A stretch of 39,751 bases of DNA from a phage. Both the position numbers and the translations under genes were made by a program. The stretch is taken from sequence record PZ402302.1; one strand, written 5' to 3'. Under the pieces are notes generated by a model, which worked only from the letters and a program-made list of their open reading frames with translations, ran no database searches and was not told where the DNA came from. This document shows, piece by piece, positions 1 to 39,751 of this stretch; within the stretch, counting starts at the first letter, position 1; every line of letters begins with the position of its first letter.

Positions 1-267
1 ATGTCTGATAAAAGTTTAATTCAATTCCTTGAGATGCTGGACACTGAGATGGCTCAACGTATGCTTGCTGACTTGCAGAACGATGAACGCCGTACACCTC
101 AACTGTACAACGCAATCGGGAAACTATTAGAGCGCCACAAGTTCCAAGTCTCCAAGTTACAGCCAGACCGTAACATCCTTGGTGGACTGGCAGATGGACT
201 TCAGGAGTACCAGAACCTAGTAGGTGACGATGGTCTCACTGAAGATGAGAAGTACACGCTGAACTGA
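1..267 (+). CDS. 18: small terminase subunit / DNA maturase A (T7 gp18-like), 88 aa
   Basis: ORF starts at window pos 1 with ATG; protein MSDKSLIQFLEMLDT...LGGLADGLQEY matches recalled T7 gp18 along its length; lies between holin (window end) and spanin genes. Confidence 0.85.
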   Translation: MSDKSLIQFLEMLDTEMAQRMLADLQNDERRTPQLYNAIGKLLERHKFQVSKLQPDRNILGGLADGLQEYQNLVGDDGLTEDEKYTLN

Positions 268-271
268 TGGA

Positions 272-312
272 ATAACTCAAGGCCACTACATCTAGTGGTC
301 TTTATGATATTT
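272..312 (+). promoter_or_regulatory. RNase III-type processing hairpin (R18.5-like)
   Basis: aactcaaggCCACTAcatcTAGTGGtctttatgat: same aactcaagg...ggcctttatgat frame as T7 RNase III sites; inverted repeat seen directly. Confidence 0.55.
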
Positions 313-365
313 CAACACAACTCACGGTGACGCTACGTGAAATCTGAAAATACGGGAGGGTAGTT

Positions 366-809
366 ATGCTCAAGAATTTAAAGAGCTACGTCATAATAGC
401 TGCGTTTGCCTTGGGTATTACCCTTGCGTATAACCACGGATATGACAAAGCTAACACTAAATGGGAACAGGAGGTGCACAATGAGTACGTTAAGAAAGTT
501 AAGGCGACTGCGGATAAACAAGCTGCTATCAACGAAGTATCACGACAATACCAAGAAGACCTTGCGGCGCTGGAGGGCAGCACTGATAGGGTCATTAATG
601 ATTTGCGTAACGATGGTAAGCGGCTGCGCGTCAAGCTGTCAAACACCTCACGAGAACTCCAAGCTAACGGTGGATGCCTCGCTGATGGTCGAGCCGAACT
701 TGACGAAGAGTTTAGTAAGCGTCTTATCGGAGTAACTCAAAGAGGGGATGCGTGGATTAAAGCGCTCCAAAATACAATAACTGAAATGCAATCTAAGAAG
801 GAGAAATAA
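366..809 (+). CDS. 18.5: i-spanin (Rz-like, T7 gp18.5-like), 147 aa
   Basis: N-terminal TM helix (SYVIIAAFALGITLAY) followed by charged coiled-coil; contains embedded o-spanin ORF; RBS gggaggg upstream; position after gene 18. Confidence 0.85.
   Translation: MLKNLKSYVIIAAFALGITLAYNHGYDKANTKWEQEVHNEYVKKVKATADKQAAINEVSRQYQEDLAALEGSTDRVINDLRNDGKRLRVKLSNTSRELQANGGCLADGRAELDEEFSKRLIGVTQRGDAWIKALQNTITEMQSKKEK
481..735 (+). CDS. 18.7: o-spanin lipoprotein (Rz1-like, T7 gp18.7-like), 84 aa, embedded in +1 frame of 18.5
   Basis: ATG at 481 inside 18.5; MSTLRKLRRLR... then lipobox-like VSGC in LIGSLMICVTMVSGCASS; resembles recalled T7 gp18.7; ORF-track 406 start is a non-ATG extension. Confidence 0.75.
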   Translation: MSTLRKLRRLRINKLLSTKYHDNTKKTLRRWRAALIGSLMICVTMVSGCASSCQTPHENSKLTVDASLMVEPNLTKSLVSVLSE

Positions 810-810
810 T

Positions 811-1368
811 ATGTCTACTACAAACTCAAGAACCCGCACACTCTGGACCATCAATGGTCGCTCACCAGATAGCCGTGATGTGTATGATCGCAACAATATT
901 GGTCTTCGTGTTGGGCGTATCGACATCCCAGCTTCGGAGATGGTTAAGGTAGAGGGATACTCTAAGGTTGAATACGTTGTTCAACTTAGTGATGGCACCA
1001 CTGAGCAACATGCTACGTTCGAGACCCTTATGTCCACTTGGGGTGGCTCCGTCGAGTCTAAACCGGGTAGCGGGTTCATGACGGTGTTCCTGAATGAGCA
1101 AAGCACTGCGCGACTCGGTATGGTTCGAATCGACGTATACAAAGAGTGGACTGGTGCTGACCCTGAACCGGAAGGTGGTATGGCTTCCTTAGTTAGTGCA
1201 ACGCTTTCTGCGTCTGATAGTGAATTTGGTACACAGTTCGTGGATAGCGAAGGGAAGAGTGCTTCCGTTATGTTCCAACCTAGTGACATCGACGGGGCCG
1301 TATCTAAGACCGACACTATCAAGGCTCTTGAGAAGCGAATCGCTGCCTTAGAGAAATCTGCCAAGTAA
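811..1368 (+). CDS. hypothetical protein, 185 aa (no counterpart at this position in T7)
   Basis: Clean ORF with AAGGAG RBS 9 nt upstream of ATG; fills the 18.5-19 gap that is about 20 bp in T7; no Cys, S/T/G/E-rich, C-terminal heptad-like IKALEKRIAALEKSAK; function unknown. Confidence 0.75.
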   Translation: MSTTNSRTRTLWTINGRSPDSRDVYDRNNIGLRVGRIDIPASEMVKVEGYSKVEYVVQLSDGTTEQHATFETLMSTWGGSVESKPGSGFMTVFLNEQSTARLGMVRIDVYKEWTGADPEPEGGMASLVSATLSASDSEFGTQFVDSEGKSASVMFQPSDIDGAVSKTDTIKALEKRIAALEKSAK

Positions 1369-1383
1369 CAATAGGAGGCCACA

Positions 1384-3141
1384 ATGTCTACTCAAGCAAA
1401 CAAGAATGCGCTAATCATTGCGCAACTTAAGGGTGACTTCGTGGCCTTCCTGTTCGTCTTATGGAAGGCTCTGAACTTACCTAAACCAACCAAGTGTCAG
1501 ATTGATATGGCACGTACACTCGCTAATGGCGACCACAAGAAGTTTATCCTTCAGGCGTTCCGTGGTATCGGCAAGTCCTTTATCACCTGTGCGTTCGTCG
1601 TGTGGGTCTTATGGCGTGACCCTCAACTTAAGGTGCTCATCGTGTCTGCCTCCAAGGAACGTGCTGATGCTAACTCCATCTTCATCAAGAACATCATCGA
1701 CCTCCTTCCGTTCCTCTCTGAGTTAAAACCTCGACCGGGACAGCGAGACTCTGTGATTAGCTTCGACGTTGGCTTGGCTAAACCAGACCACTCACCCTCT
1801 GTGAAGTCTGTAGGTATCACTGGTCAGTTGACTGGTAGCCGTGCTGACATCATTATCGCAGATGACGTTGAGGTTCCCGGTAATAGCTCTACGAGTTCTG
1901 CCCGTGAGAAGCTCTGGACGTTGGTAACTGAGTTTGCTGCATTGCTTAAGCCACTGCCTACCTCTCGTGTTATCTACCTTGGTACACCTCAAACCGAGAT
2001 GACGCTCTACAAGGAACTTGAGGATAACAAAGGGTACAGCACAGTAATCTGGCCAGCACAGTATCCTCGTAATGATGCTGAGGCTCTCTACTATGGGGAC
2101 CGCTTGGCTCCGATGCTTAAGGCTGAATACGATGAAGGCTATGAGTTACTTCGTGGTCAACCTACTGACCCTGTTCGATTCGATATGGATGACCTCCGTG
2201 AGCGTGAACTCGAATACGGTAAAGCTGGCTACACTCTTCAGTTCATGCTTAACCCGAACCTTAGTGATGCCGAGAAGTACCCGCTACGGCTCCGTGACGC
2301 TATCGTGTGCGCAGTGGACACTGAACGTGCCCCATTGTCCTACCAGTGGTTGCCGAACCGTCAGAACCGCAATGAGGAACTTCCTAACGTGGGTCTGAAG
2401 GGTGACGACATTCACAGCTTCCATGTGTGTTCCTCTAAGACCGCTGAGTACCAGCAAAAGATTCTCGTCATTGACCCCTCTGGTCGTGGTAAGGATGAAA
2501 CAGGTTACGCAGTCCTCTACACCCTGAACGGCTACATCTACTTGATGGAGGTCGGTGGGTTCCGTGGTGGCTACGATGACCCTACCCTAGAGAAGCTCGC
2601 TAAGAAGGCCAAGCAGTGGAAGGTACAGACGGTCGTACACGAGAGTAACTTCGGTGATGGTATGTTCGGTAAGGTATTCTCTCCGGTTCTCCTGAAGCAC
2701 CACAAGTGTGCCTTAGAAGAGATTCGTGCTCGTGGCATGAAGGAGATGCGTATCTGCGATACTATCGAACCGTTGATGGGTGCACACCGCCTTATCATCC
2801 GTGACGAAGTAATCCGTGAGGACTACCAGACCGCTCGTGACCTCGATGGGAAGCATGATGTTCGCTACAGCGCGTTCTATCAGATGACCCGTATGACTCG
2901 TGAGAAGGGCGCTGTGGCACACGATGACCGACTTGATGCTATCGCATTGGGTATTGAGTTCCTTCGTGAAGGGATGCAGGTGGACTCTAAGGTTGGCGAG
3001 GAAGCTATGACCCTTGAGTTCCTTGAACACCACATGGAGAAACCTATCGTCGGTGGTGACATGGCTCGTGAGTTGGTGTCTGGAGGTGTGGACATCTACT
3101 ATGAGGATGACGGTGACGGAGAGTGCTTCATTGAGTGGTAG
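1384..3141 (+). CDS. 19: large terminase subunit / DNA maturase B (T7 gp19-like), 585 aa
   Basis: Length matches T7 gp19 (586 aa); [24 protein letters not shown]... and conserved blocks recalled from T7 gp19; RBS taggagg. Confidence 0.95.
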
Positions 3142-3228
3142 TAAATAAGTATGCGGGAAAGGTGCATAGGTAAGCACTTAGTACCGCTACGTTACCTTTG
3201 AGTAACTTACTGATATACATGAAGAAAT

Positions 3229-3251
3229 TAATACGACTCACTATTGGGAAG
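3229..3251 (+). promoter_or_regulatory. phage RNAP promoter (phiOR-like)
   Basis: taatacgactcactattgggaag; 17/17 T7-like core except T at -1; sits between gene 19 and 19.5 as phiOR does in T7. Confidence 0.85.
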
Positions 3252-3407
3252 GGCACCCTAAGACAACTTAAAGACACTTATAGACTGCATATGCAAAGTG
3301 CATACTTAGTGACTACTCTTAGAGACCCTTACAGTGTGGGATGATAGTAATTGTAATTACATCCCTACTATCAGTGTAACCATCAAGTATAACAAGGAGG
3401 ACGCTCT

Positions 3408-3563
3408 ATGCGCTTACTATCCGTGCTCAAGACACTGGCAACGCATCGAGTGACCTACAAATTTCTCGCTGTACTTGCTGCTTCCATCGGTCTCGCATCT
3501 AGTGTTGAACACATCGGTGAACTGGAGACTCTGCTTTGTTCTCTACTCACTTGTGTTCCTTAG
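3408..3563 (+). CDS. 19.5: gp19.5-like small protein, 51 aa
   Basis: ATG with RBS aaggagg; MRLLSVLKTLATHRVTYKFLAVLAASIGLASS...; last ORF before terminal repeat as in T7; hand-translated, not in ORF track (<60 aa). Confidence 0.6.
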   Translation: MRLLSVLKTLATHRVTYKFLAVLAASIGLASSVEHIGELETLLCSLLTCVP

Positions 3564-3795
3564 ACTGCTCGTTGGCGCTTAACGCGCTCTTAGTGATTAT
3601 GGTCGATATACATCTTCCCTATAATCACTGTAAGAAGTCAACTCTAAGAGGTAGCCTTATGTATTCCTTAACGGTCTACAGGGTCTCTTAGGGTCTCTCA
3701 CGTGGTCTAACCTTATGATAGCCACTCCAAGGATAACCTTATGAGAGACTTGATGTACCCCCTTTAAGAATCCTACAGAAAAATCTGAGTGGGTA

Positions 3796-3975
3796 TCTCA
3801 TAGTTCATACCAAGTGGTTTCCCCCTGTGGGTAACTCTGTGGATAACCTGAGGATAACTCTGTGGATAACTTGTGGATAACTCTAGGTTAGAGGCTGTGT
3901 GGATAACTTTGGGTGAGACTGTTAGTAACTCTGTGGATAACTCTGTGTCTCTGTGTCCCTATCTGTAAGTGACCT
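3796..3975. repeat. putative terminal repeat (single collapsed copy; concatemer junction / physical genome ends)
   Basis: Start tctcatag...ttccccctgtggg and end gtgtctctgtgtccctatctgt...acc resemble recalled first and last bases of the T7 160-bp terminal repeat; flanked by short-repeat arrays; lies between 19.5 and phiOL. Confidence 0.5.
3838..3940. repeat. array of TGTGGATAA repeats (complement of DnaA-box TTATCCACA): 5 perfect copies + 1 one-mismatch copy
   Basis: Perfect copies at 3838, 3861, 3872, 3898, 3932; tgAggataa at 3849; all same orientation, extended consensus ctgtggataact, 11-12 bp spacing for the first four. Confidence 0.8.
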
Positions 3976-4045
3976 TTGAGTTATCACCTTATGTTATCAC
4001 CTTATGACCCTTTAAGTATCACCTTATGGCTGGTTATCCTTATGT
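3976..4045. repeat. short direct-repeat array (tatcaccttatg-type) just inside the left genome end
   Basis: gttatcaccttatg x2, gtatcaccttatg, ggttatccttatg in 70 bp; related ccttatg copies also at 3655-3745 on the other side of the terminal repeat; analogous in position to T7 SRL/SRR repeats. Confidence 0.6.
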
Positions 4046-4119
4046 TAACCTTCAGTCGGTGCCTTCAGTCCATAGACCTATCGTTGCCACTCTTAGACCA
4101 GCCTTAAAGACCATACAGC

Positions 4120-4142
4120 TAATATGACTCACTATTGAGGAA
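4120..4142 (+). promoter_or_regulatory. phage RNAP promoter (phiOL-like, degenerate)
   Basis: taatatgactcactattgagg: core with C-to-T at -12 and non-GGG start; first promoter after the left end, as phiOL in T7. Confidence 0.6.
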
Positions 4143-4225
4143 TAGCTAATACTGGTCATCTTCCTTATATGGATAACTTAAAGACTACCAAAAGAGATAC
4201 TTTGAGAATTCTTTAAGATTGAGTA

Positions 4226-4254
4226 TTGACATTGATAATAGCTTATGAGACTAT
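4226..4254 (+). promoter_or_regulatory. host sigma70 early promoter candidate (A1-like)
   Basis: TTGACA at 4226-4231, 17-bp spacer, -10-like gactat/actata; upstream of gene 0.3. Confidence 0.45.
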
Positions 4255-4360
4255 AGCAACCGTTGAGAGACACAACGCTACCAACCACTAGACAAGACCG
4301 AGAGTTATCTAGTGAGGCTGAAGGGTCTCAAGTAGTCATCAACCAGACACACGAAAGTGG

Positions 4361-4389
4361 TTGACTCAACGAAAGCAATAACGTAGTAT
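4361..4389 (+). promoter_or_regulatory. host sigma70 early promoter candidate (A2-like)
   Basis: TTGACT at 4361-4366, 17-bp spacer, -10 TAGTAT at 4384-4389. Confidence 0.55.
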
Positions 4390-4450
4390 AGCAGTCGTCA
4401 ACAACTGGTCGCCCTCTGAAACAACATGAGGTGTCACGGTGAGAAAGTAG

Positions 4451-4479
4451 TTGACACGGTAACGAAAGCACGATAAGAT
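4451..4479 (+). promoter_or_regulatory. host sigma70 early promoter (A3-like)
   Basis: TTGACA 4451-4456, 17-bp spacer, -10 TAAGAT 4474-4479; downstream gatgtaccac...agtgagtcaccacactgaaaggtgatgcggtctaacgaaacctgacc nearly identical to recalled T7 A3 region. Confidence 0.7.
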
Positions 4480-4600
4480 GTACCACGAAATGACGGAACA
4501 GTGAGTCACCACACTGAAAGGTGATGCGGTCTAACGAAACCTGACCAAAGACGCTCTTTAACAATCTGGATAATAGCTCTTGAGTGTACCGTATAAGCGA

Positions 4601-4645
4601 ATAACTCAAGGTCGCACTGAAAGCGTGGCCTTTATGATATTCACT
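4601..4645 (+). promoter_or_regulatory. RNase III-type processing hairpin (R0.3-like)
   Basis: ataactcaaggtcgcactgaaagcgtggcctttatgatattcac: conserved aactcaagg...ggcctttatgat frame 25 bp upstream of gene 0.3. Confidence 0.7.
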
Positions 4646-4671
4646 TAACGAACTAACATGAGGTAACACCT

Positions 4672-5130
4672 ATGATTTTCACTAAAGAGCCTGCTAATGT
4701 CTTCTATGTACTGGTGTCAGCTTTCCGTTCCAACCTCGACGATGAGGTGAATATGAGTCGTCACCGCCACATGGTAAGCACTTTACGTGCCGCACCGGGT
4801 CTTTATGGCTCCGTTGAGTCAACCGATTTGACCGGGTGCTATCGTGAGGCAATCGCAAGCGCACCGACTGAGGAAAAAACGGTTCGTGTACGCTGCAAGG
4901 ACAAGGCGCAGGCACTCAATGTTGCACGCTTAGCTTGCAATGAGTGGGAGCAAGATTGCGTACTGGTATACAAATCACAGACTCACACGGCTGGTCTGGT
5001 GTACGCTAAAGGAATCGACGGTTACAAGGCTGAACGTCTGCCGGGTAGCTTCCAAGAAGTGCCTAAAGGCGCACCGCTTCAAGGTTGCTTTACGATTGAT
5101 GAGTTCGGTCGCCGCTGGCAAGTACAGTAA
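4672..5130 (+). CDS. 0.3: S-adenosylmethionine hydrolase/lyase (T3 gene 0.3-type SAMase; anti-restriction), 152 aa
   Basis: MIFTKEPANVFYVLVSAFRSNL...CFTIDEFGRRWQVQ matches recalled T3 0.3 SAMase almost residue for residue; first early gene after the sigma70 promoters; not Ocr-like. Confidence 0.9.
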   Translation: MIFTKEPANVFYVLVSAFRSNLDDEVNMSRHRHMVSTLRAAPGLYGSVESTDLTGCYREAIASAPTEEKTVRVRCKDKAQALNVARLACNEWEQDCVLVYKSQTHTAGLVYAKGIDGYKAERLPGSFQEVPKGAPLQGCFTIDEFGRRWQVQ

Positions 5131-5134
5131 GTGT

Positions 5135-5185
5135 TAAACTCAAGGTCGCTCCTAGCGAGTGGCCTTTATGATTATCACTTTAACC
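5135..5185 (+). promoter_or_regulatory. RNase III-type processing hairpin (R0.5-like)
   Basis: aaactcaaggtcgctcctagcgagtggcctttatgattatcactt: essentially identical to recalled T7 R0.5 site. Confidence 0.75.
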
Positions 5186-5202
5186 AATGAAGGAAGCACA
5201 CA

Positions 5203-5487
5203 ATGCGTTTAAGTAAAGATACAGCGGTGGCACTACGCTCAGCAATTGAATCCAAAGCTGCACACAACGTGGGAGGTCTTGCGGATATTGCACGGGCTTA
5301 TGAGGAGAAAGGTCTAACATTCCGTCGATTTATGTGGGACTGTTACCACGCAGTAGGCTTTCAAGAAACGACCAGAATAATCTCTGAGCACAACACGGTT
5401 ACGTTAATCGGTGGACACCTAACAGACGTGACTGATGCACACATCGAAACAATACTCAAGGTTGCGCTTAAAGATTTGCAATACTAG
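5203..5487 (+). CDS. hypothetical early protein, 94 aa
   Basis: ATG with RBS aaggaag; bracketed by RNase III-type hairpins; MRLSKDTAVALRSAIESKAAHNVGG...; no recognisable T7 0.4/0.5 similarity. Confidence 0.65.
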   Translation: MRLSKDTAVALRSAIESKAAHNVGGLADIARAYEEKGLTFRRFMWDCYHAVGFQETTRIISEHNTVTLIGGHLTDVTDAHIETILKVALKDLQY

Positions 5488-5639
5488 TGATAAACTCAAG
5501 GTCGCTCCATGCGAGTGGCCTTTATGATTATCACTTTGAAACAACGCACGGGATTAATATCAAGTGATAAACTCAAGGTCGCTCCATGCGAGTGGCCTTT
5601 ATGATTATCACTTTGAAACAACGCACGGGATTAATATCA
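5486..5639. repeat. perfect 2 x 77-bp tandem duplication, each unit carrying an RNase III-type hairpin
   Basis: 5486-5562 and 5563-5639 are identical; each contains aaactcaaggtcgctccatgcgagtggcctttatgattatcac; starts in the stop codon of the 94-aa ORF and ends at the ATG of the 0.6A-like ORF. Confidence 0.9.
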
Positions 5640-5776
5640 TGCTGAAATCTTATGTTATGCCTATCCATACACGCAACGGGGCAACAGTTTGCACACCTGA
5701 TGGCTTCGCAATGAAACAACGAATCGAACGCCTTAAGCGTGAACTGCGCACAAATCGCAAGATCAACAATATCTAA
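5639..5776 (+). CDS. 0.6A: gp0.6A-like small early protein, 45 aa
   Basis: MLKSYVMPIHTRNGATVCTPDGFAMKQRIERLKRELRTNRKINNI closely matches recalled T7 gp0.6A; ORF-track 5564 start is a GTG extension inside the repeat. Confidence 0.65.
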   Translation: MLKSYVMPIHTRNGATVCTPDGFAMKQRIERLKRELRTNRKINNI

Positions 5777-5889
5777 ATCTAATTACATTTGACACTGGAG
5801 AATGCACAAAGTGAGCGCTAGCGACATTATGGGCGCTCTCTCTCTCTCTCTCCCTCTTAAAGTCAACTAACTAAATAGGACACAATCTA

Positions 5890-6987
5890 ATGAACTACAC
5901 CGACATTCAGGCACGTCTGGCAATCATCAAGTCTCTCCCGATTAGTGAACTGGACAAGCGCCAGCCTCTTCTGGTTGCACTGGCTGCTGACATCGTGAAC
6001 GGTGAGACAAGTGATGGCAACGATACTGATGGCTCAAATGGCTTGGAGTATCAAGACTGGTGGCACACATTGGGTGCACTAATGCGTGATGCAGGTTTCC
6101 GCATGTTAGGTAATGGTCACTTTAGCGCGGCCTACTCGCATGAACTGTTACCGGGTCGAGTCATCAAGGTTGGCTTTAAGAAAGAGGATTCAGGCGCTGC
6201 ATACACCGCATTCTGTAGGATGCACCAAGGTCGAGCGGGTATCCCTAACGTCTATCACGTAGCACGTCATGCAGGTTGCTACACGGTTGTTCTTGACAAG
6301 CTGTTAGCATGTGACCGCGATAATTATGACCATGAGGTATACGCTGACCTAGCACGTTACTTTGTGGAGTCGGATTGCCATGACGCAAGCGACTTTGCAC
6401 CGGGTGACTACGAGTTCATTGAGACCTGCCAGCTTATCCGCAAGTTCTTCAAAGGGATTGCATCGTTTGACATGCACAGCGGGAACATTATGTTCTCTGA
6501 AGATGGCACACCATACATCACTGACCCGGTTAGCTTCTCACATGACCGTGAACGTGAGGACGGCTTCCCTCTGGACCCGGATGCACTGATTGCCGAGGTC
6601 GAGGCAATAGCTAACGAGCGCATCATTGAACGTTGCCGCAACCGCAAGGCCAAGTGTGACCCTAACGGCTCCTTTCAGGTTAACCGCAAGGCCGCAATGA
6701 AACGCCGCAAGCGCAACCGCAAGTTACGTGCTAAACATGCAGCGGAAGGAATGCACCAGTTTGTCAAAGGGCGTCTTGAGCGTAGAGCTATTGACCGCAA
6801 CGAACGCCGTGCTGAGATGTTCATGGGGTCTGCATGGCGCGACTTTTGGTTACGCAACGGTAACGCAACGGTCCGCAAGATTGACCAAGTGAACGGCCTC
6901 AAGTGGCAACTAGGGGACCGCCTAGCAATCCAAGCGGGTCTACCTCTGAACATCGACAAGTTACTTGACGCACAACTGAAAGGCTGA
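5890..6987 (+). CDS. 0.7: serine/threonine protein kinase / host transcription shut-off protein (T7 gp0.7-like), 365 aa
   Basis: Conserved blocks LPICELDKRQ, MLGNGHFSAAYSH, RVIKVGFKKEDSGAAYTAFCRM, IASFDMHSGNIMFS, ITDPVSF shared with recalled T7 gp0.7; immediately upstream of gene 1. Confidence 0.9.
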   Translation: MNYTDIQARLAIIKSLPISELDKRQPLLVALAADIVNGETSDGNDTDGSNGLEYQDWWHTLGALMRDAGFRMLGNGHFSAAYSHELLPGRVIKVGFKKEDSGAAYTAFCRMHQGRAGIPNVYHVARHAGCYTVVLDKLLACDRDNYDHEVYADLARYFVESDCHDASDFAPGDYEFIETCQLIRKFFKGIASFDMHSGNIMFSEDGTPYITDPVSFSHDREREDGFPLDPDALIAEVEAIANERIIERCRNRKAKCDPNGSFQVNRKAAMKRRKRNRKLRAKHAAEGMHQFVKGRLERRAIDRNERRAEMFMGSAWRDFWLRNGNATVRKIDQVNGLKWQLGDRLAIQAGLPLNIDKLLDAQLKG

Positions 6988-6995
6988 TAAGGTGT

Positions 6996-7040
6996 ATCTT
7001 CAAGGTCGGCACTGACTGCTGGCCTTTATAGATAAACTTT
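6996..7040 (+). promoter_or_regulatory. RNase III-type processing hairpin (R1-like)
   Basis: cttcaaggtcggcactgactgctggcctttatagat between 0.7 and gene 1. Confidence 0.6.
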
Positions 7041-7060
7041 CTTAACAACGTGAGGCAACA

Positions 7061-9712
7061 ATGACTAACGTAATCAACGCACCAAAGAACGACTTCTCTG
7101 ACATCGCTAACGCAATCATGCCGTACAACATTCTGGCTGACCATTACGGTGCACAGCTTGCAGCTACGCAGTTACAGCTTGAGCACGAAGCGCACACTGA
7201 GGGTGAGAAGCGTTTTCTTAAGGCAATGGAACGTCAAATCAAAGCGGGTGAGTTCGGTGATAACGCAGTGGCTAAACCGCTCCTGTCATCTCTCGCACCG
7301 AAGTTTATCGAGGCGTGGAACACTTGGTTCACTGAAGTGGAAGCGAAGCGTGGCAAGCGTCCAGTGGCTTACAATCTGGTACAGAAGGTTGCACCTGAAG
7401 CTGCTGCATTCATCACACTGAAGGTCACGCTGGCTTGCTTGACGAAAGAAGAGTTCACCAACCTGCAATCGGTCGCTACTAAGATTGGTCGTAGCATTGA
7501 AGATGAACTGCGTTTTGGTCGCATCCGTGACGAAGAAGCGAAGCACTTTAAGAACCACGTACAGGAGGCACTGAACAAGCGCGTTGGCATCGTCTACAAG
7601 AAAGCATTCATGCAAGCCGTAGAGGGTAAGATGCTTGATGCTGGTCAACTGCAAACCAAGTGGACTACATGGACACCTGAAGAATCAATTCACGTTGGTG
7701 TGCGCATGTTGGAACTGCTCATCGGGTCTACTGGTCTCGTTGAGTTACACCGCCCGTTCGCTGGGAACATCGAGAAGGATGGCGAGTACATCCAGTTAAC
7801 AGAACAATATGTAGACCTGCTGTCTAAACGTGCTGGTGCACTGGCTGCAATCGCTCCGATGTATCAGCCTTGCGTGGTCCCTCCGAAGCCTTGGACTTCT
7901 CCGGTTGGTGGTGGCTATTGGGCGGCTGGTCGCAAGCCTCTCTCTCTGGTTCGTACTGGTAGCAAGAAGGGACTGGAACGTTACAACGATGTGTACATGC
8001 CTGAAGTTTACAAGGCGGTGAACATCGCACAGAATACTCCTTGGAAGATTAACAAGAAGGTTCTGGCAGTGGTCAACGAGATTGTGAACTGGAAGCATTG
8101 CCCGGTTGAAGATGTACCTGCTCTCGAACGTGGTGAACTGCCTGTCAAACCTGAAGACATCGACACGAACGAAGCGGCTCTGAAAGCGTGGAAGAAAGCG
8201 GCCTCCGCAATCTATCGCAAAGAGAAAGCACGAGTTTCTCGCCGCATGAGCATGGAGTTCATGTTAGGTCAGGCCAATAAGTTCGCACAGTTCAAAGCTA
8301 TCTGGTTCCCAATGAACATGGACTGGCGCGGTCGTGTGTATGCTGTGCCGATGTTTAACCCGCAAGGCAACGACATGACCAAAGGCTTGTTGACGCTCGC
8401 TAAAGGTAAACCAATTGGTGTCGATGGGTACTACTGGCTGAAGATTCATGGTGCAAACACTGCTGGCGTGGACAAGGTGGACTTTGCAGAACGCATCAAG
8501 TTCATTGATGACAACCATGAGAACATCATGAGCGTAGCTGCTGACCCGATTGCTAACACTTGGTGGGCCGAGCAAGACTCTCCGTTCTGCTTCCTCGCGT
8601 TCTGCTTCGAGTATGCAGGAGTCCAGCACCACGGAATGAACTACAACTGCTCTCTTCCGCTGGCGTTTGATGGTAGCTGCTCCGGTATTCAGCACTTCTC
8701 CGCAATGCTTCGTGATGAAATTGGCGGTCGCGCTGTTAACTTACTGCCGAGCAAGGAAGTCCAAGACATCTACCGCATCGTAGCGGAACGTGTCAACGAG
8801 ATTCTGAACCAAGATGTTATCAACGGGACCGACAACGAAGTAGAGACCGTGACCAACAAGGACACAGGGGAAATCACTGAGAAGCTCAAGCTGGGCACTA
8901 AAGAACTAGCTGGTCAGTGGCTGGCCTACGGTGTGACCCGCAAGGTCACTAAGCGTTCGGTTATGACGTTGGCTTACGGTTCCAAAGAGTACGGATTCCG
9001 TGACCAAGTTCTTGAGGATACCATTCAGCCAGCTATCGACGATGGCAAGGGCTTGATGTTCACTCAACCGAACCAAGCGGCTGGCTATATGGCTAAACTG
9101 ATTTGGAACGCGGTAACGGTGACAGTGGTCGCAGCGGTTGAAGCAATGAACTGGCTGAAGTCTGCGGCTAAACTTCTAGCTGCTGAAGTCAAGGACAAGA
9201 AGACCAAAGAGGTTCTCCGCAAGCGCTGCGCGGTACATTGGGTTACTCCTGATGGCTTCCCGGTCTGGCAGGAATACAAGAAGCCAGTACAGACCCGCTT
9301 GAACCTGATGTTCTTAGGCCAGATTCGTCTACAGCCTACCGTGAACACCAACAAGGATAGCGGAATTGATGCTCGTAAGCAGGAGTCAGGCATCGCACCT
9401 AACTTTGTCCACTCAATGGATGGAAGCCACCTGCGCATGACTGTGGTCCGCTCCAATGAGGTCTACGGTGTGGAATCGTTCGCACTGATTCACGACTCCT
9501 TTGGTACTATCCCTGCTGATGCTGGCAACCTGTTTAAAGCAGTGCGCGAAACGATGGTCAACACTTACGAAGAGAACGATGTACTAGCAGACTTCTATGA
9601 GCAATTTGCTGACCAGTTACATGAATCGCAGCTTGACAAGATGCCTGAGATGCCAGCTAAAGGTTCTCTGGACCTGCAAGAAATCCTTAAGTCAGACTTT
9701 GCGTTTGCCTAA
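7061..9712 (+). CDS. 1: single-subunit DNA-dependent RNA polymerase (T7 gene 1-like), 883 aa
   Basis: Same length as T7 RNAP; long identical stretches by recall (ACLTKEEF-type palm/fingers blocks, specificity-loop region PTVNTNKDSGIDARKQESGIAPNFVHS, C-terminus SDFAFA). Confidence 0.97.
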   Translation: MTNVINAPKNDFSDIANAIMPYNILADHYGAQLAATQLQLEHEAHTEGEKRFLKAMERQIKAGEFGDNAVAKPLLSSLAPKFIEAWNTWFTEVEAKRGKRPVAYNLVQKVAPEAAAFITLKVTLACLTKEEFTNLQSVATKIGRSIEDELRFGRIRDEEAKHFKNHVQEALNKRVGIVYKKAFMQAVEGKMLDAGQLQTKWTTWTPEESIHVGVRMLELLIGSTGLVELHRPFAGNIEKDGEYIQLTEQYVDLLSKRAGALAAIAPMYQPCVVPPKPWTSPVGGGYWAAGRKPLSLVRTGSKKGLERYNDVYMPEVYKAVNIAQNTPWKINKKVLAVVNEIVNWKHCPVEDVPALERGELPVKPEDIDTNEAALKAWKKAASAIYRKEKARVSRRMSMEFMLGQANKFAQFKAIWFPMNMDWRGRVYAVPMFNPQGNDMTKGLLTLAKGKPIGVDGYYWLKIHGANTAGVDKVDFAERIKFIDDNHENIMSVAADPIANTWWAEQDSPFCFLAFCFEYAGVQHHGMNYNCSLPLAFDGSCSGIQHFSAMLRDEIGGRAVNLLPSKEVQDIYRIVAERVNEILNQDVINGTDNEVETVTNKDTGEITEKLKLGTKELAGQWLAYGVTRKVTKRSVMTLAYGSKEYGFRDQVLEDTIQPAIDDGKGLMFTQPNQAAGYMAKLIWNAVTVTVVAAVEAMNWLKSAAKLLAAEVKDKKTKEVLRKRCAVHWVTPDGFPVWQEYKKPVQTRLNLMFLGQIRLQPTVNTNKDSGIDARKQESGIAPNFVHSMDGSHLRMTVVRSNEVYGVESFALIHDSFGTIPADAGNLFKAVRETMVNTYEENDVLADFYEQFADQLHESQLDKMPEMPAKGSLDLQEILKSDFAFA

Positions 9713-9719
9713 CGGAATC

Positions 9720-9742
9720 TAATACGACTCACTATTGGGAGA
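9720..9742 (+). promoter_or_regulatory. phage RNAP promoter (phi1.1A-like) with gene-10-like leader
   Basis: taatacgactcactattgggagaccc, then leader gggagacccttggggtttccc...tttaactttaagagga resembling the T7 phi10 leader. Confidence 0.9.
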
Positions 9743-9802
9743 CCCTTGGGGTTTCCCTACTTTAAGATAACTTTAAGTTTAACTTTAAGAGGAAACATAA
9801 TC

Positions 9803-10360
9803 ATGTTTACTTTCATCACTTCAGTAGGCGCTCTCGTAGCAACCATTCTTGCAGCAACATACTACAACCGTTCAAAAGTATTTCTCACCAAGCTAATCAA
9901 AGAAGAGAAGAACTCTCACGCACTCAAAGAGAGACTTGAAGATGGGTGGCGAGAGAAGCAGGAACTAGCTGGTCGAATCCGTACTTTAGAGTTCGAACAA
10001 CAATATGACATGTCGAACCAACGAGAACTCATTGAGCGTCTACGCGCTGAGGCAATGGAGTACCGCAAGGAACTTAAAGAGGCAAAGAGTACCATCCGTG
10101 AGTACACATACAGTGACATCACGTCTATCAAGTTTACTGCTCACATCCCAGATGCTGGATGGAAGCGCACTGAGTTCAAGCTAGGCATAGGGTCTTGCGG
10201 CAAAGAGGTTACGTGTTTGCACTGGAAAGAACAGTCGGACAGCTACCTGCTGACGCAGACGTGCACTGATGGTGAGCGCAAAGAGTTCACCTATTATAAG
10301 AAAGACGTAGCGGGTCGCATTGAGATTGCACGTAAGGTTGCAGACAATACGACTCACTAA
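9803..10360 (+). CDS. hypothetical membrane-anchored coiled-coil protein, 185 aa (inserted between phi1.1A and phi1.1B)
   Basis: ATG with RBS aagagga; N-terminal TM helix MFTFITSVGALVATILAATYY, about 80 aa charged heptad-rich segment, C-terminal domain with 3 Cys; own promoter upstream, phi1.1B overlaps its stop. Confidence 0.8.
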   Translation: MFTFITSVGALVATILAATYYNRSKVFLTKLIKEEKNSHALKERLEDGWREKQELAGRIRTLEFEQQYDMSNQRELIERLRAEAMEYRKELKEAKSTIREYTYSDITSIKFTAHIPDAGWKRTEFKLGIGSCGKEVTCLHWKEQSDSYLLTQTCTDGERKEFTYYKKDVAGRIEIARKVADNTTH

Positions 10361-10367
10361 TGGGAAA
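10345..10367 (+). promoter_or_regulatory. phage RNAP promoter (phi1.1B-like)
   Basis: caatacgactcactaatgggaaac. Confidence 0.8.
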
Positions 10368-10375
10368 CACTGAAA

Positions 10376-10420
10376 GTTAAACTCAAGGTCATCTACATGG
10401 TGGCCTTCATGATTAACTGT
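10376..10420 (+). promoter_or_regulatory. RNase III-type processing hairpin (R1.1-like)
   Basis: gttaaactcaaggtcatctacatggtggccttcatgattaac. Confidence 0.7.
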
Positions 10421-10449
10421 CAACGATACTACCAAGAGGAAATAACATT

Positions 10450-10599
10450 ATGCGTACCAACTTTGAACCAACCACTAAGCGCAACAACATCATCAATGAA
10501 CATGGTGCTGAATGGCAGGAACGTAAAGACCGCATGAAGAAACGTCACAAGACACAACGTGGCAACTCTGAGAAACGCAACTGGAAGGAGGCACTCTAA
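10450..10599 (+). CDS. 1.1: gp1.1-like small basic protein, 49 aa
   Basis: MRTNFEPTTKRNNIINEHGAEWQERKDRMKKRHKTQRGNSEKRNWKEAL; basic, resembles recalled T7 gp1.1; stop overlaps gene 1.2 start; hand-translated. Confidence 0.6.
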   Translation: MRTNFEPTTKRNNIINEHGAEWQERKDRMKKRHKTQRGNSEKRNWKEAL

Positions 10600-10871
10600 T
10601 GGGTCGCTTATACAGTGGCAACTTAATAGCATACAAAGACGCTATCGAACGGCTTAAAGAAGATCACGATGCAAATGTGTTCGTTGAGACTTATCGCTAT
10701 GAGGACTTCACACAGCGACGGATGGTCGCCGGAGAGACACTTCGAGTGGTCTTACGGGATGGCTTAATGCTGACCGCTAAGTGTTTCGAACAGGACGATG
10801 AAGACGTTCGTTGCAATGCACAGACTGAATGGCTTCGTAAGGTACACAACGCCCTGAAGCACTGGAAGTAA
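10599..10871 (+). CDS. 1.2: inhibitor of host dGTP triphosphohydrolase (T7 gp1.2-like), 90 aa
   Basis: MGRLYSGNLIAYKDA... and ...HNALKHWK match start and end of recalled T7 gp1.2. Confidence 0.8.
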   Translation: MGRLYSGNLIAYKDAIERLKEDHDANVFVETYRYEDFTQRRMVAGETLRVVLRDGLMLTAKCFEQDDEDVRCNAQTEWLRKVHNALKHWK

Positions 10872-10891
10872 TACGACTCACTATTGCGAGA
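10869..10891 (+). promoter_or_regulatory. phage RNAP promoter (phi1.3-like)
   Basis: taatacgactcactattgcgagagg (start region GCG rather than GGG). Confidence 0.75.
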
Positions 10892-10892
10892 G

Positions 10893-10935
10893 GTAAACTA
10901 AAGGTCATCTACACGGTGGCCTTTGTGATTAACTT
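10893..10935 (+). promoter_or_regulatory. RNase III-type processing hairpin (R1.3-like)
   Basis: taaactaaaggtcatctacacggtggcctttgtgattaac. Confidence 0.65.
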
Positions 10936-10976
10936 TTGCTTAAACATTAACCAATACACACTAAAGGAGTTCCATT

Positions 10977-12008
10977 ATGGAAATCACATTCAAGACTAAC
11001 CCATTCAAAGCAGTATCCTACGTTGAGTCTGCCATTAAGAAAGCACTCGACAAAGCTGGCTACCTGATTGCTGACACTAAGCATGATGGTGTACGTGGTA
11101 ACATCGTGGTTGACAATACGGCTGACTGCCTGTGGCTGTCCCGTGTCTCCAAGACCATCCCCGCGCTTGAGCACCTTAATGGGTTCGACCAACGCTGGGC
11201 TAATGTTCTCAAAGATGACCGCTGGATTTTCCCTGATGGCTTCATGCTGGATGGTGAACTGATGGTCAAAGGCGTAGACTTCAACACAGGGTCTGGCCTA
11301 CTGCGTACCAAGTGGCTCAAGAAGACAAACTGTGGATTTGATATTGGTGGAGTAGAGCCTCTCAAGGGGAGTAAAGTAGACTTCTGCTTAGACCCTAAGA
11401 AACTTAAGGTTGTCCTGTATGCCGCTATGCCGTATCACGATATGGTAGAAGGCAAAGAGTATGGCGTTATGTCCCTCCTGATGCAAGAGCATGTGCGTTC
11501 CCTCATTCCGGTTCTTAGTGAACACTTCCCGGAAATCACTTGGGAACTCTCTGAGGCCAAAGAAGTCTACGACATGGTAGAACTTCAGGAACTCTACGAG
11601 AAAGCCCGTGCCGATGGTCATGAAGGTCTGGTCGTCAAAGACCCGCTTGAAGTCTACAAGCGTGGCAAGAAGTCTGGCTGGTGGAAGATGAAGCCTGAGA
11701 ATGAAGCTGATGGTATTATCGTTGGCCTCAATTGGGGTACTCCGGGTCTGGCTAATGAAGGTAAAGTTATTGGCTTCGAGGTTCTCTTGGAGTCCGGTCG
11801 TGTAGTCTCTGCCAACAACATTAGCCAAGCGTTGATGGATGAGTTCACTGCTGCCGTCAAACATGCTGAGTCTGTGGGTATGGGTATGCCGTACACTGGC
11901 TTCGCCTGTCAGGTTGCCTACATGGAGGAAACTCCAGACGGTTCTCTGCGTCACCCATCGTTCGTTATGTTCCGTGGAACTGAGGATAACCCAAAGGAGA
12001 AAATGTAA
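10977..12008 (+). CDS. 1.3: ATP-dependent DNA ligase (T7 gp1.3-like), 343 aa
   Basis: Adenylation motif KHDGVRG; blocks TNPFKAVSYVESAIKKALD, WLSRVSKTIPALEHLNGFD, EGLVVKDP, SLRHPSFVMFRGTEDNP match recalled T7 ligase. Confidence 0.95.
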   Translation: MEITFKTNPFKAVSYVESAIKKALDKAGYLIADTKHDGVRGNIVVDNTADCLWLSRVSKTIPALEHLNGFDQRWANVLKDDRWIFPDGFMLDGELMVKGVDFNTGSGLLRTKWLKKTNCGFDIGGVEPLKGSKVDFCLDPKKLKVVLYAAMPYHDMVEGKEYGVMSLLMQEHVRSLIPVLSEHFPEITWELSEAKEVYDMVELQELYEKARADGHEGLVVKDPLEVYKRGKKSGWWKMKPENEADGIIVGLNWGTPGLANEGKVIGFEVLLESGRVVSANNISQALMDEFTAAVKHAESVGMGMPYTGFACQVAYMEETPDGSLRHPSFVMFRGTEDNPKEKM

Positions 12009-12190
12009 TGCTTATCTTTGACGAGAACGGTTGGAGAGTGTATCAACACCCACACCTGATGATATTCCACATATCAAAGTGGATGGAAGGAGATGACCGG
12101 AGAAGCTACGGGAGAACTTGGGACTACTTTACTGTCCATGAGTGCCATAGTATTAAGGAAGTCAAAGAGTACCTACGAAACAATATGTAA
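12008..12190 (+). CDS. hypothetical small protein, 60 aa (gene 1.4 position)
   Basis: ATG overlaps ligase stop (taATG); ends just before terminator TE; no recognised similarity. Confidence 0.5.
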   Translation: MLIFDENGWRVYQHPHLMIFHISKWMEGDDRRSYGRTWDYFTVHECHSIKEVKEYLRNNM

Positions 12191-12198
12191 AGACAAAT

Positions 12199-12231
12199 GG
12201 TCAGTCCTTAACGGGCTGGCCTTTTTGTGTT
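12199..12231 (+). terminator. intrinsic terminator for host RNAP (TE-like)
   Basis: ggtcagtcc-ttaac-gggctggcc stem (9 bp, two G-U pairs) followed by tttttgtgtttc; after the ligase region as T7 TE. Confidence 0.7.
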
Positions 12232-12232
12232 T

Positions 12233-12255
12233 CTATACGACTCACTATGGAGGAA
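12233..12255 (+). promoter_or_regulatory. phage RNAP promoter (phi1.5-like, variant)
   Basis: ctatacgactcactatggaggaac: core ACGACTCACTAT present, one base shorter before the start region. Confidence 0.6.
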
Positions 12256-12262
12256 CTACCTC

Positions 12263-12343
12263 ATGCTATTTCTAATTGCTGCTGCTATCTTTGCCACGTT
12301 TGCCTTCGTTATCATTGACGACAACTGCTGGCCGGATTGCTAA
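12263..12343 (+). CDS. tiny hydrophobic peptide, 26 aa (gene 1.5 position)
   Basis: MLFLIAAAIFATFAFVIIDDNCWPDC; preceded by ggagga; sits exactly between two phage promoters; hand-translated. Confidence 0.4.
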   Translation: MLFLIAAAIFATFAFVIIDDNCWPDC

Positions 12344-12363
12344 TACGACTCACCTATGGAGGA
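12341..12363 (+). promoter_or_regulatory. phage RNAP promoter (phi1.6-like, variant)
   Basis: taatacgactcacctatggaggac: -17 to -5 perfect, -4 to -1 CTAT. Confidence 0.6.
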
Positions 12364-12370
12364 CACAACT

Positions 12371-12634
12371 ATGTTAAGACTTCACTTCAACAAATCTAAT
12401 GGCATCTTCTCTGCGCGTGGCGCTGACCGCTCTACGGTTCTGGCCTCTGAGAAACACGCAGTCATCCCTAAAGTGCTTGGCTCGACCATTGAGTTATCAC
12501 CTCGTGTTCACGCTGTAATCACCACTGGCTTATATAAAGAAGCGACCACTGGCTCCCGGCCTTTCATTCCGGTTCTCGTCACCCGTTTTCCTAAAGTCCG
12601 TCTGGTAATTGCGCGTATCAAGGAGGTGTTCTAA
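12371..12634 (+). CDS. hypothetical protein, 87 aa (gene 1.6 position)
   Basis: ATG with ggagga RBS formed by the promoter start region; MLRLHFNKSNGIFSARGADRSTV... Confidence 0.6.
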   Translation: MLRLHFNKSNGIFSARGADRSTVLASEKHAVIPKVLGSTIELSPRVHAVITTGLYKEATTGSRPFIPVLVTRFPKVRLVIARIKEVF

Positions 12635-12945
12635 TGGTCTGCATGGCATGTTTAGAGAATGATGACCGCTACCCTCACACCTGTGAACCTGTAGCTAAAC
12701 CACAAGATATAGAGGGTGTTCGCAAGCCGAGCCACTATATGTTGTTTGATGACATTGAGGCTATCGAGGTGATTGCCCGTTCGATGACCCGTGAACAGTT
12801 CAAAGGGTACTGCTTAGGGAATATCCTTAAGTACCGCCTCCGTGCTGGTAAGAAATCCGAACTGGCATTCTTAGAGAAGGACATGGCGAAAGCTGGGTTC
12901 TACGGTGAACTGTACGAGAAACATAAAGGTAAATGCCATGCTTAA
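12634..12945 (+). CDS. 1.7: gp1.7-like protein (short form of the T7 nucleoside monophosphate kinase family), 103 aa
   Basis: CMACLENDDRYPHTC and C-terminal KPSHYMLFDDIEAIEVIARSMT.EQFKGYC.GNILKYRLRAGKKSEL match recalled T7 gp1.7 termini; middle of the 196-aa T7 protein absent. Confidence 0.6.
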   Translation: MVCMACLENDDRYPHTCEPVAKPQDIEGVRKPSHYMLFDDIEAIEVIARSMTREQFKGYCLGNILKYRLRAGKKSELAFLEKDMAKAGFYGELYEKHKGKCHA

Positions 12946-13036
12946 ACCTAGCGAATGGTGTGAGCGTATGTTTGAAAAGACAGGTAACACCGACTACCTT
13001 GAATTATATAATCACTGGAAGGAGAGAGGACAATGA
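12938..13036 (+). CDS. gp1.8-like small protein, 32 aa
   Basis: [32 protein letters not shown]; overlaps 1.7 stop and gene 2 start; hand-translated. Confidence 0.45.
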
Positions 13037-13224
13037 GCACTCTGAATAAAGGGTCACTGGTAAACGGTGACAAGAAGTTCTTCGCTACGGTAGAAGGCCA
13101 AGGCCAATCGTTCGAAGTACCTGTGTTCGCTACGTCTCTTGAAGAGGCCAATGAGTTAGCTGAGTGGCAATACGTCCCTGCTGGCTTCGCTGTAACACGC
13201 ATCCGTCCAGACCGTAAGGTTTAA
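13033..13224 (+). CDS. 2: inhibitor of host RNA polymerase (T7 Gp2-like), 63 aa
   Basis: ...[34 protein letters not shown] matches recalled T7 Gp2. Confidence 0.9.
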
Positions 13225-13244
13225 TAGGACTCACTAATGGGAGA
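13222..13244 (+). promoter_or_regulatory. phage RNAP promoter (phi2.5-like)
   Basis: ttaataggactcactaatgggagacac (-12/-11 GG instead of CG). Confidence 0.65.
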
Positions 13245-13294
13245 CACTAACGTTTCCCCACTTTAACTTTCAGAAACTTTAAAGGAGAATCATT

Positions 13295-13996
13295 ATGGCA
13301 TTCGCAAAACGTAAAGTATTCACTTCCGCTCGTGGTGTTGCTGAACCTTACTGCTATCTGGCAAAGCCGGACTTCGGTAGTGGTGACTTCAAGAACGAAC
13401 GTGGTGTCTATAAAGTATCGCTGACTGTACCCAACGACGACCCTCGCTGTCAGAAGATGATTGACGAGATTGTCGAAGCCCATGAGACGGACTACGCTGC
13501 TCGACTCGAAGAGTACGAAGCGAACCCGCCGAAAGTTGTCAAGGGTAAGAAACCGCTGAAGCCATATGTTGGCGACATGCCTTTCATGGATAACGAAGAC
13601 GGAACCACTACGTTCAACTTCAAGTGCTACGGCTCGTTCACTGACAAGAAGACTGGTGAGAACAAACCAATCGACTTGGCTATTGTGGACTCCAAAGGTA
13701 AGCGCATCCGTGGTGAGCGTCCAGCTATCTCTGGTGGCTCTGAACTGAAGATTAAATACACTCTGTTCCCTTACGGTTGGTCTGCTGTGGCAGGTGCTTC
13801 CGTTAAGCTGCAACTGGATTCCGTAATGCTGATTAAGCTGGTCGAGTTCGGTGGTGGTGATGACGATTGGGGTGATGAAATCGAAGAAGACGGCTACGAA
13901 GCTGATGAAGCACAGACCCGTCAACGTCCTCAAAACGACTCTGGCTGGAATGAAGAACCAGAAGAGGACGATGAAGACGAGGATGGTGATTTTTAA
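13295..13996 (+). CDS. 2.5: single-stranded DNA-binding protein (T7 gp2.5-like), 233 aa
   Basis: MAFAKRKVFTSARGVAEPYCYLAKPD... and acidic C-terminal tail ending DEDEDGDF as in T7 gp2.5. Confidence 0.95.
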   Translation: MAFAKRKVFTSARGVAEPYCYLAKPDFGSGDFKNERGVYKVSLTVPNDDPRCQKMIDEIVEAHETDYAARLEEYEANPPKVVKGKKPLKPYVGDMPFMDNEDGTTTFNFKCYGSFTDKKTGENKPIDLAIVDSKGKRIRGERPAISGGSELKIKYTLFPYGWSAVAGASVKLQLDSVMLIKLVEFGGGDDDWGDEIEEDGYEADEAQTRQRPQNDSGWNEEPEEDDEDEDGDF

Positions 13997-14442
13997 TGGC
14001 TAAGGGTTATGCAGGTCGAGGCACTCGTGTGGGTGCCTTTCGCTCTGGCTTGGAGGACAAGGTAAGCAAACAGCTTGAGTCAAAGAACATTAAGTTCGAC
14101 TACGAGCGTTGGCGTGTACCGTATGTTGTTCCTGCAAGCAACCATACCTATTGCCCGGACTTCCTGTTACCTAATGGCATCTTTGTGGAAACAAAGGGTC
14201 TGTGGGATAGCGACGACCGCAAGAAACACTTACTGATTCGCGAACAGTATCCTGAACTTGATGTGCGCATCGTGTTCTCTTCAAGCCGCTCCAAGCTGTA
14301 CAAAGGGTCTCCGACCAGTTACGGTGAGTGGTGCGAGAAGCATGGCATTCTGTTTGCTGATAAATTAATTCCAGTTGATTGGCTGAAAGAGCCTTCTAAG
14401 GATGTTCCATTCGATAAATTTAAAGAGGTGAAGAAGAAATGA
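13996..14442 (+). CDS. 3: endonuclease I, Holliday-junction resolvase (T7 gp3-like), 148 aa
   Basis: VGAFRSGLEDKVSKQLESK, PASNHTY.PDFLLPNGIFVETKGLW.SDDRKKHLLIREQ match recalled T7 endonuclease I. Confidence 0.95.
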   Translation: MAKGYAGRGTRVGAFRSGLEDKVSKQLESKNIKFDYERWRVPYVVPASNHTYCPDFLLPNGIFVETKGLWDSDDRKKHLLIREQYPELDVRIVFSSSRSKLYKGSPTSYGEWCEKHGILFADKLIPVDWLKEPSKDVPFDKFKEVKKK

Positions 14443-14894
14443 GTAAGGTACAATTCAAACAACGCGCTGTGACAGAAGCAATCTTTGTCCACTGTAGCGC
14501 AACCAAGGCGTCCATGAATGTTGGACTGCGTGAAATCCGTCAGTGGCATAAAGAACAGGGCTGGCTTGATGTAGGCTACCACTTCATTATTCGCCGTGAT
14601 GGTACAATCGAAGAAGGCCGTCCGGTCGGAGTCGTTGGGTCTCACGTTAAGGACTGGAACAGTAAGTCTGTCGGTGTGTGCCTCGTTGGTGGTATCGACG
14701 ATAAGGGCAGACACGAAGCTAACTTTACGCCAGCACAGATGCACTCTCTTAAAGAGAAACTAGCAGACCTGCTGGACATGTATCCAGATGCTGAAGTGAA
14801 AGCTCACCATGACGTTGCGCCTAAAGCGTGTCCGTCTTTCAACTTGAGTCGCTGGCTTAAGACTGGCGAATTAGTAACTAGTGATTGGGGTTAA
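14439..14894 (+). CDS. 3.5: lysozyme / N-acetylmuramoyl-L-alanine amidase, RNAP inhibitor (T7 gp3.5-like), 151 aa
   Basis: VQFKQR...AIFVHCSATK...REIRQWHKEQGWLDVGYHFII.RDG...GVCLVGGIDDKG...ANFTPAQM...AHH.VAPKACPSF matches recalled T7 lysozyme. Confidence 0.95.
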   Translation: MSKVQFKQRAVTEAIFVHCSATKASMNVGLREIRQWHKEQGWLDVGYHFIIRRDGTIEEGRPVGVVGSHVKDWNSKSVGVCLVGGIDDKGRHEANFTPAQMHSLKEKLADLLDMYPDAEVKAHHDVAPKACPSFNLSRWLKTGELVTSDWG

Positions 14895-14898
14895 TACT

Positions 14899-14991
14899 AT
14901 GATGATTATTCACGAGATGGGCCTGTATGATTTGATTTATCGCCTCGCATTCATGCTGGCAATGGTCTACATTCTGACCCGCAAGGATTAA
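14899..14991 (+). CDS. tiny hydrophobic ORF, 30 aa
   Basis: MMIIHEMGLYDLIYRLAFMLAMVYILTRKD; hand-translated; weak evidence. Confidence 0.3.
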   Translation: MMIIHEMGLYDLIYRLAFMLAMVYILTRKD

Positions 14992-15011
14992 TAGAACTCA
15001 CTATGGGAGGA
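14989..15011 (+). promoter_or_regulatory. phage RNAP promoter (phi3.8-like, variant)
   Basis: taatagaactcactatgggagg. Confidence 0.55.
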
Positions 15012-15061
15012 CCGAAAGGTTTCTCCCTTTGTTCGCTAAAATTGTATAAGGAGTAATCACT

Positions 15062-17011
<1,950 letters not shown>

Positions 17012-17013
<2 letters not shown>

Positions 17014-17034
17014 ATACGACTCACTAATGGGACA
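17012..17034 (+). promoter_or_regulatory. phage RNAP promoter (phi4.3-like)
   Basis: aaatacgactcactaatgggacagac. Confidence 0.8.
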
Positions 17035-17077
17035 GACACTCTGTTCCCACTTATCAATCCACTTAAGGAGAATCACA

Positions 17078-17290
17078 ATGTTTAAATTCATCAACACTCT
17101 TGGTAAGCTGGTAGTTAAAATGTACTTCCGTGAAGCTAAACGTATGAACGACAAGGCACGTAAGGACGCTGAACAGGCGCAACGGTTGGCTAAACAGGCG
17201 CGTCTACTGTCTGAAGATGCAAGTGCTGGCGTTACGTCTGCTGCTAAGATTGCAGCGAAAGCAACCGACCTAAACAAGTTCTTCCTGTAA
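17078..17290 (+). CDS. 4.3: gp4.3-like protein, 70 aa
   Basis: MFKFINTLGKLVVKMYFREAKRMNDKARKDAEQ...; RBS aaggag; resembles recalled T7 gp4.3. Confidence 0.7.
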   Translation: MFKFINTLGKLVVKMYFREAKRMNDKARKDAEQAQRLAKQARLLSEDASAGVTSAAKIAAKATDLNKFFL

Positions 17291-17469
17291 TGGTTACGAT
17301 AACCCTTGTGCTCACTCTGATAACTGTGAGCGGACAAACAATAAGTCAAGTCCCTATCACTGCACCAAAGGCTGAGGCATACGAGATATGTGAACAGCAA
17401 GGGCGCTCGTGGTCTAAGGACTTGATGAAGAACGGCAGGGTTTTCACTGCCAACTACAACTGTATCTAA
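17290..17469 (+). CDS. small protein with signal-peptide-like N-terminus, 59 aa
   Basis: MVTITLVLTLITVSGQ then polar region with 2 Cys; ATG overlaps 4.3 stop (taATG); hand-translated. Confidence 0.45.
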   Translation: MVTITLVLTLITVSGQTISQVPITAPKAEAYEICEQQGRSWSKDLMKNGRVFTANYNCI

Positions 17470-17483
17470 TAGGAGTACACAAC

Positions 17484-17786
17484 ATGGCTATTAAATTCCC
17501 CGGTAACACTATCCCTCTGTCCGACACCATCGACCAGTATGCTCGTCGGGTGCACATCAACGTCCGTAATGGCAAGGTCACTTTGGTCTACCGCTGGAAG
17601 GACCATAAGTCCACCAAGGCGCACACACAGCGTGTGACTCTGGATGACACACAGGCAGGTCGTCTGCTGGCTTCCGTTGCTGTAGCCGCTACTGTGGCTG
17701 TAGGTGAAGACAATGTGCGTCAGGTTCTGCTGGGTAAGACCGTGGAGTCTGAGGGCAACATGCTTGCTGACAAGTGTGAAGAGTAA
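17484..17786 (+). CDS. hypothetical protein, 100 aa (gene 4.5 region)
   Basis: RBS taggag; clean ORF; no recognised similarity. Confidence 0.65.
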   Translation: MAIKFPGNTIPLSDTIDQYARRVHINVRNGKVTLVYRWKDHKSTKAHTQRVTLDDTQAGRLLASVAVAATVAVGEDNVRQVLLGKTVESEGNMLADKCEE

Positions 17787-17788
17787 GA

Positions 17789-17830
17789 GTTAAACTAAAG
17801 GTCATCTCCGGGTGGCCTTCGTGATTAACT
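17789..17830 (+). promoter_or_regulatory. RNase III-type processing hairpin
   Basis: gttaaactaaaggtcatctccgggtggccttcgtgattaac. Confidence 0.65.
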
Positions 17831-17842
17831 TTTGTATGAAAT

Positions 17843-17865
17843 CTATTCAACTCACTAATGGGAGA
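17843..17865 (+). promoter_or_regulatory. divergent phage-promoter-like element (phi4.7 position)
   Basis: ctattcaactcactaatgggagaac: conserved -9 to +6, mismatches at -17, -16, -13, -11. Confidence 0.45.
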
Positions 17866-17873
17866 ACAACACT

Positions 17874-18275
17874 ATGCGTAATCGTAATGTAATCGAAGCT
17901 GAAATCTCTAAGCTGCAAGCTGAACTGGCTGATGTCAAAGAGTATGAATGTGCTCGTGACTCGGCGGTACACATCCTGAAGAACTTAGGGTGGACTCGTG
18001 TTCGCGGTAAGTGGGTGCAACCAGTGAATCGTCCTGACCTGAAGGTATTCGATAAGGACACCATGACCCACATTAAGGCTGGTGACTTCTGCACATCAAC
18101 TGAGACATCCTCTCTATGGTTCGTGCGCACTGTCGCTGGCAACATCTGCTGGTGCTCACGAGTGTCCCGCATTGCTCCTAACGGAACCTTAGTGACCAGC
18201 AACAACGTTGGAATCAAAGCTGAGAACCTGAAGGTAATCAACGTGAAAGACTATATGGGATACACCCATCGTTAA
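17874..18275 (+). CDS. gp4.7-like hypothetical protein, 133 aa
   Basis: MRNRNVIEAEISKLQAELADVKEY...SAVHILKNLGWT...VFDKDTMTHIKAGD resembles recalled T7 gp4.7; immediately upstream of gene 5. Confidence 0.6.
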   Translation: MRNRNVIEAEISKLQAELADVKEYECARDSAVHILKNLGWTRVRGKWVQPVNRPDLKVFDKDTMTHIKAGDFCTSTETSSLWFVRTVAGNICWCSRVSRIAPNGTLVTSNNVGIKAENLKVINVKDYMGYTHR

Positions 18276-18294
18276 ACTTTAAGGAGTAAACACA

Positions 18295-20409
18295 ATGTTA
18301 CTATCCGACATCGAAACAAACGGGTTGCTGCACAACGTTAGTCAATTTCACTGTGCGGTGACTTACGACTACACAACTGACCAGTACATCCGTTACCGAC
18401 CTGATGACTTTGGGGCGTACATTGATGCACTCGAAGCCGAGGTTGCTCGTGGTGGTCTCATTGTGTTCCACAACGGTCACAAGTATGACGTTCCTGTTAT
18501 CGAGAAGCTGGCGAAGCTGATTCTGAATCGTGACGTTAAGTTCCCGAAAGAGAACGTCTTGGACACCTTAGTGATGTCCCGACTGATTTACTCTAACATC
18601 AAAGACACTGATGCTGGTCTGCTGCGTTCTGGCAAGCTGCCGGGTAAACGCTTTGGCTCTCACGCTCTTGAGGCGTGGGGCTACCGCTTAGGCGAAATGA
18701 AGGGTGAGTACAAGGACGACTTTAAGAAGTCACTGGAAGAGTCTGGTGATGAATACGAAGACGGGATGGAGTGGCTGTTCTTCAACGAAGACATGATGGA
18801 ATATAACGTTCAAGACGTTGTAGTCACCAAGGCACTCTTTGAGAAACTGTGTAGCAACACTTTCTATTTCCCGAACGAGACACCCGCTGGAAGCACAGAA
18901 GCAGAACGTTTCTGGAACGGTAGCCTTGAGGCTGTCAAGCTGGAACATGATGCTGCATGGTTGTTAGCTAAGATGGAGCGTAACGGTTTTCCTATTGACA
19001 TTAAGTCTCTTGAGAACCTGTACGCAGAACTCGCTGGTAGACGTGGTGAGCTACTCGTAGAGTTAACCAATACGTTTGGCTCATGGTACTCCGCTAAGGG
19101 CGGTACTGAAGCATTCAGGCATCCTCGTACCGGAAAGCCGCTCACCAAGTATCCTCGTGTGAAGTACCCGAAACAGGGTGGTATATTTAAGAAGCCTAAG
19201 AACAAGAAGCAACGTGAAGGCTTAGAGCCATGTGAGTTGGATACCCGCGATTACGTTGAGGGTGCTCCGTATACTCCGGTTGAGCACGTTGTGTTTAACC
19301 CTTCGAGCCGAGACCACATCACTCGTGTTCTCACCAAGGCTGGTTGGGTTCCCGTTGAGTTCACCCCAAGTGGTGCACCAAAGGTAGACGATGAGGTCTT
19401 AGAGCACGTTAAGGTAGACGACCCTGATGCACAGCGTTGCATTGAGTTGATTAAAGAATACCTTATGATTCAGAAACGTATCGGTCAGGTTGCTGAGGGT
19501 GATAACGGCTGGCTCCGAATGATTGGAGAAGATGGTCGTATTCACGGAAGCGTTAACCCTAACGGTGCGGTAACTGGACGTGCAACCCATAGTTTCCCTA
19601 ACGTGGCACAGGTGCCTTCTATCCGTGCTGCTTATGGCGAACCTTGCCGTGCTGCTTTCGGTGCCGAGCACAACATGAAAGACGGTAAGCCAGACCCTTG
19701 GATTCAAGTTGGTGTGGATGCGTCCGGCCTTGAGCTACGTTGCTTGGGCCACTTCATGTATCGTTATGATGAGGGTGAGTACGTTGAGACTATCCTCACT
19801 GGTGACATCCATACGAAGAACCAATTGGCTGCGGGCCTACCAACTCGTGACAACGCTAAGACATTTATCTATGGGTTCCTCTATGGTGCTGGCGCTGCGA
19901 AGATAGGACAGATTGTTGGTGGTACTGCCGAAGACGGTAAGCGACTCATAAAGAACTTCCTTGAGCAAACCCCTGCTATCGCTGCATTACGTGAAGCAAT
20001 CACAGGGACACTCGTCAAGGACTCTAAGTGGGTTGGTGGTGAACAGAAAGTAACTTGGAAGCGCCGTTGGGTTCGAGGCTTGGATGGTCGTAAAGTACAC
20101 GTCCGTAGTCCTCACGCTGCGTTGAACACCTTGTTGCAATCTGCTGGTGCTCTGATTTGTAAACTGTGGATTGTAGAGACTGAGCGTCTGTTACTGGAAG
20201 CTGGCCTGAAGCATGGCTGGGATGGCGACTTTGCGTATATGGCTTGGGTACACGATGAGATTCAGGTAGCTGCACGTACTCAAGAGATTGCCGATAAGAT
20301 TGTAGAGTTGGCACAGCAAGCAATGCGTAATGTGGGAGACCACTTTAACTTTAGATGTCAGTTAGATACCGAAGGTAAGACTGGCGCAAACTGGAAAGAT
20401 TGTCACTAA
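18295..20409 (+). CDS. 5: DNA polymerase, family A with 3-prime-5-prime exonuclease (T7 gp5-like), 704 aa
   Basis: Same length as T7 DNAP; blocks DIETNGLL (exo), LIVFHNGHKYDVPV, GKRFGSHALEAWGYRLGEMKGEYKDDFK, RDNAKTFIYGFLYGAG, YMAWVHDEIQV match by recall. Confidence 0.97.
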   Translation: MLLSDIETNGLLHNVSQFHCAVTYDYTTDQYIRYRPDDFGAYIDALEAEVARGGLIVFHNGHKYDVPVIEKLAKLILNRDVKFPKENVLDTLVMSRLIYSNIKDTDAGLLRSGKLPGKRFGSHALEAWGYRLGEMKGEYKDDFKKSLEESGDEYEDGMEWLFFNEDMMEYNVQDVVVTKALFEKLCSNTFYFPNETPAGSTEAERFWNGSLEAVKLEHDAAWLLAKMERNGFPIDIKSLENLYAELAGRRGELLVELTNTFGSWYSAKGGTEAFRHPRTGKPLTKYPRVKYPKQGGIFKKPKNKKQREGLEPCELDTRDYVEGAPYTPVEHVVFNPSSRDHITRVLTKAGWVPVEFTPSGAPKVDDEVLEHVKVDDPDAQRCIELIKEYLMIQKRIGQVAEGDNGWLRMIGEDGRIHGSVNPNGAVTGRATHSFPNVAQVPSIRAAYGEPCRAAFGAEHNMKDGKPDPWIQVGVDASGLELRCLGHFMYRYDEGEYVETILTGDIHTKNQLAAGLPTRDNAKTFIYGFLYGAGAAKIGQIVGGTAEDGKRLIKNFLEQTPAIAALREAITGTLVKDSKWVGGEQKVTWKRRWVRGLDGRKVHVRSPHAALNTLLQSAGALICKLWIVETERLLLEAGLKHGWDGDFAYMAWVHDEIQVAARTQEIADKIVELAQQAMRNVGDHFNFRCQLDTEGKTGANWKDCH

Positions 20410-20424
20410 TAGGAGACACATATC

Positions 20425-20727
20425 ATGGCTATTACTAAACGTTTTAAAGTATCATTCGAAGTCACCGCTGTAATTGATAGCGAGTCTGAGAACAACCTGA
20501 ATGATTTACTCGTAGACATCGCTAAGAAAGCTGCCACTGGTGAGGAACTTAACCCGTTTAAACGTGAGTTGCTAGTTCAAGGTCTAACCTATGGACCAGA
20601 AGGTGCTGCCGCATTCTGTATCAAGCAGGGTCTTCGCAATTTTATTCGTGAGGGCCACGGCGAACTGAGTTCAACCGAGCGAAAGCTCATGCGATTCTCT
20701 CCAGCTACTATTCGTGAGGTGAAGTAA
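20425..20727 (+). CDS. 5.5: gp5.5-like protein (H-NS-binding family), 100 aa
   Basis: MAITKRFKVSFEVTA... and C-terminal SPATIREV match recalled T7 gp5.5. Confidence 0.75.
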   Translation: MAITKRFKVSFEVTAVIDSESENNLNDLLVDIAKKAATGEELNPFKRELLVQGLTYGPEGAAAFCIKQGLRNFIREGHGELSSTERKLMRFSPATIREVK

Positions 20728-20936
20728 TGGGTGATTATCTACGTGTACTGGCGGCTATCAAAAGCTGCCCCAAGACCTTTCAGTCGAACTATGTGCGCAA
20801 CAATGCGTCACTGGTGGCTGAGGCTGCGAGTCGTGGTCATATCTCTTGCCTATCAGTCGATGGGCGTAATGCTGGCGCTTGGGAAGTAACAGGCGCTGGT
20901 GTCCGATTCCTGAAGAAGATGGGAGGTTGCGTATGA
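20727..20936 (+). CDS. 5.7: gp5.7-like protein, 69 aa
   Basis: AIKSCPKTFQSNYVRNNASLVAEAASRGHISCL...RFLKKMGGCV nearly identical to recalled T7 gp5.7. Confidence 0.85.
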   Translation: MGDYLRVLAAIKSCPKTFQSNYVRNNASLVAEAASRGHISCLSVDGRNAGAWEVTGAGVRFLKKMGGCV

Positions 20937-21847
20937 GCGCAATTACACTGAAGGAGTTCTACGAGTTACGCCAAGGGAAATCCGATAAGGGTGTTCTCGT
21001 AATGGATGGTGACTGGCTGGTATTCCAAGCGATGGCAGCAAGCGAAGTCGAGACCGATTGGGGTGACGATGTGTGGACCTTAGAGTGTGACCACGGGAAA
21101 GCGTGGAACATTCTGGTTGACTCTATCAAGTCCTATGCGAGTCGTAAGAAGGCTTGGCGTGATGCACCTATCGTACTGGCCTTCACGGACGCTGTGAACT
21201 GGCGTAAGGAACTAGTGGACCCAACCTATAAGGAGAACCGTAAGGCATCCCGTAAGCCTGTAGGATACCGTGCGTTCGTCGAGCGTGTTCAAGCATGTGA
21301 GGACTGGATGTCTATCCTTGAAGACCGACTTGAGGGTGATGACGTAATGGGAATCATTGGGTCTGGTGCTAAACATTTTGGTTTCAAGAAGGCTGTACTG
21401 GTCTCCTGTGATAAGGACTTTAAGACCATCCCTGATTGTGACTTCTTGTGGTGCACGACTGGTAACATCTTGACTCAAGACCAGACTACTGCTGACTACT
21501 GGCACATCTATCAGACCATTAAAGGTGACTTGACGGATGGTTATGGTGGCATTCCGGGCTGGGGCGAGACTACCGCTGAGTGGCTGGAGAACCCGTATGC
21601 CTTTGAACAGGTTGAGAAAACTTTCAAGTCTGGTGCCCGTAAGGGACAGACAGTTCTCGAATGGAAAAAGGTTGACATGGGTGAGCGAACCCTATGGGAA
21701 GCCATTGTGACACTTGGTGCAAAAGCTGGGATGACCGAAGAGGAAATCATTAAGCAAGGCCAGATGGCTCGTATACTTCGATTCGAAGAGTACAACTTTA
21801 TCGACAAGGAGATTTACCTATGGTCGCCGGAACAGTTGCGTTCGTAA
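20933..21847 (+). CDS. 6: 5-prime-3-prime exonuclease (T7 gp6-like), 304 aa
   Basis: KGVLVMDGDWLVFQAM, PIVLAFTD.VNWRKELVDP.YK.NRK, DKDFKTIPDCDFLWCTTGNILTQ, KQGQMARILRFEEYNFIDKEIYLW match recalled T7 gp6; ATG 20933 overlaps 5.7 stop. Confidence 0.95.
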   Translation: MSAITLKEFYELRQGKSDKGVLVMDGDWLVFQAMAASEVETDWGDDVWTLECDHGKAWNILVDSIKSYASRKKAWRDAPIVLAFTDAVNWRKELVDPTYKENRKASRKPVGYRAFVERVQACEDWMSILEDRLEGDDVMGIIGSGAKHFGFKKAVLVSCDKDFKTIPDCDFLWCTTGNILTQDQTTADYWHIYQTIKGDLTDGYGGIPGWGETTAEWLENPYAFEQVEKTFKSGARKGQTVLEWKKVDMGERTLWEAIVTLGAKAGMTEEEIIKQGQMARILRFEEYNFIDKEIYLWSPEQLRS

Positions 21848-21906
21848 TGTTCGCAATCGTAGCCTTCGCTATGGTGTGGGCTGCATTTATAGCTAAGAGT
21901 GTGTAA
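21847..21906 (+). CDS. tiny hydrophobic ORF, 19 aa (gene 6.3 position)
   Basis: MFAIVAFAMVWAAFIAKSV; ATG overlaps gene 6 stop; hand-translated; weak. Confidence 0.3.
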   Translation: MFAIVAFAMVWAAFIAKSV

Positions 21907-21934
21907 CTCTAGGCATTCTTCTTGACAGTGAAAT

Positions 21935-21957
21935 CAATACGACTCACTATTGAGAGG
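21935..21957 (+). promoter_or_regulatory. phage RNAP promoter (phi6.5-like)
   Basis: caatacgactcactattgagagg. Confidence 0.8.
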
Positions 21958-22008
21958 GGTGCCTATATGATACCTACTTTAAGTTTAACTTTAAGGAGAA
22001 CATTAATT

Positions 22009-22254
22009 ATGTTAACCCCTATCAAGAAGTATATGGAGAACCCACAAGATATTCCTAACGTTCCTCGTGCAACTATGGAGTACCTACAGGTTCAATACAA
22101 TGCTGGATATGCTATTCAGTCAGGACTAATCAACCGATTGAAACAGGCTGGATGGTCTGAAAGCTACATCGCTGGGTTCCTCGCGGGTCTCAACTATGCG
22201 TCTCAAACTCTGGACGACATGGAGGCAATCCGTAGGGAACAGGCTGAGTCGTAA
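22009..22254 (+). CDS. 6.5: gp6.5-like protein, 81 aa
   Basis: RBS taaggag; MLTPIKKYMENPQD...; position after phi6.5. Confidence 0.65.
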   Translation: MLTPIKKYMENPQDIPNVPRATMEYLQVQYNAGYAIQSGLINRLKQAGWSESYIAGFLAGLNYASQTLDDMEAIRREQAES

Positions 22255-22263
22255 GGAGGTCTT

Positions 22264-22539
22264 ATGTGCTTTTCGCCAAAGATTAAGACACCTAAAGTAA
22301 AGACTGAATCCATCCGAGCTATCGACCCTGCGCCACTGACGGAAGAACCGAAAGGTATTCTCTTTGGTGGCGAAGAGGACAATGATAGCGGAACCTCTTC
22401 TGAGGTGCCAACGGGTGGCAAGAAGTCCCTGAAGGTGAAACTGGATGACTCCGTTGAGAAGTCCAAGAAGGCAGACTCCGATGCTGCCAAGAAGAAGTCT
22501 AAATCTGGTATCCGTACCAGTATCTTTAAGAAGAAATAA
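22264..22539 (+). CDS. 6.7: gp6.7-like virion protein, 91 aa
   Basis: MCFSPKIKTPK... and basic C-terminus match recalled T7 gp6.7. Confidence 0.8.
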   Translation: MCFSPKIKTPKVKTESIRAIDPAPLTEEPKGILFGGEEDNDSGTSSEVPTGGKKSLKVKLDDSVEKSKKADSDAAKKKSKSGIRTSIFKKK

Positions 22540-22553
22540 ATAGGAGGTCTATC

Positions 22554-22922
22554 ATGGGTTGGGGTAAAAAGATTCGCAAATCAGTTAAGAAGGCTGTCAA
22601 GAAAGTAACCAAACCTATCGAGAAGGTAGTCAAGGAAACTGGTAAGGCAGTTGAGAAGGTCGGTAAGGAAGCTGGTAAGGTCGTTGGCGGCGTTGCTGGT
22701 GCACTTGCTGGTGGGGGTAAGCCTGATGTACAGGTGGTTGAACAAGCTGCTCCTGTAGCTGCTCCGGCCCCGGCTGCTGCACAGATTATTGAGCCACCGA
22801 GTAAAGACGATGTGGATACCGATGATGATGCACAGACCGAATCTGGCAAGAAGAAAGCCCGTGCTGGCGGTAAGAAATCTCTGAGTGTCGCTCGCAGTTC
22901 TGGCGGTGGTCTGAATATCTAA
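22554..22922 (+). CDS. 7.3: gp7.3-like tail/host-range protein, 122 aa
   Basis: Lys-rich N-terminus and C-terminus TESGKKKARAGGKKSLSVARSSGGGLNI match recalled T7 gp7.3. Confidence 0.85.
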   Translation: MGWGKKIRKSVKKAVKKVTKPIEKVVKETGKAVEKVGKEAGKVVGGVAGALAGGGKPDVQVVEQAAPVAAPAPAAAQIIEPPSKDDVDTDDDAQTESGKKKARAGGKKSLSVARSSGGGLNI

Positions 22923-22935
22923 TTAAGGAGGCACT

Positions 22936-24543
22936 ATGGCAAGCTCACAGAAACGTGAAGGCTTCGCGGAGAATGGTGCCAAGGCGGTGTATGACGCATT
23001 GAAGAACGACCGGAACTCCTATGAGACCCGTGCGGAAAACTGTGCGAAGTACACCATCCCTTCGTTGTTCCCTAAAGACTCCGACAACGCCTCTACTGAC
23101 TACACCACTCCGTGGCAAGCAGTTGGCGCTCGTGGCTTGAACAACTTGGCCTCTAAGCTCATGCTCGCTCTGTTCCCTATGCAGACGTGGATGAAGCTGA
23201 CCATCTCTGAGTTCGAAGCGAAACAATTGGTTGCACAGCCAGCCGAACTAGCGAAGGTCGAAGAAGGTCTCTCAATGGTCGAGCGAATCTTGATGAACTA
23301 CATCGAGTCCAACTCGTACCGTGTGACACTCTTTGAGACCCTCAAGCAGTTGGTCGTTGCAGGTAACGCTCTGCTCTACATTCCTGAACCTGAAGGTGCT
23401 TACAATCCGATGAAGCTATACCGACTGTCTTCTTATGTTGTCCAACGAGACGCATTCGGCACGGTGCTACAGATTGTAACCTTAGATAAGACTGCCTATG
23501 CAGCACTTCCAGAAGACGTTCGAAACTCTATGGACTCCGGTCAGGAACATAAAGGCGACGAAATGATTGATGTGTACACTCACATTTATCTTGACGAAGA
23601 ATCTGGTGAGTACCTCAAGTACGAAGAGATTGATGGTGTTGAAGTCGATGGTACAGATGCTTCTTATCCGGTGGACGCTTGTCCTTATATCCCGGTTCGC
23701 ATGGTACGCATTGATGGAGAATCATATGGTCGTTCTTACTGTGAGGAATACTTAGGTGACTTACGGTCCCTTGAGAACCTCCAAGAAGCTATCGTTAAGA
23801 TGTCAATGATTAGTGCTAAAGTTATTGGCTTGGTTAACCCGGCTGGTATCACACAGGTTCGTCGTTTGACCAAAGCACAGACTGGTGACTTCGTGTCTGG
23901 TCGTCCAGAAGACATCTCGTTCCTTCAGCTTGAAAAGGCAGCAGACTTCTCTGTAGCGAAAGCTGTGAGTGAACAGATTGAGGGCCGACTATCCTATGCC
24001 TTTATGTTGAACTCCGCTGTGCAACGCACTGGTGAGCGTGTGACTGCCGAAGAGATTCGATATGTTGCATCTGAACTCGAAGATACCCTTGGTGGTGTCT
24101 ATTCGATTCTCTCACAGGAACTTCAGTTGCCAATGGTTCGTGTCCTGCTGAAGCAACTTCAAGCGACCAATCAGATTCCTGAGCTACCGAAAGAGGCCGT
24201 TGAGCCTACTATCAGTACCGGGATGGAAGCATTGGGTCGTGGTCAAGACCTCGATAAGCTGGAGCGTTGTATTGCTGCTTGGTCTGCTCTTGCTCCTATG
24301 CAGAATGACCCGGACATCAACATTGCGACCATTAAGTTGCGCATTGCGAACGCTATCGGCATCGACACTTCTGGTATCCTCAAGACACCTGAAGAGAAAC
24401 AACAGGAGATGGCTGAGGCTGCTCAAGGAACTGCACTGGAGAACGCTGCTGCATCTGCTGGTGCTGGTGCTGGTGCACTTGCTACTGCAAGCCCTGAGAA
24501 CATGCAAGCGGCTGCTGAACAGGCTGGAATGGTTCCAAATTAA
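22936..24543 (+). CDS. 8: portal (head-tail connector) protein (T7 gp8-like), 535 aa
   Basis: YTIPSLFPKDSDNASTDYTTPWQAVGARGLNNLASKLMLALFPMQTWM identical by recall to T7 gp8 N-terminal block; same length. Confidence 0.97.
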   Translation: MASSQKREGFAENGAKAVYDALKNDRNSYETRAENCAKYTIPSLFPKDSDNASTDYTTPWQAVGARGLNNLASKLMLALFPMQTWMKLTISEFEAKQLVAQPAELAKVEEGLSMVERILMNYIESNSYRVTLFETLKQLVVAGNALLYIPEPEGAYNPMKLYRLSSYVVQRDAFGTVLQIVTLDKTAYAALPEDVRNSMDSGQEHKGDEMIDVYTHIYLDEESGEYLKYEEIDGVEVDGTDASYPVDACPYIPVRMVRIDGESYGRSYCEEYLGDLRSLENLQEAIVKMSMISAKVIGLVNPAGITQVRRLTKAQTGDFVSGRPEDISFLQLEKAADFSVAKAVSEQIEGRLSYAFMLNSAVQRTGERVTAEEIRYVASELEDTLGGVYSILSQELQLPMVRVLLKQLQATNQIPELPKEAVEPTISTGMEALGRGQDLDKLERCIAAWSALAPMQNDPDINIATIKLRIANAIGIDTSGILKTPEEKQQEMAEAAQGTALENAAASAGAGAGALATASPENMQAAAEQAGMVPN

Positions 24544-24563
24544 TACGACTCACTAATGGGAGA
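24541..24563 (+). promoter_or_regulatory. phage RNAP promoter (phi9-like)
   Basis: taatacgactcactaatgggagagac. Confidence 0.9.
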
Positions 24564-24619
24564 GACAATACGTCCTCCCTTTGAGTTCAACTTTATGAAA
24601 TCTAAAGGAGATAACAATT

Positions 24620-25531
24620 ATGGCTGGTGAATCTAACGCTGACGTATACGCATCTTTTGGTGTGAACTCTGCGGTTGTCGGTGGGTCTACTCCTACTGAC
24701 CACGAACAGGCTATGCTTGAACTCGACGTTGCTGCCCGTGATGGTGATGACGCAATTGAGTTAGTAAGTAACGATGACCCGTATGGTAATCCAGACCCGT
24801 TCGGTGAAGAAGACGAAGACCGCACTGAGATTCGTATCTCCACTGATGGTGAACCTGAAGTAACCGAAGAAGGTGAAATCGACTATGAAGGAACCGAAGA
24901 TGAAGGCTCCGAAGAGTTTGAACCAGTTGGTGACGTTCCAGATGAACTGAACGAAGCCTCAAGTCAACTCGAAGAGCACGAAGCCGGTTTCGAAGAGATG
25001 GTCAATCAGGCTGCTGAACGTGGTCTGTCTGAAGAAACCATCGTGCGTATCCAACAGGAATACGGAGAGGACGGTCTGTCTGAAGAGTCTTACGAAGAGT
25101 TAGCCAAAGCTGGTTACTCCAAGTCGTTTGTTGACTCCTACATCCGTGGTCAGGAAGCACTGGTAGAACAGTATGTTCAGTCCGTTATGGAGTACGCTGG
25201 CGGTGAAGCACAGTTCCAAGCAATCTACAATCACCTCGAAGTGTCCAACCCGGATGCTGCCGAGTCTCTGATTAGTGCCTTGGAGAATCGTGACCTCGCA
25301 ACAGTTAAGGCTATCGTTAATCTCGCTGGTGCAAGCCGTGCGAAGACTTTCGGTAAACCTGCTGCCCGTAGCATTTCTAAACGTGCCGTACCTGCTGCAC
25401 CTGTACGAGCCAAACAGTCTGGATTTGAGTCGCAGGCTGAGATGATTGCTGCAATGTCCGACCCTCGCTACCGTTCGGACTCTAAGTTCCGTGCTGAAGT
25501 TGAGCGTAAGATGATGTACAGTAACTTCTAA
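24620..25531 (+). CDS. 9: capsid scaffolding protein (T7 gp9-like), 303 aa
   Basis: Highly acidic (D/E-rich) 303-aa protein between portal and major capsid genes; RBS taaaggag. Confidence 0.9.
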   Translation: MAGESNADVYASFGVNSAVVGGSTPTDHEQAMLELDVAARDGDDAIELVSNDDPYGNPDPFGEEDEDRTEIRISTDGEPEVTEEGEIDYEGTEDEGSEEFEPVGDVPDELNEASSQLEEHEAGFEEMVNQAAERGLSEETIVRIQQEYGEDGLSEESYEELAKAGYSKSFVDSYIRGQEALVEQYVQSVMEYAGGEAQFQAIYNHLEVSNPDAAESLISALENRDLATVKAIVNLAGASRAKTFGKPAARSISKRAVPAAPVRAKQSGFESQAEMIAAMSDPRYRSDSKFRAEVERKMMYSNF

Positions 25532-25534
25532 AAT

Positions 25535-25557
25535 TAATACGACTCACTATTGGGAGA
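25535..25557 (+). promoter_or_regulatory. phage RNAP promoter (phi10-like, class III)
   Basis: ttaatacgactcactattgggagagag: full consensus. Confidence 0.9.
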
Positions 25558-25726
25558 GAGATGGAATCCCACGATTGGAGGTCACACAGACCATTAAGTT
25601 GCTGTGACATCTGGCTTCCGGGCTTGTCGTGGGAATGCTCCCTTTGAGTGATACACAATGAGAACCAACTCGTTTCAAGTAGTACCTCACACATTTAAAC
25701 TTTAAATTAACAGAAGGAGATTCAAC

Positions 25727-26770
25727 ATGGCTAAGATGAATGGTGGTCAGCAAATTGGTAAAGACCAAGGTAAAGGTATGTCTGCTGGTGATAAACTGGC
25801 TCTGTTCCTGAAAGTGTTCGGTGGTGAAGTTCTGACCGCGTTTACTCGTACCTCTGTTACCATGAACAAACACCTCGTACGTTCCATTCAGTCCGGTAAG
25901 TCCGCGCAGTTCCCTGTGCTGGGTCGTACCAAAGCTGCTTACCTGCAACCGGGTGAGAACCTCGATGACAAACGTAAAGACATGAAGCACACTGAGCGTA
26001 CCATTAACATTGATGGTCTGCTGACTGCTGACGTTCTGATTTACGACATCGAAGACGCAATGAACCACTATGACGTGCGCTCCGAGTATACCGCACAGTT
26101 GGGTGAATCTCTTGCGATGGCTGCTGATGGCGCGGTTCTGGCTGAAATGGCTAAACTGTGTAACCTGCCGTCTGCGTCTGATGAGAACATCGCTGGTCTC
26201 GGTAAGGCTCATGTACTGGAAGTTGGCAAGCAGTCTGAGCTTCGTGGAGACCAAGTTAAGCTGGGTCAGGCTATTATCGCACAGTTAACTCTGGCTCGTG
26301 CCAAGCTGACTGGCAACTATGTTCCGTCTGCTGACCGTGTGTTCTACACCACTCCAGACAACTACTCTGCTATTCTGGCTGCTCTGATGCCTAACGCTGC
26401 AAACTATCAGGCTCTGATTGACCCGTCTACTGGCTCTATCCGCAACGTTATGGGCTTCGAAGTTATTGAGGTTCCGCACCTGACTGCTGGTGGTGCTGGC
26501 GAAGACCGTCCAGAAGAAGGTGTAAATCCGACTGGTCAGAAACATGCGTTCCCTGAGACTTCCTCTGGTGACACCCGTGTTGCTCTGGACAACGTTGTCG
26601 GTCTGTTCAATCACCGCTCTGCCGTTGGTACTGTTAAGCTGAAAGATATGGCACTGGAACGTGCTCGTCGAGCTAACTTCCAAGCAGACCAGATTATCGC
26701 TAAGTACGCTATGGGTCACGGTGGTCTGCGCCCTGAAGCATGTGGTGCGCTGGTTTTCAACAAGGCTTAA
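25727..26770 (+). CDS. 10A: major capsid protein 10A (T7 gp10A-like), 347 aa
   Basis: GDKLALFLKVFGGEVLTAF, SGKSAQFPVLGRT.AAYL.PGENLDDKRKD.KHTE, LLTADVLIYDIEDAMNHYDVRSEYT.QLGESLAMAADGAVLAE, RANFQADQIIAKYAMGHGGLRPEA match recalled T7 capsid; RBS aaggag. Confidence 0.97.
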   Translation: MAKMNGGQQIGKDQGKGMSAGDKLALFLKVFGGEVLTAFTRTSVTMNKHLVRSIQSGKSAQFPVLGRTKAAYLQPGENLDDKRKDMKHTERTINIDGLLTADVLIYDIEDAMNHYDVRSEYTAQLGESLAMAADGAVLAEMAKLCNLPSASDENIAGLGKAHVLEVGKQSELRGDQVKLGQAIIAQLTLARAKLTGNYVPSADRVFYTTPDNYSAILAALMPNAANYQALIDPSTGSIRNVMGFEVIEVPHLTAGGAGEDRPEEGVNPTGQKHAFPETSSGDTRVALDNVVGLFNHRSAVGTVKLKDMALERARRANFQADQIIAKYAMGHGGLRPEACGALVFNKA

Positions 26771-26904
26771 CTTCTCGCAAACTCGTAGGGGACACTGAGT
26801 CCCTTACTGAAGTTGAGCAAGAGCTAACGCCACAACAGAAAGCTGCCCGTACCCGTGCGGCAAACAAGGCTCGAAAGGAAGCTGAGTTAGCTGCTACTGA
26901 ATGA
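25727..26904 (+). CDS. 10B: minor capsid protein 10B by programmed -1 ribosomal frameshift (shift at GGTTTTC 26752-26758)
   Basis: Heptamer G GUU UUC lies 10 nt before the 10A stop; -1 frame stays open 49 codons (QQGLTSRKLVGDTESLTEVEQELTPQQKAARTRAANKARKEAELAATE) to TGA 26902-26904; same arrangement as T7 10A/10B. Confidence 0.65.
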
Positions 26905-26916
26905 TAACTATATGAA

Positions 26917-26955
26917 ACCCCTTGGGTGCCTTCGCGGGTGCTTGAGGGGTTTTTT
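26917..26955 (+). terminator. late terminator for phage RNAP (Tphi-like)
   Basis: aaccccttgggtgcc-ttcgc-gggtgcttgaggggttttttcg: G/C-rich stem with G-U pairs plus U-run, closely resembles recalled T7 Tphi; immediately after gene 10. Confidence 0.85.
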
Positions 26956-26978
26956 CGCTACAACAGGAGGATACCAAC

Positions 26979-27569
26979 ATGCGTTCCTATGAAACTACCC
27001 TAGAGACTGGCGAAGAGTTGGCTGCGGTCAATGACATCTTGGCCTCTATCGGTGAACCGCCTGTGTCCACTTTGGAAGGTGATGCTAACGCCGATGTCGC
27101 TAACGCACGTCGAGTTCTCAATAAGATTAACCGTCAGATTCAGTCGAAGGGCTGGACGTTCAACATTGAGGAAGGCCAACAGTTGCTGCCTGATGTGTTC
27201 AACGGATTGATTCCATATATGTCTGACTACCTGTCCGTACTGTCTGAAGGAGGCGCGACCGCTTACGTTAATCGTGGTGGTTACGTCTATGACCGGACTA
27301 CAGGAACCGATGTGTTCCAGAACCCCATCACTGTGACCATCATTAAACTGAGAGAGTTCTACGAGATGCCTGAATGCTTCCGCTTCTGGATTGTCACTAA
27401 AGCTGCCCGTCAGTTTAACAACAGGTTCTTCGGTGCACCTGAGATTGACGCTGTGTTGGCTGAAGAAGAACAAGAAGCGAAGATGCAGTGTCATGAGTAC
27501 GAACTGGACTTCGGTAACTTCAACATGCTTGATGGTGATGCCTTCACTGGTGGTCTACTATCTCGTTAA
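26979..27569 (+). CDS. 11: tail tubular protein A / gatekeeper (T7 gp11-like), 196 aa
   Basis: MRSY...[73 protein letters not shown] match recalled T7 gp11. Confidence 0.97.
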
Positions 27570-27588
27570 TAACTTAAGGAGGTCTCTA

Positions 27589-29967
27589 ATGGCTCTTATT
27601 TCACAATCCGTCAAGAACCTGAAGGGCGGTATCAGTCAACAGCCGAACATCTTAAGGTTCCCCGAACAGGGTTCCGAACAGATTAACGGTTGGTCTTCGG
27701 AGACCGAGGGCTTACAGAAGCGTCCACCTTTTGTCTTCACTAAGACCATTGGAGACCAGAATGCCCTTGGTGCCAAGCCTCTCGTTCACCTCATCAACCG
27801 TGATAGTGTCGAACAGTATTACGTTGTGTTCACCGGACAGGGAGTCCGAGTGTTTGACTTGAATGGCAAAGAGTACGCTGTGAAAGGTGACTTGTCGTAT
27901 GTCAAAGTGGGAAACCCTCGTGATGACTTGAGGATGGTCACGGTAGCTGACTATACGTTTATCGTAAACCGTAACATGGTTGTCCGTGCTGATACGGCCC
28001 CGCTATATACACTCAAGGAGAATGGCGACTGTCTGATTAACGTTCGCGGTGGTCAGTATGGTCGAACCTTAGCATTCACCATTAATGGCGTAAGGATTGC
28101 ATATGAGATTGCCCGTGGTGATAAACCTGAGCACGTAAACGAAACTGACGCACAGTGGCTAGTTAAGAAACTTGCTGGACTAGCTCGTGCACATGGTTCC
28201 TTTAAGGACTGGAAGTTCAACGAAGGGCCGGGGTTCATCCATGTGATTGCTCCGGGTAACAGCCAGATTAACTCACTGTCCACTGAAGATGGTTACGCCA
28301 ACCAGTTGATGAACGCAGTAATGCACACTAGCCAGTCATTCAGTAAGTTGCCTCTTGAGGCTCCTAATGGATACACGGTGAAGATTGTTGGGGACACCTC
28401 TAAGACTTCTGATATGTTCTACGTTCAATATGACAACGTGAAGAAGGTGTGGAAAGAGGTTGCTGGATGGGGAGTTGAGAAGGGTCTCAATGGAGGCACT
28501 ATGCCACACGCATTGGTTCGCCAGTCTGATGGTTCCTTCCAGATGCAGGTGCTACCGTGGGCGCAACGAACTTGTGGTGACATGGATACTAACCCGACTC
28601 CATCCATCGTTGACCAGAAGATTAACGATGTGTTCTTCTTCCGTAACCGCTTAGGGTTCCTAGCTGGTGAGAACATTGTGATGTCTCGTACCTCCAAGTA
28701 TTTCTCACTGTTCCCTGCGTCAGTGGCTAACCTGTCAGATGATGACCCGATTGATGTGGCTGTATCTCACAACCGTATCTCAATCCTGAAGTATGCCGTA
28801 CCGTTCTCCGAAGAGTTGCTGCTATGGTCTGACCAAGCACAGTTCGTCCTGTCTGCTTCTGGTATCCTCTCACCGAAGTCTGTAGAGTTGAACCTCACGA
28901 CTGAGTTCGATGTGTCCGACCGTGCGCGCCCTTATGGTGTTGGTCGTGGTGTGTACTTTGCGTCACCCCGTGCTTCCTATACGTCACTCAACCGATACTA
29001 TGCAGTACAGGACGTTAGCTCCGTTAAGTCCGCTGAAGATATGAGTGCTCACGTTCCAAGTTACATCCCCAATGGTGTGTTCTCTATCCGTGGCTCCGGT
29101 ACTGAGAACTTCATCTCCGTGCTATCTGCCAACGCTCCTAGTAAAATCTTCCTCTACAAGTTCCTCTACTTGAACGAAGAGATTGCTCAACAGTCGTGGT
29201 CACATTGGGAACTTGGAAGTAACGTAACGGTTCTGGCTTGTGACTCTATTGGTTCCACCATGTACCTTGTGTTGCGCAACCAGTCCCACACTTGGATGTG
29301 CCGTGCTCACTTTACTAAGAACAGCATCGACTTCCCTGATGAGCCTTATCGTCTGTACATTGACAACAAGGTCAAGCATGTGATTCCTAAAGGTGCGTAC
29401 AACGATGACACCTACACGACCACTATCAAGCCTGTGGACATCTACGGTATGAAGTATTGGACTGGTAGGTTCTACATTGTGTCCTCTGATGGTCTGGTCT
29501 CGTGGTTCGACCCTCCGCGTGGTGGTTGGCCTAATGGCGTTCCTGTGCTGTCAATGAGTGGGAACCGAGAAGGCGAGACTATCTATATCGGAATGGCAAT
29601 CAACTTCCGCTATGTGTTCTCTAAGTTCCTCATCAAGAAGACCGCCGACGATGGCTCTACGGCTACCGAGGATATTGGTCGCTTGCAGCTTCGCCGTGCA
29701 TGGGTTAACTATGAGGATTCTGGTGCATTCGTTGTGGAAGTTGAGAACACGTCACGTCTGTTCAGCTACGATATGGCAGGTGCCCGTTTGGGTTCCAATG
29801 CTCTACGTGCTGGTGGACTTAACGTTGGCACAGGCCAGTTCCGCTTCCCGGTCGTTGGTAACGCACAGTTGAATGAAGTCCGTATTATCTCTGACCACAC
29901 CACGCCACTGAACGTTATTGGCTGTGGATGGGAGGGTAACTACCTTCGTCGTTCTTCTGGTATCTAA
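27589..29967 (+). CDS. 12: tail tubular protein B / nozzle (T7 gp12-like), 792 aa
   Basis: MALISQS.KNLKGGISQQP.IL, DVAVS.NRI.ILKYAVPFSEELL.WSD.AQFVL, IGRLQLRRAWVNYE, GCGWEGNYLRRSSGI match recalled T7 gp12; RBS taaggagg; ORF-track upstream extension rejected. Confidence 0.97.
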   Translation: MALISQSVKNLKGGISQQPNILRFPEQGSEQINGWSSETEGLQKRPPFVFTKTIGDQNALGAKPLVHLINRDSVEQYYVVFTGQGVRVFDLNGKEYAVKGDLSYVKVGNPRDDLRMVTVADYTFIVNRNMVVRADTAPLYTLKENGDCLINVRGGQYGRTLAFTINGVRIAYEIARGDKPEHVNETDAQWLVKKLAGLARAHGSFKDWKFNEGPGFIHVIAPGNSQINSLSTEDGYANQLMNAVMHTSQSFSKLPLEAPNGYTVKIVGDTSKTSDMFYVQYDNVKKVWKEVAGWGVEKGLNGGTMPHALVRQSDGSFQMQVLPWAQRTCGDMDTNPTPSIVDQKINDVFFFRNRLGFLAGENIVMSRTSKYFSLFPASVANLSDDDPIDVAVSHNRISILKYAVPFSEELLLWSDQAQFVLSASGILSPKSVELNLTTEFDVSDRARPYGVGRGVYFASPRASYTSLNRYYAVQDVSSVKSAEDMSAHVPSYIPNGVFSIRGSGTENFISVLSANAPSKIFLYKFLYLNEEIAQQSWSHWELGSNVTVLACDSIGSTMYLVLRNQSHTWMCRAHFTKNSIDFPDEPYRLYIDNKVKHVIPKGAYNDDTYTTTIKPVDIYGMKYWTGRFYIVSSDGLVSWFDPPRGGWPNGVPVLSMSGNREGETIYIGMAINFRYVFSKFLIKKTADDGSTATEDIGRLQLRRAWVNYEDSGAFVVEVENTSRLFSYDMAGARLGSNALRAGGLNVGTGQFRFPVVGNAQLNEVRIISDHTTPLNVIGCGWEGNYLRRSSGI

Positions 29968-29998
29968 AAATTAGAAACACCCCGACTCAATAAGTGAA

Positions 29999-30021
29999 CA
30001 ATACGACTCACTATTGGGAAG
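29999..30021 (+). promoter_or_regulatory. phage RNAP promoter (phi13-like)
   Basis: caatacgactcactattgggaagg. Confidence 0.85.
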
Positions 30022-30050
30022 GGGGGTTTATACTTAAAGGGAGAAACTCT

Positions 30051-30464
30051 ATGTTAATAATCAGACCTACCAAAGAATCAGACTTCGATAGATTCACTCC
30101 GTCACCTGAAGACATCGCTGAGGCACATGCCTACGGTATTGAACCAGCATTTCCACCAGCCAATGAGTGCGTAACTATGTCACTTCATGGTATGCCAGTG
30201 GCTATCGGTGGCAACTGTGGGGACCAAGTGTGGTTCGTAACGTCCGCTCGTGTGTGGAAACTAAGTATGAAGACCCGAAGAGAGTTCCGAAAGCTCATTC
30301 TGGAATATCGTGATACCATGCTCAAACAGTATCCGATTATCTGGAACTACGTTTGGGTCGGCAACAAGTCCCACATTAGGTTCTTGAAGTCTATCGGTGC
30401 GGTGTTCCATAATGAGTTTACTGGTGACAGTAATCAATTCCAACTATTCACAATAGGAGGTTAA
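30051..30464 (+). CDS. 13: internal virion protein A (T7 gp13-like), 137 aa
   Basis: PVAIGGNCGDQVWFVTS, YP..WNYVWVGNKSHIRFLK.IGAVFH.EFT...QFQLFTI match recalled T7 gp13. Confidence 0.9.
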   Translation: MLIIRPTKESDFDRFTPSPEDIAEAHAYGIEPAFPPANECVTMSLHGMPVAIGGNCGDQVWFVTSARVWKLSMKTRREFRKLILEYRDTMLKQYPIIWNYVWVGNKSHIRFLKSIGAVFHNEFTGDSNQFQLFTIGG

Positions 30465-30466
30465 CT

Positions 30467-31072
30467 ATGTGCTGGATGGCTGCAATCCCTATCGCTATGC
30501 AAGGCGCTTCCATGATTATGGGAGGTATGCAGGGTGAACAGGCAAAGGCCGCACAGATTGACCAAGGTCGTCGCCAAAGTTGGCAGATGGTAAAGGAGAT
30601 GAATTATAACGATGCTAATCTCAAGTTAGAATCGCGTGACCTCATTGACTCCACTGTACAGGAGATGACCCAAGCGAATATGAACCGTGTGAGAAACATG
30701 GGGACTATCCGAGCGGCAATCGGTGAAGGGATGCTTGAAGGTAACTCTATGGACCGCGTACAGCGCGTGACCGAGGGTGACTTCCTTCGAGAGTCTCAAG
30801 GTCTCACTGAGAACTACCAACGTGACTACAGTGTCATCTTAGGGAAGCGTTTAGCTAACCACGAGAACACAGTAAGTCAGATTAAAGAAATCAACAACTC
30901 TGAGCCACGGCTTAAAGGCAAGCTGGAACAAATTATCGACCCATTAGGCTTAGGCTTAACGAAGCTGGTTGATGTTGCAACCGCTGGTAGTCCTCTAACC
31001 AATAAGTTAGGTAAGAAGGCTGCTGCTAAGGTCAAGGCTTCAGATGCCAAGTCAACAGGCCAAGGTAAATAA
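30467..31072 (+). CDS. 14: internal virion protein B (T7 gp14-like), 201 aa
   Basis: Size and position as T7 gp14; N-terminal hydrophobic MCWMAAIPIAMQGASMIMGG; RBS taggagg. Confidence 0.85.
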   Translation: MCWMAAIPIAMQGASMIMGGMQGEQAKAAQIDQGRRQSWQMVKEMNYNDANLKLESRDLIDSTVQEMTQANMNRVRNMGTIRAAIGEGMLEGNSMDRVQRVTEGDFLRESQGLTENYQRDYSVILGKRLANHENTVSQIKEINNSEPRLKGKLEQIIDPLGLGLTKLVDVATAGSPLTNKLGKKAAAKVKASDAKSTGQGK

Positions 31073-31086
31073 AGGAGGTACAGTTT

Positions 31087-33366
31087 ATGAGTAAGTTAGC
31101 TCAAGCATTGGGTAACATGAACGCTCCGGCTACCAGTCGTCTGCGTGGCACTGGTCGTATGGAAGTTAAGGCCGCAACAGTATACGAAGACCCTAAGTAT
31201 TCCAAGAAGTCCGCTCTGATTGGTACTGTAGGTAAACTTGCTGAGATGGGTGCGGATGCTTATATGAAGTATGACCAGCACCAGAAGGACAAGGCAGACG
31301 AACGCTCTAACGAGATTATTCGTAAGCTGACTCCTGAGCAACGTCGAGAGGCCATTAAGAATGGGACACTGTTATATCAGGATGACCCATATGCGATGGA
31401 AGCTCTTAAGATTAAGACTGGTCGTAACGCTGCGTATCTCGTAGATGACGAAGTGGCACAGAAGGTGAAGAACGGTGAGTTCCGTACTCGTCAAGAGTTG
31501 GAAGAGTTCCGTCACAGCCGACTGCAAGAAGCCGCTAAGAACTATGCGGAACAGTTCGGTATCGACGAGACTGATGAGCACTATCAGAAAGGTTTCAACT
31601 CCGACATCACTGAACGTAACATCGCCCTCTATGGTGCTCATGATAACTTCCTGAGTGACCAAGCTAAGAAGGGCGCTGTCATCAACAGCCGAGTAGAGTT
31701 GAACTCTGTGTTGAACGACCCGGACACTCTGCGTTCTCCCTATGCTGGAGAGTTCTTTGAGAACTACTTCAGTGCCGGATTGACTACAGGAAGTATCCCT
31801 AGTGATGACCAAGCGTTCACCATGATTAGCCAAGGTCTGTCTGACGTGGTTAACCGTGAAGGTGGTGGTCAGTTCCTGAAACAGATTGAGAACCGTAAGG
31901 TGAAACTCCACGGAAAAGAGACTACCTTCAAGGAACTGATGGGTTCCGAACAGTGGAACAATCTGATGGTTAAGGCTCAACATAATGAGTTCCAGTTGAA
32001 TGCTAAGAAGACCGAGGCGTTCCAACTTAATGTGAACTCTGCGTTGAACCAAGAGAACGTGAACACTGGCTGGGAACAGTTGCAGTCCATCAAGGCTGAA
32101 CTGGACACACTGCAACCGGGCGAAGAGATGACACCTGAACGTCAGGCGTTAATCAATGCACAGACGCAGATGCAGGACAGGATGAAGCGGGAGACCGCTG
32201 AGTTAGCCAAGCAGATGGACAAGCAACAGAAGTCGATGAACAAGATGAACGTCATTGACGCACAGTTCCAGAAGCGGCTCAATGGTCAGTATGTGTCTAC
32301 TGCGTATGGCGATATGCCTACCAACGAGAACACTGGTGAGTTCACCCATAGTGACATGGTTAACTATGCGAACAAGAAGCTGGCTGACATTGACGCTATG
32401 GACATCCCTGATGCACAGAAGGACCGCATGAAGTTGGACTACCTCAAAGCTGACTCCGAGAAGGGTGCTTTCCGTACTGCGGTTGGTGAACTGATTGGTG
32501 ACGCTGAGAAGGAATGGACGTCTGCTGTGATTAACGGGAAGATGCCCGAAGATGGTGGAGTGGCACTTAATGCTCTTCGTCGTGTTCGTAATGCTGACCC
32601 TGAGTTATTCGCTGCACTCTATCCTGATAAAGCCGAGATGTTCCTCACGATGGACATGATGGACAACCAAGGGATTGACCCGCAAATCCTGCTGGATGCA
32701 GATAAGGCTCGACAGTCTCTTACCAAAGAGATGCAGTACGAGGATGACAAGGCTTGGGCTTCGCTGAAGAACAACTCCGAGTCTCCCGAACTGTCCCGTA
32801 TGCCAGCCACCTTGGACGCTGGTGCTCGTAAGATTTATGACTCTGTGAAGTACCGTACTGGCAATGCTGATATGGCGATGCAACAGGTCGATAAGTATCT
32901 CAAAGAGAACACAACGACTCTCACTGGTGATGGTGTTGATGGTGATACCATTGGTGTCTTAACGAGAAACTCCCTGCGTGTGACCGATGACCCGGACTCT
33001 TGGAAACAAGGTAAGGACATTATCGACACAGCCGCTAAGAAACTCGCTGAGACGAACAAGTGGATTACCAACAAGCAACTTACTGTGTTTGAGCGCGGTG
33101 GCTCTATCTACCTGATGGACACGACCGGACAGGTAAACATTCGGTATGACAAGCAGTTGCTCTCTAAGATGTATCAAGAGAACCAAGCGAAGCTGGATGA
33201 GGAAGCCCGTAATAAGGCACTCAAAGATGCCAACAAGCGAACCCTACATACACGAGCTATGAACCGCAAGCGTGAACGTGAAGCTAAGAAGCCTAAACGC
33301 TCTGGCAGCATGTACGATAGCGTAAGTGGCAAAGGTATTCTGGATACGCTGACTGGTAAAGACTAA
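31087..33366 (+). CDS. 15: internal virion protein C (T7 gp15-like), 759 aa
   Basis: Size and position as T7 gp15 (747 aa), between gp14 and gp16; alpha-helical, charged. Confidence 0.85.
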   Translation: MSKLAQALGNMNAPATSRLRGTGRMEVKAATVYEDPKYSKKSALIGTVGKLAEMGADAYMKYDQHQKDKADERSNEIIRKLTPEQRREAIKNGTLLYQDDPYAMEALKIKTGRNAAYLVDDEVAQKVKNGEFRTRQELEEFRHSRLQEAAKNYAEQFGIDETDEHYQKGFNSDITERNIALYGAHDNFLSDQAKKGAVINSRVELNSVLNDPDTLRSPYAGEFFENYFSAGLTTGSIPSDDQAFTMISQGLSDVVNREGGGQFLKQIENRKVKLHGKETTFKELMGSEQWNNLMVKAQHNEFQLNAKKTEAFQLNVNSALNQENVNTGWEQLQSIKAELDTLQPGEEMTPERQALINAQTQMQDRMKRETAELAKQMDKQQKSMNKMNVIDAQFQKRLNGQYVSTAYGDMPTNENTGEFTHSDMVNYANKKLADIDAMDIPDAQKDRMKLDYLKADSEKGAFRTAVGELIGDAEKEWTSAVINGKMPEDGGVALNALRRVRNADPELFAALYPDKAEMFLTMDMMDNQGIDPQILLDADKARQSLTKEMQYEDDKAWASLKNNSESPELSRMPATLDAGARKIYDSVKYRTGNADMAMQQVDKYLKENTTTLTGDGVDGDTIGVLTRNSLRVTDDPDSWKQGKDIIDTAAKKLAETNKWITNKQLTVFERGGSIYLMDTTGQVNIRYDKQLLSKMYQENQAKLDEEARNKALKDANKRTLHTRAMNRKREREAKKPKRSGSMYDSVSGKGILDTLTGKD

Positions 33367-33389
33367 CAGACCACGATAGGAGGTTCCAA

Positions 33390-36300
33390 GTGGATAAGTA
33401 TAACCCGAACGAACCGCATGAATATGATGCGTTATTTCAACAAGCTGCTGACACACATGGAGTCTCCTATGGCCTTCTTCGGAAGGTCGGTTGGGTAGAG
33501 TCCCGCTTTAAACCTACGGCTCAATCACCAACAGGGCCGAGAGGTGTCATGCAGTTCACTAAGGCAACTGGTCAGGCTTATGGTCTCCAGAACGATGAGG
33601 ACTTCACTGACCCGGCTAAGTCCATTGATGCAGGTGCTCGTTACCTTGCAGACCTCGTTAAGAAGTACGATGGCGATGAACTTAAAGCTGCCCTAGCGTA
33701 CAACCAAGGTGAAGGGCGTAATGGTAAGCCACAACTGGAAGCCTACGATTCTGGTAACTTTGCTGGCATCGGTGATGAGGGGCGTAACTATCTGCGTTCA
33801 CTTCTGGATGTCGCTAAGTCACCTAAGAGTGGTGACATTGAGTCATTCGGAGGTATCACCCCAAAGGCTAAAGGGATTCCGTTTGATGCTGCGATGAGTG
33901 GTATCGGGAAGAAAGGAAAGGTAACAACTGAACTCCCTGAGTCTCACGAAATGTCCTTTCAAGGTAAAGAACAGGCCGCTCCCAATCAGCCGTTCGGAAA
34001 AGATTATTGGGAAGCCAAAGGTACAACTCTTGACGAAGCAAACGAGCGTTCAACCTTCTTCGGATTTGGTAATGCTGCCGAAGCAGAACTCTCTAACTCA
34101 ACCTTGGGTGTTGCCTTCCGTGCTGGTAAGCGTGACAATGGTTTCGATGTTCTTACTGACGTACTTCAGCCGACACGGTTTAATAGCCACATTTGGTCGC
34201 CTGAAGAACTCGAAAAGATTCGCAACGAAGTGAAGAACCCTGCGTACATGAACGTTGTACTTGGTGGTTCCGCTGAGAACCTTGACGAGCTAATCAAGTT
34301 AGCCAATGAGAACTTCGAGTTGGACTCTAAGGCCGCTGATGCTGGCCTTGCTGCCAAACTGTCTGCTGGCCTGATTGGTGCTGGTGTGGACCCGTTGACC
34401 TACGTCCCAATCGCAGGGAGTACAGCCAAGGGGTTCAAACTGGTGAACAAGGCGTTGATGGTGGGTGCTCAAGCTGGTGCACTTAACGTTGCCTCCGAGG
34501 GTCTGCGTACATCCGTTGCTGGTGGTGATGCTCACTATGCGGAAGCTGCTCTTGCTGGTATGCTGCTTGCTGGGGGACTCACTGCGGTTGCTGATGGTGT
34601 TGCTGCTGGTCTCCGTAAGTCTGGTGCTGAACAGATTGAGAACCCGTTTGCTGCTGCGCAGATGCGTTTTGAGGCTCGTGAGACTGCCCGTAACACTGAT
34701 GGATATGATGCAAGTCGTATGCCTCCGAGTGAAGACCGAGTGTTCTCACAGCACAACGGCGTTGAGTATGCACCTCTCGAAACTGAACCGGGTGCGGTAG
34801 TTCTGAAGGACGGCTCAATCATTAGTGATACCAACTTGGCTAACCCAATGACTGCCAAAGAGTTTGCCGAGGTAGACCCTGAACGTGCTGCTTGGGGATT
34901 GCCTATGCGTGGCCTGAGTGAAATCGGTTTGAGAACTCTACGTTCTGAACATGCAGAAATCCGTGGACTAGCTAAGGACTTAGTGCGCTCACCTACAGGT
35001 ATGGAGTCTGGCTCACATGGTAAGTTTGGGGCTACCGCCTCAGACATCAAAGAGCGCCTACACAGTAACAACCAGCGAACCTACAATGACCTCTATGGTG
35101 CAATGAAGGAAGCTATGGCTGACCCTGAGTGGTCTGTGGGTATGTTCAAGCAGGGTGCCCAAGGTGCTCGTCAGGAAATCTATCGTCGTGTTGCAATCGC
35201 TATTGAGCGTCCAGAACTTCAGGCCAACTTAACGAAGGCTGAACGTAAGGTAATGGACATCATGAAGGAACATTTCGACCTCAAGCGTGAGATGATGGAG
35301 AACCCGTCGATGTTCGGCAACAAGGCAACTTCCATCTTCCCTAACAGTCGTCACAAAGGGACTTACGTTCCTCATGTGTACTCACGGGAAGCCAAGCAGC
35401 TGTACTCACAGGCTCTCGGTGGCTCTGATGGTTTACAGGAAGCAATCGCTGCAAGCTGGATGACCTCTTACCGTTCACGTCCAGAAGTTAAGACTCGTGT
35501 GGATGAGCATTTAGCGGAGACATTGGGTATCGACCCTAAAGCTGTTACCGAAGAGATGGTGATGAAACATGCCAGCGACAAGGCTTATGGTATTGCGAAG
35601 ACAGATGAGTTCAACTCTTCAAGTGTCATCGACGATAACATTGAGGGTCTGGTAGGGATTGAGAATAACTCGTTCCTTGAAGCCCGTAACCTGTTCGATT
35701 CTGACATGCCAGTCACGCTCCCGAATGGACAACAGTTCTCTGTGAATGACCTCCGAGACTTCGATATGAAGCATGTGATGCCAGCATATGACCGCCGTGT
35801 TGATGGTGATATTGCTATCATGGGTGGTACAGGAAAGACGACTGCTGAACTCAAGGATTCCATCATGGCTCTCGATAAGAAGTCAGAAGGGAAAGGCACG
35901 ATGAAAGGTGAAGTAGAGGCACTTAAGGATACCGTTAAGATTCTCACCGGTCGTGCCCGACGCAATCATGATACTGTAGGGGACACTATGGTCCGTGCTC
36001 TGTCCGATATGTCCTTCTTTACGAAGAACGCATACATGGGCTTGCAGAACCTAACCGAAATCTCCGGTATGTTACAGAAGGGTAATATTCGTGCGATGCT
36101 TCATGGCATTCCGGTACTGCGTGACTTAGCATTCCGCAACAAGCCAGTCTCCGGTAGTGAACTCAAAGAACTCCACTCTATGGTGTTCGGTAAAGAGTTC
36201 GACCAGTTAATCCGACCGTCCCGTCAGGACATCATTCAGCGACTCCGCGAATCCACTGATACACCAGATGTAGCCGCTAAGGTTGTTGGGACCATTAAGC

Positions 36301-37337
36301 ACACAACTCAAGAACTGGCGGCTCGCTCACCTCTGACCAAGTTCCTCAACGGTACATCAAACTACCTTCTGGACATGGCCCGTCAAGGTGTCATGGGGGA
36401 TGTGGTAACTCACGCCATTACTGGTAAGGGTGCCAACAAGTGGATTAAAGGAGACATGCTGAAATCTGCGAGTATCTCTAAGGAACAGTGGGAAGGCATT
36501 CAGAACCTCATCCGCGAGAACGTCACTCAAGGCGCTGACGGCAAGTACACCTTCAAGGACAAGCGCAAGCTGGCTAATGACCCTCGTGCTATGGACTTGT
36601 GGCGCTTAGCTGATAAGGTTGCCGATGAGACAATGCTGAGACCTCACAAGGTTTCACTTCAGGATTCCCATGCGTTTGGTGCTGCCGCTAAGTTGGTCCT
36701 TCAGTTTAAGTCGTTTGTCATCAAGTCGATGAACTCTAAGTTTATCCGCTCTGGTCACGAGGCTATGAAGAATCACCGAGCTATGGACATGGCGCTGACC
36801 TACGCAATCTCTGGAGGTATCGCTGGTTCCTACTACGTGGCACAGGCCCACTTGAAGGCTGCTGGTCTACCTAAAGAGCAACAGAAGGACTACTTGAAGA
36901 AAGCTCTTGACCCTAAGATGATTGCCTATGCTGCTGCGTCCCGAAGTTCACACCTTGGGTCGCCTCTGAGTATCGCAAACTTCGCTATGGGTGCTGCTGG
37001 TTATGACCAAGGTCTCATGGTCCGCTCTACTATTCTCCCGAAAGGTGAGGACAAGCGGGAACGGAATAAGGCGGTAACTTCCCGTGACATGAGTGAATCC
37101 ATTATGGGTGCTATTGGTGAACAGGTTCCTGCTCTTGGCTTCGCGGGTGCTGCTCTAGCTACTGGTCGAAATGCTTATGGTGTCCTTACGGCTCCAAACA
37201 AAGTGACCGAGCGTGAGATGATGACTGGCTTAATGAACGCCCACCGAGAGATGATTCCTAACGACCCAATCTCTCAACAGATGCTTATTAAGTTCTATGA
37301 GGCCAACGGTGTTCACATTAAGGCTGACAAGAAGTAA
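33390..37337 (+). CDS. 16: internal virion protein D with N-terminal lytic transglycosylase domain (T7 gp16-like), 1315 aa; GTG start
   Basis: N-terminus VDKYNP...GVSYGLLRKVGWVESRF.P.A.S.TGP.GVMQFTKATGQAYGL (SLT motif) and many downstream blocks match recalled T7 gp16; GTG at 33390 with RBS taggagg 6 nt upstream. Confidence 0.95.
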   Translation: MDKYNPNEPHEYDALFQQAADTHGVSYGLLRKVGWVESRFKPTAQSPTGPRGVMQFTKATGQAYGLQNDEDFTDPAKSIDAGARYLADLVKKYDGDELKAALAYNQGEGRNGKPQLEAYDSGNFAGIGDEGRNYLRSLLDVAKSPKSGDIESFGGITPKAKGIPFDAAMSGIGKKGKVTTELPESHEMSFQGKEQAAPNQPFGKDYWEAKGTTLDEANERSTFFGFGNAAEAELSNSTLGVAFRAGKRDNGFDVLTDVLQPTRFNSHIWSPEELEKIRNEVKNPAYMNVVLGGSAENLDELIKLANENFELDSKAADAGLAAKLSAGLIGAGVDPLTYVPIAGSTAKGFKLVNKALMVGAQAGALNVASEGLRTSVAGGDAHYAEAALAGMLLAGGLTAVADGVAAGLRKSGAEQIENPFAAAQMRFEARETARNTDGYDASRMPPSEDRVFSQHNGVEYAPLETEPGAVVLKDGSIISDTNLANPMTAKEFAEVDPERAAWGLPMRGLSEIGLRTLRSEHAEIRGLAKDLVRSPTGMESGSHGKFGATASDIKERLHSNNQRTYNDLYGAMKEAMADPEWSVGMFKQGAQGARQEIYRRVAIAIERPELQANLTKAERKVMDIMKEHFDLKREMMENPSMFGNKATSIFPNSRHKGTYVPHVYSREAKQLYSQALGGSDGLQEAIAASWMTSYRSRPEVKTRVDEHLAETLGIDPKAVTEEMVMKHASDKAYGIAKTDEFNSSSVIDDNIEGLVGIENNSFLEARNLFDSDMPVTLPNGQQFSVNDLRDFDMKHVMPAYDRRVDGDIAIMGGTGKTTAELKDSIMALDKKSEGKGTMKGEVEALKDTVKILTGRARRNHDTVGDTMVRALSDMSFFTKNAYMGLQNLTEISGMLQKGNIRAMLHGIPVLRDLAFRNKPVSGSELKELHSMVFGKEFDQLIRPSRQDIIQRLRESTDTPDVAAKVVGTIKHTTQELAARSPLTKFLNGTSNYLLDMARQGVMGDVVTHAITGKGANKWIKGDMLKSASISKEQWEGIQNLIRENVTQGADGKYTFKDKRKLANDPRAMDLWRLADKVADETMLRPHKVSLQDSHAFGAAAKLVLQFKSFVIKSMNSKFIRSGHEAMKNHRAMDMALTYAISGGIAGSYYVAQAHLKAAGLPKEQQKDYLKKALDPKMIAYAAASRSSHLGSPLSIANFAMGAAGYDQGLMVRSTILPKGEDKRERNKAVTSRDMSESIMGAIGEQVPALGFAGAALATGRNAYGVLTAPNKVTEREMMTGLMNAHREMIPNDPISQQMLIKFYEANGVHIKADKK

Positions 37338-37338
37338 A

Positions 37339-37361
37339 CAATACGACTCACTATTGGGAAG
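37339..37361 (+). promoter_or_regulatory. phage RNAP promoter (phi17-like)
   Basis: caatacgactcactattgggaaggc. Confidence 0.85.
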
Positions 37362-37407
37362 GCTCACATAGCTTCCCTCTATTTACCTAACCGAAAGGAG
37401 GCTACAG

Positions 37408-39432
37408 ATGGCTAACAAAATTTCCACTGTGCGTACTTACCCACTTAATGGTGCCGTGAACTTCACAATCACCTTTGAGTATCTGGCCCGTAAGTTCGTG
37501 CAAGTAACCCTAATTGGTAAAGACCGTAAGGAACTGGTTCTCAATCAGGACTACCGCTTTACCTCTAAGACGCAAATCACAACCTCTCGTACTTGGACTG
37601 CCGCAGATGGCTACCAGATGATTGAGATTCGTCGATTCACTTCAGCTACTGACCGTCTGGTTGACTTTGCTGATGGCTCTATTCTTCGTGCGTATGACCT
37701 GAACATCTCACAGATTCAGACGCTGCACGTTGCTGAGGAAGCACGAGACCTCACTGCTGATACTATTGGTGTCAACAACGATGGTCACTTAGATGCCCGT
37801 GGTCGTAAGATTGTGAACCTTGCGTTCGCTACCAATGACTATGATGCTGTCCCTCTGAAGCAGATTAAAGAGCGTGAGTCCTCTGCGTGGAATGCTGTCA
37901 CTAAGGCAAACGAACATGCTGACCGTTCTAATCGAGAGGCTAACCGTTCTCGTGATGAGGCTAACCGTGCTCAACGTGAAGCTGACCGTTCAACTCAACA
38001 GGCGGGTATCTCTACGGCACAGGCGGTTGAGTCTAAGAAGCAAGCTGACCGTTCTAACTCTGAGGCCAACCGTGCTAAAGGTTATGCTGATAGTATGACA
38101 GCCAGTGTCGCTGAGGCCAAGAAGCAAGCTGACCGTTCCAACTCTGAGGCCAATCGTGCCCGTGATGAGGCCAATCGTGCTGCCGGAGAAGTGACTAAAG
38201 CTGCTGCGGAGGTTGCCAAGGCTGCTGCACATGTTGAGACCGCTAAAGGTCATGCAGACCGCGCGAACACTGAGGCTAATCGCTCCAAAGGTGAGGCTGA
38301 CCGTGCTAAGACTGAGGCCGACAAGTTAGGCAGCATGAATGCACTTGCAGGGGCTATTGAAAGTGTATCAGGCAATGATGTACGCTTTAAGGGTAAAGTA
38401 AGTGGGCACAGTCTGACTCTACATAATGATGCTAAAGGCGCTGGGACTCAACCAGTAGACCAAGTGTGGAACCAGTGGCGTGGTCAGGACTCTAAGGAGA
38501 CCGTATGGGAACAGTGGATTCAAGCTGGGACAAAACGAATGGACTACTATGTGTTCACTAACACCGACCCGGCAACGTGGCCTGAAGGTCGTTCCAATGG
38601 TCATGGTCGTCATGACTTCTATGGTGGATTCCACTCTCATCATGACTCTCGATTCTACCAGAACGTCTCTATGGATGGGTATCTTCGAGTATCTAAGTAT
38701 ATTAGGGCTGACGAGAGATTCTACACTGAGTCAACTTTTGGGTCAGGAGCGTTCGCAAACCAGTTGAACAACAATGCCCCTTACTCTCAAAGCCTCCCCG
38801 GAAATCAGGATGGTAAGGTATACTACCCTATGATTAAACAATATGGTAGACGCTCAAATGGTTATCCGGCGGCATTCTCCATCGGTATGGTATCCAAGGG
38901 TAGCAACAACTTCCACGATGGTATCATCCAACTCAAGGGGGATGGCGGTAATGAACATGCCCTTACAATGACTATTCAAGGCGCATTGGCAAGTAGTAAG
39001 GGGTGGCAGATTGCGGCAGATGGTAACTTATACATCAAGAAGTATGATTCTTACATCGACGGTTGGGTAAACAAACGCCTTGGTGAACATGCTTACAATA
39101 AAAGCGAAGTAAACAACCTAGTCAATGGACGGTTAACTCAAGCGCAAGCTGATGGTCGCTACATTCGCAAGAACGCTGGGTGGTCAGAAGTATGGCATGG
39201 TTCCGCTGGTGGTGGGGTATCCGTAGGTCTCTCTCAAGATGTCCGCTGGAGAACCATCTGGATTCAAACTCAAGGCAAATGGAACCCGGTTGAGATTGGG
39301 GACAATGGGGCTTACTACATTTCATCGATGGGCGGGTGGTTGACCTTTACAATCTCCAACAACGGGCGTACATTCCGTAACGATGGTGATAGGTCTTCTG
39401 TTCCTACACGCATCCTTGTGCGTAACAACTAA
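37408..39432 (+). CDS. 17: tail fiber protein (gp17-like), 674 aa: conserved N-terminal tail-attachment domain, repeat-rich shaft, divergent C-terminal receptor-binding region
   Basis: First ~150 aa (MANKISTVRTYPLNGAVNFTITFEYLARKFVQVTLIGKDRKELVLNQDYRF...) match recalled T7/T3 gp17; ADRSNSEANRA-type repeats residues ~170-300; C-terminal ~370 aa not recognisably T7-like. Confidence 0.92.
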   Translation: MANKISTVRTYPLNGAVNFTITFEYLARKFVQVTLIGKDRKELVLNQDYRFTSKTQITTSRTWTAADGYQMIEIRRFTSATDRLVDFADGSILRAYDLNISQIQTLHVAEEARDLTADTIGVNNDGHLDARGRKIVNLAFATNDYDAVPLKQIKERESSAWNAVTKANEHADRSNREANRSRDEANRAQREADRSTQQAGISTAQAVESKKQADRSNSEANRAKGYADSMTASVAEAKKQADRSNSEANRARDEANRAAGEVTKAAAEVAKAAAHVETAKGHADRANTEANRSKGEADRAKTEADKLGSMNALAGAIESVSGNDVRFKGKVSGHSLTLHNDAKGAGTQPVDQVWNQWRGQDSKETVWEQWIQAGTKRMDYYVFTNTDPATWPEGRSNGHGRHDFYGGFHSHHDSRFYQNVSMDGYLRVSKYIRADERFYTESTFGSGAFANQLNNNAPYSQSLPGNQDGKVYYPMIKQYGRRSNGYPAAFSIGMVSKGSNNFHDGIIQLKGDGGNEHALTMTIQGALASSKGWQIAADGNLYIKKYDSYIDGWVNKRLGEHAYNKSEVNNLVNGRLTQAQADGRYIRKNAGWSEVWHGSAGGGVSVGLSQDVRWRTIWIQTQGKWNPVEIGDNGAYYISSMGGWLTFTISNNGRTFRNDGDRSSVPTRILVRNN

Positions 39433-39476
39433 TGGAATACAACGAGGCCAAGGATGGCTGACACTAGGAGGACATA

Positions 39477-39683
39477 ATGTTGTCATTGGATTTTAATAAC
39501 GAGGTAGTGAAGGCTGCTCCGATTGTAGGGACAGGTGTAGCCGATGGTGCTGCCCGTCTGTTCTTCGGACTGTCCCTTAACGAGTGGTTCTATGTAGCTG
39601 CAATTGCTTACACGGTGGCTCAAATTGGTGCCAAGGTAGTCGATGTGATTATCAAATGGAAGAAGGAGGGTAAAGATGTATAA
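39477..39683 (+). CDS. 17.5: holin / lysis protein (T7 gp17.5-like), 68 aa
   Basis: MLSLDFNNEVVKAAPIVGTGVADGAARLFFGLSLNEWFYVAAIAYTVAQIGAKVVD nearly identical to recalled T7 gp17.5. Confidence 0.9.
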   Translation: MLSLDFNNEVVKAAPIVGTGVADGAARLFFGLSLNEWFYVAAIAYTVAQIGAKVVDVIIKWKKEGKDV

Positions 39684-39751
39684 GATCGGTTATGGGGAAG
39701 GTATCCAAATGGACGAACACCCGGATTTCATTAACGGAGAGGAGAATTGGG
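39676..39751 (+). CDS. short ORF running off the window end (MYKIGYGEGIQMDEHPDFINGEENW...); would end 8 nt into the window start if the sequence is circularly permuted
   Basis: ATG at 39676 overlaps the holin 3-prime end; open to the last base; joined to position 1 it reads ...W-D-V-stop overlapping the gene 18 ATG. Confidence 0.25.
   Translation, partial: MYKIGYGEGIQMDEHPDFINGEENW

Follow-up and report, generated by a model that had tools for sequence, protein, structure and literature searches.

Results

Gene content and orientation of the genome

The window, that is, the whole 39,751-nt stretch of phage DNA analysed here (record PZ402302.1), ends with the holin gene 17.5 and begins with gene 18, encoding the small subunit of the terminase. 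When its two ends are joined, a 27-codon open reading frame (hereafter the mini-ORF) connects both genes. The features at this junction are as follows (here and below, a slash within a sequence marks the edge of the window or of the terminal repeat):

39477..39683, + strand: gene 17.5, class II holin, 68 aa (phrog_920, E 2.7e-29; homologous to the annotated holins of relatives)
39681-39683, + strand: stop codon TAA of the holin gene, overlapping the start of the mini-ORF in ATGTATAA
39676..39751, + strand: 76-nt insertion, comprising the first 25 codons plus 1 nt of the mini-ORF (a gap in the comparison with relatives; present in metagenome contig L023)
1..8, + strand: last two codons and stop of the mini-ORF (G/AT GTC TGA), overlapping the start of gene 18 in ATGTCTGA
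1..267, + strand: gene 18, terminase small subunit, 88 aa (phrog_1351, E 2e-42)

Megablast placed the window in the genus Berlinvirus. The T7 gene set and order, including the single-subunit RNA polymerase and the late genes 17, 17.5, 18, 18.5 and 19, were recognized from PHROG matches and from colinearity with the phages BA14 and nasanit. Other genes identified with PHROGs were:

366-809: Rz spanin
1384-3141: terminase large subunit
4672-5130: 0.3-like early gene
5890-6987: 0.7 kinase, early gene
7061-9712: RNA polymerase, early gene
37408-39432: tail fibre

Comparison by BLASTN with BA14, a linear record with annotated terminal repeats, revealed a pure rotation, in which BA14 35842-39657 corresponds to window 1-3830 and BA14 182-35849 to window 3948-39683, the sole break in colinearity falling within the terminal repeat. 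A reading of the sequence made without database searches (the sequence-only reading) had proposed a genome rotated to begin at gene 18, and the BA14 colinearity agrees with that proposal. The wrapped gene order that it described, with holin 17.5 at the end of the window and gene 18 at position 1, was likewise confirmed by the PHROGs identities. In BA14 itself (EU734171), the gene 18 ORF is present at 35842-36111 and aligns with window 1-267, yet no CDS is annotated there in GenBank.

Escherichia phage nasanit (PV245933) is 98.1% identical to the window over window positions 5563-38360 and 94.6% over positions 6-4483. It resembles the window in being about 98% identical over most of the genome and in having a rotated record with one copy of the repeat, and differs from it in lacking the 76-nt insertion and in the C-terminus of the tail fibre. 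The nasanit record starts 44 nt before the holin gene; the start of the window, at the gene 18 ATG, lies 76+207+44 nt further on. Many other T7-like records share with the window a collapsed repeat and a re-oriented assembly, and the loss of terminal repeats in short-read assemblies has been described (PMC10438801). A rotated genome with a collapsed repeat is therefore routine and already known.

A 76-nt insertion at the holin/gene 18 junction creates a mini-ORF

The mini-ORF begins at an ATG (39676-39678) and extends over 25 codons plus 1 nt to the end of the window, continuing across the join as G/AT GTC TGA with its stop at position 8. The resulting 27 codons encode the peptide MYKIGYGEGIQMDEHPDFINGEENWDV, followed by the stop. 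These are the start, the length and the end, 8 nt past the joined window start, that the sequence-only reading had assigned to an ORF spanning the ends of the record.

A joined 575-nt query (holin, junction and gene 18) was compared with GenBank, where it aligned in two pieces that leave out about 73 nt. The insertion was absent from all ~1,070 matching phage records checked, including BA14, Kvp1, nasanit, Ship_A7 and BP12A. The junction reads GGTAAAGATGTCTAATGATAAA in BA14, Kvp1 and nasanit, where the gene 18 ATG overlaps the holin stop, and GGTAAAGATGTCTGATAA in Ship_A7 and BP12A, and relative to these last two phages the window carries a clean 76-nt insertion. A direct repeat, GATGT, flanks the insertion (39675-39679 and 39751/1-4). 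Since these repeats are present and the usual 3' end of the family described below (GGGATGTNTGAYGA) resembles the native junction (AAGATGTCTGATAA), the sequence suggests that the insertion arose through microhomology-guided recombination.

Stop-start overlaps join the mini-ORF to the upstream holin gene (ATGTATAA) and to the downstream gene 18 (ATGTCTGA). A Shine-Dalgarno sequence, GGAGAGGAG (39736-39744), lies within the insertion 7 nt upstream of the gene 18 ATG, followed by the spacer AATTGGG and then by ATGTCTGA. The former ribosome site of gene 18, AAGGAGG (39663-39669), is now located 6 nt upstream of the mini-ORF ATG, and from this site and the intact ATG we infer that the mini-ORF is translated. 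In the mechanism that we propose, the 76-nt cassette would have been inserted exactly into GATGTCTGA, the overlapping stop-start by which gene 18 is normally coupled to holin 17.5, and would have taken over the resident AAGGAGG and ATG for its own 27-codon cistron. Its 3' end would supply a fresh ribosome-binding site and the ATGTCTGA overlap, so that gene 18 should remain translationally coupled. The coupling from holin to gene 18 would thereby become one from holin to mini-cistron to gene 18.

The mini-ORF belongs to a family of micro-proteins

Length alone does not lift a 27-codon ORF above chance, and it is homology, rather than length, that argues for the reality of the mini-ORF. The peptide partially matches phrog_6828, which is catalogued without a function (E 1.7e-4, residues 4-18), and two mini-ORFs of the Cronobacter phage CR3 match the same family at 2e-7 and 3e-6. 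No Pfam model matched the peptide, and a literature search for the motifs of the family found nothing relevant. When the 120-nt junction was compared with phages by blastn, only weak matches of 48 nt appeared, which tblastn later showed to be in frame. In tblastn searches, intergenic DNA without annotation matched the 27-aa peptide in frame in Klebsiella T4-like phages (E 0.01 database-wide, 14/18 residues identical) and also in Cronobacter and Pectobacterium rV5-like phages, and no T7-like phage was matched. The tiny ORFs concerned encode MVNEENWGFIDLDEHPDFITSEENWDV in Roth16 and MQMNSTELVIGYGEGIRSEEDWGLGEENWDV and, overlapping it, MFDEFDGFVGWGEGIRSAEDVDFFDEHPDF in CR3, each ending at a stop codon, and overlap the adjacent genes at ATGA or ATGTNTGA. 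Stop-start arrangements like that of the window also occur at loci L005, L007 and L014.

A scan of IMG/VR for EENWDV followed by a stop (EENWDV-stop) returned 14 loci, although about 1.5 chance matches are expected and one or two of the loci, L013 especially, may be such matches. In each of these genomes, the modules GYGEGI, EEDWG, DE[HR]PD[FL], EENWDV-stop and M(F/Y)DEFDGF lie clustered at a single site. The window peptide contains the modules IGYGEGI, DE[HR]PD[FL] and EENWDV in this order and in one frame, and lacks the N-terminal DEFDGF (MKDEFDGF) and the central RSAEDVDVF modules. A search of 5.8 billion proteins, for which members of the family were artificially fused into one query, so that its E-values are to be read accordingly, yielded nine clusters only (P0001-P0009), all unnamed and 38-83 aa long. 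By BLASTP, P0002 (MKDEFDGFIGYGEGIRSAEDAGVFDERPDLITNEENWDV) and the window peptide are identical at 18 of 31 positions (pairwise E 2e-10). Because this alignment starts at residue 4 of the window peptide and runs to its end, the window copy is, as judged from sequence, a shortened member of the family.

The family is found mostly in large enterobacterial myoviruses, and the contigs encoding P0006 and P0002 have no T7-like genes among their called genes. P0006 adjoins NAD-salvage genes, as in locus L006 of an rV5-like Pectobacterium phage. The mini-ORF shares with the phrog_6828 and P0001-P0009 proteins of rV5-like, T4-like and other large enterobacterial phages the order of the modules, the stop-start overlaps and an acidic and aromatic composition. 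It differs from them in its length of 27 aa and in its setting, which is the holin/small-terminase junction of a 40-kb podovirus and not the accessory regions of a myovirus. The mini-gene of the window thus adds a member to a family that is catalogued but uncharacterised, and shows this family in a new setting.

Several arrangements were observed in other phages. In the large myoviruses of loci L005 (1474-1811), L007 (1474-1805) and L014 (2530-2740), mini-ORFs stand in tandem in different frames, up to three consecutively, and in T4-like and rV5-like phages they precede a small zinc-ribbon-like protein with a CxxC...CxxC pattern. Roth16 has three frames within about 30 nt (EENWDV-stop, MYDEFDGF-stop and MTNLMG...). 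At L018 (1886-1932) and L022 (139-162; both in reverse-strand coordinates), the ultra-short ORFs MFNEENWDV-stop and MNEENWDV-stop are located directly upstream of the next gene, an arrangement that is suggestive only. The gene that follows at L018, judged by eye, resembles a small terminase of the Terminase_2 type (MARAKLNEYGVTEQQEKFCQAF...). L018 and L022 may represent a further link between the module and a small-terminase leader, or a chance match.

The family shows the substitution pattern of coding sequence

Codon alignments were analysed by the Nei-Gojobori method. The alignments were picked from protein alignments, which biases pN downward. The window and the P0002 gene gave a pS of about 1 (14.8/13.5) and a pN of 0.16, the window and Roth16 a pS of 0.96 and a pN of 0.13, and the window and CR3, over 13 codons, a pS of 0.95 and a pN of 0. 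Within the modules, the same amino acids are encoded by many nucleotide versions (12-13 distinct ones each for IGYGEGI and DEHPDF), with the variation concentrated at third codon positions. Synonymous sites are therefore saturated while residues are conserved, a pattern that conservation of the DNA or RNA sequence cannot explain. We conclude from it that the family most probably encodes peptides under purifying selection.

The reading that best withstands these data, among those that compete with a coded peptide, is that the insertion is real but non-coding, a portable translation-initiation region or a recombination scar in which the peptide is irrelevant. The nucleotides that encode EENWDV-stop, the most conserved module, correspond exactly to a Shine-Dalgarno site (GAGGAG), a spacer, an ATG and the overlapping stop TGA. 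The cassette also keeps the flanking genes coupled, and in some phages (L012 and L019) neighbouring modules lie in different frames. Against this stand the pS of about 1 with a pN of at most 0.16, and the modules IGYGEGI and DEHPDF, which contain no initiation signal and yet keep their amino acids while third positions vary freely. The predicted RNA fold of the junction was no better than that of shuffled sequences (z +0.98), which speaks against a stable RNA structure, and an RNA-element reading of the junction was dropped on this result. We consider the non-coding reading unlikely, and prefer a translated member of the micro-protein family. Part of the conservation of EENWDV-stop could nevertheless derive from the embedded ribosome site, ATG and stop, and not from the peptide.

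The terminal repeat lies inside the window as a single copy

The features used to place the physical ends of the virion DNA are the following:

3229..3251, + strand: equivalent of the phage RNA-polymerase promoter phiOR (TAATACGACTCACTATTGGGAAG; promoter repeat family D1, colinear with BA14 phiOR 39073-39095)
3766..3795, + strand: conserved unique sequence AAGAATCCTACAGAAAAATCTGAGTGGGTA, adjoining the repeat on its left and, in the concatemer, lying before the right-hand copy (identical in BA14, near-identical in Kvp1; AAAAATCTGAGTG core also in T7)
3796..3960, + strand: direct terminal repeat, single collapsed copy, 165 bp (boundary motifs common to T7, BA14 and Kvp1; end-to-end alignment with the Ship_A7 repeats)
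3838..3940, + strand: five perfect TGTGGATAA 9-mers, the complement of the DnaA-box consensus TTATCCACA, inside the repeat and in the same orientation
3959..3966, + strand: equivalent of the "concatemeric junction" (CTATCTGT; aligned to BA14 misc_feature 193-200)
4120..4142, + strand: equivalent of the phage promoter phiOL (TAATATGACTCACTATTGAGGAA; aligned to BA14 phiOL 353-375)

In T7, BA14 and Kvp1 the left end is characterized by the motif AAAAATCTGAGTG..TA/TCTCAYAGT, whose equivalent is present at window 3766-3815, a segment that was also compared with Ship_A7. The left boundary of the window repeat (3795/3796) reads AAGAATCCTACAGAAAAATCTGAGTGGGTA/TCTCATAGTTCATACC, and the junction AAAAATCTGAGTGGGTA/TCTCATAGTT at 3796 coincides with the left-end junctions of T7, BA14 and Kvp1 and with the first base of the 177-bp repeat of Ship_A7. 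On the right, the motif TCTCTGTGTCCCT/ATCTGT of T7, BA14 and Kvp1 has its equivalent at 3948-3966, and the boundary (3960/3961) reads CTGTGTCTCTGTGTCCCT/ATCTGTAAGT. Over this region Shigella phage VB_Ship_A7 (Ship_A7) is more closely related to the window, and the exact 177-bp repeats with which its record begins and ends align to window 3796-3961.

From these boundaries, the left physical end is predicted at 3796 and the last base of the right end at 3960, plus or minus 1. The exact end may shift by one base, as the annotations of Kvp1 and Ship_A7 are 1 nt off those of BA14 and T7. The virion DNA would accordingly measure 39,916 bp, running from 3796 to 39751 and on from 1 to 3960, with 3796-3960 at both ends. 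As in T7, from whose biology this step is taken, the terminase would process head-to-tail concatemers at conserved junction sequences to produce the virion ends. In the assembly, both short direct terminal repeats of this linear molecule would have collapsed to one copy, giving a circle that was opened at the gene 18 ATG.

A second copy of the 165-nt segment was not found anywhere in the window, where the segment matches itself alone. Together with the BA14 colinearity, this supports the earlier proposal of an internal terminal-repeat region present in one collapsed copy. Of the two ends proposed with it, near 3796 and 3975, the left one proved exact, while homology to T7, BA14, Kvp1 and Ship_A7 moves the right one to 3960 (or 3961), 15 nt short of 3975. 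The 15 nt beyond 3960 (ATCTGTAAGTGACCT) are also conserved among the relatives, as a repeat reaching to about 3975 would have it. The duplicated segment in T7, BA14 and Ship_A7, however, ends in ...GTGTC(C/T)CT(A), and the ATCTGT that follows is unique sequence, present only after the left copy, which makes the longer repeat very unlikely.

The repeat of the window resembles those of T7, BA14, Kvp1 and Ship_A7 (160, 194, 194 and 177 bp, respectively) in gene order, in the boundary sequences, in being flanked by phiOR and phiOL, and in the short CCTTATG-type repeats on both sides. It differs in its length of 165 bp, its distinct interior, its presence in one copy and the start of the record at gene 18. 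This interior, which in the window has five perfect DnaA-box 9-mers, is shared only with nasanit, P483, Ship_A7 and vB_SEqdws-315. The 9-mer TGTGGATAA occurs five times in 39.7 kb, always within the repeat, against 0.31 occurrences expected by chance, and none of 100 shuffled sequences reached five. Elsewhere, nasanit has five copies, and the Ship_A7 repeat has four plus near-copies. No copy was found in the left-end segments of BA14 and Kvp1 (first 1,200 nt) or T7 (first 500 nt). The interior of the repeat also gave weak matches to intergenic regions of gokushoviruses and microviruses.

The rotation itself is a matter of bookkeeping. Annotators should report positions as in the virion (left end 3796, repeat of 165 bp, total of 39,916 bp) and should keep the gene that spans the ends of the record.

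A second phage carries the mini-ORF at the same junction

Scanning of IMG/VR gave no match to the exact end of the window peptide, nor to the junction between EENWDV-stop and gene 18, and a second T7-like carrier came only from a metagenome scan for the encoded motif. This contig, Ga0079226_10032548 (L023), runs contiguously through the holin gene, the mini-ORF peptide MYKVGYGEGIQMDEHPDFINGEENWDV with its stop, and gene 18. Its mini-ORF differs from that of the window at 3 nt, of which two are synonymous and one changes I to V. L023 belongs to a distinct Berlinvirus-like phage, whose tail fibre cannot be aligned with that of the window, whose holin and gene 18 are 80.7% and 90.3% identical, and which lacks the gene at 811-1368. 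As L023 reads through the junction, the two ends of the window do adjoin each other, and at least two lineages possess the mini-ORF. A recent transfer, considered on account of the high identity between the window and L023 around the insert, was unsupported, as the 3' end of the holin gene is equally conserved in insert-free relatives.

These data bear directly on the possibility that the mini-ORF is a chance frame or an artefact of joining or trimming the ends of the assembly, such as junk at the point of circularisation. ORFs of this length are common by chance, and the extra 76 nt lie exactly at the edge of the window and are absent from every GenBank relative examined. The edge position is, however, explained by a record cut at the gene 18 ATG, directly after the insertion, and micro-proteins from unrelated phages give end-to-end alignments with the peptide in which synonymous sites are saturated. 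With the same sequence contiguous in the different phage backbone of L023, an artefact is largely refuted and highly improbable. Hardly any probability at all is left for physical ends at the window edges or at a site other than 3796/3960, or for headful packaging of circularly permuted DNA without fixed ends. The positions 3796 and 3960 were indeed placed by homology, but the late genes on either side of the window edges are translationally coupled and adjoin each other in BA14, T7, nasanit and L023, and T7-type end motifs are conserved at 3796 and 3960. The terminase genes, of the T7 and not the pac type, and the genome organization are those of T7, a phage whose fixed ends are short direct terminal repeats.

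The best explanation, which as a whole we regard as very probable, is that the window represents a complete genome of a Berlinvirus (T7 family), assembled as a circle through collapse of its repeat and opened at the gene 18 ATG, and that the ORF across its ends is a contiguous mini-gene derived from a 76-nt cassette.

A different insertion occupies the same junction in Klebsiella phages

In 13 of 80 T7-like loci from IMG/VR, of the Klebsiella przondovirus type, a different insert of 30 nt was found at the holin/gene 18 junction, encoding MKDERPDL and a stop, that is, the DE[HR]PD[FL] module. The carriers (L069, L071, L072, L077, L085-L089, L091, L095, L097 and L101) have it around position 655-690, with the variants MTDERPDL, MMDERPDL and VKDEHPDL and an ATGA overlap with the holin stop. 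Since the 76-nt and 30-nt inserts at this junction differ, it has been struck at least twice independently. An apparent 189-nt gap between holin and gene 18 in three IMG/VR loci was rejected as an insertion, being an artefact of the 55-aa ORF filter.

Possible role of the micro-proteins

Trp or Phe occurs in the acidic peptides of the family, several of which have ...DEHPDF, ...DEFDGF or ...DERPDL as their C-terminus. Bacterial SSB has an acidic, Phe-terminated C-terminal tail, and the window's own gp2.5 and gp4 end in ...GWNEEPEEDDEDEDGDF (...EDDEDEDGDF) and ...EDDGQDF, respectively. The likeness to the tails of T7 gp2.5 and gp4 and of bacterial SSB, short and strongly acidic with Trp or Phe, is a functional analogy of composition and not sequence homology, and the window peptide differs from them in ending with ...NWDV and not with Phe. 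On this compositional resemblance alone we would guess, with low probability, that the peptide might act as a decoy for such acidic, aromatic-ended C-terminal tails (gp2.5, gp4, SSB). The main alternative to a decoy role is that the cassette acts purely in cis, as a portable region for initiation, which is itself unlikely.

Other very small, recurrent and apparently mobile units are known between phage genes. The PeSL elements of T4-type phages are mobile regulatory cassettes made of promoter and stem-loop units, and the bar minigenes of lambda are two-codon ORFs. The cassette family resembles them in these respects, and differs in encoding a conserved peptide of 27-39 aa and in having neither a promoter nor a stable hairpin. 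A wider and rather speculative reading, to which we give little weight, would make the mini-ORF one of a class of horizontally mobile, translationally self-sufficient micro-cistrons that enter stop-start overlaps, that have struck the T7-like junction at least twice, and whose peptides act in trans, for example as decoys for SSB, gp2.5, gp4 or clamp-binding tails. If this were true, the carrier would gain in replication, in competition between phages or against host defence.

The family thus appears to move between very different phages, and the sequence at the junction indicates that it can enter a translational coupling site without breaking the coupling. Most gene callers skip ORFs below about 30 codons, and the micro-protein family is therefore almost invisible in databases. 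The two independent insertions at the holin/terminase junction offer a tractable T7-like test system for such peptides.

Other variable regions of the window

A perfect 77-nt tandem duplication (5486-5562 and 5563-5639) in the early region contains an element resembling an RNase III site (AACTCAAGGTCGCTCC...GGCCTTTATGATTATCACTTT), diverged copies of which are located at 4596 and 5130. The alignment with nasanit breaks at this duplication (window 5184 to 5563), which could be real or an assembly artefact. Between genes 18.5 and 19, the window has a 185-aa ORF without assigned function (811-1368; phrog_20446, E 1.7e-126) that is present in BA14 and nasanit and absent from L023. The annotation of Kvp1 has no gene in the 18.5/19 interval and a different extra gene, 18.2, between 18 and 18.5. 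The 18.5/19 interval looks like a variable slot for accessory genes. Finally, the distal part of gene 17 (38360-39432) does not align with nasanit over 38361-39016 and is 80% identical over 39017-39407, compared with 98% elsewhere. This C-terminal divergence of gene 17 from nasanit, in a gene that is unalignable in L023, is a typical host-range module swap.
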